A DNA stretch of 64,000 nt, from positions 2,816,001 to 2,880,000 of the forward strand of contig OY764159.1 of assembly GCA_963668175.1 (NCBI GenBank). Reading direction: 5' to 3'. A model generated the notes under the pieces. The model saw nothing but the letters and a program-made list of their open reading frames with translations. It was not told the origin of the DNA and did no database searches. The translations under genes and the position numbers were made by a program. Positions 1-64,000 of the stretch are shown here, one piece after another (position 1 is the first letter of the stretch; each line of letters starts with the position of its first letter). The stretch is from Syntrophales bacterium (GTDB lineage Bacteria > Desulfobacterota > Syntrophia > Syntrophales > PHBD01).

Positions 1-2011
1 CCTTGTCGATGTCGTCGAACTTCGGTATTTCCCCCGTCGGCTGCTGGACATGTTCGTAATATTCATAGGCCCTCGCGAGGGCGAATGCGGTTGCTTCCGG
101 AAACTTGTACAAGGGGACGTAGCCTTCCGCGGGCGATCCGATAAGCGCCTTTTCCCCTGTGGATTGCTCGACGCCCAGAAACGAAGCCAGGACAGGTATC
201 CCTTTCTTGCGGTATTCAAGTGCGGACTGCCGGATAGCGAGGGCCATGAAATCCAGAAGTTCCGGCACGGGCGGGATGTAAATCACGACCACGGCGTCGA
301 TATCTTCCTCCAAAAGGAGCTTCAAGGCCCTTTGATATTGCTCCGGCGAAACCGCCGCCGTCGTATCGATGGGATTCAGGTAGCTCGCCTTGGGCGGAAG
401 GAAGGATTTCAGTTCGTTTCTCGTTTTCTCCGACAGGATGGGAAACTGGAAGCCTTCGGCGGACAGTGCGTCGACGGCCATGATGCCCGCGCCGCCCCCA
501 TTGGTCAATACGGCCACTTTGTTGCCTTTCGGCAGGGGCTGGCTGGCGAGGAAAGTCGCAGCGTTGAACAATTCTTCCAGCGTGTTGCATCGGATCATGC
601 CGACCTGCCGGAACAGCGCATCGCTGACGATATCGGCCGACATCATGGCCCCCGTATGCGATGCCGCCGCGCGGGCGCCCGCGGACGAACGTCCGCTTTT
701 CACGACGAGGACCGGTTTCTTGGCCGTGGTTTCACGCGCGATGCGGGCGAATCTTCGGGGATCTCCAAAGGATTCGAGATAGAGCAGGATAATATCCGTA
801 TCCTTGTCTTCCGACCAGTACTGTAAAAGCTCGTTGTCCGACACGTCCGAGCGGTTGCCGATGCTGACGAAATTGGACAATCCCAGGCCTATCGTCGAGC
901 AATAGACCAGGATGGCTCCGCCCAGTGCGCCGCTTTGCGTGCCGAAGGCGACTTTGCCGTGGAGCGGGAAAAGGGGGGCGAACGACGCATTCATGCTGAT
1001 CGCGGGATTCATGTTGAGAATGCCGAGGCAGTTGGGGCCGATGACGCGCATGCCGTAGGCCCGGGCGGTATTGATCAGCTTCTTTTCCCGTTCGATGCCT
1101 TCCCCGCCCATCTCCGAATATCCGGCGGTGATGACCACGAGGCCCTTGACGCCCTTTCGCGCGCAGTCTTCGACCAGCGGCTGGGCTTTTTCGGCGGCGA
1201 CGACGATGACGGCAAGGTCCACCTCGCCCGGAACGTCCAGAATGGACGGATACGTTTTGATCGACGAAACGACCTCGACTTTGGGATTGATGGGATAGAC
1301 GATGCCCGTGTAACCGTAGGCGATCAGATTTTTGACGATCGCATTGCCGATGCCGGGCTTGTTGGATGCGCCAAGAACCGCTATGGACCGGGGTTTCATA
1401 AACCTGTCGATGGAGGCGACGGACGCCCGCAGCTCCCGCTCCGCATATTTGATGATAACGGAAGGGGTCGGAACGATGCTGTACGTCCCCCGCCAACTGG
1501 AGGCCCCCTCCGATTTGTCGACCAGCTCGAATCCGCTTTGCTGCATCATCTTGGTCACTTCGGTGTTCTCGTTCAGGATTTCCACTTCAAAGGTGTCGAT
1601 GTCGCGTTCCTTCGCTATGTAGACCAGCATCTCGAACAGACGCGACCCGATGCCTTTCTTTTGATGCGAATCTTCAACGACGAAGGCTATTCTCGCCGTA
1701 TGGGAAGCGGGCGGCCGCCAATAACGCCCGACCCCGATGATTTTTTCCTCCGTTCCCTCCCCGTGGACAGCCACGACGGCGGACCGGTCGTTGTAATCGA
1801 CGGCGGCATAACGGCGGATGTCCTCCTTCGACCAGGCGGACATATCGAAAAACCGCAGATATTTGCTGCGGTTGCTCAGCCGGTTGACAAAAGACAACAG
1901 CTTGTCTTCATCGTCGATCGTGATTGCTCTCAGATTAATCATGGAACCGTCTTGCAGGGCAAAGGCCCTGGTATATTTTTCAAGATTGGCATGATTTGTT
2001 TTATCGGTCAT
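1..2011 (-). CDS. GNAT acetyltransferase fused to acyl-CoA synthetase (NDP-forming)/CoA-binding domains; runs off the window edge
   Basis: Not in the ORF track. Manual translation from ATG at 2011 (RBS AAGGAGG) gives MTDKTNHANLEKYTRAFALQDGSMINLRAITIDDEDKLLSFVNRLSNRSKYLRFF (GNAT-like). Later motifs VIGPNCLGILN, TQSGALG, VSIGNRSDV and YLESFG are typical of acetate-CoA ligase/Pat proteins. Confidence 0.85.
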   Translation of the reverse strand, partial: MTDKTNHANLEKYTRAFALQDGSMINLRAITIDDEDKLLSFVNRLSNRSKYLRFFDMSAWSKEDIRRYAAVDYNDRSAVVAVHGEGTEEKIIGVGRYWRPPASHTARIAFVVEDSHQKKGIGSRLFEMLVYIAKERDIDTFEVEILNENTEVTKMMQQSGFELVDKSEGASSWRGTYSIVPTPSVIIKYAERELRASVASIDRFMKPRSIAVLGASNKPGIGNAIVKNLIAYGYTGIVYPINPKVEVVSSIKTYPSILDVPGEVDLAVIVVAAEKAQPLVEDCARKGVKGLVVITAGYSEMGGEGIEREKKLINTARAYGMRVIGPNCLGILNMNPAISMNASFAPLFPLHGKVAFGTQSGALGGAILVYCSTIGLGLSNFVSIGNRSDVSDNELLQYWSEDKDTDIILLYLESFGDPRRFARIARETTAKKPVLVVKSGRSSAGARAAASHTGAMMSADIVSDALFRQVGMIRCNTLEELFNAATFLASQPLPKGNKVAVLTNGGGAGIMAVDALSAEGFQFPILSEKTRNELKSFLPPKASYLNPIDTTAAVSPEQYQRALKLLLEEDIDAVVVIYIPPVPELLDFMALAIRQSALEYRKKGIPVLASFLGVEQSTGEKALIGSPAEGYVPLYKFPEATAFALARAYEYYEHVQQPTGEIPKFDDIDK

Positions 2012-2544
2012 TCGGTGCCTCCTTCAGCTTGACATGATGCATCGCCGGCGGGATCGATCCGCGGTCTCGACGGCGCACGGCGACGGCAAAACCGGCCGTG
2101 CCGCAGTGCGTAACTCCTGGGGCGGTTACGCCGGCGACTTGCCGGCATGGTATCATATTAAGCCGATTTTGTAAGCTCCTTAAGCTGCCGGCACATGTCG
2201 CAGACGAGGGCTCCCGACCGGCAGGGCGGGAGCGCGTTGTTGCGCCGGAGGGGCTCTCCGCGCTTGTCCGGCTGACGGCGGGTACGGCCCATGCCGGCGG
2301 TAACCGGTTATCCGGATAACCGCGAAAACGTTCGGTTCCGCCTATCGCTTCCAAAACAGACATGCAGGCAATTTGTAATGCATGATGATTCTTTTGCAAT
2401 TCCCCTAATGTCGGTATGTTATAATTATATTATACCTTATTCTTATTGACATTAATGGTAAAATATATTATGATATCGATATGATAACATGGCAATGCCG
2501 GACAGGACAGAAGGCGTTCGGACCGTTGGCCGTTTATAAGGGAG

Positions 2545-3864
2545 GTGAACAAGATGAACGGAAGAAATAGATGGGCGAACAGGATTATACTCATTATTCT
2601 GATTACATGGGCATGCCTCTCTATCCCCGTGAGCGAAGCAGGAGCTGACGAGAGCTCTTTCCCTTGCCCCGTCTTCCTGAAAAGCGATGGCCGCAATATT
2701 CCCGGCATTGGGAGATACCGGTGGGGATACATCGATATCAAGGGGAACATCGTCATCAAGCCGCGTTTTGTTGATGCGGTGCATTTTCGCGAAGGCCTGG
2801 CGGCGGTGATCGTCAAGGGTAAAGGATATGGATATATAGATGTGAAAGGAAAGTTTGTCATCGATCCGGCTTTCGATCGGGCACAGGATTTCTGGAAGGG
2901 GATGGCCCGCGTCAAGATGAAGGGCAAATGGGGCATCATCGACAAGACCGGGCGGTTCGTCATTCCGCCCGCATACGATCATGTCAACGTTTTCAGGGAA
3001 GGCATGGCCGCGGTTATGGCCGGTGACAAGTGGGGCTTCGTCGACGAGACGGGACGGATTGTCGTTCCGCCCTTATACAAGCAAGTTGAATATTTCAACG
3101 AAGGCATGGCCGCGGTTATGGTCGGCGACAAGTGGGGCTTTGTAGACAAGACGGGGCGGACGGCGATTGAACCGGTGTTTTCATCGGCAGGAAGTTTCAG
3201 CGAAGGCTGCGCGGCCGTAATGATCGACAAAAAAGCAAAATTCATCAATCGTCTCGGGGAAAAAACGATTGCCCGGGAATATGAGGGTGCGGGAGGTTTC
3301 AACGAAGACATGGCCGCAGTCAAGGTTAACGGCAAATACGGCTTCATCAACAGAGCGGGCGACATGGTTATTCAACCGGAATTCGATGAGGTTCATTTTT
3401 TTCATAATGGCCTGGCGGCGGTCAGGGTTAACGGCAAATACGGCTTCATCAACAGAGCGGGCGACATGGTTATTAAACCCGAATTCGACGACTATGAATC
3501 GTTTCATGAGGGCCTGGCGGCGGTTGTTATAAAAGAAAAATGGGGCTTTGTTGACGTGACGGGCAGGCTGGTCGCCGCGCCGCAGTTCGATCGAGTACGG
3601 AGTTTCAGCGAGGGGCTGGCCGCGGTATACGACGGCAGCGATGAAATCCGTTATATCGACAAGTCCGGAAAAATCGTAATCCGCAATAAGCATAAAATCA
3701 CCGACGGCGGCTGGTTGGGAAATTTCGGAAAAGACGGTGTGGCCAAAGTCTGTACCGACTTTACCAGCAATGGTTATTTGGGATGCGGATTCATCGACAG
3801 ACAGGGAAACTTTGTCATCAAGCCGAAATTTACATCAACGAGTTATGGACGAGAAAAAATTTAA
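2545..3864 (+). CDS. Secreted WG-repeat (KWG-type) protein
   Basis: Hydrophobic N-terminal signal, then ~10 repeats of about 36 aa (F-x-EGLAAV...KWGFID..G..VI.P.F). Confidence 0.9.
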   Translation: MNKMNGRNRWANRIILIILITWACLSIPVSEAGADESSFPCPVFLKSDGRNIPGIGRYRWGYIDIKGNIVIKPRFVDAVHFREGLAAVIVKGKGYGYIDVKGKFVIDPAFDRAQDFWKGMARVKMKGKWGIIDKTGRFVIPPAYDHVNVFREGMAAVMAGDKWGFVDETGRIVVPPLYKQVEYFNEGMAAVMVGDKWGFVDKTGRTAIEPVFSSAGSFSEGCAAVMIDKKAKFINRLGEKTIAREYEGAGGFNEDMAAVKVNGKYGFINRAGDMVIQPEFDEVHFFHNGLAAVRVNGKYGFINRAGDMVIKPEFDDYESFHEGLAAVVIKEKWGFVDVTGRLVAAPQFDRVRSFSEGLAAVYDGSDEIRYIDKSGKIVIRNKHKITDGGWLGNFGKDGVAKVCTDFTSNGYLGCGFIDRQGNFVIKPKFTSTSYGREKI

Positions 3865-3876
3865 GGGAGCAAGGAA

Positions 3877-4845
3877 ATGGCAGCATTATACGACAGGTTG
3901 GACGCGGAACAGAAGAAGGTTTACGACAAAATCGTTGCGTTCGGAAAATCGAAAGAGTTTTCAACGGAAGATATCAATATCGCCCTGCAGATCGCCTATG
4001 TGGAGTCCGAATTTGGAAAATTGAAGGACAAAGAAGGTGAAGATGCACCAAAAGGCCTCTATCAATATTCCGAAAGACACTGGAAGGACAGACAACGCCC
4101 CGGCTGGTCGCAAGTCGGCAAGGAAGTCAAAGATATTCTTTCCTCCTGGGGTTATACGAAAGATCCGAAACGTCCTGAAGGTAATACAGATCCTGAATAT
4201 GAAAAAGGCACCGTCAACATTTTTCAGGAAAAGCAGGACGATCAGATAGCGATGTTCTATGCAGAGCTGAAAATTTACACGGATAGATTCAAGAAAGGCG
4301 TATCCGATCCGGCTTATAATAAAGTCTGCCGGAATATGCAATGCCCGACGGATCCATACAGCCGGAAAGCCTTGTATATTGAGGCGACGCACCACAGTGC
4401 CGATAATATCGGGGAAGTTCTCAACGGCTGGAAAAAGAAAGTCCAGCCCAATTTGATGGATAATTTGAATTATTTAAAAAAGAACGCAGTCAAGTGGGAG
4501 AAGAAAATCTCCCAGGACGATACGGAAGCTGCAACAGACAAGGTCGCCGAGGCGACGGAGCGGGATTCCGGGCGGACAACCCCGGCCGGGCAACCGGTCG
4601 ACGCGTATTCAACCGAAGACGGGACGAGAAAAGACCTCGCTGCGGGAAACGAGGCCGAAGCCGAAACGGCGAGAAAAGGCGACGATGCTGGCGAAAGGGA
4701 TGCCGACGATTCCACGAACAAGCGAGGCGGCGCTTTCAAGTCTGCCTCGAACGGTTCGTCCGTGGGCATGCCCGAAGCTCCATGGCGTCATGCGATGGCG
4801 GCGTTGGGCGTGAAGCCCGGCGATGTGCAATTTACAGACTGTTGA
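3877..4845 (+). CDS. Protein with N-terminal lysozyme/lytic transglycosylase-like motif and an acidic low-complexity tail; 3' end interrupted by a MITE
   Basis: IALQIAYVESEFG...KGLYQY resembles the SLT ES...GLxQ motif. RBS AAGGA. The stop codon lies inside the inserted repeat. Confidence 0.6.
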   Translation: MAALYDRLDAEQKKVYDKIVAFGKSKEFSTEDINIALQIAYVESEFGKLKDKEGEDAPKGLYQYSERHWKDRQRPGWSQVGKEVKDILSSWGYTKDPKRPEGNTDPEYEKGTVNIFQEKQDDQIAMFYAELKIYTDRFKKGVSDPAYNKVCRNMQCPTDPYSRKALYIEATHHSADNIGEVLNGWKKKVQPNLMDNLNYLKKNAVKWEKKISQDDTEAATDKVAEATERDSGRTTPAGQPVDAYSTEDGTRKDLAAGNEAEAETARKGDDAGERDADDSTNKRGGAFKSASNGSSVGMPEAPWRHAMAALGVKPGDVQFTDC

Positions 4846-5033
4846 AAAACGTCCATCTGTTGCGTTGCGCCGTAAGCCTCGTCATTCGACATACGTCTAT
4901 GTATACCTCATTCCTCGGCTTTTGCGCGCCTTACATCTGGACATTTTTGAACAGCCTGCGTGCCCCCTGCATAGTAGGGGGACGCGCCCCCCGAATGGGG
5001 AGTTCAAAATCGAGTTTTTCAACAAGCATTTTA
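4832..5033. mobile_element. MITE-like non-coding element, copy 1
   Basis: Inverted ends CAGACTGTTGAAAAA ... TTTTTCAACAAGC, flanked by TTA at 4832-4834 and 5031-5033. Aligns with the reverse complement of 54350-54655. Confidence 0.75.
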
Positions 5034-5049
5034 CGCAGACGGCTGCGAA

Positions 5050-5211
5050 ATGACCGCAGGCGACAGGAAGATCGTGGTGGATAAGATAAACGACTCCGAC
5101 GTGTATGTGGAAACATATGCCAAGAACGACGAAGGGGATTTAAAGCTTCAGAAGACCGTGAGAATCGGCGACAACGACGGGATAACGTTGAGAAGGCCGT
5201 TTGCCGCTTAG
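5050..5211 (+). CDS. Small ORF (53 aa, MTAGDRKIVVDKINDSDVYVETYAK...), or displaced C-terminus of the upstream gene
   Basis: Manual translation gives a natural-looking composition; lies right after the MITE. Confidence 0.4.
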   Translation: MTAGDRKIVVDKINDSDVYVETYAKNDEGDLKLQKTVRIGDNDGITLRRPFAA

Positions 5212-5256
5212 CGTCGGTATTCGCCTGACGGCTACGGCGGAGCGGGGATGGCTTTT

Positions 5257-6603
5257 TCACCCCGCCTTTGCCATCTCCTTCAATTCGCGGTACATCTCGT
5301 AGGTGAGAGTGTCCGACCGGCAGGGCAGGAGCGTGTTGTTGTGCCATAAGGGCTCGCCTGCGATGTCGTAGGGCGACGTCCGTACCGATTCGTCCCAGAG
5401 GGCCGTCCCCGGGATGGGCGAATATTCGGCGATGACGGGCTTCGCCCCGCACGCCTTGACGAAACGGATGCTCCCGGCGACCTCTTCCGCCGTCTGGCCC
5501 GGCAGACCGCAGATAAGGTAGATGCCGATCTCTTCCTGTTTGTAGCCTGCCTCGTGGAGATACCGGCAGGCGGCCTCCAGGTGTTCGTTCCTCACCTTCC
5601 CCCCCGTCTCCTTCTGCCTTTTCGCGTCCGACGTCTCGAAGCCGAACCGGATCGTCTCGAAGCCCGAACGGCGCATGAGAAGGGCCGTATTTTGATCGAT
5701 CCGGTTGAGGTGCAGGCCGTTGGGGCAGTGAAACCTAACGTCGAGTTTACGGCGGATTATTTCCTCTGTAAGGGGGATGAACATGCCCTCCGGATCGGCG
5801 AGGAGCGCATCGTCGTAGAACGAGTAGTGCCGGACGCCCAGGGTATTCCGCCAGTGTTCGATTTCGTCGGCCACCCGGACCGGGTCGCGCCGGCGGAAGC
5901 CGGGGTTCAACAGGTGCGACGCGCAGTAGGTGCAGTTGTATGGGCAGCCCCGCGTCGTGAGGATGGGTAACTGCTCCGGCCGGTTCAGAAGGTCGAAGGC
6001 GGGGTAGGGCAGGGAGTCGGGTCGATCCAGGTCCGGCTCGTATTCGATTCCGCCGCCCAATATCTCGACGATCAGCTTTCGCCATGCCGTTTCCGCCCTT
6101 TCGGCGAAGACAAAGTCCGCCCCGGAGCGTTTCGCGTGATCCGGGCACAGGGCCGGGTAATGCCCCCCGAGGACGACGGGGACACCCGGGAATATCTTCT
6201 TCGCCTCTTCGATTGCCTCCCATACTCCTGGATACCAGTACGTCATCATGGACGTCACGAGGATATGGCCCGGCTTTTTGATGCCTTCCAGGGCCTCCCG
6301 GAACACCTCCGGTCTTATCCCGTACCTGTTGTATTTTCTCGGGACCCCCGAAAGAGGGTAGGGCTTTTCGATGGCCTCCTTGTGGAACTGCCCCTGTCCG
6401 GCTCCTTTCCTCTTTGGAGATTTGACGCCTCCCCGATTTTGCATGAGCGGGTGGTTCGGGTCCAGGCAGTCCAGGTACGAGATACGGTATCCGTTTTTAC
6501 GCAGGTAAGAGGCGAGGTAGAGGAGCCCCAGCGGCTTGATCCAGAAATCGTACGCCGCAAAGTCGTGAATCCACGGGTTGACGAGTAGAATTTGATCCTT
6601 CAT
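5257..6603 (-). CDS. B12-binding domain radical SAM protein
   Basis: N-terminal cobalamin-binding-like region (KPLGLLYLASYL, VVLGGHY), TRGCPYNCTYC motif, YDDAL and FGFET. Confidence 0.9.
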   Translation of the reverse strand: MKDQILLVNPWIHDFAAYDFWIKPLGLLYLASYLRKNGYRISYLDCLDPNHPLMQNRGGVKSPKRKGAGQGQFHKEAIEKPYPLSGVPRKYNRYGIRPEVFREALEGIKKPGHILVTSMMTYWYPGVWEAIEEAKKIFPGVPVVLGGHYPALCPDHAKRSGADFVFAERAETAWRKLIVEILGGGIEYEPDLDRPDSLPYPAFDLLNRPEQLPILTTRGCPYNCTYCASHLLNPGFRRRDPVRVADEIEHWRNTLGVRHYSFYDDALLADPEGMFIPLTEEIIRRKLDVRFHCPNGLHLNRIDQNTALLMRRSGFETIRFGFETSDAKRQKETGGKVRNEHLEAACRYLHEAGYKQEEIGIYLICGLPGQTAEEVAGSIRFVKACGAKPVIAEYSPIPGTALWDESVRTSPYDIAGEPLWHNNTLLPCRSDTLTYEMYRELKEMAKAG

Positions 6604-6638
6604 GTAAGTTCTAAAGAAATGCTAAAGCATACTTTAAC

Positions 6639-6766
6639 TTGTACAGTATAAATACTTGTATTGCTTCTTGTAAACGTAACAATAAAAGATATCGTGTTGT
6701 ACAGTATATCCAATGGGGTCCTGGTGTGAAAATAGTATTGTCATCCGTGATCTTATACTGTATAAG
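6639..6766. promoter_or_regulatory. Three regularly spaced operator-like boxes in a divergent promoter region
   Basis: TTGTACAGTATA at 6639-6650 and 6697-6708; inverted variant TATACTGTATAA at 6754-6765, within the palindrome CTTATACTGTATAAG. Confidence 0.55.
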
Positions 6767-6804
6767 CTCTATTGGCAAATAAAGAATTCGACGGATGTGC
6801 CGCC

Positions 6805-7935
6805 ATGGAGAAAAACTGGATCAGCAGCCTCGAAATCATGGCCAAGACGGGCCTGTCCCGCCAGACGCTCAACAACTATATCAACTGGGGCATCCTGCCC
6901 AAGCCGGAAGTCCGCAAGCCCGACGACCCGTCCGTACGGGCCCGGCAGCTCGGCTACTTCGACCCCTCCGTACTGGAAACGATCGCCGCCGTCAAGAACT
7001 TCAAGGGCCACGGCATACCCATGGCCGAGATCAGAAGAAGGCTGACGGGAAGCAGCGCCCAGGAATCGCTTTTTCCGGAGACACCTTCCGCGCCTCCTTC
7101 AAATGCGGGAAATAAGGCCGCCAGGAGGAACGGACCGCAGCGGGTCCGCCAGGCGTCGCTGTTCGGTACGGGCGACGATGCCGGGGATGAAGCGCTGGAT
7201 GAGGAAAATCTCGCATCATCGGGATTTCATGAAGAAGATGAGGTGGAAAACGAAGCGCGTACCGCGATGTCGGCCGAGCCCCGCGACTTTTGCGTCCTTG
7301 CCGCCACGCTGAAGGATGCGGCGCAGGTAAGGGCGGAACTGCTGCCGGCAAAATACCTCGATCTGTGGCAGAAGCTCTGGACAGCCGCCGAAGCAGCGGT
7401 TCGGGAATGCGACGGCCGCTGGCTCGTCCGGGAAGAAAGCACGATCATCGCGTATTTCCTCAACAATGACCGGAACGAAGCACACGGCCGGGCGGTTGCC
7501 TGCAGCCTGCAATTCATGAAAGAGTCCGAAAAACTGGGGAGTTATCTGAAAAACCGCAACAAGTACATGAGCAATGTATCGGTAGGTATAGGCATTCACA
7601 ACGGATTCGACTATATCGACGCCATGGGAGAGGGACAAGCCGTCCAGGTGATCGACGCCGGGGATACGACGACGGCGGCGGTCAGGCTTTCGCAATATGC
7701 CCGGGGCGGGACCGTCTGGGCGTCGAAGGGCTTCATCAACCGCCTGCCGGAGGGCGTCCGGCGGCGAATCAGGTTCGGCGTCCGGTCCCAGGGGCAGCCG
7801 AACGGTGAATTCCTGGACAGCCGGTTCCTGCGGATCGGCGATTCCCCGTACAACGGCGCCGAGAACGGCCGCCGCGAATTCCCGGAGATCGAAGACATGC
7901 CCGTCACCGAAATCGTCGAACGTTCGCTGAGATAG
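6805..7935 (+). CDS. MerR-like HTH fused to a degenerate class III nucleotide cyclase-like domain
   Basis: N-terminal TGLSRQTLNNYINWGILPKP helix-turn-helix. C-terminal VGIGIHNG...GDTTTAAVRLSQYARGGTVWAS cyclase-like fold. Start may be 6772. Confidence 0.7.
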   Translation: MEKNWISSLEIMAKTGLSRQTLNNYINWGILPKPEVRKPDDPSVRARQLGYFDPSVLETIAAVKNFKGHGIPMAEIRRRLTGSSAQESLFPETPSAPPSNAGNKAARRNGPQRVRQASLFGTGDDAGDEALDEENLASSGFHEEDEVENEARTAMSAEPRDFCVLAATLKDAAQVRAELLPAKYLDLWQKLWTAAEAAVRECDGRWLVREESTIIAYFLNNDRNEAHGRAVACSLQFMKESEKLGSYLKNRNKYMSNVSVGIGIHNGFDYIDAMGEGQAVQVIDAGDTTTAAVRLSQYARGGTVWASKGFINRLPEGVRRRIRFGVRSQGQPNGEFLDSRFLRIGDSPYNGAENGRREFPEIEDMPVTEIVERSLR

Positions 7936-8020
7936 ACCCCTTCGGATAAATCCGGCCGGAGAAAATACTTGCTGACTGCGGGAATTGTTGCTAGCATGCT
8001 CCACTTTAAAGGGGCGGGGC

Positions 8021-8470
8021 ATGAAGGCAGTTCTCCAGCGTGTCGACCGGGCGGGCGTCCAGGTAGAAGGCCGTTCCGTTTCGGAGATCGGCAGGGGCCT
8101 CCTGGTTCTTCTGGGGGTCGAAGCCGGCGACGGCGCGGCGGATGCAGATTATCTATGCGAAAAGATTATCAATCTGCGTATCTTTGAAGACGACCAGGGC
8201 AAGATGAACCTCTCCCTTCTGGATATCAAGGGGGAGATGCTGGTCGTTTCGCAGTTCACCCTTCTCGCCGATTGCCGCAAGGGCCGGCGGCCCTCGTTTG
8301 CGCATGCCGAGGCCCCGGAGGCCGCCCGGAATCTCTACGAATATTTCATGAAGAAGGGCAAGGAAACGCTTCCCGGCGTCGCAGGCGGCATCTTCCAGGC
8401 CATGATGAAGATCGAACTTGTCAACGACGGCCCCGTGACCATCATACTCGATACGAAAAGGGATTCATGA
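8021..8470 (+). CDS. dtd: D-aminoacyl-tRNA deacylase
   Basis: [20 protein letters not shown] and NDGPVT motifs. Confidence 0.97.
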
Positions 8471-8961
8471 CCGACGCGAAGACCGACCACACCCCTCCGT
8501 GCGACATCAGGATCGACAAGGAAGGCATCTGGTATTTCCGGGGAGCGGAGATGTTCCGGAGGGAGATCGTCAACCTTTTCTACGAACACATGTACCGCGA
8601 CGAGGCGGGACGGTACGTCATCGAACTCCCCGACGACCGCTGCTTTCTCGAAGTGGAGGACGCGCCCTTCGTCGTGAAAAGCGTGAGCAAGTGCAACAAC
8701 GGCAACGGCGGCGAGGATGTGCTCGTCGTGGAGCTTTCGGACGATAAGACGGAAGAGCTGGACCCCGCGCGCGTCTGGATCGGCGACGACAACGTCCCCT
8801 ACTGCCGCGTCAAGGAAGACCGGTTCCACGCGCGTTTCACCCGCAACGGCTATTATCAGCTCGCCCGGTTCATCGAATACGACGAAGACCGGCAGGCGTT
8901 TTGTATAAGGCTTAACGACCGCAGGCACTACCTGGGGGAAACGCCTCCGGAAAGGCCGTAG
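8467..8961 (+). CDS. DUF1285-like protein
   Basis: [14 protein letters not shown]...VEDAPFVV...[15 protein letters not shown] overlap with dtd. Confidence 0.7.
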
Positions 8962-9007
8962 CGGCCCGTTATAAAAGAAAAACAAACGGCCCCCTGCAAT
9001 GCCCCTT

Positions 9008-9096
9008 CCGAAGGGCTATGACGAAAGGCCCCGAAGGGCTACGACAAAGGCCCCCGAAGGGCTATGATAAAGGCCCCCGAAGGGCTATGATAAAGG
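9008..9096. repeat. Tandem repeat, 23-bp unit, about 4 copies, in the guaB leader
   Basis: Unit CCGAAGGGCTAYGAYRAAGGCCC-like, starting at 9008, 9031, 9054 and 9077. Confidence 0.9.
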
Positions 9097-9116
9097 AATG
9101 ACGAAAGGATAATCGC

Positions 9117-10577
9117 ATGTTAGAAGACAACGTCAAGGAAGCCCTCACGTTCGACGACCTCCTCCTGGTGCCGGCCGAATCGTCCGTCATGCCGGGAAGC
9201 GTCGATACGAAAACGCTTTTGACCAACAATATCCCCCTTGCCATGCCGCTCGTCAGCGCCGCCATGGATTCCGTGACCGAGTCGAACACGGCCATCTGCA
9301 TGGCCCAGGAAGGGGGCATCGGCATCATCCACCGCAACATGAGTATCGAAAAACAGTCCCTGGAGGTCGACAAGGTCAAGAAGTCGGAAAGCGGCATGAT
9401 CGTCGATCCGATCACGATCGGGCCCGACGAGAAAGTCCAGGCCGCCATGGACCTGATGAACAAGTACCGGATCTCCGGCGTTCCCGTCACCAGGAACCGA
9501 CGGCTCGTCGGCATCCTGACGAACCGGGACCTGCGCTTCGAAACGGACATGGACCAGCCGATCTCCAGCGTCATGACCAAGGAGAACCTGGTCACCGTGA
9601 CGTCGAGCATTTCCCTCGACGATTCGAAAAAACTCCTGCATAAACACAGGATTGAAAAGCTTCTCGTCGTCGACGACGATTACAACCTGAAGGGCCTGAT
9701 CACCATCAAGGACATCGAGAAGATCAGGCGCTACCCGAATGCGAGCAAGGATGCCCTGGGGAGGCTCCGCGTCGGCGCCGCCGTCGGCATCCTGGACCGT
9801 GAAGAAAGAATAGAGGCCCTGATCGCCGCCGGGGCGGACGTCATCTGCATCGATACGTCCCACGGCCACTCGAAGGGCGTCCTCGACGCCGTCCGGTCCA
9901 CGAAGGCCAACTTCCCGAATTGCGAGCTGATTGCCGGCAACGTCGCCACGGCGGAAGGCGCGAAAGCCCTGATCGAGGCGGGCGTCGATGCGGTCAAGGT
10001 CGGCGTCGGTCCCGGATCGATCTGCACGACCAGGGTTGTCGCCGGTGTAGGCATTCCCCAGATGACGGCCATCCGCGAGGCCTGCAAGGCGGCCGCGGCA
10101 AAAGGCATTCCCGTCGTCGCCGACGGGGGCATCAAGTTCTCGGGCGACATCGTCAAGGCCCTGGCCGCCGGAGCCCATACGGTCATGATCGGCGGACTCT
10201 TTGCCGGGACGGAGGAAAGCCCGGGCGAGACGATCCTCTACCAGGGACGGAGCTACAAGGTCTACCGCGGGATGGGGTCGCTGGAAGCCATGAAGATGGG
10301 GAGCCGCGACCGCTACTACCAGGACGACATCGAAAGCAACCTCAAGATGGTGCCGGAGGGCATCGAGGGCAGGGTGCCCTTCCGCGGGTCCCTGTCGGCC
10401 AGCATCTATCAGCTTATAGGCGGGCTTAAGGCCGGCATGGGGTACGTCGGCTGCAAGACGATTCAGGAACTCCACGAAAAGGCGCGCTTCGTCCGGATCA
10501 CGTCGGCGGGGCTCAGGGAGAGCCACGTCCACGACGTCATCATCACGAAGGAAGCGCCGAACTACCGTCTGGATTAA
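9117..10577 (+). CDS. guaB: IMP dehydrogenase
   Basis: [14 protein letters not shown] pair, catalytic [14 protein letters not shown] and PEGIEG. Confidence 0.99.
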
Positions 10578-10686
10578 AAATGTTTTCAATGGGTTAGTCT
10601 TCACGGGGCCTCCGTCCGGCAGACGGCCGGGCGCTCCCGGCGGGGAATGGTCCGTCCGGAATAACGATCAGGCAGGGAAAGGCACT

Positions 10687-13600
10687 ATGGCATCCGATTT
10701 CGTACATCTCCACCTCCACACGCAGTACAGCCTTCTCGACGGAACGATCCGTCTCGACGACCTCTTTCAGAAAGCGAAGGAATTCCGGATGGATACCGTC
10801 GCCATGACGGACCACGGCAACATCTTCGGCGCCATCGACTTCTTCCAGAAAGCGAAGAAAAACGGCATCAAGCCGATCATCGGCTGCGAATTGTATATCG
10901 CCCCGGCGAGCCGTTTCGATAAGACGGACCATGCCGGAGAGGCCGCCCGCCATCTCGTCGTCCTGGCGGCGTCGATGGAGGGCTACAGGAACCTCATGAT
11001 CCTCGCGTCCGCCGGGTACCTGGAAGGGCACCATTACCGGCCCCGCGTGGACCGCGACCTCCTCCGGGCCCATCACGGAGGGCTCATCGCCCTCTCCGGG
11101 TGCCTCAAAGGCGTCGTCGCGGACCATATCCTGAAGGGTAACAACGTCGGAGCCGCCCGGGCGGCGGCGGAAGAGTACCGGGATATCTTCGGCAGGGACC
11201 ATTTCTTCCTGGAGGTCATGGATTCAGGGCTCCCCGAACAGAAGATCGTCAACAAGGAACTCCTCGAATTGAGTAAGGAAATGTCCATCCCGCTTGTGGC
11301 CACGAACGACTGCCACTATCTCTCCCGGGACGACGTCGAGGCCCACGAGGTCCTCATCTGCATACAGACGGGCAAGACCCTCGACGACACGAAGCGCCTG
11401 AAATTCTCGACGGACCAGCTCTACTTCCGCAGCGGCGACGAGATGAAGGAACTCTTCAAATGGTGCCCGGAAGCGATCGAAAATACGGTAAAAATCGCCG
11501 AACGGTGTAACGTCGCCTTCAAGTTCGGCGAATTCTTCCTGCCCAAGGTCGAGCGCGTCCCCGGCGAGAACCTCGACGACCGCCTCCGGATCGAAGCGGA
11601 GGAAGGGTTCGCGAAGCGCCTCCAGCAGGCGGCGGACGCCGGGAAGCCCCTGGACGAGCCCGTCTACCGGAAGCGTTTAACCGAGGAACTCGCGATGATC
11701 AGCGACATGGGTTTCTCCGGCTATTTCCTGATCGTCTCCGACTTTATCCGCTACGCCAGGGAGCACGACATCCCCGTCGGGCCCGGCCGCGGTTCGGCCG
11801 CCGGGAGCCTCGTCGCCTTCGCCACGGAAATCACGAATATCGACCCGATCCGCTACCGCCTCTTCTTCGAGCGGTTCCTGAACCCGAGCCGCATCAGCAT
11901 GCCCGATATCGACACCGATTTCTGCCAGGAAAAGCGCGACGAAATCATCAAGTACGTCACGGACAAATATTCCAAGGAGAAGGTCGCCCAGATCATCACC
12001 TTCGGAAAAATGCAGGCCAAGGGGGCCATCCGGGACGTGGGCCGGGTCCTGAGCATCCCTTACGGCGAGGTGGACGCCATTGCCAAGCTGATCCCCAATA
12101 TCCTCAACATCACGATCAACGAGGCCGTCAAGATGGAGCCGCGCCTCCAGGAGGAGGAGAAGAAGAACGAGCGTGTCCGGAAGCTCCTCGCCCTGTCGCG
12201 GGCGGTCGAAGGCCTCAACCGTCACGCCTCCATCCATGCCGCGGGCGTCGTCATCTCCGACGTGCCCCTCGTGGAGCGCGTGCCCCTTTACAAGAGCCCC
12301 AAGGACGATATCATCGTCACCCAGTTCACCATGAACGACCTCCAGACGGTGGGCCTCACGAAATTCGACTTCCTCGGCCTCAAGACCCTGACGGTCATCA
12401 AGAACGCCCTGCAGTTCATCGAGAAGGGAAGGGGGGTCGTCCTGGACCTCGACAACCTCCCCCTCGACGACGGCGACACGTACCGGCTCCTCATGCGGGG
12501 CGACACGGACGGCGTCTTCCAGCTGGAAAGCACCGGAATGAAAGATATTCTCACCGGCATGAAGCCCGACTGCATCGAGGACATCATCGCCCTCATCGCC
12601 CTCTACCGGCCGGGTCCCATGAACATGGTCCCCGACTTCATCAAGCGGAAGCTGGGCAAGACCAAGATCACCTACGAAGTCCCGGAACTCAAGGAAGTCC
12701 TTAAGGAAACGTACGGCGTCATCCTCTACCAGGAGCAGGTCATGCAGATCGCCAGCGTCATCGGCAACTACACCATGGCCGAGGCCGACACCCTCCGGAA
12801 GGTGATGAGCAAGAAGAAGACCGACGAGATGGACAAGGAAAAGCCCAAGTTCCTCGAAGGCTCGAAAACCAAAAAGATTTCCGCGGAGAAGGCCAAGAAG
12901 ATCTGGGAGCAGATGGAGACCTTCGCCCAGTACGGCTTCAACAAGTCCCACAGCACCGCCTACGCGATGATCTCCTACCAGACGGCGTACCTCAAGGCCC
13001 ATTACCCCGTCGAATTCATGGCCGCCCTGCTCACGTCGGAAAAGGACAACCGGGACAAAATCATCAAATATATCAACAGTTGCAAGGAAGTCGGCATCCA
13101 GGTCCTGCCCCCGGACGTCAACGAATCCCAGAGCGACTTCTCCGTCGCCGGGAGCCATATCCGCTTCGGCCTTTCGGCCGTGAAGAACGTCGGCGTCTCC
13201 GCCGTCGAGGCCATCACGGAGGAGCGGGACAAGAACGGCAAGTTCGCGAGTTTCTACGACTTCTGCTATCGCGTGGACATCAGGCGGATCAACAAGCGCA
13301 TGATCGAGAGCCTCATCAAGTGCGGCGCCTTCGACTCGACGGGCCACAAGCGCCGCCAACTCATGGAGCATTACGAGGAGATCATGGACGCGGCCCAGAG
13401 GCGGCTCCGGGAGAAATCGAGCGGCCAGGCGAGCCTCTTCGAGGACCTGGAAGGCGGCGAGGAAGGGGACGAAACCCTAAACCATAACTTCATTGTTCCC
13501 GAGACAGACGAATGGAATTACAAGGAATTGCTCGCGAACGAAAAGGAGATGATCGGCTTCTACATCACGGGCCATCCCCTGTCGGCCTTCGTCGACCGCC

Positions 13601-14148
13601 TGAGCCTCGTCGCCAACGCCGATTCGGCCTCCATCGCCGGGAAGAACGATAAAGATCAGGTGACGTTCGGCGGTATCGTGAGCAATATCAGGGAATTGAA
13701 AACAAAGAAGCTCGATACGATGGCCTATGTGACCATCGAGGACCTGAAGGGCTCCGTCGAGATCATCTGCTTCGGCGACGTATACCGGTTTGCCTCGCCC
13801 TTTCTTCACGGCGACGAGCCTGTTCTCGTGAAGGGCGTCCTTGATGTAAACGATGAGAGTGTGAAGGTAAAGGCCCTGGAAATAAGCCTTCTTTCCGAGG
13901 TGATCGCCCAGCCGTTCAGCGCGGTGCACTTCCGGGTGGACGTCGACAGGTATGCCCCCCGCGACATCGAGGCCCTCCACCACATCATCCGCCACTACAA
14001 GGGCAAGCACGACGGCTACCTCCATCTCGTGAACGGAAAAAGCGAGACGGTCGTCTATCTCGGGCGCGACATCAAGCTCGATATCAACATGCACCTGAAG
14101 AAGGAAGCCGACCAATTATTCGGCGACGGAACGACGTATTTCGTTTAA
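10687..14148 (+). CDS. dnaE: DNA polymerase III alpha subunit
   Basis: PHP domain HLHLHTQYSLLDG, GRGSAAGS, PDIDTDF, YGFNKSH and an OB fold; no intein seen. Confidence 0.99.
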   Translation: MASDFVHLHLHTQYSLLDGTIRLDDLFQKAKEFRMDTVAMTDHGNIFGAIDFFQKAKKNGIKPIIGCELYIAPASRFDKTDHAGEAARHLVVLAASMEGYRNLMILASAGYLEGHHYRPRVDRDLLRAHHGGLIALSGCLKGVVADHILKGNNVGAARAAAEEYRDIFGRDHFFLEVMDSGLPEQKIVNKELLELSKEMSIPLVATNDCHYLSRDDVEAHEVLICIQTGKTLDDTKRLKFSTDQLYFRSGDEMKELFKWCPEAIENTVKIAERCNVAFKFGEFFLPKVERVPGENLDDRLRIEAEEGFAKRLQQAADAGKPLDEPVYRKRLTEELAMISDMGFSGYFLIVSDFIRYAREHDIPVGPGRGSAAGSLVAFATEITNIDPIRYRLFFERFLNPSRISMPDIDTDFCQEKRDEIIKYVTDKYSKEKVAQIITFGKMQAKGAIRDVGRVLSIPYGEVDAIAKLIPNILNITINEAVKMEPRLQEEEKKNERVRKLLALSRAVEGLNRHASIHAAGVVISDVPLVERVPLYKSPKDDIIVTQFTMNDLQTVGLTKFDFLGLKTLTVIKNALQFIEKGRGVVLDLDNLPLDDGDTYRLLMRGDTDGVFQLESTGMKDILTGMKPDCIEDIIALIALYRPGPMNMVPDFIKRKLGKTKITYEVPELKEVLKETYGVILYQEQVMQIASVIGNYTMAEADTLRKVMSKKKTDEMDKEKPKFLEGSKTKKISAEKAKKIWEQMETFAQYGFNKSHSTAYAMISYQTAYLKAHYPVEFMAALLTSEKDNRDKIIKYINSCKEVGIQVLPPDVNESQSDFSVAGSHIRFGLSAVKNVGVSAVEAITEERDKNGKFASFYDFCYRVDIRRINKRMIESLIKCGAFDSTGHKRRQLMEHYEEIMDAAQRRLREKSSGQASLFEDLEGGEEGDETLNHNFIVPETDEWNYKELLANEKEMIGFYITGHPLSAFVDRLSLVANADSASIAGKNDKDQVTFGGIVSNIRELKTKKLDTMAYVTIEDLKGSVEIICFGDVYRFASPFLHGDEPVLVKGVLDVNDESVKVKALEISLLSEVIAQPFSAVHFRVDVDRYAPRDIEALHHIIRHYKGKHDGYLHLVNGKSETVVYLGRDIKLDINMHLKKEADQLFGDGTTYFV

Positions 14149-14349
14149 ACCATCATGAAGTACATGAAGATACGCTTCCCGGGGCAGGGCGGTTGGTTAT
14201 CTTAAGACACAACATGAAGGATCGTAGGTTAACCATATATAAATAAAGAATATTCGGCCATAGAAGATTGCAAACACGGACGGCAACAGGCATGCCGTAC
14301 GGATAAATCATAATTTCACTATGTAAATCAATGGTATTTCTTGTCATCT

Positions 14350-15072
14350 ATGAAGGAATACATCAAAAGAACGTACCGCAACCGAATCTTAAGCCAAGAC
14401 CTTAATAAATATCATATAAACGTACGAGAAACGGACCTATTTATTACTTCCGACCAGGACATCGAGGCGGAGACAGCGAAGATCGTCCACCGGCTAAGAA
14501 GTCATCTTGAAGTCTACATCGACATCCATCCTGAATTCCTTACGTCATTACAGCCGCTTCCAGAGGATCATTTCGCCCCGAACATTGTCCGCGGGATGCT
14601 TAAAGCAGGTTCTGCCGCAAATGTCGGTCCCATGGCCGCCGTGGCGGGCGCCGTGGCGGAATTTGTCGGCCGCGAGCTCATGGACCGCTGCGCCACCCTC
14701 ATCGTCGAAAACGGCGGCGACTGCTTCCTGAAATCGGACAAAGAGCGAACCGTTGCCATCTTCGCCGGCGAATCGCCTTTGAGCTACAAGGTGCGCCTCC
14801 GGATCGCCCCGGAAAAGACGCCCATCGGGATTTGCACGTCGTCGGGGACGGTCGGGCCGTCTTTGAGCCTGGGGAAGGCGGACGCCGTTTGCGTCCTGGC
14901 AAAAACGGCGACACTCGCCGACGCCGCGGCGTCATCCATCGGAAATCTCGTGCAATCCGGACGGGACATCACAAGGGGGATCGAGAGATCGCAGCAAATA
15001 GAGGGCATTTTAGGCGTCGTCATTATAAGCGGCGACCGCATGGGCGCCTGGGGCGACGTCGAACTCGTCTAA
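14350..15072 (+). CDS. UPF0280/ApbE-like protein
   Basis: VGPMAAVAGA, ENGGD, CTSSGTVGPSLSLG and ADAAAS. Confidence 0.85.
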   Translation: MKEYIKRTYRNRILSQDLNKYHINVRETDLFITSDQDIEAETAKIVHRLRSHLEVYIDIHPEFLTSLQPLPEDHFAPNIVRGMLKAGSAANVGPMAAVAGAVAEFVGRELMDRCATLIVENGGDCFLKSDKERTVAIFAGESPLSYKVRLRIAPEKTPIGICTSSGTVGPSLSLGKADAVCVLAKTATLADAAASSIGNLVQSGRDITRGIERSQQIEGILGVVIISGDRMGAWGDVELV

Positions 15073-15371
15073 GCATCCGTTATCACATCTGATGATATGA
15101 GACGATCGCATGGAAGGCGGGACGCTTCGGGGGCTCCTGATCCATTAAAGTCAGCGGTAAGGTCATCAAGCGCCTGGCGGACAGGATTAGAAGCGGTCCG
15201 TCATCAGGTCATTAATAAAAAGATCTTCGTCAAGAGACCAGTCAAACCGAAAGGGCGTCCAAATTCCGTAGGGCGTTTCGGAGCGGTAAAATCGGCCGCA
15301 ATAATTTCCGTCACAAAAATTCCGGGGAGGAGGACCGTCCAGGACACAAAGGGCTATTTAGAGCATCGGTA

Positions 15372-15399
15372 AGTTTACATAACATATCTTATAGGACAT
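15372..15399 (-). other. dif-like XerCD chromosome dimer resolution site
   Basis: Minus strand reads ATGTCCTATAA-GATATG-TTATGTAAACT (11-6-11). The right arm is near-identical to the XerD arm TTATGTTAAAT. Intergenic; KOPS-like polarity flips here. Confidence 0.8.
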
Positions 15400-15677
15400 A
15401 TATGCCGTTTCGGCGGCGGGGGGCATGAACTCCATGCTTCCGTTTCTCAAGACGGCGTGAAAAAAAAGTCGGAAGACGATCCGTGACCCTATTCAGGCTT
15501 CAAATTTCCCTGTCGGCTATTATTTTCCTTCCATTCGCTGCCATGTGTCTTTCGGCGGCCATTCCTTCCCGCACGATCCCGTAAACATCACTGAAAATGA
15601 TGTCCATCATAAATACAATTCATTTGAATGATGGACGGATCGGGTGTTCAATGAGCGAAAAATCGAGGAGGTTGCAT

Positions 15678-16043
15678 ATGGAAGCGGCCGATGTGGAAAA
15701 GATCGAAAAGATCATCCGGGACAGGAAATATTCGGGCAAATTCTTCATGGAGCGGTCCAAGACTTTCAACGCCTTTGCGAACCTGGCGAGAGTCGCATTC
15801 GAAGACGGCGAGTTGGACAGGAGAACCAAGGAACTGATCGCCACGTCCATTTCCGTCGTGATCAATTGCGAAGCCTGCATGGAATGGCATATCGGCGAGG
15901 CCATGCGGCGGGGCGCGACGGAGCGGCAGATCATCGAGAGCATCGACGTGGCGACGGATATGGGCGGCGGCCCGGCGACCGTCTCGGCCAGGTTCGCCCT
16001 GAAGGTCCTCGAATACTATACGGAAAAGAACAAGGGCAAATAA
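15678..16043 (+). CDS. Carboxymuconolactone decarboxylase/AhpD family protein
   Basis: LDRRTKELIA...CEACMEWH; RBS GAGGAGG. Confidence 0.85.
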   Translation: MEAADVEKIEKIIRDRKYSGKFFMERSKTFNAFANLARVAFEDGELDRRTKELIATSISVVINCEACMEWHIGEAMRRGATERQIIESIDVATDMGGGPATVSARFALKVLEYYTEKNKGK

Positions 16044-16156
16044 CCGGAAGCGTGCCGCAGGGCGATCCCGGCGGAATGTTTCCTGGCGGCACGGGATACT
16101 GCGCCATACGTTCCGCGATAGCAGCGGAAGCATGCAGCCCCCTGCCCTTTCCTTCC

Positions 16157-16810
16157 TTAGCGCGAATGCGCGGGTCTCTTGTCGGCGCCGAATCTCTCCC
16201 TGATGATCGGGACGATCCAGTCGAAGGCGAGGTCCGCCGTCGCGGGATACTTCTCCAGGTATTCGATGTAGGGGCCGCCCTCCAGGGTCTTTTCCGGCAG
16301 GATTGCGTCCGTCAGGCCGTCGAATTCCACGGCCGGAAGTCCGTTCTTGGCGCACAGGTCCGCGTCGAAGGCGGCGGTGGCGCTCAGCCATTTCCCGCCG
16401 CAGTAGAACTGGTTGTAGCCGTGACGGGGAAAGACGTTCGTGCCGATCATCTTCACGATATGCTCCGGGACGCGGTGGTTCCGGATCTTGGCATACGCTA
16501 GCCGGCAGGGAACGCCGACGGCGCGGGACAGGGCCGCAAAGAGGACGGCCTTCTGGACGCAATATCCCCTCCCCCATTCCAAAATCATCGATGCCCGGAA
16601 ATCCTCTTCGCAGGCGGAAATCATGAACAGGTTGTACTTGATCGCATCCCGGACAAAGTAGAACAGCTTGACGATCTTGTCTTTATCGCTTCCGCAGCCG
16701 GCGGTGACGCGCTCCGCGCAGGCGACGACGGCCGGGTGGTCCGACTCGATCACCTTCGTCGGCTGCAGAAACGCGGCCATCTCTGCGGTTTCTTCCGGGT
16801 TTATTGACAT
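16157..16810 (-). CDS. Transglutaminase-like domain protein
   Basis: LFYFVRDAI, GYCVQKAVLFAALSRAVGVP and HGY (Cys-His). Confidence 0.85.
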   Translation of the reverse strand: MSINPEETAEMAAFLQPTKVIESDHPAVVACAERVTAGCGSDKDKIVKLFYFVRDAIKYNLFMISACEEDFRASMILEWGRGYCVQKAVLFAALSRAVGVPCRLAYAKIRNHRVPEHIVKMIGTNVFPRHGYNQFYCGGKWLSATAAFDADLCAKNGLPAVEFDGLTDAILPEKTLEGGPYIEYLEKYPATADLAFDWIVPIIRERFGADKRPAHSR

Positions 16811-16961
16811 AAAGAACCTTCCTTGATGTAAATTGAACTGCCCCATTCTCTCTCGAAAACGGCGTAAGGTCAAGTTGTGGAAGCATGTTCTTTTACTTGA
16901 TTTATGATCGAATAAGGCACAACATGGCGGCAGGATTCGCAGTAAAGGAGCGTGGGAAGAC

Positions 16962-17153
16962 ATGATCAGACGCGTTATATGCGCCAAGCATCGGCCGGGC
17001 ATGTCGCGGGCGGAGTTTCAGGACTACTGGCTGAATCACCACGGACCGCTGTTCGGGAGATTCGTCGTTCCCCCGGCCTTTCAGTCTTCGCACCGGAAGG
17101 CGGAGGCGGCGGCGTTCATGGCCTCCGGCTGTAAAGGAGGGCCGTCGCTTTGA
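16962..17153 (+). pseudogene. Truncated EthD-like gene fragment
   Basis: RPGMSRAEFQDYWLNHHGPL matches the EthD N-terminus; similarity appears lost after about 35 aa. Confidence 0.55.
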
Positions 17154-17785
17154 TCCGGCGTCAGGAGGCGGTATCCTGTTATTCGCATCTGGTCGGGGCT
17201 CTTCTGGCCGTGGCCGGTACGGTCTGGCTGGTTGTCGCGGCGCGGGCGTCTGCGGCCCATGTCGTTGTAGCCGCCGTTTACGGGTGTTCGGCGATTCTTC
17301 TCTTTTCGGCCAGCGCTTTCTATCATGCCCGCAAGCAGGCGGAGAATGAAATCTCGCTCTGGCGGAAGCTAGACCATTCCGCCATATTCTTCATGATTGC
17401 CGGCACCTATACGCCTGTCTGCTATGTCTACCTCTCCGGCAACTGGAAATGGTCGGTCATCGCCGTCCAATGGGCGCTCGTCGCCGCCGGCCTGATCCTG
17501 AAAATCCTGTATATCAAGGCCCCCCGCTATTTTTCGACGGTCGTTTACCTGCTCATGGGATGGATCGGCGTTGCGGCCGTCGGCGCCCTGCTTAAAACGA
17601 TGCCGCCCGGCGCCCTGTTTTCCCTCCTGGCCGGAGGGATATCGTTCACGGTCGGGGCGGTGTTCTACATGATCAAGAAACCCGTTTGCCATGCAGGGTT
17701 CGGCTTTCACGAAATCTTCCACCTGTTCGTGTTGCTCGGTTCGGCGTTTCATTACCATCTCGTCTACACGGCCGTGACGGGATGA
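17150..17785 (+). CDS. Hemolysin III / PAQR family membrane protein
   Basis: SHLVG, SAFYH, LDHSAIFFMIAGTYTP and HEIFHLFV. Confidence 0.92.
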   Translation: MIRRQEAVSCYSHLVGALLAVAGTVWLVVAARASAAHVVVAAVYGCSAILLFSASAFYHARKQAENEISLWRKLDHSAIFFMIAGTYTPVCYVYLSGNWKWSVIAVQWALVAAGLILKILYIKAPRYFSTVVYLLMGWIGVAAVGALLKTMPPGALFSLLAGGISFTVGAVFYMIKKPVCHAGFGFHEIFHLFVLLGSAFHYHLVYTAVTG

Positions 17786-17812
17786 CTTCGAACCCCGGCG
17801 GTCAAAAAGCCC

Positions 17813-18613
17813 TTACTTGAAATAGTCGCCCGGCGTCTTCCCCAGGGTCCGGCGGAACATGGAGATGAAGGCGCTTGGGCTGTTGTAGCCCGTCCGGATG
17901 GCGGCGGACGTGACGGACTCCCCCTGCGCCATGCCCTTCAGCGCCTCCAGGATGCGAAGCTGCTGCCGCCACACGTGAAAGTTCATCCCCGTCTCGCTCA
18001 TGAACAGGCGCGCCAGGGTGCGTCCGGCGGCGCCGACCGTCCTGCCCCATGCCTCCAGCGTCCGGCTGTCGTCCGGTTCCGCAGATAACATGAGAAAAAT
18101 CCTTTTCAGACGGCTGTCCCTGGGAATGGGAAGCGCCAGGGGGTCCTCCTTGAGTTCGTTATTCAGAAAGTCCATGATGACCCGGACGATCCGGGCCTCG
18201 GGGCCCCGGGGAGGATAGAGGGCGGGCATGGCCACGGCATAAAGGATCAGTTCCCGGAGGAGCGGCGGCACCGACACGGCGCAGCATTTCTCCGGCAGGC
18301 CCGACGCCGCAGAAGGGTCGAGATAGAGGGTCCTCATCTTGAGCTCGCCAGTTGCGGCTACGCGGTGTTGGAGCCCCGCCGGGACCCAGACGCCCCTGCC
18401 CGGAGGGATGACCCACAGCCCCTCTTCCGTCGTCACGGTCATGACGCCCGCTATGGCCTGGATGAGCTGCGAACGCCGGTGCCGATGGAGCGGCGTCCGC
18501 CGTCCGGCGCGATAGTTGAAGGCCAGGGCCACGAGCGGCCGGGGAATGCCGAGGCGGTCATCGAGGCCGTCGTCGTCGTCCTTTGTCCGTTTTGCGATAT
18601 ATATTGTCTTCAT
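17813..18613 (-). CDS. AraC family regulator (cupin + HTH)
   Basis: HRHRRSQL...WVPAGLQH cupin; C-terminal GYNSPSAFISMFRRTLGKTP. Confidence 0.93.
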   Translation of the reverse strand: MKTIYIAKRTKDDDDGLDDRLGIPRPLVALAFNYRAGRRTPLHRHRRSQLIQAIAGVMTVTTEEGLWVIPPGRGVWVPAGLQHRVAATGELKMRTLYLDPSAASGLPEKCCAVSVPPLLRELILYAVAMPALYPPRGPEARIVRVIMDFLNNELKEDPLALPIPRDSRLKRIFLMLSAEPDDSRTLEAWGRTVGAAGRTLARLFMSETGMNFHVWRQQLRILEALKGMAQGESVTSAAIRTGYNSPSAFISMFRRTLGKTPGDYFK

Positions 18614-18691
18614 ATCGCAAGATTCTAAACGATCCGTTTGTTATAAGCAAGACGAAGTTCCCGCTCCGCCGGGATATTGAAAGGAACACAC

Positions 18692-19843
18692 ATGTCGAAT
18701 CCAAGGGTTTACCTGCTGTCGCTGGGCCACATGGCCTCGGATATCAACCAGGGGGCGCTGCCGGCGCTCCTGCCCTTTCTGATCCAGGAACACGGCCTGA
18801 CGTATGCCGCCGCGGCCGCTCTCGTCTTCGTGGCGAATGCCGCTTCGTCCGTCATCCAGCCGATCTTCGGCCATTTCGCCGACCGGTTCACGAAGCCGTT
18901 CCTCATGCCCGTCGGCATATGCCTCGCCGGGGCGGGGCTGGCCTTTACGGGCTGGGTGGGAGAGTATTCCGCCCTGGTCGTGCTCGTCGGCGTCAGCGGC
19001 CTCGGCATCGCCGCTTTCCACCCGGAAGCGGCTCGCCTGATGAACCGGGTGTCCGGCGATTCGAAAGCCACCGCCATGAGCATCTTCGCCCTGGGCGGCA
19101 ACCTGGGCTTCGCCCTTGGACCGACCGTCGTCACGGCGGTCATGCTGTCGGTGGGCATGAAAGGCACATGGCTGCTGATCCTGCCGGTTGCCCTCGTTTC
19201 GCTGCTCCTGATCTCACAGTTCCCCGCTTTCATGCAGGCGGAAAATGCGGCGAAAAAGGCGGCGCCGACGGAAGGCCTAAAGGACGACTGGGGTGCATTC
19301 GGCCGTCTCACGGCGGCGATCACGTGCCGGTCGGTCATGTTCCACGGCCTCAATACGTTCCTGCCCCTCTACTGGATCGGCGTCCTGGGAGAGACCAAGG
19401 CGTCGGGGGCGATGGCCCTGACCGTCATGTTCACAGCGGGCGTTGTCGGGACGCTCCTGGGTGGGCGGCTGGCGGACCGGTACGGCTCACGCCGCGTGGT
19501 CGTCGCCGGCCTGTGCTCGCTCATCTTCACCCTGCCCCTGCTCCTGGCGACGAATAACGTCATGCTGCTCACGGCCCTCCTCATCCCCGTCGGACTCGGC
19601 CTCTTTGCGTCGTTCAGCCCCATGATCGTCCTCGGCCAGAAGTACCTGCCCAACAGGGTCGGCCTCGCCTCCGGCGTCACCCTGGGGCTCGCCGTTTCCA
19701 TCGGCGGCGTCGCCGCGCCGATCCTCGGATACGTCGCCGACCACTACGGCCTTTTCTGGGCCCTGGCCATCATAGCCGCTGTGCCGCTCCCCTCGGCGGC
19801 GCTGGGATGGTCCCTGCCCAGGGAGGCGAAGAAGACCGCCTGA
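18692..19843 (+). CDS. MFS transporter, fosmidomycin-resistance (Fsr)-like
   Basis: DINQGALPALLP, QPIFGHFADR and AAFHPEA; about 12 hydrophobic segments. Confidence 0.9.
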   Translation: MSNPRVYLLSLGHMASDINQGALPALLPFLIQEHGLTYAAAAALVFVANAASSVIQPIFGHFADRFTKPFLMPVGICLAGAGLAFTGWVGEYSALVVLVGVSGLGIAAFHPEAARLMNRVSGDSKATAMSIFALGGNLGFALGPTVVTAVMLSVGMKGTWLLILPVALVSLLLISQFPAFMQAENAAKKAAPTEGLKDDWGAFGRLTAAITCRSVMFHGLNTFLPLYWIGVLGETKASGAMALTVMFTAGVVGTLLGGRLADRYGSRRVVVAGLCSLIFTLPLLLATNNVMLLTALLIPVGLGLFASFSPMIVLGQKYLPNRVGLASGVTLGLAVSIGGVAAPILGYVADHYGLFWALAIIAAVPLPSAALGWSLPREAKKTA

Positions 19844-19918
19844 ACGTCCCTCCCGCGGGAAACAAAAAAGGCAGAGCCCGCAGGCCCTGCCATTTATCGA
19901 CCATTCTCAGGATGAGAT

Positions 19919-20509
19919 TTATTTACGGAACATCTTTCTTGCAACTGCCGCACCGGCCAGCCCGAGGCCGAGGAGAATCATGGTTGCCGGTTCGGGAACG
20001 GCGTTCGCCGGGTTCAGGTCATGCGTCGTAAAGGTGTAATTGTCCCCGTTGTTCAGGGGGGAACCGTGGGTGCTGGCGCCGTGTGTGCCGCCGTCGTACG
20101 TGACCGTCGTCCAGTCGATCAACACGTCGTTATTGTAGGCGTAGAACTCAAAGCTGAACGGCGTGCCGGCGTAACTCGGATCGATCCATAACCACCATGC
20201 CATGATATCCGTCGTGCTGCCCGTGGCGGTTACGATTTTACCCGAGGCATCCATGTTGACGCTCCAGGTTGGAAATACAGTGGCAAGGTTGTACGCCGTG
20301 CCGTAGATATCGATCGCGCTCTGGGTATAATCGGATCGAAGCTCCATACCCGGGCTGACAAATAATGCAACCGACGAAGTCTGGACCATTTTATTGAAGG
20401 GTCCCATGCCCCATTCGGCCATCAAAATGCCTTCCGCGAACGCACTGGAAGCCGTCATCAGGAAGAGAAACGCAAAAACAGCTGTTAACATCTTGAATTT
20501 CTTAATCAT
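19919..20509 (-). CDS. PEP-CTERM sorting domain protein 1
   Basis: Signal peptide; C-terminus VPEPATMILLGLGLAGAAVARKMFRK. Confidence 0.93.
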   Translation of the reverse strand: MIKKFKMLTAVFAFLFLMTASSAFAEGILMAEWGMGPFNKMVQTSSVALFVSPGMELRSDYTQSAIDIYGTAYNLATVFPTWSVNMDASGKIVTATGSTTDIMAWWLWIDPSYAGTPFSFEFYAYNNDVLIDWTTVTYDGGTHGASTHGSPLNNGDNYTFTTHDLNPANAVPEPATMILLGLGLAGAAVARKMFRK

Positions 20510-20548
20510 AGTTCACCCTAGCCTCCGAAAGAAATTTCCCGTGAATTT

Positions 20549-20727
20549 TGCAAGTTTCGCGCCATGATAGTAACTTGCTCATATTGTTTCAGTTCACTGG
20601 TTAAACGGAATTCGTCTTATATCGCGGATGTAAAATAATCAGACATGTATATTCCTATACATTATTGCGTAACCATATATTATTGCAAGCTTTAAAGAGA
20701 TACGAATAGATGTAATATCTATTTACA
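20549..20727 (-). promoter_or_regulatory. Sigma-54 promoter plus TGT-N11-ACA enhancer boxes (PEP-CTERM box)
   Basis: Minus strand TGGCGCGAAACTTGCA (20549-20564). Boxes TGTAAAATAATCAGACA (20629-20645) and TGTAATATCTATTTACA (20711-20727). Confidence 0.75.
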
Positions 20728-21410
20728 GCCTTATATTATTTACAGGTGCCTGCCGGCACATGCGATAAATCGACTGCGGCGCGAATTCGCTTATATTCTC
20801 CTTCCGGACGTCCCGTAATAAGCGCCAACAGCGCATTTTATTCCAGGTAATCACTCATGCGTAATACGATGCTAGACAATATAATAGAATCAGACGCTAC
20901 GTATTTTACATACAATTATAGGCGGTCCGTACAAGATCGATCCATATTATTAATTAATGTTATTAAGCGATAAAATCTCTTTCTTTTTTCAGAGCAGCCG
21001 TTTACAATAACAAATTCACCGGCTGTATCCCACGATTTCCGGTGCAGCTATGACCCGTATAACATATGGAACGTATTACAAAAACGTTGTAATCGGATGG
21101 TTTGTTTGACATAAAATATTGTGTGCCTCATTATAAATCCCGTATAGCGCTCAGTCCTATTCGTATTTCCTTCCATATCTCCAAGCTGGCAGCAAGACGT
21201 TAACGATGTCGGTCAAGGGCAGGCAGCTTCTTCACGGAATATCCGCCTTGGAGTGTGCGGTTAAGCCCGTGGAAGCCGAGGGATGAAGAATCGACGGACG
21301 CAAGCGTCGATATCCGGACGGTTGAGGCAACGAGGACGGAAGAGGCGGCGTTTCGTCATCCGTCTGAAAAAATATCTATGCATTTCGCATGAAGACTTGA
21401 TCGTCGGTTT

Positions 21411-23189
21411 TTGGAGGTCTTTCCGTCAGTGGAAGATGAAACGGTTTTGAGAAATCTGGAAAAGAGAATCGGGGAGTTGGATGAGGCCCTGGCAAAAGCT
21501 AAACAGGCCGAAGAAGCCTTGCGGGAAAGGGTCAAGGCGTTGGATTGCCTCTATGATATCTCCGATATCGTCGATGCGTCGGAATCCATTGAAGACATGC
21601 TGGAGAAGATTGTCGAGAGACTGCCGCATGGCTGGTCCTGCCCAGCCCGCGCCTGTGCGAAAATCAGGTTCGAAGATCGGGAATTCTCGACGGCAAATTA
21701 CGGAGAGACGCCTTGGCGTCTGTCGGAGGACATCCTTGTTCACGGCAGGAAGCTCGGAGAGATCGCCGTGTCCTATCTCGTCCGGAGGCCCGAAAGGGAC
21801 GAGGGGCCCTTCCTGAACGAGGAGCGGAAGCTGATCCGTGTCGTCGCCGCCCGTCTCGGGAGGGTCATCGAGCGCAGGCAGGCGGCGGGGGCGCTTCTGG
21901 AAAGCGAAGAAAGGAATCGCCGCCTGTACGAGAACGAGATGATGGCGATCTGCATTTTCGATGCCGAGACCCTGCGTTTTCTCGATGCCAACGAGACCTT
22001 CGTCAGGCTGTACGGATACGAAAAGGCGGAGCTGCTGAGGGGCATGGGCGCTCCCGACATCTCCGCCGAGAAGGAAGAAACATGGCGATTCATCGAAAGG
22101 ATGTTGTCGTCGGCAAGATCGCATTACGTATCCAAAAGGATGCACCGCAAGAAGAACGGCGACCTCTTCCCCGTGGAAGCCATCGTCATGCCGTCGTTTT
22201 TAAAGGGCAGAAGCATATTCTATGTCATGGCCCGGGACATCACCGAACGCATCGACGCGGAGAAAACGTTGGCCGCCTATCGCGACAATCTGGAAAGAAC
22301 GGTCCGCGAGAGGACGCAGAGGCTTGAAGAGATCAATCGATCCCTGGAAGAAGAAATCATGAAAAGAAACGGGATCGAATCGAAATGGGAAAGGGCGGAG
22401 TTCATCACGAACAGCTCCCGGGAATTGATGACGCTTGTCAGCAGGCGGTACGTTTTCAAAGCCGTCAACGACGCCTTTTGCGCCGCCATAGGCAAAACGC
22501 GCGAACAGATCATCGAGACGAACCTGGCGAAGATTTCGGGCAGGAACAGGTTTTACAGGGTCATGAAGCCGAAGATCGACGGATGTCTGAAAGGCCGGGC
22601 CATCGACGAGGAGGAATGGATCGATTACCCCGTTCTCGGCAGGAGGTATTTCAAGGTCAGCTACGCCCCTTATTGCGGACCGGACGGCGAGGTGACGCAT
22701 GTCTCGATTATCTTCCACGATATGACGGAACGGAAAAAGGCGGAGGACGACCTGCGGGCGAGGTCGCGGGAGCTTGAGGAGACCAATACGGCCTTGCATG
22801 TCGTTATCAGGAAGATTTCCGAGAAAGAAGATATCACGGAGGAGAAGATCAGGTACAACGTCAACGAGATGGTCATACCCTACATCGAGAAGCTGAAACA
22901 GCAACTGACGGGAAAGAGAATGTTTCCCGTCGTGGAGACGCTGGAGAAGAATCTTTATAATATCGTTTCGCCCCTCATGAGAAATCTTTCCGTCAACCGA
23001 AGCCGGCTGACGCCCCAGGAGATGCATATCGCGGAATTGATCAAGCAGGGCAAAACTTCCCAGGAAATCGCGATGCTGCTGAACATTTCCGTCCGCACGG
23101 TGGGAACGCACCGCAACAACATAAGAAAGAAACTGAAACTCACAAACCAGAAAGATTCCCTGAAATCTTCCCTCCTTTCCCTGTCGTGA
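21411..23189 (+). CDS. Multi-PAS sensor with C-terminal LuxR-type HTH
   Basis: GAF-like start, two PAS domains (ARDITER, FHDMTERK), then LTPQEMHIAELIKQGKTSQEIA...VGTHRNNIRKKL. Start codon uncertain. Confidence 0.9.
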   Translation: MEVFPSVEDETVLRNLEKRIGELDEALAKAKQAEEALRERVKALDCLYDISDIVDASESIEDMLEKIVERLPHGWSCPARACAKIRFEDREFSTANYGETPWRLSEDILVHGRKLGEIAVSYLVRRPERDEGPFLNEERKLIRVVAARLGRVIERRQAAGALLESEERNRRLYENEMMAICIFDAETLRFLDANETFVRLYGYEKAELLRGMGAPDISAEKEETWRFIERMLSSARSHYVSKRMHRKKNGDLFPVEAIVMPSFLKGRSIFYVMARDITERIDAEKTLAAYRDNLERTVRERTQRLEEINRSLEEEIMKRNGIESKWERAEFITNSSRELMTLVSRRYVFKAVNDAFCAAIGKTREQIIETNLAKISGRNRFYRVMKPKIDGCLKGRAIDEEEWIDYPVLGRRYFKVSYAPYCGPDGEVTHVSIIFHDMTERKKAEDDLRARSRELEETNTALHVVIRKISEKEDITEEKIRYNVNEMVIPYIEKLKQQLTGKRMFPVVETLEKNLYNIVSPLMRNLSVNRSRLTPQEMHIAELIKQGKTSQEIAMLLNISVRTVGTHRNNIRKKLKLTNQKDSLKSSLLSLS

Positions 23190-23976
23190 CCCATCCCCTG
23201 AGTAAGCAGTGCGTACGCACTATTTAAGTATTGACGACAAATCGTTTCTCCTTGAAAATAATAAACAATTCAAAACGCTATATAGAAGTTTGGTAGAAGT
23301 TGTACCGTCCGCCTCACATTCGTCAAGGCGGAGGGATGCCGGCCGCAGCGGAAGTTCCGCGGCGGAAGATATGTTAAGCGCATAAAGCAATAATATTTCG
23401 CAGAAATCGAGTCAAGTCAAAGCGACGCACTGATCGGCTGTTTCATGCTCTGTCCTCCCGGATTCGGAGGTGCAGCACCACAGGCCAATCGGAAAGGGGA
23501 ATCTTAAGGGGCCGGGCAAAGCGAATCGATCAGTTGCAGCATCAGCGAACACATTCATAAAGGGCAGTTCCTGTTTTCACTTCCTTCCTGAAAGCATTCC
23601 GTCACCGAAGCGAGGATAGCCGTGAAAACGCGATCCGCAAGGACGACGGTCCGCGCCGGCGTCCCCGGATCGGGAGTTTTATCGCCGTGCCGCGAATTTC
23701 CGCAGCAACCCCCTATCGATATCCGTAAGCCGGAGCGGACCCCGAAAGGAAACGAGGTCGCGCCTGACAGCCGGCCCCGGAGACAGGCCCGCCGCATTAT
23801 GAAACCCGGGGAGCGGGACGCCCCGGACATGACGGTGACGAACGATCCGTGACCTGCGTAACGGCAAAGCGGGAATTCGGGAATGGAGGAGCATTCCCTG
23901 AAAAACACGGCCGCGTCTTGCGACCGGTTCAATAAGTATCGGAGTATATTCCGAATCATGAAAGGAGAAACGAGGG

Positions 23977-25545
23977 ATGAGACAACTGAAACTGAGCGTG
24001 AAATTGTGGGGCGGGTTTGCAATCGTTTTGGTCCTGCTTTGCGCAGTCGGGTATGTCGGGGTCAGCAGACTCGGACATCTGAGCGAGGAAGTGAACGACG
24101 TGGCCAACATAAGAGTCCCGGAACTTATAGTACTTTACGATATCATGGAAGATTTCGATATGATGGCCCGGACGGTGCGTTCCCTGCCGCTCACGTCGGA
24201 CCCGGAGATGAATAAGAGCCTGAAGGAGGCCTACTACAAGGCGAAGGAAGAGTTGCTCCAACAGGATATTCCGACGCTCGAAAAAATGCTGGTGACGGCC
24301 AAGGGCAAGGAGCAGGTTGTGCTCATCAAGGCGAGCGTTGCAGATGTTATCGTCCTGAACGACAAAGCCGTGGAAGCAGGCGCCGCCAACAGGAACGAGG
24401 AAGCGGCGGATATCGTCATCAAGCAGATCGTGCCCGTCCAGGCGAAGTTCTTGAAATGCCTAAAAGATTTCCAGGAGAACCTGGCGAAGACGTCGAAGCA
24501 GGACGCCGCCGATGCCGTGAACGCGGCCACGACAGGACGGATCACCATGATCGTTATCGCCCTTGTCGCCCTGGCGGTCGGCATAGTGATCGCGTTCTTT
24601 CTCGTGCGCGGCATCACCCGCCCCCTGAACAGGGTCATCGCCGGGTTGAGCGACGGGGCCGATCAGGTTGCGGCGGCGGCCTCCCAGGTATCCACGGCGG
24701 GACAGTCTCTTGCCGAGGGGACCGCGGAGCAGGCGTCGGCGCTGGAAGAGACGTCGTCCTCCATGGAAGAGATGTCGTCCATGACCAAACGGAACGCCGA
24801 TAACGCCGCCGAGGCCAAGGCCCTGACGCATGAATCGAAAGAGGTTGTGGAGAAGGTCGACGGCCAGATGAAAGGCATGGTGGACGCCGTGCAGGCCATC
24901 AACAAGTCGAGCGAGGAAACGGGAAAGATCATCAAGACCATCGACGAAATCGCCTTCCAGACGAATCTGCTCGCGCTGAACGCGGCCGTCGAGGCGGCCC
25001 GCGCGGGAGAGGCGGGCGCAGGCTTCGCCGTCGTGGCGGACGAAGTCAGGAATCTCGCCATGAGGGCGGCGGAGGCCGCCAAGAACACGAGCAGCCTGAT
25101 CGAGGATACGATCAAGGCCGTGCAGAAGGGCAACGAATTGACGACGGCCACCCAGGAGGCCTTCAAGGAGAATGCGGAGCTCGCCATGAAGGTCGGCCAG
25201 CTGGTGGACGAAATCGCATCCGCCTCGGAGGAACAGTCGCGGGGCATTTCGCAGGTCAGCACCGCCGTCTTGGAGATGGACAAAGTGACGCAGGCGACGG
25301 CGGCCAACGCCGAGGAGTCCGCTGCCGCCGCCGAGGAACTCAACGCCCAGGCGGAGCAGATGAAGGTGTATGTCGGCGATCTGATAACCCTAGTCGGCGG
25401 AAGCGGCGCGAGCAAGGCGACATTGTCTTCCGCCCCGAAGGTATCCTCCGGACTCAGGAAAACGTTGGCCAAACGGGTTTCCCGGAAATCTGTCGACGCG
25501 GAAAAGATTATCCCCTTGAAAGACGACGGCTTCAGCGATTTCTAA
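23977..25545 (+). CDS. Methyl-accepting chemotaxis protein (four-helix-bundle sensor)
   Basis: Two TM segments; [37 protein letters not shown]. Confidence 0.96.
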
Positions 25546-25907
25546 TCATAGATCCCGCCGCCGGACAGCAAAAATGCCGCGTCGTCAGTTTTCGAATCGG
25601 ACATTAACGATACCGGCCCGGGGCGGGGATTGAGACATGTTATTCCCGGACGGCCTCCGAGCGGGCCGGACCGGTAGGACATCCAGGATGTGGAACGAAA
25701 GGGCGGTATCGGCGCGGCCGATGCTGCCTTTTTGTTTGACTGTATTTATGATCTGTCGGTGTTATCAGATGCGGAGCGCGGGCAGGAAGACGGTCCGCCC
25801 CTCAGTCCTCGAACAAGCCGGGGAAGGCAGCGTGTCCGGCCCGCTGGAAACGAAAAAGGCAGAGCCCGAAGACACTGCCTTTCTTTTCGTTGTTCTCGGA
25901 ATGAGAT

Positions 25908-26495
25908 TTATTTGCGGAACTTCTTTCGTACGACCGCAATACCGGCCAGCCCGAGGCCGAGGAGCATCATGGTCGCCGGTTCGGGAACGGCGTTGGCCTG
26001 CGGCGTGAGCGAGAAATCGACAGAACCAACGTACAATTGGGTATATTGCCCATCTATAGTATCCCAGCCGTTCCAAAGGTACATGCCGTATTTCCCCTCG
26101 CTGTACCAGAAATTCAAGTAGATATCGCCGGTGTTAAACATCAGTCCCCAGTTATCGAGATACGGCTGGGAGCCGTAAAACAGATTATTGTAGTCCATGA
26201 CAAGGTTTCCTCCGCCGGGGGGAACAACTTCCCAATGGGTAGCCGGAACCGAGCCGTCCGCCAATCTGATTGCAAGCGTTCCCAGCCCATTGATCGTGGC
26301 GGAACCGGATGTGATCAGGAAGGTCCCGCCGCCCTGGTCGGTGCCATTTATCGTTCCACTGCCGCTGGCGATTAACGTTCCGATGTCGCCGGTGTGGCCC
26401 GCGTTGGAAAACGTAAAGCTGAACTGTTCCGCTCCCGCCTGACCTACGCACATGAACAAAAGAGCCAATACGAAAAATATTTTAATGCTTTTCAA
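25908..26495 (-). CDS. PEP-CTERM sorting domain protein 2
   Basis: TTG start after RBS GAGGAGG; signal peptide; VPEPATMMLLGLGLAGIAVVRKKFRK. Confidence 0.92.
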   Translation of the reverse strand: MKSIKIFFVLALLFMCVGQAGAEQFSFTFSNAGHTGDIGTLIASGSGTINGTDQGGGTFLITSGSATINGLGTLAIRLADGSVPATHWEVVPPGGGNLVMDYNNLFYGSQPYLDNWGLMFNTGDIYLNFWYSEGKYGMYLWNGWDTIDGQYTQLYVGSVDFSLTPQANAVPEPATMMLLGLGLAGIAVVRKKFRK

Positions 26496-26560
26496 AATCG
26501 TCCCCTCCTCGGTCGAATGATTTCTGCCCCTCACCGGCAGGTTTTATATGATTTCTTCTC

Positions 26561-26835
26561 TACACTTTTCATGCCAGACCCGGTCGTGTTACTTATATTA
26601 TCCTCACATAAGAAGTAACGGCCTGATTTGGCAATATATATATTATAGAGCCGGATCGACTTCGGGCGTTTACGGTAGTTTTATGGGAGTATTCCGGGAC
26701 TGGACATGTAAACAATCCCGACAGGTCGATGCCTCTCCAACCGTGCATTTCGGCTCCGGATTTCAAAATAAATCGATGATACTCATAAGTTATAGTCGCC
26801 GGCCGGGGATGAGGCAACTGTAAAATATCCCGACA
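26561..26835 (-). promoter_or_regulatory. Variant sigma-54 promoter plus two PEP-CTERM boxes
   Basis: Minus strand TGGCATGAAAAGTGTA (26561-26576). Boxes TGTAAACAATCCCGACA (26707-26723) and TGTAAAATATCCCGACA (26819-26835). Confidence 0.7.
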
Positions 26836-27077
26836 CAGGAGTGACACTTTCGAAGGAAACGGCAGCCGGTCATTCCGGGGCCGTCATACTGAATTGCCGG
26901 ATACAACAGGATCGAAGCGAGATAAAATGTAATATCATGATGATATTTTAAAACAATAGGCCTCGTTTCGGCCGGCCGGCGCTGTCGATCGGGAGTAAAA
27001 AAGAGATTTTAGGCCGATCGATGCGTCATAAATGTCATGACTGACGCAAAGCGAGGCTTAGGACATCGCCCTGCCCC

Positions 27078-27518
27078 TCAATCATCGAGAAGCCCGGAGA
27101 AGTAGGGCTTGGATGTCCCCTTCTCGAAGGCTGTGTGGGAGACGGTGCCGTCGGGGTTGACGAAGAAGATGAGGGAGTCGTACTGGAGGAGGTTGCCGTA
27201 GGCGGAGAGGCTCGCGGAGACGCCGCTCACGTTGCTGAAGGGGATGCCGAAGGATATCTGGTTCGCCCGGTAGTGGGCCCTGTGATACAGGAGGGCCGTC
27301 CGGCCTTCCAGGTCCACGACGTCGGCGGGGGCGCCGTACTTGGCGAGGACCTCGTCCAGCGTCGCCTTGCCGGACATGAATTCCTCCGCCGCGGGCGACA
27401 TGGCCTTGCCGTCGTTCACGCGGATGACGCGGAACGTCACGCAGCCCGCCACAAGCGGCAGGACGACGAGCGCCAGCAGCAGAAAGGCGAAGGGACCCTT
27501 TTTAGAAAGGCAGGCCAT
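27078..27518 (-). CDS. Lipoprotein, SmpA/OmlA (BamE)-like
   Basis: Lipobox VAGC; GKATLDEVLAKYGAP. Confidence 0.65.
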   Translation of the reverse strand: MACLSKKGPFAFLLLALVVLPLVAGCVTFRVIRVNDGKAMSPAAEEFMSGKATLDEVLAKYGAPADVVDLEGRTALLYHRAHYRANQISFGIPFSNVSGVSASLSAYGNLLQYDSLIFFVNPDGTVSHTAFEKGTSKPYFSGLLDD

Positions 27519-27882
27519 AGGCGGCATCGGCGGCTTCCAGGGACCGCCCGTAGTTTGTTACGACGTCGTTGTTGTTGAGGAAAAAGACGAGCCGGTCGTG
27601 CTGGGTGTCCATGTCGATGAAGGTGACGAGGACGAGCCACAGCCCCAGGCTCTTGCTTACGTTGCGGTTGTAAAGGTATGCGTTGCCGTTGGAGAGCTTG
27701 ACGACGGCATTGGGGGCGCCGAAGAGCTTGGTCAGCTCCTGGGCCGTCGTCTTGCCCGGCGTCACCTGGGTCAGGAGCTGCTGGTCGAAGGCTTTGAAAT
27801 CCTTGCTCCTTCCGAAAATGGCGCACCCGCTCAGCAGGGCGGCCGCAACCATCACCGCAATCAGCCTTCTGCCTGTCTTCAT
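27502..27882 (-). CDS. Lipoprotein, SmpA/OmlA (BamE)-like
   Basis: Lipobox LSGC; PGKTTAQELTKLFGAP. Confidence 0.7.
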   Translation of the reverse strand: MKTGRRLIAVMVAAALLSGCAIFGRSKDFKAFDQQLLTQVTPGKTTAQELTKLFGAPNAVVKLSNGNAYLYNRNVSKSLGLWLVLVTFIDMDTQHDRLVFFLNNNDVVTNYGRSLEAADAAYGLPF

Positions 27883-27991
27883 CCGTCCTCCCCCTTTCAA
27901 GCCGGCCTCGGTTGCGCCGGACGTTTCAGTATATCCCTTTTCCCGGAAAAAGTCACGCTATCGTCAGGGCGGCCGCAGTCCAAACGGGAGG

Positions 27992-28939
27992 CTAGAGGTC
28001 CTCCTCCGCCAGCTTCTTGATCAGCTGCGCTTGTTTGTCGTTCAGCTTGCGCGGAACGTTGATGCTGATCTTGACGTACTGGTCCCCCTTGGTTGCGCCC
28101 TTGAGGCCGGGGACGCCCAGGCCCTTCAGCCTGACCTTCGTGTTGTTCTGCGTCCCGGGCGGTATCTTCACGCGCTTGATCGAGCCGTCCAGGGTCGGGA
28201 CCTCGATGGACGTTCCCAGGACCGCCTGGCTGAAATTGATGGACTTTTCTATATACAGGTCGTTGCCGTCCCGGGAAAAGAGCGGGTGCGGCTGCACGGT
28301 GATGTTGAGGTATAAGTCGCCCGCGGGGCCTCCCACGGAACCCGGCGAGCCCTTCTCCGCGAGGCGGAGCTTTTTCCCCGTCGCTATGCCCGGCGGGACC
28401 TTGATGTTGATCTCCTCGACGCGGTCTTCCTTCTGGAGGGCGAGCTTCTTCTCCGCCCCAAAGACGGATTCTTCCAGGGATATGGACAGGTTGTAGTGGA
28501 GGTCCTGCCCTTTCTGGGGCTGTCGCCGGTACGGCTGCTGGCCGCCCAGGAAATCGCTGAACGGGTCCTCTTCCGTGTGCTGCTGGAACCCGCCGCCTGG
28601 CCGCCTTCGTCCTCCGGTGCTGTAGCGGAAGGTCCCTCCCCCGCCGCCGAACCCGAATTCGCGCAGGATTTCGGAAAAATCGAAATTCCGGAAGATGTCT
28701 TCCTGCGAGTATCGCTGGCTGAACTGATCGGAGCCGAAATTGTCGTATTGTTTACGTTTATCCGCGTCGGAAAGGACGGCGTAGGCCTCGCTGATCCTCT
28801 TGAACTTCTCTTCCGCCTCCTTGTTGTTGGGGTTGCGGTCGGGATGGAACTTCAGGGCCAGCTTCCTGTAGGCCTTCTTGATGTCGTCCGCCGTTGCGGT
28901 CTTTTCGACGCCCAGTGTCTTGTAATAGTCTTCCGCCAT
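27992..28939 (-). CDS. Class II J-domain co-chaperone (CbpA/DnaJ-like, no zinc finger)
   Basis: J domain with HPD, G/F-rich linker and DnaJ_C; no CxxCxGxG repeats. Confidence 0.93.
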
Positions 28940-29031
28940 AGTCTCCGTTTGAATATTGCCTTTTTTCAGTAATTTTGTATTACTCTAACAATATTCATTA
29001 ACCCGCGAATGTCAAGGTTTGCGCCCGAGGA

Positions 29032-29610
29032 TCAGGCCTTTTTACCCAGGTGGAACGCCCGGATGTTCGCCTCCACGAGCTTGGGAGGGAACGACGACTT
29101 CAGCGCCTTTTCCCATAACGCATCCTCAAAAGTCAGGTGCGAAGCGAGCGCTCCGAGCACGACCGTGTTTGCGGTCCGGGGATTTCCCGCCTGCTCCGCC
29201 AGTTCCGTGGCCTTGATGTAATGGACGGTCTTGAAGAGCTTCTTCACCTTCTCCAGGATATCGCCGGGGTAAGACGCGTCGCCCAGGTTGACGACCGGGG
29301 GATTGAAACGCTCTTCGCTGACGATCACGATCCCGTCGGGCCTCAGGTAGTCGAGGTAGCGGAGCGCCTCCAGCGTTTCGAAGGCCACGAGCATTTCCAC
29401 GTCGCCCTTGCGGGCCAGGGGCGAATAGACCTTCTCGCCGAAGCAGACGTGGCTCGTCACACAGCCGCCCCTCTGGGCCATGCCGTGGACCTCGCTCTTT
29501 TTGGCGTCGAATCCCGCCTCCATCATGACTTCGCAGCAGATATCGCTCGCGCGCAGTATTCCCTGCCCTCCCACGCCGGCCAGCAGTATGTTTCTGACTT
29601 CATTCTTCAT
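29032..29610 (-). CDS. iorB: Indolepyruvate:ferredoxin oxidoreductase beta subunit
   Basis: AGVGGQG, SEVHGMAQRGG and NTVVLGA. Confidence 0.93.
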   Translation of the reverse strand: MKNEVRNILLAGVGGQGILRASDICCEVMMEAGFDAKKSEVHGMAQRGGCVTSHVCFGEKVYSPLARKGDVEMLVAFETLEALRYLDYLRPDGIVIVSEERFNPPVVNLGDASYPGDILEKVKKLFKTVHYIKATELAEQAGNPRTANTVVLGALASHLTFEDALWEKALKSSFPPKLVEANIRAFHLGKKA

Positions 29611-29614
29611 CGGA

Positions 29615-31402
29615 TTAATCCTCCTTCACTATGGCGCCGACTTTGCAGAGCTGCTGGCAAACGGTGCAGCCGTTGCACAGGGCCGCATCGATGACGGACA
29701 GGCCTTCCTGTTTCTTGGCGTTCTTTTTGACGTCCTTGGGGTCCATGCCGTCGAACTTCTTCCACGCGATGGCCGGGCAGCCGATGCCGAGGCATGTCTT
29801 GCAGCCGACGCATTTGTCCGGGTCGACCCTGAGGGCCTTCTCGGCGGGCGCCGCCGCTCTCTTGAAGAGGACGCAGGACCTTCTCGAGATGACGACGGAG
29901 GGCCCGGGGTTCGCCAGTTCCTGGTCGAGGGCGGCCTTCATGGCCTTGAGGTCGTACGGATCGACGACCTGGACGTTGTCCACGCCGAGGGACCGGCACA
30001 GGGCCTCGATGTCGAGGGCCTTGGTCTTCTCGCCCTGGATGGTGAAGCCGGTGGCCGGATGCTCCTGCATGCCGGTCATGGCCGTAGTCCGGTTGTCGCA
30101 GATGACGACGACGGCGTTGCTCTTGTTGTAGACCATGTTGAGGAGCGGCGTGATCCCCGAATGGATGAACGTCGAATCGCCGATGACCGCCACGATCTTG
30201 CCCTTCCCCTTTTCCTTCAGGGCCTTGCTCATCCCGTGGGCCATGCCGATGCTGGCGCCCATACAGATGCAGGAATGGAGCCCCTCCAGCGGTTTCAGGA
30301 AGGAGAGCGTGTAGCAGCCGATGTCGCCCGTGACGAAGGCCTTGGTCTTCTTGAGGACGGCAAAGAGCGCCCGGTGCGGGCAGCCGGGACATAGGTTCGG
30401 CGGCCGGGCCGGAATCGCCTCCACGGGGGCCGTCGCCGGTTTGTTGCCCGTCATGGCCGCTTCGATGACGCCGGGGTCGAATTCGTTCGTGAACGGGAAG
30501 ATCGCCTTGCCCGTGACCTCGATGCCCATGGCCCGGATCTGGTCCTCGATGAAGGGGTCCATCTCCTCGATGACGTAGAGTTTTTTCACCTTCGACGCGA
30601 ATTCCCGTATCATTTTCTCGGGCAGGGGATTGACCATGCCGAGCTTGAGGTACGAATAGCCGGGGAAGACCGCCTTGGCGTAATTGTAGGGGAGCCCCGC
30701 CGTGACGATGCCCACCTCGGGGTCGCCCATTTCGATCTTGTTGATCGGTAAAGTCTCGGCGAACGTTTTCAGGGCCGCCGATCTCTTCTCGACTTCCAGG
30801 CGGCGCAGACGGGCGAGGGCGGGGACCATGACGTACTTCATGGCGTTGAAGGTAATGGCCGTCTTGTCCTCGGCGGGTTTCGGCTTGTCGATCTTCACGA
30901 CGGACTTGGAGTGCGAAAGGCGCGTCGTCGTCCGGAGGAAGACGGGCGTGTCGAACTGTTCGCTGATATCGAAGGCCAGCTTTATGAAGTCCTTGCCCTC
31001 CTGGGAGTCGGACGGTTCCAGCATGGGAATCCTGGCGAATTTCGCGTAATTCCGGTTGTCCTGTTCGTTCTGGGAGCTGTGGAGGGAGGGGTCGTCGGCG
31101 CTGATGATGACGAGGGCCCCGTTGGTCCCGGTATAGCTGACGGTGAATAAGGGGTCGGCGGCCACGTTCACCCCGACGTGCTTCATGGTCACCAGGGCCT
31201 TGGCCCCGGCCATGGCGGCCCCGATGCCGACTTCCAGGGCGACCTTCTCGTTGGGGGACCATTCGGCGTACACGCCTTCGTTCTTTGCGAACTCCTCCAT
31301 GATCTCCGTGCTGGGAGTACCCGGATAGCCCGAGGCGAACGTTACGCCGTGCTCGTAGGCTCCTCTCGCAATGGCCTCATTTCCCGACATGAGCTTCTTC
31401 AT
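29615..31402 (-). CDS. iorA: Indolepyruvate:ferredoxin oxidoreductase alpha subunit
   Basis: GNEAIARGA, GYPGTPSTE, RPPNLCPGCPH, GDIGC, GDSTF and a C-terminal ferredoxin domain. Confidence 0.96.
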   Translation of the reverse strand: MKKLMSGNEAIARGAYEHGVTFASGYPGTPSTEIMEEFAKNEGVYAEWSPNEKVALEVGIGAAMAGAKALVTMKHVGVNVAADPLFTVSYTGTNGALVIISADDPSLHSSQNEQDNRNYAKFARIPMLEPSDSQEGKDFIKLAFDISEQFDTPVFLRTTTRLSHSKSVVKIDKPKPAEDKTAITFNAMKYVMVPALARLRRLEVEKRSAALKTFAETLPINKIEMGDPEVGIVTAGLPYNYAKAVFPGYSYLKLGMVNPLPEKMIREFASKVKKLYVIEEMDPFIEDQIRAMGIEVTGKAIFPFTNEFDPGVIEAAMTGNKPATAPVEAIPARPPNLCPGCPHRALFAVLKKTKAFVTGDIGCYTLSFLKPLEGLHSCICMGASIGMAHGMSKALKEKGKGKIVAVIGDSTFIHSGITPLLNMVYNKSNAVVVICDNRTTAMTGMQEHPATGFTIQGEKTKALDIEALCRSLGVDNVQVVDPYDLKAMKAALDQELANPGPSVVISRRSCVLFKRAAAPAEKALRVDPDKCVGCKTCLGIGCPAIAWKKFDGMDPKDVKKNAKKQEGLSVIDAALCNGCTVCQQLCKVGAIVKED

Positions 31403-31560
31403 AAAATCTCCTTGCAGTGTTGTAATAAGGAAAACCCGGCGGCGGGCGACTAGGCAAAGGAAAGGAGGGACCTGTTATTTCGATAACCGTTTGCCGCTGT
31501 CCCCTGTATCAGACCCGGCCGCATGATTCATGCCCGCCGTCTTTCGCGGCGGGCACCGGG

Positions 31561-32229
31561 TTAACCCAGTGTAGCGATCTTTCGCTTGATAAAACGTTCG
31601 ACCAGGGGGTCCTTCGTCTTGCCCAGGGCCTTCTGGTAGTATTCGAGGGCTTTCGCCTTGTCGTTCAGGGATTCGTAAATCCTCCCCAGGTTCCTGAAAT
31701 TCATGGACTCGAAATCCGCACCCGCCTTCGATTTCTCCGCTTTTTCGTAATACGAAAGAGCGGTCTTGAAATCGCCCTTGTTCTCGTAACAGTAGCCGAG
31801 GCCCGTGTAGGTGAGGGCCGTCAGGTCGTTGTCCTCCGGCCCCTGCTTGAGGTACGCCAGGTAGGCGGCCGTCGCCCCGTCGATGTCGTTCATACGGTAC
31901 AGGATGTTGCCCAGGCGGTACTGGGCCATGAGGCCGGCCGCGCTGTCCGGGTATTTCTTGGCGATATCCCTGTATTGGTTGAGGATGTCCTGCACATTCT
32001 CCGTCGTGGCGGCGGCAAGGTTGGCCTTGGCGTAAAGGGCGTTGGCGCTCTTTTCGTAATCGAGGCGGTAGAGGTACCAGCCGCCGGAAGCCAGGACGAT
32101 AAAGGCGAAGACGGCGATGCCGACGTAAAATTTCTGCCGGTGCTCATTGAAAAACGCGATGCCTTTCATGAAATAGACCTGCAGGGTATCGGGTTCTTTC
32201 AATTCCTTGTCGATCTTCTTTTCAGCCAT
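31561..32229 (-). CDS. YfgM-like TPR membrane protein
   Basis: ELKEPD, one TM segment and TPR repeats. Confidence 0.8.
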   Translation of the reverse strand: MAEKKIDKELKEPDTLQVYFMKGIAFFNEHRQKFYVGIAVFAFIVLASGGWYLYRLDYEKSANALYAKANLAAATTENVQDILNQYRDIAKKYPDSAAGLMAQYRLGNILYRMNDIDGATAAYLAYLKQGPEDNDLTALTYTGLGYCYENKGDFKTALSYYEKAEKSKAGADFESMNFRNLGRIYESLNDKAKALEYYQKALGKTKDPLVERFIKRKIATLG

Positions 32230-32244
32230 GGTCTTAAGTATCCT

Positions 32245-32649
32245 TTACAAGTGACGGTTTATTTTCTCGATGAAATCGTTTTTGAATCTCACGATCCTGC
32301 CTTCACGGTTCGTGCAGGCGTGTACGGTGTATCCTTCCACGAGCTGCCGGGTGCGTTCCTCGTCCCAGATCTCGTAATCGAACCTGATGCTCGCCCGCCG
32401 GACATAGCCGATGGACGTTTCAATCGCGACGACGTCGTCGTACCTCGCCGGCGATAGGTAATGGCAGTAAGCCTCCGACAGCGGCAGGTTGAACTGCTCG
32501 GACTCCATCTCGGCGTAGACGAGCCCGATCGAACGCATCATCTCCGTGCGGCCGATCTCGAACCATTTGACGTAGTTCGTGTGATACACGATGCCCATGG
32601 CGTCCGTATCGGCAAAGATCACGCGCACCCGGAAGACGTGCTTATTCAA
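32245..32649 (-). CDS. Acyl-CoA thioesterase, YbgC/FadM family
   Basis: RVIFADTDAMGIVYHTNYVKWFEIGRTE; probable TTG start overlapping the apgM stop. Confidence 0.88.
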   Translation of the reverse strand: MNKHVFRVRVIFADTDAMGIVYHTNYVKWFEIGRTEMMRSIGLVYAEMESEQFNLPLSEAYCHYLSPARYDDVVAIETSIGYVRRASIRFDYEIWDEERTRQLVEGYTVHACTNREGRIVRFKNDFIEKINRHL

Positions 32650-33859
32650 AGGCGCCCCCGATGAATTTTTCCAGGAGCAGGTGGCCGGGCGTGACCAGCA
32701 ATCCCGCCTCGCGGGCCGCCTTTTCGCAGAACGGCCGTCCGTAGCCGCGGTTCTCGCAAAGCGCCGAGGACAGTACGGCGAAGGGGCTGGGGTCCGACAC
32801 ATGCGTCTTGCGCACGATGGGGGTCGGGTGGTCGGAGAGTACGAGGAGGCGGTACAGCATGCCCGCGCCCTCAAGCCCGGTGAGCACCGTTCCCACGACC
32901 TTCTCGTCGAAATCCTCGATGGCCTTGATCTTGCCCTCGATGTTTCCCTCGTGTCCCATTTCGTCGGGGGCCTCCACGTGGACGAAAACGAAGTCCCTAC
33001 TCCTCAGCACTTCCAGGGCCGCCACGGCCTTCCCGCGGTAATCGGTGTCGATGTAGCCCGTGGCCCCGGGGACATGGACGATGTCGAGGCCCGCGTACAC
33101 GCCGATGCCCCGGAGGAGATCGACGGCCGATATCATGGACCCCGTGAGGCCGAACCGCTCCGTGAGCGGGACCATGGCGGGCGCCCTGCCCTGCCCCCAT
33201 ATCCAGATGTTGTTCGCCGGTTTCTTCCCCGCCGCCTGCCTTTCCCTGTTCACGGGATGGCCCGCAAGGATCCCGGCCGCGCGTTTCATGAGGTCGAGGG
33301 CCTCCGCGGCCCCGTCTCCCTGCGGCAGGTAGGCCGCCGACGCGCATCCCGAGATGTCGTGGGGCGGCGTCGTCTTCAGGGCCTCCGGCCCGCCTTTCCA
33401 GACCAGGAGATGGCGGTAGCTCACCCCCGGGTAGAAGCGGAACGGCCCGCCCTTGAGCTTCTCTTCCAGGTCCACGATGATCCGGCGCGCCTCGTCGGAC
33501 GAGATGTTGCCGGCGTTGTATGCTTCCATGGCGGGGTTATCGCCATCGCCCAGCGTCACGAGGTTGCAGCGGAAAGCCACGTCGTCGGGACCAAGGCTTA
33601 CACCCATGCTGGCCGCCTCCAACGGTCCGCGGCCAGAGTAGCAGGTGTTGCAGTCGTATCCCAAAACCGTGAGGTTCGCCACGTCGCTCCCCGGCGGAAA
33701 GCCCCGGGGGATCGTATCGACGAGCCCCAGCCTGCCCGCTTGCGCTATCCGGTCCATGTTGGGCGTCCGGGCGCATTCGAGAGGCGTCCTTCCGTCCAGC
33801 GCATCGACAGGGTAGTCGGCCATGCCGTCCCCGAGGAGGATGGCGTACTTCATCTTCAT
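32642..33859 (-). CDS. apgM: Cofactor-independent phosphoglycerate mutase (ApgM-type)
   Basis: GDGMADYP, PGSDVANL, HVEAPDEMGH and SDHPTP; adjacent to hom. Confidence 0.9.
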   Translation of the reverse strand: MKMKYAILLGDGMADYPVDALDGRTPLECARTPNMDRIAQAGRLGLVDTIPRGFPPGSDVANLTVLGYDCNTCYSGRGPLEAASMGVSLGPDDVAFRCNLVTLGDGDNPAMEAYNAGNISSDEARRIIVDLEEKLKGGPFRFYPGVSYRHLLVWKGGPEALKTTPPHDISGCASAAYLPQGDGAAEALDLMKRAAGILAGHPVNRERQAAGKKPANNIWIWGQGRAPAMVPLTERFGLTGSMISAVDLLRGIGVYAGLDIVHVPGATGYIDTDYRGKAVAALEVLRSRDFVFVHVEAPDEMGHEGNIEGKIKAIEDFDEKVVGTVLTGLEGAGMLYRLLVLSDHPTPIVRKTHVSDPSPFAVLSSALCENRGYGRPFCEKAAREAGLLVTPGHLLLEKFIGGAFE

Positions 33860-35166
33860 ACCTTGTTGTCCTCGATCCGGATCAGGACGGTCTTGCCCTG
33901 GACGATGTCGAGCCGGTCGATTTCGGCCAGGGCCTCGCGCACGTCGATCTCCCGCGATTTATGCGTCGTCATGACGACGGGGACGGCGCCGACCTGCTTC
34001 CTGCCCTTCTGGATGACCGAAGCGATGCTGATGTTCCTGGAGCCCAGGATGCCCGCGATCTTCGAGAGGACGCCGGGACGGTCCATGGCGGAGAAGCGGA
34101 AATAGTAGTTCGTCATGATCTCGTCCATGGGCATGATGCGGATGTCCTCGATGACGTCCTCGCGGAGCGACCGCGCCGGCACCCGGCAGGAGGCGCTCAT
34201 GATGAGGTCCCGGGCGATATCGACGATGTCGCTTACCACGGCGGAGGCCGTGGGCATCATCCCCGCACCCTGCCCGTACAGGAAAACGGAATTGGCCGCG
34301 TCGCCCATGATATGAAAGGCGTTGTAGTTCGCGTTCACGTTCGCCAGGAGGTGGTCGAAGGGGATCATGGTCGGGTGGATCCTGGCCTCCACGGCATCGC
34401 CCCTTTTGATGGCGATAGCGAGAAGCTTGATCCGGTAGCCCAGTTCCTTGGCGAATTCGATGTCCTGCTGGCTGATGCCCGAGATGCCCTCCTTGTAGAG
34501 GTCGTCCATGTTGACGCGCTTGCCGTAGGCGAGCGAAAGGAGGATGGCGAGTTTGTGGGCCGTGTCGATCCCCTCGATGTCGAAGGTCGGGTCGGCCTCG
34601 GCGAAACCCAGTTCCTGGGCCTCTTTCAGGACGGACGGGAAATCCTTGCCCTCGTCGGTCATCTTCGTGAGGATATAGTTGCAGGTCCCGTTCAGGATGC
34701 CTAGGACCGACAGGATCTGGTTGGCGACGAGGGATTCCTTCAGGGTCTTGACGATGGGAATGGTCCCGCCGACGCTCGCCTCGAAGCCGATGTCGACGCC
34801 GTGGCTCTCCGCCGCCTGGAAGATTTCGTTGCCGTGGGTGGCCAAAAGGGCCTTGTTCGCGGTAACGACGTTCTTGCGACGGGCGAAGGCCCGGAGAATG
34901 AAGTTGCGCGCCGGTTCGTAGCCGCCCATGAGTTCGACGACGATGGCGATTTCCGGGTCGTTGAGAATGGACGAAGCGTCCGTCGTGAGCATCTGCGGAT
35001 CGACGGCCACCGGCCGGGACGTCGTGATATCGAGATCGGCGATCTTCTTGAGGGTGAGCTTCACGCCCAGCCGCTTGGTCAGGATTGATTCGTTGTCGCG
35101 CAGAAGCTTGACGACGCCGCTGCCGATGGTGCCGAAGCCTATGAGTCCGATATTGATTTCTTTCAT
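33856..35166 (-). CDS. hom: Homoserine dehydrogenase with ACT domain
   Basis: GFGTIG, VVTANKA, FEASVGG, GILNGTCN, AEADPTFDIEG and DRPGVL. Confidence 0.97.
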   Translation of the reverse strand: MKEINIGLIGFGTIGSGVVKLLRDNESILTKRLGVKLTLKKIADLDITTSRPVAVDPQMLTTDASSILNDPEIAIVVELMGGYEPARNFILRAFARRKNVVTANKALLATHGNEIFQAAESHGVDIGFEASVGGTIPIVKTLKESLVANQILSVLGILNGTCNYILTKMTDEGKDFPSVLKEAQELGFAEADPTFDIEGIDTAHKLAILLSLAYGKRVNMDDLYKEGISGISQQDIEFAKELGYRIKLLAIAIKRGDAVEARIHPTMIPFDHLLANVNANYNAFHIMGDAANSVFLYGQGAGMMPTASAVVSDIVDIARDLIMSASCRVPARSLREDVIEDIRIMPMDEIMTNYYFRFSAMDRPGVLSKIAGILGSRNISIASVIQKGRKQVGAVPVVMTTHKSREIDVREALAEIDRLDIVQGKTVLIRIEDNKV

Positions 35167-35417
35167 GATGTGTGTCCTTAAGCAAGGGCCTCACTTATGC
35201 CCTCGTGAGGCCGGTAAAAATCCGGCCGTTTGCCCGACCTGGAGGTTCCCGGGGGGCCGGGGAAGCTTTATTGAGAAGCTGCGGGCCGTGCGCGCTTGCG
35301 GCGCAGCCTATATCCTCAGGTTCAAGGCAAACAACGCTTCTATAACAGGTTCAGGCCGTTTGTCAAAACAATTTCGATGATTGCGTGGAAGCAGGAAAGT
35401 CTCTGGGACGGCGGCGG

Positions 35418-35466
35418 GCGCGGCCCCCTATGCGGGGGGCGCGGCCCCCTATGCAGGGGGCGCGGC
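35418..35466. repeat. Tandem 21-bp hairpin repeat, about 2.3 copies
   Basis: GCGCGGCCCCCTATGCRGGGG twice, then GCGCGGC. Confidence 0.85.
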
Positions 35467-35506
35467 AGGTGCGGCCGTTTGGAAACGCGGGACGGCTCAG
35501 GACGGA

Positions 35507-36298
35507 TCAGGAACAGGAATCCTTTTCCCGCCGCTTCATTTTGTGGATGAATTCCTTCATGATGAATTCGTTCATCCGGGCCTTTCTTTCGGGCCGGGAG
35601 AAGAGGAGCGCCGACGTCCCCAGTTCGAGGTCCAGGGCGGCCGCCCGGTCCAGCCTGGGGGCGATGTCCGTCAGTCGCTTGACGGCCATGATGGCCTCGG
35701 CGGAGCGTTTGGCCAGCTCCTCCGCCATGACGAGGGCCTCGGACATGAAGCACTCGGGGGCGCATACCTTGTTGACCAGGCCGATCCTCAGGGCCTCCTG
35801 GGCGCCGATGGGCTCCCCGAGCATGGTGATTTCCTTGGCTTTCGCCGTTCCGACGAGTTGGGCCAGGGGATTGAAAAGAGGGTTCAGGCCGAATTTCAGT
35901 TCCGGGTGGCCGAAGATGGCCGCCTCGGAGGCGATGATGATATCGCAGACGACCGCCAGGTTGAAGCCGCCGCCGAGGGCAATGCCGCCGACCGCCGCCA
36001 CCACCGGCTTCCTGAACGTATAGATCTTCTTGAGGTACGCCGTCATGGACTGGAAGAAGAGGTCGATCTCCTCGTCCGTAAGGGACGACATTTCCTTGAT
36101 GTCCATTCCCGCCGAGAATACGAACTCGCCGCCCGTCAGGACGACGGACCGGACGTTGCTGTCGTTCTCGATCGCCTTGAAGGCATGGAGGATCTCCCTG
36201 CGCATGTCGGCCGAGAGGGCGTTCATCTCCCGGGGCCTGTTCATCGTGACGACGGCGTATCCAGCTTGTTGATCGACGGTTATCGTGTGATATTCCAT
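35507..36298 (-). CDS. Enoyl-CoA hydratase/isomerase family protein
   Basis: MNRPREMNALS, FSAGMDI, GIALGGG and HPELKFG. Confidence 0.93.
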   Translation of the reverse strand: MEYHTITVDQQAGYAVVTMNRPREMNALSADMRREILHAFKAIENDSNVRSVVLTGGEFVFSAGMDIKEMSSLTDEEIDLFFQSMTAYLKKIYTFRKPVVAAVGGIALGGGFNLAVVCDIIIASEAAIFGHPELKFGLNPLFNPLAQLVGTAKAKEITMLGEPIGAQEALRIGLVNKVCAPECFMSEALVMAEELAKRSAEAIMAVKRLTDIAPRLDRAAALDLELGTSALLFSRPERKARMNEFIMKEFIHKMKRREKDSCS

Positions 36299-36342
36299 GA
36301 TTTAAGTAGCGAGTCCTTTTCCTGTCTTTCGGCCGTGACGGT

Positions 36343-37251
36343 TCAGGGCGATGTCGGCCTGTAGATGTAGCTCACCCCGGGAGAGGCGGCGGTTTTATTC
36401 CGGATTTCGTCGATCGCCCTGGACATCATGCCCTGAAGGAAATAATCGGCCAGGGAGTCTTTCTTCCTGGGCGGATAGACCGTGTCCGGCATACCCTTGA
36501 TGCCGCTCATGGCCCCGGCCAGGCGCACGGCCGTGTTCAGGTCGCCCAGGTCGTCGATGAGTTTGAGCTGTTTGGCCTGGCGGCCCGAAAAGACCCGGCC
36601 GTCGGCGATCTTCTTCAGTTCTTCTTTGGGAATTTTCCGGCTCTGCACGACGACGTCGAGGAACTGGTCGTAGATGTCGTCGACGAGACCCTGGATCAGG
36701 ATCTTTTCCTCGTCGGTCATCTCCCGGAGCGGCGACCCCATGTCCTTGTATTTGCCGCTCTTGATGACCTGCCCCTTCACGCCGATTTTCTTGAATAGCT
36801 CTTCCACATTCGCGAAATGCATGATGGCCGAGATGCTGCCGGTGATGGTGCCCGGGTTGGCGACGATCTTGTCGGCGCCGCAGGCGATCAGGTAGCCGCC
36901 GGATGCCGCCAGGGTGCCCATGGAGGCGACGACTTTCTTCTGTTTCTTAAGTTCGACGACAGCGCCGTAGATCTCCTGGGACGAGGCCACGCCGCCGCCG
37001 GGGGAATCGATCCTGAGGACGACGGCCTTGATGCTTTCGTCCTGGGCAAAGCTGTTGATCTGGTCGACGATCTCTTTCGATTCGGCGATAACGCCTTCAA
37101 TAGGAACGACGCCGACCTTGTCGTTCAGGGACAAGGCGTGGCGCCGTTTGCTGCTTCCCAGTGAACTGAGACCGAAGATGACGAGGGTAAAGATGAATCC
37201 TGCGATAAACAGGATAAAGAGTCCAAAGAAAACCGGGTGTTTTCTTATCAT
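36343..37251 (-). CDS. sppA: Signal peptide peptidase SppA (S49, short form)
   Basis: RIDSPGG, AASGGY, TGSIS, KSGKYKD and DGRVFSG. Confidence 0.95.
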   Translation of the reverse strand: MIRKHPVFFGLFILFIAGFIFTLVIFGLSSLGSSKRRHALSLNDKVGVVPIEGVIAESKEIVDQINSFAQDESIKAVVLRIDSPGGGVASSQEIYGAVVELKKQKKVVASMGTLAASGGYLIACGADKIVANPGTITGSISAIMHFANVEELFKKIGVKGQVIKSGKYKDMGSPLREMTDEEKILIQGLVDDIYDQFLDVVVQSRKIPKEELKKIADGRVFSGRQAKQLKLIDDLGDLNTAVRLAGAMSGIKGMPDTVYPPRKKDSLADYFLQGMMSRAIDEIRNKTAASPGVSYIYRPTSP

Positions 37252-39008
37252 CAGTTATCCGCTCGATCCGATCCGGCTTCGGCCATTTTGGCCTCGGCAA
37301 GGGCCCTGCCGAGATTGGACCCCAGATTTTCCTTGTTGTTCAGATAATGATGGATATCCTTCTCCTCGGCCTGGGGCGATTCCAGTTCCTTGATGCTCAG
37401 TCTGATCTTCTTGGTCTTCGTGTCGAGGCTCTTGACGACGGCCGACACGCTGTCGCCGACGTGGTAAAGCTCCGACGCGGTTTTGACGCGCTTCTGGCTC
37501 AACTCCGAAATGTGGACGAGACCCTCGATGCCGTCCTCGATCTCGACGAAGACGCCGAAATCGGTGATGTTCGTGATCTTGCCGTTCACGATGGAGCCCG
37601 TGGTGTATTTATGGGCCAGCTCTTCCCAGGGGTTCTTTTCGATCTGCTTGATCCCCAGCGAGAATTTCTCGTTGGCGACGTCGACGTTCAGGACGACCGC
37701 CTCGATTTCCTGCCCCTTCTTGTAGAACTCGGAAGGATGCTTGACGCGCTGCTTCCAGGAAATGTCGGAGACGTGGACGAGGCCGTCGATGCCTTCCTCG
37801 ACGCCGATGAAGATGCCGAAGTTCGTGATGTTGCGGATGACGCCGCGGATGACGGTCCCTTCGGGATACTTCTGCTTGAGCGTCTCCCAGGGGTTCGTCG
37901 TCGTCTGCTTGAGTCCGAGCGATATGCGTTTCGCCTCGGGGTTGACTTCGAGGATCATGACGTTGACCTCGTCGCCCGCCGTGAGGACCTTCGAGGGGTG
38001 TTTGATTTCCCGGGTCCAGAACATCTCGGATACGTGGATCAGGCCTTCGACGCCCGGTTCCAGCTCGACGAACGCGCCGTAATCCATAACGTTGACGACC
38101 TTGCCCTGGACAATCGTCCCTACGTGGTATTTCTCGGTGATTTCGTTCCAGGGGTTCCTCGCCAGTTGCTTGAGGCCCAGGGATACGCGCTCCTTATCGC
38201 GGTCGAAGGAGAGGATCTTCACCTTGATCTTGTCGCCCCGGCTGAAGTTGTCGGCCGGCCGCGAGATCCGCCCCCAGGAAATGTCCGTCACGTGGAGGAG
38301 GCCGTCGATGCCGCCCAGGTCGATGAAGAGGCCGTAATCGGTGATGTTTTTAATGATGCCCTCGACGACCTTGCCTTCTTCGATGTTCGCCAGGGTGTTC
38401 TTCTTCTCGGCCTCTCTTTCGACCTCCAGGATGGCCCGGCGGGAGAGGACGACGTTGTTGCGCTTGCGGTCGTATTTCAGGATGTTGAACATGAAGGATT
38501 GGCCGACGAATTTTTCCAGGTCCCGCACCGGGCGGATGTCCACCTGGGAGCCGGGCAGGAAGGCCGGGACGCCGATATCCACGGAGAGACCGCCCTTGAG
38601 GCGCTCGGTGATGGTTCCCTTGATCGGCTTGTTCTGCTCGTAAGCCAGCTTGATATCGTCCCAAACCTTGATCTTGGCGGCCTTGTCGCGGGAAAGGACG
38701 AGGTTGCCGTCCGAATCCCTTCTGTCCACCAGGATTTCGATTTCGTCGCCGACGGCGATATTGATGTTGCCCTTGCCGTCCCTGAGTTCCCTGGCCGGGA
38801 TGTAGCCTTCCGTCTTCCAGCCGACATCAACCATGACGACATCGGCATTTATCTGCACGACCTTTCCGGTCACGATTTCGCCCATCTGCAGGCTTTGCAG
38901 GCTTTGTTCGTAGAGTTCCTTGAAACCCATGTCTTCCGATGATCCGGAAGCGCTCTCTTTTTCTGAATCTTGCGGTTGATTTTGAATTTCGTTGTTATTG
39001 TTGACCAT
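37251..39008 (-). CDS. rpsA: 30S ribosomal protein S1
   Basis: Six S1 domains (FLPGSQVD, DGLLHVTDISW, EGLIHVSE). Confidence 0.98.
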   Translation of the reverse strand: MVNNNNEIQNQPQDSEKESASGSSEDMGFKELYEQSLQSLQMGEIVTGKVVQINADVVMVDVGWKTEGYIPARELRDGKGNINIAVGDEIEILVDRRDSDGNLVLSRDKAAKIKVWDDIKLAYEQNKPIKGTITERLKGGLSVDIGVPAFLPGSQVDIRPVRDLEKFVGQSFMFNILKYDRKRNNVVLSRRAILEVEREAEKKNTLANIEEGKVVEGIIKNITDYGLFIDLGGIDGLLHVTDISWGRISRPADNFSRGDKIKVKILSFDRDKERVSLGLKQLARNPWNEITEKYHVGTIVQGKVVNVMDYGAFVELEPGVEGLIHVSEMFWTREIKHPSKVLTAGDEVNVMILEVNPEAKRISLGLKQTTTNPWETLKQKYPEGTVIRGVIRNITNFGIFIGVEEGIDGLVHVSDISWKQRVKHPSEFYKKGQEIEAVVLNVDVANEKFSLGIKQIEKNPWEELAHKYTTGSIVNGKITNITDFGVFVEIEDGIEGLVHISELSQKRVKTASELYHVGDSVSAVVKSLDTKTKKIRLSIKELESPQAEEKDIHHYLNNKENLGSNLGRALAEAKMAEAGSDRADN

Positions 39009-39263
39009 TATCCCGATACCCCCTCTTTTTTTTAAAAACATCCATAAGACAGATAAAGTAACACGATGCAATCCAAATATCAAGCATATTCATGACGCTA
39101 CTCCCTGAAAAACGGAAAAAAATCGCTTTTCGTATGCCTCAGGGCCTTCCCGGGGTATGGTAGGAGGATGCTCGGGGTATTCTCCCCATAGAAATGCGGA
39201 CGGCACGGCGCGATCGGCTGGAAGTCAGGATGACGGGCCGTGTGCGGGTCTTTTCAGCCCCGT

Positions 39264-39896
39264 TCAGGCAACGGCGTCCCAGACGGGGCGCTCGAGGAAA
39301 TGCGACAGGGTTTCCGCATACTCCCGGATCGTCGCCAGGTTTGCCTGGTCCGTCAGATGGATGCGGGTCGCGTCGCGAAGGACGAGGTTCAACTCGTAGA
39401 CGACTTCGCTTTGCATCCGGTTTCGTTTCTCGAGGATCTGCAGGGCATGGATTTCTCCCAGGCGCGCGCAGGAATCGGGACGCTGGCGGGCGCAGACGTC
39501 GTCGGGCTTCTTGTGGCCCCGCCAGAAAAAACCCCGGATCTTGTCGAACACCAGGGGAGTGGTAATGTAAAAGATGACGAGGCCGCTGCCGAGAAAAAGG
39601 AGCACGGAGCCGAGCGCCACGCCGATCATGCCCGCGGACAGGCGGGGCTGCGACACGATGATGAAAAACGCCACTGTGCCTATGATCATGAAATAGACGA
39701 ACAGGCTCACGGCCTCCGGCAGCACCTGGAATTCGAGGCGGCTTGCGCCCACGGCACCGATCCGGCGTATTCGTCCCCATCTTTTCAGGGGCGACCATCC
39801 GGTCTTTTCGGCAACGCCGTCATCGAGATGCGGCGGGCAGACAGAGGCGCGATGTTGCGTTTCGTTTCCCTGTCCAGTATCATTTCCGTTGAGCAT
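39264..39896 (-). CDS. Hypothetical membrane protein (2 TM plus cytoplasmic domain)
   Basis: Two hydrophobic segments, then YELNLVLRDATRIHL...LSHFLERPVWD. Start uncertain. Confidence 0.65.
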   Translation of the reverse strand: MLNGNDTGQGNETQHRASVCPPHLDDGVAEKTGWSPLKRWGRIRRIGAVGASRLEFQVLPEAVSLFVYFMIIGTVAFFIIVSQPRLSAGMIGVALGSVLLFLGSGLVIFYITTPLVFDKIRGFFWRGHKKPDDVCARQRPDSCARLGEIHALQILEKRNRMQSEVVYELNLVLRDATRIHLTDQANLATIREYAETLSHFLERPVWDAVA

Positions 39897-40299
39897 GTTT
39901 TCCAACCCGGAAGTTAAAAAGAAGAGAGGGTTACCGGGGCGAAAACGGGTATTTTTGCGCGTTGCCCCTGACGTAACGATTATATACCGATCGCAATGAC
40001 TGATCGGCCGGGATAAATCGCGTTCCGCTTGTCTCAATACTTCAAGTTTCGGTATATTTCCAGGGACAAAAATAAAGTAATACTATGTATTGCTTTATAC
40101 TTTTTTTCACGGAAAAAGTCAAGTCTATTTCTATTGCGGATCAAATGTATAGATTTCTACACAGAGAAGTACATAAACGGAAAGGGCCGTCTTCCGGTTC
40201 CGCTCCCCGTATCTCAGGGCGGCGGATCGGAAGACGACTGTCGGAGAGGGGGAAAAATGGCAAAGGCGGGCCGGCTGTGTCGCTTCACGGCCCGATTCT

Positions 40300-40611
40300 T
40301 CAGGAGAAAACGATTTCTTCTACGAGAGCGTTCTTTTCAGGGTGTAACCGGCGGGAGGGGACGCTCGCGTTCCTGTCGGCGGTGCGAAGCGATCTTCCCC
40401 GAAGCGATGCATGGTTTTCGTCGAGCCTCTTTCGTGCTTTTTCGATCATCGAAGCATCGACCACGGATTCCAGGTTGTAGTGGTGAACGAAATACATCAT
40501 ATCGTATCCGCAGACAGGGCAAAGGCGGGCCGTGACGTCTTCCTTCCATTCCCGATCGTCGCCTATATATCCGCATCCTCCCAGCTTCCTGTTGCAGACG
40601 GCCAGGCACAT
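40300..40611 (-). CDS. Small Cys-containing protein, possible zinc ribbon
   Basis: RBS GGAGGTG; C..GCGYIG and CPVCG. Confidence 0.55.
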   Translation of the reverse strand: MCLAVCNRKLGGCGYIGDDREWKEDVTARLCPVCGYDMMYFVHHYNLESVVDASMIEKARKRLDENHASLRGRSLRTADRNASVPSRRLHPEKNALVEEIVFS

Positions 40612-40945
40612 GGAACACCTCCCTCTCCGGCGGTTCTAAACCGTCGATATCCTGTAAAATATAATATGATTGCGGAGCTTCGTATCGGACCCCCGGGCGA
40701 ATTTCTTTACGACGGGGGACGATACTGGTTTCTTTTAAAAAGAGTATACGCACGGGAGCAATATATAGCTATCGGGATCGGCCTTAATTCGGAAGCTGAA
40801 AAGGCGCATTTTAAACTAGGCATTTGGATGATGACGGGACCGCATGGAAGAGCGGATTGACGGATAATGATCCGTTATCAGAGGAATTTGCGGAAGACGA
40901 CGGGGAGGGGCGGAAGGGCGGTCCCGTTTTCCGATGGCTCCGGGG

Positions 40946-41527
40946 TCACCGTCCGGCCGCGAGGAATTGCTGCAAAGCCCCCAACTGATCCGCCGTGGCC
41001 CTGAATGTGGTATTCTCGCTGTCCATGTATACGCGAAAAGTGTACTCCTTCGCTTTGCGCAGCGCATCTTCGGCTTCCGGCGTTAACTGAAACTTGCCCG
41101 TGATATAGCGGCTTTCCGTCGTGTAGACGGGACCGGGCCAGTAGTAACGGCGGCCGCCCGCCGGATAGGAGCTTTCGGTCTCGGTTTCGGTCTTTTTATT
41201 GTAGATCGGCAGGGTGAAATACGTCCCGTCGATGCGGAGGTAGACCTTCTCCTCCAGTTCGCGGCCGTTGAAATAGGACGGGGCGTAGATGCGGAAGAAG
41301 ACGGTTGCCGGCAAGGGTTTTCCGTCCTTGATTTCCCTTTCGTAGCTTACGGTCTCGTTTTCGAGGCCGCCTTCCACGGCCTTGTGGCGCATGTCCAGCC
41401 GGACCAGAACGCTCTTCTTGTACGGGTCGTCCCGGACGACGATGTTGTAGGACGGCGCGCATCCCGGAAGCACGCATCCCAGAAGAGAGACGATGACGAG
41501 CACGATTGAAAATTTTCGACGCTTCAT
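40946..41527 (-). CDS. Hypothetical lipoprotein
   Basis: MKRRKF, hydrophobic core and LPGC lipobox; RBS GAGGAG. Confidence 0.75.
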   Translation of the reverse strand: MKRRKFSIVLVIVSLLGCVLPGCAPSYNIVVRDDPYKKSVLVRLDMRHKAVEGGLENETVSYEREIKDGKPLPATVFFRIYAPSYFNGRELEEKVYLRIDGTYFTLPIYNKKTETETESSYPAGGRRYYWPGPVYTTESRYITGKFQLTPEAEDALRKAKEYTFRVYMDSENTTFRATADQLGALQQFLAAGR

Positions 41528-41666
41528 ATTCCGCGCAACTCCTCCTCTGCCGTCAGCGTCAGCGACCGGTATATTAAATCGGTGCGCTTAGGAAAGCGAG
41601 GCGGGCATCCGGCAGATTGTTTCGACAGGATAGACCTTGAGGGCCTGTTTGGCAAGAGGCGAAAGA

Positions 41667-42719
41667 TTACGTCTGATCGAACCAGCACTGGGGGTCGTCG
41701 CCGAAGAGATCCCCCGAATGGGCGTAGGCGATGGCCCGGCAGCCCCGGCAATAGCGCCAGCGCACACAGGCGCCGCATTTGCCCTTGTAGTTTCCCCTCT
41801 CGCGCAGTTGCCGGAGTATTTTCGAAGACGACCAGATATGGCGGAGCGACGATCGGCGAATGTTGCCGATCCTGACCCCGATGCGGCGGCAGGGCATGAC
41901 GGAGCCGTCGCTCGTAATCGTGACGCCGAGGACGCCCGCGCTGCATCCCGAAAGTGCCCCGCCGTCCCCCTCTTCCATGGCGTCGTCCCCGCAGAGGCGG
42001 GCCAGGGGATCGCCGGAGGCGGCCTCGAAGTCAGGGCCGTCGAGCGTCCGGATCTTTTTGTAGGCGGCCTCTATCTCCCGCGGGGAAAGCAGGCTGTCCG
42101 CCATGCCCTTCCCTCTCCCGCAGGGAACGAGGCGCGAAAAACCGATGCCGGAAAATCCCATGTTCTTCGCTATGGCGGCCGTCTCCTCGATGCGTCCGAT
42201 ATTGGCGGCCGACAGGGTCATGTTGGCGCTCACGCTGTTGCCCGCCTCGACGAGAAGACGGGCGCCCTTCATGGCCGCCTCGAAGCTCCCGCGCCCGCGG
42301 ACGGCGTCGTGGACGTCCGGGGGCCCCTCCAGGCTGACCTGGATGTCCTTGAGGCCCGCGGCCTTCGCGCTTGCGGCATCGCCGCCCGTCACGAGCATGC
42401 CGTTCGTCAGGAGGGCCACCCGGAATCCCTTCTCTCCCGCATGGCCGACGACGTCCCACAGGCCTCCGTAAAGAAAGGGCTCGCCGCCGGTGAAATGAAT
42501 CGACGGGGACAGGGATATGCCGTACTCACGGGCCCAGGCCTGCAACATCCCTGCGGCCCCGTCGATCTCTCTTTTCACGTCACGGGCATCCATCTCCTCC
42601 GGAATCTTCCGCCCCTGGTAGCAATGGCGGCAGCGGAGATTGCACCTTTCGGTGAGATGCCACTGGATAAAAAAATCGAATGTCGTCGTTGCCGGACCGG
42701 CAACTATTTGCCCTTTCAC
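41667..42719 (-). CDS. Radical SAM/SPASM domain protein, probable peptide maturase
   Basis: CNLRCRHC, TGGEP and SPASM C...C...CxxC...CxxC...C motifs. Probable GTG start at 42719 overlapping the peptide ORF; alternative start 42737. Confidence 0.92.
   Translation of the reverse strand: MKGQIVAGPATTTFDFFIQWHLTERCNLRCRHCYQGRKIPEEMDARDVKREIDGAAGMLQAWAREYGISLSPSIHFTGGEPFLYGGLWDVVGHAGEKGFRVALLTNGMLVTGGDAASAKAAGLKDIQVSLEGPPDVHDAVRGRGSFEAAMKGARLLVEAGNSVSANMTLSAANIGRIEETAAIAKNMGFSGIGFSRLVPCGRGKGMADSLLSPREIEAAYKKIRTLDGPDFEAASGDPLARLCGDDAMEEGDGGALSGCSAGVLGVTITSDGSVMPCRRIGVRIGNIRRSSLRHIWSSSKILRQLRERGNYKGKCGACVRWRYCRGCRAIAYAHSGDLFGDDPQCWFDQT
42688..42704 (-). promoter_or_regulatory. SECIS-like hairpin
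   Basis: Minus strand GTTGCCGGTCCGGCAAC begins 11 nt after the second UGA and 20 nt after the first. It resembles the E. coli fdhF SECIS GGUUGCAGGUCUGCACC. Confidence 0.6.
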
Positions 42720-42832
42720 TTCTTTCAGCTGTAGCACGATTTGCCGGAGTCCGCGGACTTCATCATCAGCCAGAAGGCCTTTTCCCGGCTCTTGGCAATC
42801 TTGCTCAGCTCTTTTCTCCTGAGAGTCCTCAT
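42704..42832 (-). CDS. Unannotated RiPP-like precursor peptide, candidate selenopeptide: MRTLRRKELSKIAKSREKAFWLMMKSADSGKSCYS(U)KK(U)KGK
   Basis: Strong RBS AAGGAGGTGA; ATG at 42832. In-frame TGA at 42727-42725 and 42718-42716, TAG at 42706-42704. Directly upstream of the rSAM/SPASM gene. Confidence 0.7.
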
Positions 42833-43047
42833 CCTGTCACCTCCTTTCCGTGAAAGTGGGCCCGGGTCCCGTAAAACTTACGCGATGCCGCCGGAAGGCA
42901 TACACATCGCAAGGCCTTCATGTTTTATAGGATCGCCGCCACAAGAGCGTCTTTATCGCTTTACGGCAATGCGCCTTTTCCCCAGCTTATGAACGGTCGG
43001 TCGGTGTGGGTACGTTAACGTTTGCGCTTACGTCTTGACGGCGCGGC

Positions 43048-44148
43048 CTAGGCCCTGCCGACAATGAGTACCGGCTTGATCGTGACGCCGCGTTCGGCGT
43101 CGGCGACGGCCCGATTGATCCTGTCGAAAGCGTAGGCGGTGATGAGGCGGTCGAAGGGGAAGAGACCTTCACGGTAGAGTTTGATGAGGCGGGGGATGAA
43201 GCGCTGGGGGACGGCGTCGCCCTGGATGACGCTCAGGGCCTTCCTGCCGCCGGGAAGATGGTCGGGGCCGCTCGCGCCCGTGAGGAACGCCGAAGTGCCG
43301 CCGGGATTGAGGCAATCTGTGGCGAGGCGCATGAGCGTCGGGTCGCCGGTGCCTTCCACGGTATAGTCGACGCCCCCGCGCGCGATTTTCGCGATGCGGG
43401 CGGCGACGTTCGCCCGGCGGCTGTCGATCGTGTGCGTTGCGCCGAGTTCGCGGGCGAGCCGGAGGCGCTTCGGCACGATATCGACGCCGACGATCGTTTC
43501 CGCCCCGGCGATCTTCGCGGCCATGACGGCCGCGAGCCCGACCGAACCCGTTCCGAAGACGACGATGCTTGCGCCTTTCTTCACGGCCAGGGAGTTGAAG
43601 ACGGTTCCGGCCCCCGTCTGCATGCCGCAGCCCAGGGGCGCGAGGATTTCCATGGGCAGGTTTTTCGGGACCTTGACGACGTTTCGCTCCGTCGCCAGGC
43701 AGTACGTGGCGAAGGAGGACTGGCCGAAGAAGTGCCCGGCGACGCCGGAGGCGGCGAGGCCGTTGCTGCCGTCCAGGCGCTGGAAACCGAAGTTGAGGTC
43801 GTAGAAGTGCGTGCAATCGGCGGGACTGCCCTTCTTGCACGGCGCGCAGCGGCCGCAGGACTGGTACGAGAGCACCACGTGGTCTCCCGGGCGGACGGAC
43901 TTCACGCGGCCGCCGACTTTCTCGACGACGCCCGCGCCCTCATGCCCCAAAACAACCGGCTCGCCCGAAGCCCCCCAATCCATCATGCCGATGTCTGTAT
44001 GGCAGATGCCCGTCGCGACGATCCTCACGAGGATTTCGCCGGGACGCGGATTTTCCAGGACGAGGTCTTCCATCCTTAAGGGGCCGCCCGCCCTGCGCAG
44101 GACGGCGGCACGGATTTTCTGCATGGGCTTCTGCGAAACGGCGGTCAT
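43048..44148 (-). CDS. Zn-dependent NAD(P) alcohol dehydrogenase (aryl-alcohol DH-like)
   Basis: GICHTD, GHEGAG, CGRCAPC..C, FFGQSSFATY, PLGCGMQTGAG and GTGSVG. Confidence 0.93.
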   Translation of the reverse strand: MTAVSQKPMQKIRAAVLRRAGGPLRMEDLVLENPRPGEILVRIVATGICHTDIGMMDWGASGEPVVLGHEGAGVVEKVGGRVKSVRPGDHVVLSYQSCGRCAPCKKGSPADCTHFYDLNFGFQRLDGSNGLAASGVAGHFFGQSSFATYCLATERNVVKVPKNLPMEILAPLGCGMQTGAGTVFNSLAVKKGASIVVFGTGSVGLAAVMAAKIAGAETIVGVDIVPKRLRLARELGATHTIDSRRANVAARIAKIARGGVDYTVEGTGDPTLMRLATDCLNPGGTSAFLTGASGPDHLPGGRKALSVIQGDAVPQRFIPRLIKLYREGLFPFDRLITAYAFDRINRAVADAERGVTIKPVLIVGRA

Positions 44149-44762
44149 GAATCATCCTTCCCCGGCGGATCGGCCGGCATATCGTGGTCAAGACGGTAAT
44201 GCGATTTGAGGACGCCGTAGAGCCATTCCCTCTCCGGCTCGTTGGCGCTGGCGGCCAGGTCGAGCCTGCGCGCGCCCTGGTCGATCGTCAGGCGGTTTCC
44301 CGAAGCGAAGTCCCGAAGCCTGAGGGTGGCAAGCTCGGATGCGCTGAAGGCCGTCCGGTGCCGTTTTGGAAACAGCCTCTTCCATGCGTCCCGCTGCGAT
44401 CCGATGGCGAAGGAGACCCGCAGGGGGGCGATGCCGGAATCGTAAAGCGGTTCGGGGCTCGCAAGGACAATGGTTTCGGGGACGGCGCGCTGAAAGAGCC
44501 GGTAGAGATAGTACATGGCGAAAAGGCCGCCGACCGTCCACGTCCCGAGCCAGAAAAGCATGAATGCCCGGTAGCCGTTGCCGCCCGTCACCAGGGCTTC
44601 GATGCCGATGGCCCAGCCGACCGCCCACGCCCCGAGCCAGAAAAGCATGAAGACGCCGACAAAATAGCGCATGAACCCGCACTTGCGCTGGGGGATGACG
44701 ATGACGTCTTTCCCGTCGGCGGATTCCACCCTGATCTTCGAGTTGGCGGGGGGTGCGACCAT
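44145..44762 (-). CDS. Hypothetical membrane protein (Trp-rich TM hairpin)
   Basis: FMLFWLGxW repeated twice; ATGA overlap with the ADH gene. Confidence 0.75.
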   Translation of the reverse strand: MVAPPANSKIRVESADGKDVIVIPQRKCGFMRYFVGVFMLFWLGAWAVGWAIGIEALVTGGNGYRAFMLFWLGTWTVGGLFAMYYLYRLFQRAVPETIVLASPEPLYDSGIAPLRVSFAIGSQRDAWKRLFPKRHRTAFSASELATLRLRDFASGNRLTIDQGARRLDLAASANEPEREWLYGVLKSHYRLDHDMPADPPGKDDS

Positions 44763-45086
44763 GCTTCGCGTCCTTCTCTTCCCTGACTGTCATTGCCGGC
44801 GTGGGGGGGCATCTACCCTACCCCCTGTTCTTGAAACCCATGTTCTTCCTTTCGTTCCGGAAAGCGACCCGCTTGCCCTGAATTATACAATTTTTGCCGA
44901 AACAATACAAACGATAAGCAAGGGACATCGGGCACCGTACAAGGAATGGAAATCGATAAGCGGATTAAACGGTGCGACTGCCCGATGCGTCTGCCTGCGC
45001 GGGCATTCCGGCAGGCCCGAACATCGAAGATTGCGGGATGCCGTCCCGAGTCGCTTATCGATCTTTTTTGACAGGGATCGAAGATA

Positions 45087-48000
45087 TCACCTTGTCTTCC
45101 CGATGGGGAAGTTAGCTCCCGTCTGGATCGTAGGCGTCTGCTGCCGTTTGAAGACCTCCTCGGAAAGCCTCAGGACCTCGCCTTCCACGTAGTCCGCCAG
45201 GCCCAGGACGGTGATATAGCCGTCGTTCTTGATATCCGCCTTGCCCTTCAGGCCCTCGATGAGGACGTAGGTGAAGAGGCCGTGACCCTTGTATCCTTCG
45301 AGCGCGAGTTGCGTGTCGGACGACGCCGAGAAGACCGCCGAGCCGATGGCCCTCTGCAGGAGCTTGACCGCCGTCGCGTCGGTGAGGCCGCGCGTCTGCT
45401 GAAGAAGCGCCACCTGGATCTCCTTCCCGCCTTTGCCGGCGTTGCAGGTATCCAGGACGACGACCTTCTTCTGGGCGGGGATGCCGCCGATGAGCCCGGC
45501 AAGCTCTTTCTGGCTGATGGCGTCCCGGCCGAGATGGCGCGACGAAAGCAGAAAGACGTTGCTCGTCAGGAGAAAGTATTGCTCCTCGTTGTCCACGACG
45601 TCCACGACGCCGTGGGAGGCATCGTAGAATACGAAGAGGTCGTTGGGCTTGACTTTCGCACGCATCCCGGCAAAGGCCTTGCCGATGGCCTCCCTGGTCG
45701 TTTCGGCAGGCGTTGCGAGGACCCGGACGTCGACTCCCGCGAAGAGTGGCGACGCCGTTTTCTTCAGCGCCTCGGCAAAGGCCCTGGCGTCCGACACGGC
45801 ATAATTGAGTGAGATGGACTTGTTCTTGTATTCGTTGATGCCGATCACCAGGGCATGGAGATTCGGCTTATCCATCGCCGCACGGGAATTGACCGAAACC
45901 TCCGCAGGGACGGACTCCATGGAGTTGTCCCTGTTGAAGGCGATCGCCCGTATGTCGTTCCGGCCTTCCAAGAGCGGCACGGTGAACGAGAACGCCTGTT
46001 CTCCGGGCGCGGTCTTGCCCTTCACGGCCACCGCCCGCGTTTCGTTCGCCACCTGCGCCCCGTTGATATGGATCATGACGTTTCCGATGCCGCCCCCGTT
46101 GTCGGCGACGCGCACGGTAACCGTGACGCTGCTTCCGGAGACGGAGATTCCCGGCGCAGGGGATGCGATACGGACGGACGGGGCGGGCTTGCTCGCCAGG
46201 ATGTCGCCGAGGGTCTCGCCCTTGGGGATGTTCCTGCCGGCGAGGGCCAACTGCACAAGTTCGGGGCGGTAGAATTTCGAATAGAACTGGTCGACGCCGT
46301 AGACGCGGTTGCCGACCCGGACGTTCAGATACTTCGCGCCGTTCGCCGACGCGTTGAAGTAGCCTTCCGGCGTGATGACGACCCACTCGCCGTCCGTGAA
46401 GCTTAAGAACTTCGCCCTCTCTCTCCCCGTGGCTGCATCCCATGAACGGATCGTATTATCGCTCGATGCGGACAACACCCGCTTCCCGTCCCGCGACAGG
46501 GATGCGGTCCGCACCCAGTTCTCGTGCCCGGCGAATGTCGTGACGATTCGTCCGTCGTCCGTATCCCAAAGTCTGAACGCTTCTTCCGCCCCCGTCGAAA
46601 CGAATCTGTCCCCGCGGACGGAGAATTCCAGGTCGTAGACGATGTCCCTCTGTCCGACGAATCGCTTTATGACCGCACCGGTGGCGGTGTCGGCCAGGAC
46701 GATGGTCTTGTTGTCGCCGGGAAAGAGGATTCGCCCGCCGTCCGGGGAAAAGGCGAAGGCGAGCCCTACCACGGCCGCATAGCACTTCACCGCCAGGACT
46801 TCCTTGCCCGCGTCGAAGTTATACAATCTCAGGGTATAATGCTCAAGCGTTTCGCCTTGCACGGCAACGGCGACGGACTTCCCGTCCGGCGAGAGGGCGA
46901 CGCTGTGGCGGTAAGGTTCCGTCCAGCGGAACGTATCTTTCCGTCCCGTGGCCGTATCGATGCGCGTGGCCGTCTTTTCCGCCACGCTCAGCAGGTGTCG
47001 GTTGTTCTCCGCCAGCATGAAAGAAACGATCTTCCCGGCGGGTTCCGTGTACGTCATGATCTCCCTTCCCGTGGCGATCTCTTTCACCCTGAGCGTCCGA
47101 TCGTCGACGCGTTCCGTCGCATACCGGCCGTCCCGGGAGAAATGCGCGACGGATGCCTTATAAATCGTCTTCCCGGCGGCCACGTCCCACAGTTCCCTGG
47201 TCTTGTCCTCGCTGATCAATTGGAGATATTTCCCGTCGGCGGTGAAGCGCAGCACGCTCGTATAGCCTTCCAGCACCTTGAGGGGCTTCCCGTTTTTGAT
47301 GTCCCAGACCAGGGGGGATTTCTCCGTGTTGACGACGGCCTTGTCGCCGTCGGGACCGAGCGACGCCGAATAAATAACCGTCAACGGACGTCTCGCGAAT
47401 GCCTGTCCCCAGCGGCCGTCGGCGATATCCCAGAGGGTGGGAACATATCGTCCCGTGAAGATGACGGACCTGCCGTCCGGCGAAAAAGCTGCGCCATCGG
47501 TATGGCTTGTCGTGATGGTCGTCAATTCCTTACCCGTCATGGCGTCCCACAACCTTGCGCCCGCCGGCCCCACGGCAATCGCCTTTTTGCCGTCGGGAGA
47601 GAGGGCGATCCGGCGGAATTCCGGCTTTTCGTTCACATTCCAGGAAGAGACAATCTTTCCCTCCCTGATATCGACCATTTCGAACACTAGGCGCTTGGCA
47701 TTGTAATCGTTCTTCAGGAAAAGGCCGTACCGGCCGTCCCGGGACAGGGAGACCGCCGCAAACAGATCGATGCGATTCGTCTCGAACACGGCAACCGCCT
47801 TGCCCGACGTCGATTCCACGACATCGTACTTATCGTGTCCGGTCTCGGCCACAAGGTGCGTTTCGCCCGCGGCGAGCCTGCTGTAACCCCTGACTTTCGA
47901 CACCGTCCTGAGAACCCGTCCGGTGGCAACCTCCCAGACGTTCAGGGTGCCGCCGTCCATGTCCACGGAGGCGACGGTGTGCCCGTCGGGGGAGAACGCG

Positions 48001-48416
48001 AGGAACGTGATGTCGCGATGCCTGCCGGTCGTGGCCATGGTCGTGAGCACCTTTCCCGTAGCGGTGTCCCAGACCTTGATGATCCCCTTCTCGTCGCCCG
48101 AAGCGATCTGTTCGCCGCGGGCGGAGACGGCTACTGCGCCGGTCCTCGCACCTTGGCCGGCGAACGTCCTTATCTCCGCGCCGGACGCGACATCCCAGAG
48201 TTTGACGACATTGTCGTCGCTTCCCGTCGCCAGAAACCTGCCGTCGCCCGAAAAAGCGGCGGCGGTAACACCCGCCTGATGCCCCAGCTGGACGAATATC
48301 TCCGGCTTTTCGGCGCCGCAGGCCGCGCCGGCCGAAAGCCCGCAGACGACTACCGCGGAAAGCAATACTTTGTGAACCGTTGTCCTTATGCCTGATTTTA
48401 TATGATTGTTTTTCAT
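45087..48416 (-). CDS. Secreted WD40-repeat protein with C-terminal caspase-like (peptidase C14) domain
   Basis: Signal-like N-terminus, many WD40 repeats, LVIGINEY, ASHG (His) and LDTCNAG (Cys). Confidence 0.9.
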   Translation of the reverse strand: MKNNHIKSGIRTTVHKVLLSAVVVCGLSAGAACGAEKPEIFVQLGHQAGVTAAAFSGDGRFLATGSDDNVVKLWDVASGAEIRTFAGQGARTGAVAVSARGEQIASGDEKGIIKVWDTATGKVLTTMATTGRHRDITFLAFSPDGHTVASVDMDGGTLNVWEVATGRVLRTVSKVRGYSRLAAGETHLVAETGHDKYDVVESTSGKAVAVFETNRIDLFAAVSLSRDGRYGLFLKNDYNAKRLVFEMVDIREGKIVSSWNVNEKPEFRRIALSPDGKKAIAVGPAGARLWDAMTGKELTTITTSHTDGAAFSPDGRSVIFTGRYVPTLWDIADGRWGQAFARRPLTVIYSASLGPDGDKAVVNTEKSPLVWDIKNGKPLKVLEGYTSVLRFTADGKYLQLISEDKTRELWDVAAGKTIYKASVAHFSRDGRYATERVDDRTLRVKEIATGREIMTYTEPAGKIVSFMLAENNRHLLSVAEKTATRIDTATGRKDTFRWTEPYRHSVALSPDGKSVAVAVQGETLEHYTLRLYNFDAGKEVLAVKCYAAVVGLAFAFSPDGGRILFPGDNKTIVLADTATGAVIKRFVGQRDIVYDLEFSVRGDRFVSTGAEEAFRLWDTDDGRIVTTFAGHENWVRTASLSRDGKRVLSASSDNTIRSWDAATGRERAKFLSFTDGEWVVITPEGYFNASANGAKYLNVRVGNRVYGVDQFYSKFYRPELVQLALAGRNIPKGETLGDILASKPAPSVRIASPAPGISVSGSSVTVTVRVADNGGGIGNVMIHINGAQVANETRAVAVKGKTAPGEQAFSFTVPLLEGRNDIRAIAFNRDNSMESVPAEVSVNSRAAMDKPNLHALVIGINEYKNKSISLNYAVSDARAFAEALKKTASPLFAGVDVRVLATPAETTREAIGKAFAGMRAKVKPNDLFVFYDASHGVVDVVDNEEQYFLLTSNVFLLSSRHLGRDAISQKELAGLIGGIPAQKKVVVLDTCNAGKGGKEIQVALLQQTRGLTDATAVKLLQRAIGSAVFSASSDTQLALEGYKGHGLFTYVLIEGLKGKADIKNDGYITVLGLADYVEGEVLRLSEEVFKRQQTPTIQTGANFPIGKTR

Positions 48417-48827
48417 CTCGCTCCTGTACATAGACCTATGCCTGTCATTGAATGAACGATATCCCAATACACGCGCACGGATAAGCTTCCGGAACAGATG
48501 CTCCCGTGACGGCGCGTCAGTTTAACACACAAATCTCTTCAGCCTTCCATGCAGCTTTGAGAAAATATTGTAAAATAATGTGAAGACAAAGTGTACTGAA
48601 TTTTACGCCGCACCGGTTCGTCCGTACGAAATCGTTGAAGGAACCTGACTCGACAAGGGATTTTTCCTCAGCTAGTCCGGCATCTTACACGATTCTTGCC
48701 GGGAGATTGGAAACGAGATGGCGGGATAGCCGTTTAGACGCGGCGGGAAATACGACCATCTGTCTCCGGAAGTGTTGATATAAGGAATATCGGAGGAAGG
48801 ATGAAAGGGCGCCGTTGTTTGTTGCAC

Positions 48828-49076
48828 CTACAGAGAGTGCCTGCCGACGGTCCATGTCCCCAGCCAGAAAAGCATGAAGGCGCGGTAGCCGTTGCCTCCC
48901 GTCACCAGGGCCTCGATGCCGATGGCCCAGCCGACGGCCCAGGCCCCGAGCCAGAAAAGCATGAAGACGCCGACGAAATAGCGGAAGAATCCGCTCTTGC
49001 GCTGGGGAATGACGATGACGTCGTTCCCGTCGATGGATTTCACCCTGATCTTCGAGTTGGCGGGGGGTGCGATCAT
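48828..49076 (-). pseudogene. Truncated 5' duplicate of the 44145-44762 gene
   Basis: About 78 codons nearly identical in protein to that gene's N-terminus, breaking off after WTVG. Confidence 0.85.
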
Positions 49077-49519
49077 TGTGGCCTTTCCTTGCCGGTCTCG
49101 TGGATTATAAAGGGCCATTGCCCCTGACGGTTGCGCGTTGCCGTTGCTTGCTCTTCCGTGACTTTCGGCCGGGGCCGGCAGGGTCGCAACACTACCCGCT
49201 GCGAAAGAATCTCCTGTTCTTTCTTCCCTCCCGAAAGCCAGCCGAATCCTCGTAACTTATACATTTTTTTCGGGGACAATACAAACTTTATGGTGCGGCA
49301 GCCAAGCCGCGAAAAGGAAAAAATATCGGTCCCTAGAATATATAAACGAGAGGGAGCGAAGGAAGGATGAAATGGCGCGGTTGTTGGCTACCTACCTATC
49401 TTCATAATTATTTGTGTCCAGAGAGTATTGACAAACAATTTAAAGCGAGTTGCGAAGAAATTTGTCCGGTATTCAACGACACTCACCCACCATGTGGTTA
49501 GTCTTATTCGCTTCCTTTT

Positions 49520-50242
49520 TCACGGAAGAGGTCGACTATGATCCCTTTCGGCTCTTACGACCTTCTTATTGTCAAGTGTCTTCATAAAACCGCCGTTCTG
49601 CCATGTGTACTCCAGAGTCTGTATGAACGTATGGCCCGACTTGCAAGAAGTTATTTCCTGATTAAAGCGAACAATAGGATTGCTGTTGACCTGATGGAGT
49701 ATCTGAAAAGGAATACTTAGCGATTTAACGGCATCATCTTTCTTCCCCAGGTCGGCGCAGAGATGACCGCTTTCCGAATATGCCTCTCCGGCATCCCGGA
49801 AATAGAATACGCTATAACCTCTGTTGTTGACGCTTCTTGGCACCAGAAAGAAAGCATGATAACCCGAACTAAATACCCCATGTGAAAGCCTGGACGCTTT
49901 TAGTAACACATATCCTTTTCCATTCTGCCCGAAAAATCTATGCACCACGGAAAGGTCTGGGAACCAGACACCATCTTCATGTTCATCGCATGACAAGGCT
50001 CCCTCGATTACACTGTTGCAGTAATATATGTTTTCGTCGCCTATATAGACAAACTCTCTTTTATTAAGCCGTTGACAGTAGGAGCCGGATTTGCCTGTCT
50101 CTGAGAAATACTCGCGCAGGGGCTCATATTTTCTGTCATTAATAATTTCTCTGCAATCCTTGAGAAGTTCTTCTGCTGCCACATTTGGTGGGAACGAAAA
50201 AATGAGAAGCACTGCAAAAATGGCGTATGCAACCTTTCTCAT
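49520..50242 (-). CDS. Hypothetical secreted protein, low GC
   Basis: Signal peptide (AA-E cleavage), several Cys, visibly AT-richer than its neighbours. Confidence 0.75.
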   Translation of the reverse strand: MRKVAYAIFAVLLIFSFPPNVAAEELLKDCREIINDRKYEPLREYFSETGKSGSYCQRLNKREFVYIGDENIYYCNSVIEGALSCDEHEDGVWFPDLSVVHRFFGQNGKGYVLLKASRLSHGVFSSGYHAFFLVPRSVNNRGYSVFYFRDAGEAYSESGHLCADLGKKDDAVKSLSIPFQILHQVNSNPIVRFNQEITSCKSGHTFIQTLEYTWQNGGFMKTLDNKKVVRAERDHSRPLP

Positions 50243-50556
50243 AAGGGATTCCTTGTCAGATTAGATGACATATACTATTGACCTGATAATATTTACCATA
50301 TTCAGAACTAGGATTCTATACTGTATCTTATTTTATCGATTATTAATTGAAATGTTTATGAACAACTGAAACTGATGGCTCATTGCTAACAGGAAGTACC
50401 CGCGAAAAAAGCTACCCGTAACACTTTTCGAAACGCACACAACGGTTCATCTTAAGCTCTTTCCGAAACCCTGCAGATAGCCATTGACGCGGCAGCGCGG
50501 CAACGGGAAGGCTTCATTTCCGGCGTGGAAGAGTTGTTCCAGTCCGCCCCGGCCTT

Positions 50557-50879
50557 TTACGACGACTTCTGCCTCGCCTCGATGACCGCGACGATGGCCT
50601 GGACGACTTCGTCCACGGTGAGGTTCGACGAATCGACGATGACGGCGTCTTCCGGCGGCTTCAGGGGGGCCGTTTCCCGCTCCGTGTCCTGCCGGTCCCT
50701 GGCGACGATGTCCTTTTTTACCCGGTCGAGATCGGCTTCGCCTGATCGACCCCGGAGTTCCTTGTAGCGGCGCGATGCGCGTTCGTCGGCGTTGGCGTCG
50801 AGGTAGAACTTGAATTCGGCGTCGGGGAAGACGACCGTGCCCATGTCGCGCCCTTCGGCGACGACTCCGCCCCTGGCCG
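50557..50879 (-). pseudogene. cmk: Displaced 3' fragment of cmk
   Basis: Encodes RGGVVAEGRDMGTVVFPDA...IEARQKSS, a diverged copy of 51973-52295, lacking the P-loop half. Confidence 0.88.
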
Positions 50880-50932
50880 TCGCGGCGGTTATCGGCAGGA
50901 GGTAAAATCAACGCACGGGGGATATCCCGCTG

Positions 50933-51631
50933 TCATCGATTCATCATCGTTTCGATGGTCTTTTCGTCCGCATAACGCTTATCCCTCCTCAGAGGGCTCT
51001 CCCGTTTCACAAAGGCAAGGTCCACTTGCCACAAAGCGATATCCAGGGGTCGATAGAGGGGATCTAAAATATCGTAGACGACGAATCCGCTTTCCCGCAT
51101 ATAATCGATAACGTCGTGGAATTGTCCGAATAACGTGCTCTCGATGACGATATATTCCGTTTCTTCGAGAATCCGCCTTGCGCCGATAAGGACATCCAAT
51201 TCCCGACCGTCCACGTCTATCTTAATCAGATATGGTCCTTGCAGATTCCTTTCGGCACTTATGCTGTCCAAGGTAATGCCTGGGACGGTTCTGTAACAAT
51301 CGTCATCGTTCGGATCACGGGCATCGACGATAGCCGCGAATCTCCGATTGGGACTGACACTTAGCGTGACCGGCCCAATCCCCTTGGTTGCCGCGGCAAC
51401 GATTAATTCTGCGTCGTTCAGGTTTCTGCATATCTCGGTAAGCGCCAATTGGTGTTCCTGGACCGGCTCGATAAGCAGATGTTTCGATAACGGAAAACAC
51501 TCGTAAAATTCGTGTGTGCCCGTCTGCGCACCCACGTCTATGACGGTGCGCGGATAAAATCCCAGGCTTCGTATGGTATATAAGCTTCCCCGCTTGGTGT
51601 TTCGCGGCAGCTGGATTTCATGATCCGGCAT
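50933..51631 (-). CDS. FkbM family methyltransferase
   Basis: VIDVGAQTG, IEP, TLD and IKIDVDGRELDVL. Confidence 0.88.
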   Translation of the reverse strand: MPDHEIQLPRNTKRGSLYTIRSLGFYPRTVIDVGAQTGTHEFYECFPLSKHLLIEPVQEHQLALTEICRNLNDAELIVAAATKGIGPVTLSVSPNRRFAAIVDARDPNDDDCYRTVPGITLDSISAERNLQGPYLIKIDVDGRELDVLIGARRILEETEYIVIESTLFGQFHDVIDYMRESGFVVYDILDPLYRPLDIALWQVDLAFVKRESPLRRDKRYADEKTIETMMNR

Positions 51632-51972
51632 GGGGCATCCTGCTCCTTCGAAAACTGTCAGAATGGCGCTTCTCTTCGTCTAATCTGCAGTTTACGGATA
51701 AATCTCCGGTCGCTGGATTTGTCGGCTTACCCCCCTTTTAACTATCAGGAATATAAGACGAGGCGGCTCGGTTTGTCAATAATTTTAAATCACTGATGAT
51801 GTTGTGCGGTCTTGTCGGGATATCCATGGGGCAACATGTCAGGCGACAGGAAGCCCCATGTAAAAAATTACCCTTGAAACCCTGCGTGAAATGAATGAAA
51901 GCCGAAAGGGCATAACGAGCGCTTCAATTTCTGCGTCACGTGAAAGCGTATTTCCAGCCCGCCTCCGGCCGA

Positions 51973-53214
51973 CTATGCCGGTTTCCGGCGGCCTTCGATG
52001 GCCGAGACGATGGTTTGGACGACTTCGTCCACGGTGAGGCGGGACGAGTCGACGATCACGGCGTCGTCCGGGGGCTTCAGGGGGGCCGTTTCCCTTTGCG
52101 TGTCCTGCCGGTCCCTGGCGACGATGTCCTTTTTGACCCGGTCGAGATCGGCGTCGGCCTTGCGCCCCCGCAGTTCCTTGTAGCGGCGCGAGGCGCGCTC
52201 GTCGGCGTTGGCGTCGAGGTAGAACTTGAAATCGGCGTCGGGGAAGACGACCGTGCCCATGTCGCGCCCTTCGGCGACGACTCCGCCCCTGGCCGCCGCT
52301 TCGCGCTGGATGGCGAGCAACGCCTTGCGGACGACGGGCACGGCGGATACCTTCGAGGCAAGAAGCCCGATCTCCTCCGTGCGGATATGGGCCGTCACGT
52401 CTTCGCCGTCGACGAGGACGCAAAGCCCCGCATCCCCGTTCTTAAGCTCGATTCGGGCGCGGCCGAGAAACCCGGCGAGCCCGTCGGCGTCTTCCGGGGC
52501 GATGCCTCTCTTCTTCGACGCATACGCGACGGCGCGGTAAATGGCTCCCGTGTCGAGGTAGATGCAGGACAGACGCTTCGCGAGGGCCTTGCTCACGGTG
52601 CTCTTCCCGGCCCCGGCGGGTCCGTCGATCGTGACGACCATCTTCTTTCCGCTGCCGGCGGGCGCGGCCTTTTCCGCTTCTATGTCGCTGCGGTAACGTG
52701 TGGCGACGGGGCCGTCCTTCCGCCAGAGCCAGCAGCTGTCGATGATCATGGACTGATCCGTCCTGGGCATGTTGACCCGCCCGTCCTCACGGATGCGGCT
52801 GTAATAGGACCAGAGCGCCTGGACGGCAGCCGAGCCCATGGAAAGGATGAGGTTGTTGAGATGCAGGCAGCCCTGGGTCCTGCCGAAAATGGTTCTGACT
52901 TCGTGCTTGAAGCCGGAGTTGATGCTCAGGCCCTTCAATTTCTGGAGCGTCGGGAGGATCTCCGTACATTCCTGCATGGGCGTGTTCGGCATCTCGACTT
53001 CGGCGTCGAGGATTTCCAGTTTCGGGATGGAAAGCGTCAGGGAAACGACCATCTTGTGAACGATACTGGGGTCGCGGTAGACTTTCGTCGTATAGAAGAA
53101 GAACGGGAAGAAGCGTTCGTCGGTCAGCGTGCCCGTCACGAGCAGGCGGTCGTCGTCGATCTCGTAGCAGCGGGTGATGATGTCTCTCTCGTGAATCAGC
53201 TCTTTCTTGCTCAA
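51973..53214 (-). CDS. cmk: Cytidylate kinase with N-terminal DUF2889-like domain
   Basis: C-terminal IDGPAGAGKST, DTGAIYR and EGRDMGTVVFP. N-terminal IHERDI...LTDERF...GCLHL...IDSC. Confidence 0.88.
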   Translation of the reverse strand: MSKKELIHERDIITRCYEIDDDRLLVTGTLTDERFFPFFFYTTKVYRDPSIVHKMVVSLTLSIPKLEILDAEVEMPNTPMQECTEILPTLQKLKGLSINSGFKHEVRTIFGRTQGCLHLNNLILSMGSAAVQALWSYYSRIREDGRVNMPRTDQSMIIDSCWLWRKDGPVATRYRSDIEAEKAAPAGSGKKMVVTIDGPAGAGKSTVSKALAKRLSCIYLDTGAIYRAVAYASKKRGIAPEDADGLAGFLGRARIELKNGDAGLCVLVDGEDVTAHIRTEEIGLLASKVSAVPVVRKALLAIQREAAARGGVVAEGRDMGTVVFPDADFKFYLDANADERASRRYKELRGRKADADLDRVKKDIVARDRQDTQRETAPLKPPDDAVIVDSSRLTVDEVVQTIVSAIEGRRKPA

Positions 53215-53243
53215 GGCGGGAATCCCTCTCTTTTCCTTTCAAA

Positions 53244-54260
53244 TCAGAATCCCAGTTCCTCGGCGTACGAGAACTGGCGCTGCCAGGGTATGCCGGGATG
53301 GGTTTTGCTGAAGACGTCGCGGCCCACGATCTTGACGGACTCGGCGTCGACCTCGACGGGGTGGCAGCCTCCTACGTAGCCGGCATCGGGCGCGATGCGC
53401 GGGTTCTTGCCCGGCAGGCAGTCGCAGTCCGCCGTGATGTTCAGGACGGCGTTCACCAGGACGGACTTCTTTTCGATTTTCTCCCAGACGGCTGCTGCCG
53501 TCTCCACGAGCTTCTCCTGGAAGACGTTCATGTCCGTCTCCCAGATAATCTCCAGGGCGACAGTGGGACACTGGGCGATGCACTGGGCGCAGCCGATGCA
53601 CAGATCGAGGTCGTAGGTGGGGAAGGCGTCGTCGTCCATGCAGGCGGCCCCCGTCGGGCAGACCTCGACGCAGACGCCGCAGCGGGTGCAGAGCTCCGTG
53701 TCAAGGATGGGACGGACGTCGGCGTGCATCCGCTGCTTCTGGGCGCGGGACGCGAAGCCCATGGACAGGTTCTTGATCGCCCCGCCGAAGCCCGAGGCCA
53801 GGTGCCCCTTGAAATGGGAGAAGATGAAGAAGCCGTCGGCTTCGCTAAAGACGTCCGCCACCTGGACGGTCTTGAAATGTTTGTAGTCCGTCTTGAGATC
53901 GACGACCTTGCGGCCGTCCATCCCGTCGGCGATGACGACAGGGCAGCCGAGGAACGACTCGCTGTAGCCGTTCTGCCGGGCCGTCTCCAGGGAGTCGGCG
54001 GCGTTTCTCCGGCCGCCGCTGTAGAGGACCGTCGTGTCGAAGATGAAGGGCTTGGTCTTCTTCTCCGTGAGCCAGCGGACGATCTCCCGGGCCAGGGCCG
54101 GCGGCAGGAAGCTGATATTGCCGCGCTCGCCCCAGTGAAGCTTGATGCCGACGCGGTCGCCGGCCTTGAAAGGGGCCTTCATTTGATCGAGAAGCTTCCT
54201 GAGGGCCTCGACCGACTTCGCGTCCACCCCTTCCGCCTTCTGAAACAGCAAATCGCCCAT
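53244..54260 (-). CDS. DUF362 domain Fe-S protein with 2x[4Fe-4S] ferredoxin
   Basis: IKLHWGERGN, SHFKGH, GGAIKNLSMG, two CxxCxxCxxxCP motifs and DCDC. Confidence 0.9.
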   Translation of the reverse strand: MGDLLFQKAEGVDAKSVEALRKLLDQMKAPFKAGDRVGIKLHWGERGNISFLPPALAREIVRWLTEKKTKPFIFDTTVLYSGGRRNAADSLETARQNGYSESFLGCPVVIADGMDGRKVVDLKTDYKHFKTVQVADVFSEADGFFIFSHFKGHLASGFGGAIKNLSMGFASRAQKQRMHADVRPILDTELCTRCGVCVEVCPTGAACMDDDAFPTYDLDLCIGCAQCIAQCPTVALEIIWETDMNVFQEKLVETAAAVWEKIEKKSVLVNAVLNITADCDCLPGKNPRIAPDAGYVGGCHPVEVDAESVKIVGRDVFSKTHPGIPWQRQFSYAEELGF

Positions 54261-54349
54261 AAAACCTCCGATTGGTTTTTTTATTCATATTCGGCTGGCG
54301 CGTGAGAAAAAAAGCCTCCCGCTGCCCACCGCCCTATTGCTGCCACGTT

Positions 54350-54655
54350 TAGCAGCTTGTTGAAAAATTCGATTTTGAACCCCCTATGCAAGGGGCACGT
54401 CACCTGAAGGTGATAAACAGGCTGCTTGCCCCCTTCAGGGGGTTCAAAAAGTCCAGCTGTAAGGTTTATCCCCTTTAGGGGACGCGCAAAAAGCCCCCCC
54501 TGCGGGGGGCGTCACCTGAAGGTGATAAACAACGAGAATCAGGCATACCTGTGAGTATGTCGATTGACGAGGCTTGCCCCCTCGGCGGGGGCGCAGCAGC
54601 GCAACGCGCCATATGGAATATCTTACGATATCGGGCGTTTTTCAACAGCCTGTCA
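54350..54655. mobile_element. MITE-like element, copy 2, expanded by micro-hairpin inserts
   Basis: Ends GCAGCTTGTTGAAAAA ... TTTTTCAACAGCCTGT. Colinear with the reverse complement of 4832-5033; abuts the acyl-CoA dehydrogenase stop codon. Confidence 0.78.
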
Positions 54656-56347
54656 AGGATTCATCTCGTAAACGTCCTTCAACGCGTACACGAACTCATT
54701 GCATACTCTGTCGTACCGGGCCTTGTCAACATTGGGTTTGCGGATCATTTTCAGGCAGTGCTCCATCTGCACCGGCGTGCTGCTCGGCTTGCTGTAGAGC
54801 TGCAGGGCGTAGCGGGAGAAGTCCCGGACGATGAAGTCGAATATCTGGTCGAGCAGATCCTTGTCTACATTGTATATCAAGGCGTTTTCCAGGATGAGCT
54901 GGCCGTAGACGACGCACGTGAAGAGCTCGCCCAAAATCAGGAGGAAGTCGATGTCCTCCGTCTGCTCCTTGTTGGGGGTCGCCTTGAGCAGGAAGGACCT
55001 GAAGACCTCGATCTGTTCCTTCACGATCTGCACGTTGGGCAGGTCGAACTTGCCGTAGGCGATGTTGAAGTCGTGGAACTGGATCTTGCCCAGGCCCTTC
55101 GTCGCGCCCTGGTTGAAGAGGAACGTGTCGTCCGCGGGGTCGGTCCGCTTCGGCACCTCGGGGAACTGGCCGGGATTGAAGAAATAGTTCGCCATGAACT
55201 TGATGATGAGCGCCATGTTGACGTGGGCTGTCCCTTCCAGCTTCGGGAGCGCCCGGATGTCCCGCGCCGCCATCTCGAAGTAGGTGTCTTTCTCGAAGCC
55301 CTTGGCGGCGATGATGTCCCACAGGAGGTTGATGACCTCCTCGCCCTGCATGGTGACCTTCATCTTCACCATGGGGTTGTAGAGGAGGTAGCGCCGGTCC
55401 GTTTCGGACGCGGAGCGCATGTAGTCGATGCCCCGGAGCGCAAAGAGGCGCATGGCGACCAGCCGCGTGTAGGCGTCGACGAAAAGCTGCCTCACCTGCG
55501 GGAATTCCGTGACGAACTTGCCGTAGAGGTTCCGGTGGGAGGCGTGGTTGATGGACTCGTAGAAGGCGTGCGTGCAGATGCCGATGGTGGCCCAACCGAG
55601 GTTGAACTTGCCCACGTTCACGGTGTTCAAGGAATTGTCCCAGGCCTCCCGGCCGCGCGCGAGGATGTCCGCATCGGCGATGGGATAGTCGTGGAGGTAA
55701 TATTCGGCGACGAAGTTCTGGCTCGCGACGACGTTCTTCACCAGCTCGAACCTCTCGTGATGGGAATCGACGGCGAAGAAGACGTAGTCGCCCGTGTCGG
55801 CCATCTTCCCGAAGGTGGAGACGATGACCGCCTCGTTGCCGTTGCCGATGTAGTACTTGTCGCCCTCCGCGAAATATTTCCCGCCGCCCTGCGGCTTCAG
55901 CATCATGTCCGTCGAATAGATGTCCGCGCCGTGCTCCTTCTCGGAGAGCCCGAAGGCGAAGATGCGGCCGTATTTGAGATGCTGCGCCGTCTTCTTCTTG
56001 ACCTCCTCGTTTCGGCTCATCCAGATGGGTCCCAGGCCGAGGATGGAGACCTGCCAGGTGTACCAGTAGGGGAGCCCGTAAAATCCGAGGATTTCGTTGA
56101 ACTCGCAGTTCCGCCACGTGTCCCAGCGGTCCTGCCCCGAACCGTATGCCGCCGGCGTCAGGAGGGTGGCGAATATCTTGTTCTCCTTCACGAACTGGAG
56201 GAAATCGTCGTACCAGACGCGCCACTGGTCATCCTCCTTGAGGCGCCGTTTGCCCTTTCTCTCGAAAAACTTGATCGTCTTTTCCATGATGTCCCGCGAT
56301 GTTTCGTCGGGACAACTGCTTGCGAATTTCCTGGGATTGAACAGCAT
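54653..56347 (-). CDS. Acyl-CoA dehydrogenase family protein
   Basis: AFGLSEKEHGAD, GDKYYIGNGN and LPKLEGTAHVN. Confidence 0.93.
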   Translation of the reverse strand: MLFNPRKFASSCPDETSRDIMEKTIKFFERKGKRRLKEDDQWRVWYDDFLQFVKENKIFATLLTPAAYGSGQDRWDTWRNCEFNEILGFYGLPYWYTWQVSILGLGPIWMSRNEEVKKKTAQHLKYGRIFAFGLSEKEHGADIYSTDMMLKPQGGGKYFAEGDKYYIGNGNEAVIVSTFGKMADTGDYVFFAVDSHHERFELVKNVVASQNFVAEYYLHDYPIADADILARGREAWDNSLNTVNVGKFNLGWATIGICTHAFYESINHASHRNLYGKFVTEFPQVRQLFVDAYTRLVAMRLFALRGIDYMRSASETDRRYLLYNPMVKMKVTMQGEEVINLLWDIIAAKGFEKDTYFEMAARDIRALPKLEGTAHVNMALIIKFMANYFFNPGQFPEVPKRTDPADDTFLFNQGATKGLGKIQFHDFNIAYGKFDLPNVQIVKEQIEVFRSFLLKATPNKEQTEDIDFLLILGELFTCVVYGQLILENALIYNVDKDLLDQIFDFIVRDFSRYALQLYSKPSSTPVQMEHCLKMIRKPNVDKARYDRVCNEFVYALKDVYEMNP

Positions 56348-56530
56348 GCCTGATGCTCCTTTTTTTTGAGGGCGGGGTTACAGCCCGGTCCATTCCGTTA
56401 ATCCATCCAAACGATACTCCTGCCGCTTCTTCCGTTATCCTTTTTCACGCCGCCGCAGAGGGGCGACGCTTCTTATTCACGGGCGAAAGTCTTCGCCGGA
56501 AAAGCATTTGTGCCGAAGCCGGGGCTTCCT

Positions 56531-56983
56531 TCAGCAGGGCACCGGCGAATACGAGACGACGATCGTCCTGTTCAGGAGGCGGTCGCCGACCCTGGATGCG
56601 CTGACGAGGCAGGGGACGTCGCTGCCGTCGCTGTGGCGGCATGTGAATCTCTCCGTGTGGATGCGGTCCCTCTCCAGGGCGGGATAGAAAAGCCGTGCGA
56701 TTTCCTCGAACTCCTCGTCCGACCGGTACAGGACGCGCGTCGTCCCGCCGATCAGGGCCTCCGGATCCAGGCCGAAGACGAGTTTCACGCCGTTGTTGGC
56801 GAAGATGATGTTGCGGTCCCGAAGGCCGAGAACGGCGCAGGGGATTGCGTCGAGGATGGACGCCATGAGGATCTTGAGCTCGTCGCGGCCTTCCGCCTTC
56901 TCCGTCCGCGCCACCCGGCGGCGGAGATCGTTCAGTTCTTCGATCAGCACGTCTTTCGGTCTGTCTTCGTCTTTCATACCCAT
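56531..56983 (-). CDS. Stand-alone PAS domain protein
   Basis: Coiled-coil N-terminus (LIEELNDLRRRV), then ILDAIPCAV...FANNG PAS fold. Confidence 0.8.
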   Translation of the reverse strand: MGMKDEDRPKDVLIEELNDLRRRVARTEKAEGRDELKILMASILDAIPCAVLGLRDRNIIFANNGVKLVFGLDPEALIGGTTRVLYRSDEEFEEIARLFYPALERDRIHTERFTCRHSDGSDVPCLVSASRVGDRLLNRTIVVSYSPVPC

Positions 56984-57355
56984 GTTCTCCTCTCTCGTAT
57001 AGAACCTCGCGTTCGGCCCGGGAGGGAACGCCGTCCGCATGCCCTTCCGCCAGTCTCAAACACGCAGAATCGGACCAAGGTACGCAAGGATCATTGCCAA
57101 GGATCGAAATGGATTATCCGGATGGCCGTAAGGAATGCAAAGCGTCTGGAGAAATTCGCTGCTCGGGAAAGCCCCCGCCGATCGGAACAACGGCGGCAAG
57201 ACGCCGTTTCGCATCCGGACGTTTCCGGACGGTCGCGGACGATGGGTATCATCGGATCAGGATGTTTTTCGCCGCTGAAAGGAGTGTAACACAGCTCACC
57301 GGGCAAGGCAATCATGTTCTCTTGCGTCTGCAGCGCCCCGGTGAGGGCGGAAGCG

Positions 57356-59746
57356 TTAGAAGCCGTTAGCCCGTTCCCGGCCGGCCGCTCGGTTTCCGTC
57401 GGCATCGCGGTGGATGCTTTCCATTGCCGCGAGGAACCGGTCCCAGCGGCGGCGCGCCTCCTGAAGGAGGGCGGCGAGTTTAGGGCCGTCCTTGGCTGAG
57501 GCCGCCTGCTCGATCCTGACGAAACTGTCGTGGAGGGGACCCGCGCAGATCGTTCCGGAAGAGCCCTTGAGACGGTGGGCGATGCGTTCGATCTGGCGAA
57601 AATTCCGGCAGACCGACGCCTGCGAGATGACTTCGAACTGGATGGGGATATCGGCGGTAAAAATGTCGAGGAGGTCTTTCATCATCTCCTGTTTTCCGCC
57701 GATCCTTTTCAGGAGGGCCGCGGCGTCGAAATCGCAGCCGAGGTCCGTCCTTGCCGGCGCCGCGTCATACGGTTCCTGCCCTTCTCCGTCGATAAGGCGA
57801 GACACGGCCTTGAGGACCTGGTCCGGCTCGACGGGTTTGGCGATGTACTCGTCCATGCCGGCCATGAGGCACAGCTGCCTGTCCTCTTCCGTCGCAAAGG
57901 CGGTAAGTCCGATGATCGGCGTATGCCGTCCGCTTCCCTTTTCGCGGTTGCGGATCATCAGGGCCGCCTCGATGCCGTCCATTTCCGGCATCTGCACATC
58001 CATGATGACGGCGTCGTAGATGCCGGCGTCGCAGGCATCCAGCGCGTCCTTGCCGTTGCCCGCCGCATCGACGAGATAACCGGCGTCATGGAGGATGCTG
58101 ACCAGGACTTTCATATTGATGAGGTTGTCTTCCGCGACGAGAACCCTTCTCGGCGGCCTGCCGTTTTCGTTTTTCCCTTCCGGACGGACCGTTTCGGCGT
58201 CCTTGACGCCCGGGCCGTACTGGCGCGCCGGCGTCGTCAGGCAGTATACGAGGCGGCTCATCGTTACGGGTTTGTAAAGGAGCTTGTATCCCCGCTCCCG
58301 GACGGCCATTTCCGTCCGCGTGTTCCGCCGGGACACCATGATCACGACGTCCTGCCTGTCGAAGAGCCCGCGGCTCGTCAGGGTATCGGCGAAGATCACG
58401 GCATCCATGTCGGCCAGGCGCGCATCGACGACCGCCGCCTGGAAAGGATCGCCGCTTCGGGCGGCGGAGGCCGCGGCGGACAGCCCGTCCTTGCCGGTCT
58501 CCATTCCGCTCACTTCGCACCCGAGGGTCGCGAGGTATTCGCCGACGGCGTTTCTCACGGCCGCCGAGGGATCGACGATCAGAATCTTCGTGCCGGGCTG
58601 CACCGGCGAAGACGGCCGGTCGGCCCCGGCCAGGGGGTTCTTGCCCATGACCGCCGTGAACGCAAAGACGGACCCCCTGCCCTCTTCGCTTTCGGCGGTC
58701 AGCGCGCCGCCCATCATCTCGGCAAGCTTCCTCGATATGGCGAGCCCCAGCCCCGTCCCCCCGTATTTCCTGGTCGTGGAAGCGTCGACCTGGGCGAAGG
58801 ACTGGAATATCCGCTCCATGCTGTCCTTCGGGATGCCGATGCCCGTATCCCTGACTTCGAAGCGGAGCGTGACGCGGTCGATGTCTTCGTTTTCAAGGCC
58901 GACCGAAAGGATGACCTCGCCTTCCTGTGTGAACTTGACGGCGTTGCCGATGAGATTCGTCAGGATCTGGCGCAGCCGGTTGTAGTCGCCCTTCAGGCAT
59001 TTCGGGACGCCGCCCGCGATGCGGCAGACGAGGTCCAGCCCCTTTTCGTGGGCCTGGACGGCCATTATGTCCATGAGTTCGTCGATTTCCTTGTAGAGAT
59101 TGAAGTCGGCGATTTCCAGTTCCATGCGCTCCGCTTCGATCTTGGAAAAATCGAGCACATGGTTGACGATATGGAGGAGCGACCGGGCCGAGGCCTGGAT
59201 GGTTTCGGCGTATTCCCGCTGGTCCGGCCGGAGGGGCGTGCGCAGGAGGAGGCTCGTCATGCCGATGATGCCGTTCATCGGCGTCCGTATCTCGTGGCTC
59301 ATGTGGGCCACGAACTGCGTCTTCGCCCGGCTCGCCGCTTCGATCTCCTCCATGCGGAGGCGGTCCTGCCGGAGGCGCTTCTGTTCCATGGCATGGAGCG
59401 ACGATGCTCCCAGGCGAGCGATCCTGTCTTTGAGGAGGTAGTCGCTGGCGCCCTGTTTCATGCATTCCGCCGCGATTTCGTCGCCTACGGCCCCGGTCAC
59501 GACGATAAAGGGGATGTCCAGGTTTCTTTCCTTCATCAATTGGAGGGCGTGGAGCGCTCCAAACCGCGCCAGGGCGTAATCGGACAGGATGAGGTCGTAT
59601 CCGCGGCTCAGGAGGGAGAGGTATTCGTCCTCCGTCTTCACGGAGCGGTAATCGACGGCCTTCCAGACCTTCATGAGCTCGCAAACCATCGATTCGACGT
59701 CGGTTGGATTGTCTCCGATAATCAGGACGCGCAGGATATCCATCAT
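57356..59746 (-). CDS. Hybrid histidine kinase (REC-HisKA-HATPase-REC-REC-Hpt)
   Basis: [43 protein letters not shown] and AHRLKGSS. Confidence 0.95.
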
Positions 59747-60049
59747 GGTCCGGTCTCCGCATTACAGATTGTTTTTGAAGAAAGGCAGCGGCGGTTATAA
59801 CTGCCCGATGCCGCAAGGATATTACGATAAATGAAGATCGTTATCAAGGTTTATTTATGTACGACAAGGCTTTACGGACGCCGGGGGCCCTGTATCCCGC
59901 GATACGCGGGCATTGCGACGAAGGCGGGCCTTTTTGCTTGACAGAAGGCACGATGATTTGAGAAAAATGACTGGACGTCTTATGGATGTCCGCTCGTCGG
60001 GATGGCCGTATCAAGCGGACTTCGGTCGTACCCGCTGAGGTTAGGTGCA

Positions 60050-60670
60050 ATGCTGTTTCCAAAGACAGAGAATTTCTCCGATCTCTACGAAGAGTTGGCT
60101 GACAATATCGAGCGGAGCGGTCTGTTGTTTATGGAAATGCTCCGTCATTACGACCGCGCCGACGAATATGTCGCGAGGCTTTCCGCCGTCGAGAACGAGG
60201 CCGACTCCGTGACCCACAAGATCTACCGGAAGCTTCACCAAACGTTCATTACCCCCCTCGACAGGGAAGATCTCTACGCCCTGGTCAACAAGATGGACAA
60301 CATCGTCGATATGATCGACACGTGCGCCGAACGCATGGGATTGTACAAGGTCGGATCGCCCGATGCGATGCTCGGGGATCTTGTCCGGGTCATGAACGAG
60401 GCCATCGTCCTCGTGAAGCGGCTTATTTACGATATGAGAAAGCGTAAGGCGAACCACGACATCATCCTCGGCAACTGCAGCCGCATCGACGAGTTGGAAA
60501 CCGAAGGGGACCATATCCTGCGTGGGGCCATGCAGCGCCTTTTCGAGCAGAAGACCGATGCGATCGAATTGATCAAATGGAAGGACATCTTCGAGCGCAT
60601 CGAAGATGCGATCGACACCTGCCGCGACGTGTCCTCCGTCGTGGAAGGCATGATTCTGAAGTACGGATAA
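60050..60670 (+). CDS. DUF47 (PhoU-like, Pit accessory) protein
   Basis: ENEAD, TFITPLDREDL, IDELETEGD and IKWKDIFERIEDAIDTC. Confidence 0.9.
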   Translation: MLFPKTENFSDLYEELADNIERSGLLFMEMLRHYDRADEYVARLSAVENEADSVTHKIYRKLHQTFITPLDREDLYALVNKMDNIVDMIDTCAERMGLYKVGSPDAMLGDLVRVMNEAIVLVKRLIYDMRKRKANHDIILGNCSRIDELETEGDHILRGAMQRLFEQKTDAIELIKWKDIFERIEDAIDTCRDVSSVVEGMILKYG

Positions 60671-60922
60671 AGCAGAATATTGAAACATCTTAAAGCAAAA
60701 CGTTTTTCTACTGTTGTTGTTAAGACCCTCCTCCACGCGGACCAGGAACGCCCCTTCGTTTCTTTTCCGGAAATTCTCCACGACATATATCCCAATAAAA
60801 CGAACGCCGGTTATCGCTTGCCGGTGCGGAATAACAGATCGAAATTCGTCAGAATTGCGGACGGACGGGGCCCGCATATGCCCCTGTCTTCAGCGATAAT
60901 TTTTTAAAAGAGGAGAAAAGCT

Positions 60923-62485
60923 ATGAGTGAAGAAAAGAAAAAGAAAACGGCCTTAACGCGGCGCGATTTCCTGAAAAGGACGGGCGGCGCCGCCGCCGTC
61001 GCGGGCATGGCCACGGGCGGCCTGACCCTGGGCGCCTGGAACGCGGAAGCCGCCGCGCTTCCCAAGAAGTGGCACGAGACGTTCGACGTCGTGATCGTCG
61101 GCAGCGGATTCGCCGGACTGGCCGCCGCCTACGAGGCCAAGAAGGCAGGGGCCTCCGTGGTCGTCCTGGAGAAAATGAGGACGCCCGGCGGCAATTCGAT
61201 CATCAACGGCGGCGTCGTTTCGGCCGCAGGATCGCCGAAGCAGGAAAAGGAAGGCGTCAAGGATTCCCCGGACCTCCTTTACAAGGACATGCTTGCGGCC
61301 GGCCTCGGCCTGAACCACCCGGAACTGGCCAGGATGGTGGCGGACAACTCGACGCCGACGGTCTTGTGGACGATCAGCGAACTCGATGTCAAATACAAGG
61401 ACAAGCTGACGCAGGAAGGCGGCCATTCGGTCCCCCGTATGTACAGCACCTACAACCAGAGCGGTTCGGCCATCGTGACCCAGCAGCTTTTGAAGTTGAA
61501 GGAAATCGGCGTCGTTCCCAGGATGCAGGCCTTCCTGACGAAGATTTACCGCGACGAAAACGGGCGGGTCAAGGGCGTCCAGATCCGCGACGGTTATATG
61601 TTCCCGAAGGCCGACAGCGGCACGCTTAAAAACATCAAGGCCCGCAAGGCCGTCGTCATGGCGTCGGGCGGATTCGGCGCGGATGTTACCTTCCGCACCA
61701 TCCAGGACCCGCGCCTCACGGCCAGCGTCGATACGACCAACCAGCCCGGCGCGACGTCCGAGGGTATGCGCGAAATCCTCCGGATCGGAGCGACGCCCGT
61801 TCAGCTTTCGTGGATCCAGCTCGGCCCCTGGGGCAGCCCGGACGAAAAGGGCATGGGACTGGCGCCCTTCTTTGCGCAGCTCTGCTGCGCCATGTACGGC
61901 CTCTGGGTCGATACGAAGACCGGCAAGCGCTTCGTGAACGAGTTGGCGGACCGGAAAATCCGCGCCGACGCCATCATCAAGGCGGGCAACAAGTGCATCT
62001 GCTTCACCGACGCCAAGGGTTACGCCATAGGCGTCAAGCTGCTCGCGGAAAGCATGCCCAAGCTCATTGAAAGAGGCGTCGTCAAATCCTACAATTCGCT
62101 CGAAGAGATGGCCGCCGCCTACAACTGCCCGATCGAACCCCTGAAGGAGACCATCGCCAGGTTCAACAAGGCCGTGGCTGCCGGCAAGGACGAGGAATGG
62201 GACCGCTACCTTCAGAAGAACCAGATGCCCCTCGACCAGGGCCCCTATTACGCCATGCGCCTGATGCCGAAGGTCCACCACTGCATGGGCGGCGTCAATA
62301 TCAACGCCAGCGCGCAGGTCCTCGATATCGTTAACGACAAGCCCATCCCCGGCCTCTATGCCGCGGGCGAAGTGACGGGCGGCGTCCACGGGGCGGTCCG
62401 TCTGGGCAGTTGCGCCACCCTGGACTGTCTCATTTTCGGCCGCATCGCCGGACAGAATGCCGTCAAGGAAAAGGGCTGGAGCTGA
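60923..62485 (+). CDS. Tat-exported flavocytochrome c flavoprotein subunit (fumarate/urocanate/acrylate reductase family)
   Basis: TRRDFLK Tat signal, VGSGFAG, GGHSVPR, HHCMGG and GEVTGGVHGAVRLGS. Confidence 0.92.
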   Translation: MSEEKKKKTALTRRDFLKRTGGAAAVAGMATGGLTLGAWNAEAAALPKKWHETFDVVIVGSGFAGLAAAYEAKKAGASVVVLEKMRTPGGNSIINGGVVSAAGSPKQEKEGVKDSPDLLYKDMLAAGLGLNHPELARMVADNSTPTVLWTISELDVKYKDKLTQEGGHSVPRMYSTYNQSGSAIVTQQLLKLKEIGVVPRMQAFLTKIYRDENGRVKGVQIRDGYMFPKADSGTLKNIKARKAVVMASGGFGADVTFRTIQDPRLTASVDTTNQPGATSEGMREILRIGATPVQLSWIQLGPWGSPDEKGMGLAPFFAQLCCAMYGLWVDTKTGKRFVNELADRKIRADAIIKAGNKCICFTDAKGYAIGVKLLAESMPKLIERGVVKSYNSLEEMAAAYNCPIEPLKETIARFNKAVAAGKDEEWDRYLQKNQMPLDQGPYYAMRLMPKVHHCMGGVNINASAQVLDIVNDKPIPGLYAAGEVTGGVHGAVRLGSCATLDCLIFGRIAGQNAVKEKGWS

Positions 62486-62575
62486 TTCAAGATAAGGGAT
62501 GACCGGGAGGGGGAGGTTTTCGCAGCTCAACCCTCCCGGTTATGTTATCCCGACACCAGCGATCGGAGACATCAT

Positions 62576-63103
62576 ATGAAAAACCCCTGCAACGGACGAA
62601 AAGTCGGGTTACCGGCCCTGTGGCTCGGATGCCTGTTTCTGATCGTCTTCATGGTTCAGGCGGCGTGGGCGGCACCGAAACTGGCGCCGAAGGCGAAACC
62701 CGGAGACTGTGCGGCCTGTCACGGCAAAGAGAAAGTCCTGCCCGACGGGCACGTCGACACCCGGTCCATGAACTGGGAGGCATGCGCTGCCTGCCATAAG
62801 GACGGAAAAATGGCCCTCGCCGGCAAGATGTCCGGCGGACACCGGCACATGCTCTCCGGCGTCACTTGCGCCCAGTGCCACGGCAAGACCGCCAAACCCA
62901 AAGCCGTCAAGGCGGACAAGTGCGCCGCCTGCCACGGCAGTCCGGAAAAACTGGCCGAAAAGACGGCCAAGGTGAAGCCGGAAAACCCGCATACGTCGCC
63001 GCATTACGGAACAACCCTGGACTGCGGCCTGTGCCATCACCAGCATGCCAAGTCCGAGGACTACTGCGCCCAGTGCCATCAGTTCAAGTTCCGGACGCCC
63101 TGA
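62576..63103 (+). CDS. Periplasmic multiheme cytochrome c (6 CxxCH)
   Basis: Signal peptide; CAACH, CAACH, CAQCH, CAACH, CGLCH and CAQCH. Confidence 0.92.
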   Translation: MKNPCNGRKVGLPALWLGCLFLIVFMVQAAWAAPKLAPKAKPGDCAACHGKEKVLPDGHVDTRSMNWEACAACHKDGKMALAGKMSGGHRHMLSGVTCAQCHGKTAKPKAVKADKCAACHGSPEKLAEKTAKVKPENPHTSPHYGTTLDCGLCHHQHAKSEDYCAQCHQFKFRTP

Positions 63104-63358
63104 AAGCATTATAACGCGCTGCGCGGAGGGACGGTCGAACCGCATTCCTCCGCGCGGCTGCTTTCTCCGGTCCACATTCCCCTCCGGCAACCGAAGTTAA
63201 CCTATCGGATTATTATCCTTTTCCATTTTTGACATTTTCCCTTTCGCCCGCCGCCATATTTTCGGCAAACGCTCGTGCTATCCGCCGGAAAATGTGATAC
63301 AGAAACCGCCTCGACTTGTCCCGTAAATGTCTGACGCGACATATTTCAGGAGGTCAGG

Positions 63359-64000
63359 ATGTTCGGCTTTTTCAGGCCACCGGAATACGACGAAGAAGAA
63401 AAGACCCTGGCCGCGCGGAATCTCTTCCTGATCCTCAGGATACTCCTCCTGACCGGATTGATGCCGCTCATGCTCGCCGTGGCGATCCCGGCGACATTCT
63501 GGCGGTGGGCGACGGCGGTGGCATTCGTGGAAGCGGCCGGCATCGGCCTTTTGTTCCTGAATAAAAAAGGGCGCACAAAGCTTGCAGGCCATCTGACGAT
63601 TGTGACGATCTGGGTCCTGGCGACGGCGCTCGCCCTCACCAACGGCGGCGTACATGCGAACGCCATGATGGTCTATCTCCTGGCGGTTTTCGTGGCGGGA
63701 TTCATCCAGAGCGTTACCGCGGGCATCCTGACGTCCATCGTCTGCATGCTCACGGGGCTTGCGCTCGTTGCCCTCGAATACGCCGGCATGCTCTCGCCGT
63801 ACCGGGTACCCCACAACTCCGTGTCGCTGTGGATCATCAATTGCATGTTCATGGCGGTCACCATCGTCATGCAGGCCATCGTCAGCCGCACGGTCAGGAA
63901 CTCCTTCAGGAAATCCCGCGAAGAACTCAGGGCGCGGCAAACGGCCCTTCTGGCCCTCGCCGAAAGCGAGGAGCGTTTCCGGAGCATTTTCGAGAACGCC
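63359..64000 (+). CDS. Multi-TM membrane sensor protein (PAS/kinase-type), partial
   Basis: Manual translation from RBS AGGAGG gives MFGFFRPPEYDEEEKTLAARNLFLIL..., several TM segments, ending ESEERFRSIFENA (PAS start). Confidence 0.8.
   Translation, partial: MFGFFRPPEYDEEEKTLAARNLFLILRILLLTGLMPLMLAVAIPATFWRWATAVAFVEAAGIGLLFLNKKGRTKLAGHLTIVTIWVLATALALTNGGVHANAMMVYLLAVFVAGFIQSVTAGILTSIVCMLTGLALVALEYAGMLSPYRVPHNSVSLWIINCMFMAVTIVMQAIVSRTVRNSFRKSREELRARQTALLALAESEERFRSIFENA

Follow-up and report, generated by a model that had tools for sequence, protein, structure and literature searches.

A short open reading frame (ORF) interrupted by two in-frame UGA codons, and the radical SAM (rSAM)/SPASM gene that goes with it, form what sequence comparison reveals as a real, apparently undescribed two-gene selenopeptide/rSAM–SPASM cassette. 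The gene pair recurs in many anaerobes and therefore indicates an undescribed selenium-containing peptide product. In the explanation that fits best, and that we consider probable, the cassette combines a selenocysteine (Sec) peptide with a SPASM enzyme most likely acting on its Cys/Sec core. The cassette lies within the analysed stretch of 64,000 nucleotides (hereafter, the window) and comprises the following features:

42846–42837, minus strand: Shine–Dalgarno sequence AAGGAGGTGA, 7 nt ahead of the peptide start codon
42832–42830, minus strand: peptide start codon ATG
42707..42832, minus strand: peptide gene of 42 codons when both TGAs are taken as Sec, 35 amino acids under translation table 11
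42736–42734, minus strand: Cys33 codon TGC
42727–42725, minus strand: first in-frame TGA (U36)
42718–42716, minus strand: second in-frame TGA (U39), 19 nt upstream of the loop G
42706–42704, minus strand: TAG, the stop of the recoded peptide; the hairpin begins with its G
42704–42688, minus strand: SECIS-like hairpin GTTGCCGGTCCGGCAAC, with a 7-bp stem in the window and a loop with G-U
41667..42737, minus strand: radical SAM/SPASM gene, overlapping the peptide end, start uncertain

The original prediction had placed here a ribosome-binding site, an ORF hidden from annotation, a CxxUxxU core, a hairpin at defined spacing and an overlap with the rSAM gene, and all of these coordinates were recovered, on the minus strand. 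Under table 11 the ORF runs from 42832 to 42725 and encodes 35 residues; translated with TGA as Sec (U) it reads MRTLRRKELSKIAKSREKAFWLMMKSADSGKSCYSUKKUKGK, with a leader of residues 1–32 and the core C33-Y-S-U36-K-K-U39-K-G-K. The 64-kb window contains a single instance of TGY-N6-TGAAR-N4-TGAAAR, with 0.12 expected, and 74 of 80 related loci have the pattern in exactly one copy, at the identical place and in the identical orientation. Because the whole 71-nt stretch shows no unusual folding (z −0.57), support for the cassette comes from cross-genome comparison and not from the window alone.

A search of a collection holding one genome per species matched 278 stretches, 267 of which encode a relative; the best 80 of the 267 were analysed and 79 were usable (L054, without its 5′ end, was left out). 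The usable loci come from Thermodesulfobacteriota/Syntrophales, Nitrospirota, Chloroflexota and, with one locus, Actinomycetota. Homologues of the enzyme had been expected to share an upstream peptide, and a conserved peptide gene accompanies the enzyme in 79/79 usable loci. A leader followed by C-x-x-(U/C)-x-x-U stands directly upstream of the enzyme gene in 76, and three loci have variant cores (N-x-x-C-x-x-U in L020, C-x-x-U-x-x-TAA in L036 and C-x-x-U-G-S-stop in L050), each keeping one C-x-x-U. A Shine–Dalgarno-like site and start codon were found in 75 of 79 sequences, the remaining four having no upstream sequence at a contig end. Conservation at the amino acid level extends across phyla for E17 and the FW motif of the leader and for the Lys residues of the core.

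The rSAM/SPASM enzyme is the only neighbour conserved across these loci (best 80 of 267), the next real neighbour cluster reaching 12 loci, and a search for a conserved third gene across the analysed loci found none. The absence of an adjacent peptidase, transporter or leader-recognition (RRE) domain, noted in the original prediction, was borne out by domain and neighbour searches in the window, and no protease or exporter is conserved across loci. The neighbouring genes vary from clade to clade. In the Nitrospirota loci, menaquinone-pathway genes follow the cassette directly. L055 has MqnE, MqnC and a TrxB-like gene there; L073, L078 and L080 have two MqnE/MqnC-like genes; and L059 has a single truncated member of the MqnE/MqnC family, at a contig end.

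The enzyme scores 76.5 bits against Pfam Radical_SAM (PF04055; cut-off 29.5) and 40.3 bits against SPASM (PF13186; cut-off 21.5). Its CX3CX2C motif (C32, C36 and C39) is invariant in 25 sequences and eight further Cys are invariant as well (C206, C265, C283, C321, C324, C330, C333 and C351), predicting a full SPASM domain with Cys enough for two auxiliary 4Fe–4S clusters. An AlphaFold model reached a mean pLDDT of 64, with the SPASM part poorly modelled, and in the ESM Atlas the enzyme matched only generic rSAM/SPASM clusters. Among solved structures, the closest relatives are the peptide maturases SkfB (1.9e-21) and PDB 5wgg (4.2e-17), the latter of which we take to be CteB. The highest HMM scores fell on tetrapyrrole enzymes and not on peptide maturases (AhbD, TIGR04545, 186 bits against a cut-off of 500; NirJ2, TIGR04055, 155.9 against 500). 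An HMM search found no RRE domain in the enzyme, and neither gene reached any NCBIfam family cut-off, SbtA/SbtM included (for the enzyme, among the best 25 of 79 matches listed).

That the enzyme most likely acts on the peptide is suggested by the gene pairing. The AhbD and NirJ2 scores would also suit an arrangement in which the selenopeptide is real but is a stand-alone C-x-x-U redox or metal-binding partner of an enzyme that acts on a small molecule, as would the lack of an RRE domain and of a conserved protease or exporter, the menaquinone-pathway genes of the Nitrospirota loci, and the C-x-x-U unit retained in each variant, a classic redox motif in Table 1 of PMC13188914. Such a partner could be an electron or selenium donor or a chaperone, and the small molecule, for example, a tetrapyrrole or quinone precursor. 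We regard this alternative as rather improbable: the AhbD and NirJ2 scores are all far below cut-off, the closest solved relatives are peptide maturases and the neighbouring genes vary among clades. Moreover, a leader with a C-terminal Cys/Sec core right before a SPASM gene resembles known peptide–maturase pairs, in which a leader and C-terminal core are encoded directly before the SPASM enzyme.

Comparison with characterized systems further separates the cassette from its nearest counterparts. Enzymes of the AhbD/NirJ type, similar to the present one in length, in having no RRE domain and in giving its highest HMM scores, act on tetrapyrroles without a partner peptide, whereas a partner peptide is encoded in 79/79 usable loci here. 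SCIFF, a Cys-rich peptide of ~45 residues, likewise shares a two-gene cassette with its rSAM/SPASM maturase, and CteB is the second-best solved relative of our enzyme. To our knowledge, neither an exporter nor a protease is conserved with the SCIFF cassette, no function has been assigned to it, and its peptides carry six Cys and no natural Sec. CteB has an N-terminal RRE domain, whereas none was found in the present enzyme, and the SCIFF model was absent among the best 25 of 79 NCBIfam matches for the enzyme and matched no peptide. PapB, SkfB and AlbA resemble the enzyme as rSAM/SPASM proteins that link Cys sulfur to carbon; its scores against their models are far below cut-off (68/340, 59.7/300 and 57.7/850, respectively). 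Transporters and proteases usually lie near the PapA/PapB, SkfB and AlbA systems, and we know of no natural use of Sec in them.

For an exporter-less cassette, the closest functional analogy is with mycofactocin (MftA/MftC) and PQQ (PqqA/PqqE), in which an rSAM/SPASM enzyme modifies the C-terminal residues of a peptide on the way to an intracellular redox cofactor. Those pathways need a PqqD-type chaperone and further enzymes, whereas none is conserved beside the present cassette, and the enzyme remains below the cut-offs for MftC (130.8/265) and PqqE (94.4/381) as well as GeoRSP (151.2/400) and ACGX (150.9/400). With no SbtA/SbtM, ranthipeptide, sactipeptide, mycofactocin or PQQ model above cut-off, the suggestion that the pair is possibly a distinct family holds.

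SbtA/SbtM (selenobiotic/selenobacteriocin, TIGR04081/TIGR04082; thio(seleno)oxazole) is alike in placing a Sec peptide beside an rSAM/SPASM gene. The parts of PMC9204691 and PMC13188914 (Table 1) that treat it describe a small, ribosomally made peptide containing two or more selenocysteines, together with a SECIS element, from deltaproteobacterial anaerobes, and the former describes SbtM as modifying a natural Sec peptide. The SbtA core is GGUG/SGUG, as against C-x-x-U-K-x-U-K here, and none of 68 peptides matched TIGR04081 at E up to 1. Against TIGR04082, the enzyme scores 134.6 bits (cut-off 350) and aligns only to model positions 199–515 of 516; it therefore lacks the N-terminal ~200 residues of SbtM. 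The present cassette also has a wider range than SbtA/SbtM, spanning Syntrophales, Nitrospirota, Chloroflexota and the single Actinomycetota locus.

Genome comparison shows, at the sequence level, the peptide frame, its in-frame UGAs, the hairpin and a strict pairing with the enzyme. Of the 79 usable loci, 74 carry both UGAs. The first is TGA in 74 of the 76 loci with a C-x-x-(U/C)-x-x-U core, its position being occupied by TGC (Cys) in L033, L035 and the variant L020 and by Cys in four database proteins (P0129, P0139, P0143 and P0164). The second is TGA in 77 of the 78 loci that have the position and TAA in L036, and Cys was never seen there in any relative examined; an all-Cys form was likewise missing from 63 matches to a peptide profile. 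The expectation that the UGAs would align with Cys thus stands for the first UGA, in three loci and four database proteins, and lacks such support for the second. The terminal stop, scored in 75 sequences, is TAG in 29, TAA in 28 and TGA in 18, and is never a sense codon.

Among 46 gap-free sequences, no change occurs at the T or G of the first TGA or at any base of the second; the A of the first is replaced by C, making TGC, in three. The most variable base is the one preceding each TGA (1.66 and 1.34 bits). Variation in the peptide frame is synonymous at the Cys33 codon (TGC in 30 sequences, TGT in 16) and at the Lys codons following each UGA (AAA/AAG). In-frame UGA conservation with a coding signal continuing beyond it, a criterion for bacterial selenoproteins, was thus found for the peptide gene.

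The profile matches came from a search of 1.84 billion proteins. Of the 63, 57 stop at profile position 35, their own C terminus, exactly before the first UGA; four others end at position 38 and one has TGA read as W. A word-based search with the 42-residue peptide returned only the window's own 35-residue form, and the ESM Atlas gave no usable match. Gene callers almost always stop at the first UGA, and the peptide is therefore effectively invisible in databases.

The hairpin (stem given as 6–7 bp; loop G at 42697) starts 11 nt past the second TGA and 20 nt past the first. In isolation it folds at −10.3 kcal/mol (z −3.0), with 1 of 200 shuffles equally good. A hairpin follows the last UGA in 79/79 sequences, 9–19 nt beyond the second UGA (11 nt in 40), a spacing that differs between clades. 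Across the alignment, 88.5% of stem cells are paired, against 14–47% when the partners are slid. Covariation, expected of a genuine element, is evident from double changes at five of the seven stem pairs (42 cells), matched by 0 of 500 shuffles. RNAalifold predicted no pairs from the full 79-row hairpin alignment, in which five rows with 4-nt loops are misaligned. On 25 of the 79 sequences, hand-chosen as distinct and gap-free, with near-duplicates and the 4-nt-loop sequences L065, L068, L069, L076 and L077 left out, it predicted the stem (−10.08 kcal/mol; four of six pairs compensatory).

The bacterial SECIS rule in section 15 of PMC4605307 is a 6–8-bp stem with a loop G ~20 nt after the UGA, and the window hairpin fits this geometry, its loop G lying 19 nt after the second UGA. 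From the first UGA the distance is ~28 nt, outside the usual ~20; two UGAs would need to share one hairpin, which counts against the Sec reading. Rfam matched nothing in the window at its gathering threshold, and around the site it gave no SECIS family even at E up to 10; these results say little because bacterial SECIS elements are short. As for the decoding machinery, the 64-kb window contains no selA, selB or selD and no tRNA, none of its 50 ORFs is a sel gene or known selenoprotein, and a search for tRNA-Sec was negative both in the window and in the 80 loci.

The peptide and enzyme genes are layered on one another. The candidate enzyme starts in the window are GTG 42737 and GTG 42719, and the first ~19 enzyme codons overlay the peptide core and hairpin in a different frame. 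Candidate starts share bases with the Cys codon, with the second UGA or with the terminal stop, and the overlap is ATGA in the 18 sequences whose terminal stop is TGA. These overlaps, and the hairpin that Syntrophales-type loci carry on the enzyme start region, are what would be seen if the small ORF were a selenium-sensing regulatory leader, in which UGA read-through, requiring Sec-tRNA and SelB, would unfold the hairpin and link translation to the overlapping enzyme start, the peptide itself being functionless. This seems very unlikely to us. In ten loci the peptide lies 77–230 nt from the enzyme gene, with a long stem after the hairpin in each and a T-run (≥4 T) directly after that stem in four, so coupling cannot be general; we take these loci as a sign of an independent peptide transcript. 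That leader residues (E17 and the FW motif) and the Lys residues of the core are kept as amino acids also speaks against a functionless peptide.

The overlap bears equally on how conservation is read. Among 80 sequences (the 79 loci and the window), the stretch may double as coding sequence for the enzyme N terminus in 51, and conservation is confounded in these because that N terminus is possibly encoded there. In 26 others, the first possible enzyme start is downstream of the second UGA and the core is still conserved. We considered whether the TGAs and hairpin are by-products of a conserved enzyme N terminus (cTG Aaa, gTG Aaa, V-A-G-P-A-T) and rejected this because the core is conserved in these 26 sequences outside any possible rSAM frame. 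The idea that the TGAs are ordinary stops, leaving a 35-residue peptide ending C-Y-S with downstream conservation due to the enzyme N terminus and an unrelated hairpin, draws on the table-11 ORF end at 42725 and on the N terminus MLQLKEVK-x-QIVAG common to 24 homologous enzymes, but is hardly credible given that both TGAs are conserved along with the core in those 26 sequences where enzyme coding is impossible, that the enzyme frame is interrupted by a stop in the core stretch in seven loci (L027, L033, L035, L036, L039, L041 and L046), that the G of each NTG codon, an enzyme-frame wobble base, is invariant while peptide-frame wobble positions vary, that TGA exchanges with TGC, that the stem covaries even where this entails Val/Ile and Thr/Ile changes in the enzyme frame, and that the enzyme model is disordered over residues 1–19 (pLDDT about 23–36).

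Returning to a Sec peptide modified by its SPASM partner, we infer Sec insertion, the action of the enzyme on the peptide, its chemistry and a cellular role as follows. Gene 1 would yield a ~42-residue ribosomal peptide. Its leader is basic and probably helical, with (K)EA-x-FW as a conserved motif, and its C terminus forms the core C-x-x-U-K-x-U-K, in which both in-frame UGAs would be decoded as selenocysteine. The putative signal is a SelB-type SECIS hairpin just past the peptide stop, with its loop G 19 nt beyond the second UGA. Gene 2, whose start overlaps or closely follows the peptide gene, is predicted to encode a radical SAM enzyme that bears a complete SPASM domain and most likely targets the Cys/Sec core. 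Judging from other SPASM enzymes that modify peptides, a selenolate or thiolate may bind an auxiliary cluster; the 5′-deoxyadenosyl radical would then take a hydrogen atom, leading to a Se–C or S–C cross-link, or the Sec side chain would be oxidized. In the relevant sections of PMC10177961, PapB and Tte1186 bind Sec-substituted peptides through Se–Fe at the auxiliary cluster (auxiliary cluster 1 in Tte1186) and form selenoethers. Given these precedents and that of SbtM, Se–C/S–C chemistry is plausible.

With no conserved exporter or protease, the product is probably intracellular, and is probably either a small selenopeptide that is redox-active or binds metal, or something akin to a cofactor. 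More tentatively, we entertain as a possibility, on balance doubtful, that anaerobes of at least four phyla share an unknown, widely conserved intracellular Se-peptide product, such as a redox cofactor or a metal or selenium carrier, which could be a cross-linked or heterocyclized Cys/Sec motif, together with enzyme synthesis gated by Sec decoding. Such gating would arise because the enzyme start region overlays the core and the SECIS hairpin.

In full-text literature searches and a 2026 selenoproteome review, as far as the portions covering such systems extend, SbtA/SbtM was the only natural Sec-peptide/rSAM family found. If our reading is true, the cassette would be a second, unrelated one, defined by a C-x-x-U-K-x-U-K core, present in at least four phyla and represented by 267 matching stretches in the one-genome-per-species collection. 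It would offer a compact system for Se–C bond formation or Sec oxidation by SPASM enzymes, in which two UGAs are served by a single hairpin, and a clear case of two genes and an RNA signal sharing the same bases. Should enzyme synthesis also be gated by Sec decoding, the arrangement would give these anaerobes a built-in selenium checkpoint.

The minus strand of the window most likely carries a two-gene cassette, encoding a predicted selenocysteine (Sec, U)-containing ribosomal peptide and a dedicated radical SAM (rSAM)/SPASM enzyme. On re-reading this strand, the coordinates of the original prediction and its hairpin spacings (11 and 20 nt) were all correct, and the frame opened by the ATG at 42832 translates to MRTLRRKELSKIAKSREKAFWLMMKSADSGKSCYS ahead of the first TGA. 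In an exact-pattern scan, the core pattern occurred once in the window against 0.12 expected. The features read from the sequence are as follows.

42846-42837, minus strand: Shine-Dalgarno site AAGGAGGTGA
42832, minus strand: peptide start ATG
42727-42725, minus strand: first in-frame TGA (U36), then K-K
42718-42716, minus strand: second in-frame TGA (U39), then K-G-K
42706-42704, minus strand: peptide stop TAG
42704-42688, minus strand: palindrome/hairpin GTTGCCGGTCCGGCAAC
41667..42737, minus strand: rSAM/SPASM ORF, overlapping the end of the peptide frame

The peptide is conserved upstream of enzyme homologues. Of 267 confirmed loci the best 80 were taken, and we compared 79 of these, leaving out L054, in which the 5′ end of the gene is missing; the loci belong to Syntrophales and other Thermodesulfobacteriota, Nitrospirota, Chloroflexota/Dehalococcoidia, Syntrophorhabdaceae, Desulfobaccales and one Actinomycetota genome. 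In 76 of the 79, the enzyme gene is immediately preceded by a small ORF that shares this leader and has a C-x-x-(TGA or TGC)-x-x-TGA core, and the other three carry variants: N-x-x-C-x-x-U in L020, C-x-x-U-x-x-TAA in L036 and, in L050, a form with a single Sec (...LCRKUGS-stop) and a hairpin of its own behind it. The exact core pattern has a single occurrence in 74/80 loci and is found nowhere else within them. An SD-like site and start codon (ATG 61, GTG 7, TTG 7) precede the peptide frame in 75/79 sequences, the remaining four being cut by contig ends, and the frame closes with TAG (29), TAA (28) or TGA (18), either immediately ahead of the hairpin or within it. Residues E17 and K40 and the two U positions do not vary among 68 distinct peptides, and C33 and K37 hardly do. 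Five assemblies hold two cassette copies each (L033/L036, L031/L034, L042/L045, L056/L063 on the same contig, and L059/L080); in one such pair, L033 has Cys at the first U and L036 has TAA at the second, and the L036 copy may be decaying.

Alignment of UGA with Cys, proposed as a check, was seen at the first UGA, which is TGC in L033, L035 and L020; no relative has Cys at the second UGA. Wherever the first Cys is missing (L020 and the database relatives P0143 and P0164), Cys takes the place of the first U, so that a C-x-x-U unit is always retained. Searching the peptide profile against 1.84 billion proteins gave 63 matches at E up to 0.001, of which 57 have their own C terminus at profile position 35, just before the first UGA, four have Cys at the first-UGA position and end before the second, and one is seemingly unrelated. 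The remaining match, P0154, has three TGAs translated through as Trp (C-H-K-W-K-S-W-K-S-W); gene calling in its source apparently used a code in which TGA means Trp, masking a likely selenopeptide. Within the 64-kb window, neither sel genes nor tRNAs nor known selenoproteins were found.

The TGAs and hairpin might be an out-of-frame by-product of coding the enzyme N terminus. Predicted N termini of enzyme homologues have MLQLKEVK-x-QIVAG-x-AT in common, the two TGAs read cTG-Aaa and gTG-Aaa in the enzyme frame, the hairpin codes V-A-G-P-A-T, and other-frame coding of the first ~19 enzyme codons over the core is possible in 51/80 sequences. The related loci overturned this explanation: because in 26/80 sequences the enzyme cannot start until after the second UGA, and seven loci have a stop within the enzyme frame at the core region, enzyme coding cannot explain the conservation. 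Candidate enzyme starts share bases with the Cys codon (ATGC/GTGC), with the second UGA (GTGA) or with the final stop of the peptide (ATGA). In the window (42688-42737, minus strand) and L001-L053, ~50 bases can serve as peptide core, first ~19 enzyme codons and SECIS stem. Codon-position analysis of 46 gap-free sequences showed all three bases of the second TGA, and T and G of the first, to be invariant, with A changed to C (TGC) in 3/46; the most variable columns are the bases preceding each TGA (1.66 and 1.34 bits). Cys is encoded by TGC in 30 sequences and by TGT in 16, the Lys codons following each TGA vary between AAA and AAG, the G at the wobble position of NTG codons in the enzyme frame is invariant, and mean leader entropy is 0.76, 0.85 and 1.06 bits at codon positions 1, 2 and 3.

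Taken by itself, the hairpin of the window has a folding energy of -10.3 kcal/mol (z -3.0), and the whole 71-nt stretch folds unremarkably (z -0.57). The hairpin is present in 79/79 sequences, 9-19 nt past the second UGA (11 nt in 40), nearly always with a loop G-U. Covariation, proposed as a check on the hairpin, bears it out: on the 79-row alignment the 7-bp structure is 88.5% paired versus 14-47% with partners slid, and two-sided changes in 5/7 pairs (42 cells) were matched by 0/500 shuffles. RNAalifold predicted no pairs on the 79-row alignment and recovered the stem on 25 chosen gap-free representatives, with 4/6 pairs compensatory. Some compensatory changes alter enzyme-frame amino acids (Val/Ile with Thr/Ile). 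The distance from the second UGA to the loop G, 19 nt, agrees with what section 15 of PMC4605307 says in general of bacterial SECIS elements. The distance from the first UGA, ~28 nt, is unusual. Ten loci (L056 at 2270-2320, L063, L064, L065, L067, L068, L069, L070, L077 and L079), with 77-230 nt between peptide and enzyme genes, have a separate long stem between hairpin and enzyme gene, followed directly in four (L056, L063, L064, L068) by at least four T; the hairpin is therefore not a terminator and the peptide can form its own transcription unit. This suggests that the peptide transcript is separately terminated or attenuated in these ten spaced loci.

The enzyme has Radical_SAM and SPASM domains and 2189 homologous matches, the top ones sharing 60-78% identity and coming mostly from Syntrophales MAGs; its invariant Cys are those of a CX3CX2C motif plus eight others. 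The predicted structure is disordered over the overprinted residues 1-19, and no leader-recognition (RRE) domain was found in the enzyme. The nearest solved structures are SkfB, CteB and anSME. The suggestion of a distinct family held up against NCBIfam, where none of the 68 peptides had a meaningful match and the enzyme fell below every equivalog cut-off (bits/cut-off: AhbD 186/500, GeoRSP 151/400, SbtM 134.6/350, MftC 130.8/265, PapB 68/340), the SbtM match spanning only the C-terminal part of the model. SbtA cores are GGUG/SGUG, in contrast to C-x-x-(U/C)-x-x-U here, and SbtM is longer than the cassette enzyme. Such a peptide is absent from the examined parts of Table 1 of a 2026 selenoproteome review (PMC13188914). 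A full-text literature search found no description of the cassette; since subscription journals and supplementary files lay outside it, an earlier description may exist.

When all ORFs of the loci were clustered, the sole conserved cluster was the enzyme (76 loci); the next real cluster was an AmmeMemoRadiSam-type rSAM (12 loci), and the remaining neighbours were housekeeping genes varying by clade. In the window, the upstream neighbour is a Zn-dependent alcohol dehydrogenase and the downstream one a 193-residue protein belonging to no family. In Nitrospirota loci the cassette is succeeded, on its own strand, by menaquinone (futalosine-pathway) genes; L055 (1889-6307) has MqnE, MqnC and then a thioredoxin-reductase-like (TrxB-like) gene, L073, L078 and L080 two MqnE/MqnC-like genes, and L059 a single truncated MqnE/MqnC-family gene at the contig end. 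In nine loci that form a Syntrophales subgroup, a MenA-like prenyltransferase gene and a DoxX gene lie on the opposite strand, upstream by two to three genes. The cassette may be linked to quinone metabolism. In L027, L035, L039 and L041 the next gene after that of the enzyme encodes a ~310-residue multiheme cytochrome c weakly matching an ExtKL (seleno)protein model (67.9 bits versus a cut-off of 250). Elsewhere on the minus strand of the window are a 1126-residue protein (45087-48467) that combines numerous WD40 beta-propeller repeats with a caspase domain (Peptidase_C14, EACC1-associated type) at its C terminus, two ~200-residue proteins with terminal PEP-CTERM sorting motifs (19919-20509 and 25908-26534), and a second radical SAM gene (5257-6603) of the B12-binding class, below all NCBIfam cut-offs (best 84 bits versus 575).

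In the proposed mechanism, the SECIS hairpin would direct recoding of the peptide UGAs as Sec, and the dedicated rSAM/SPASM enzyme would act on the Cys/Sec core. The chemistry is proposed by analogy with precedent: PapB and Tte1186 bind a Sec-substituted peptide via Se-Fe and form selenoethers (PMC10177961), and SbtM converts Cys/Sec to thio(seleno)oxazole (PMC9204691). The product of the cassette is probably retained in the cell.
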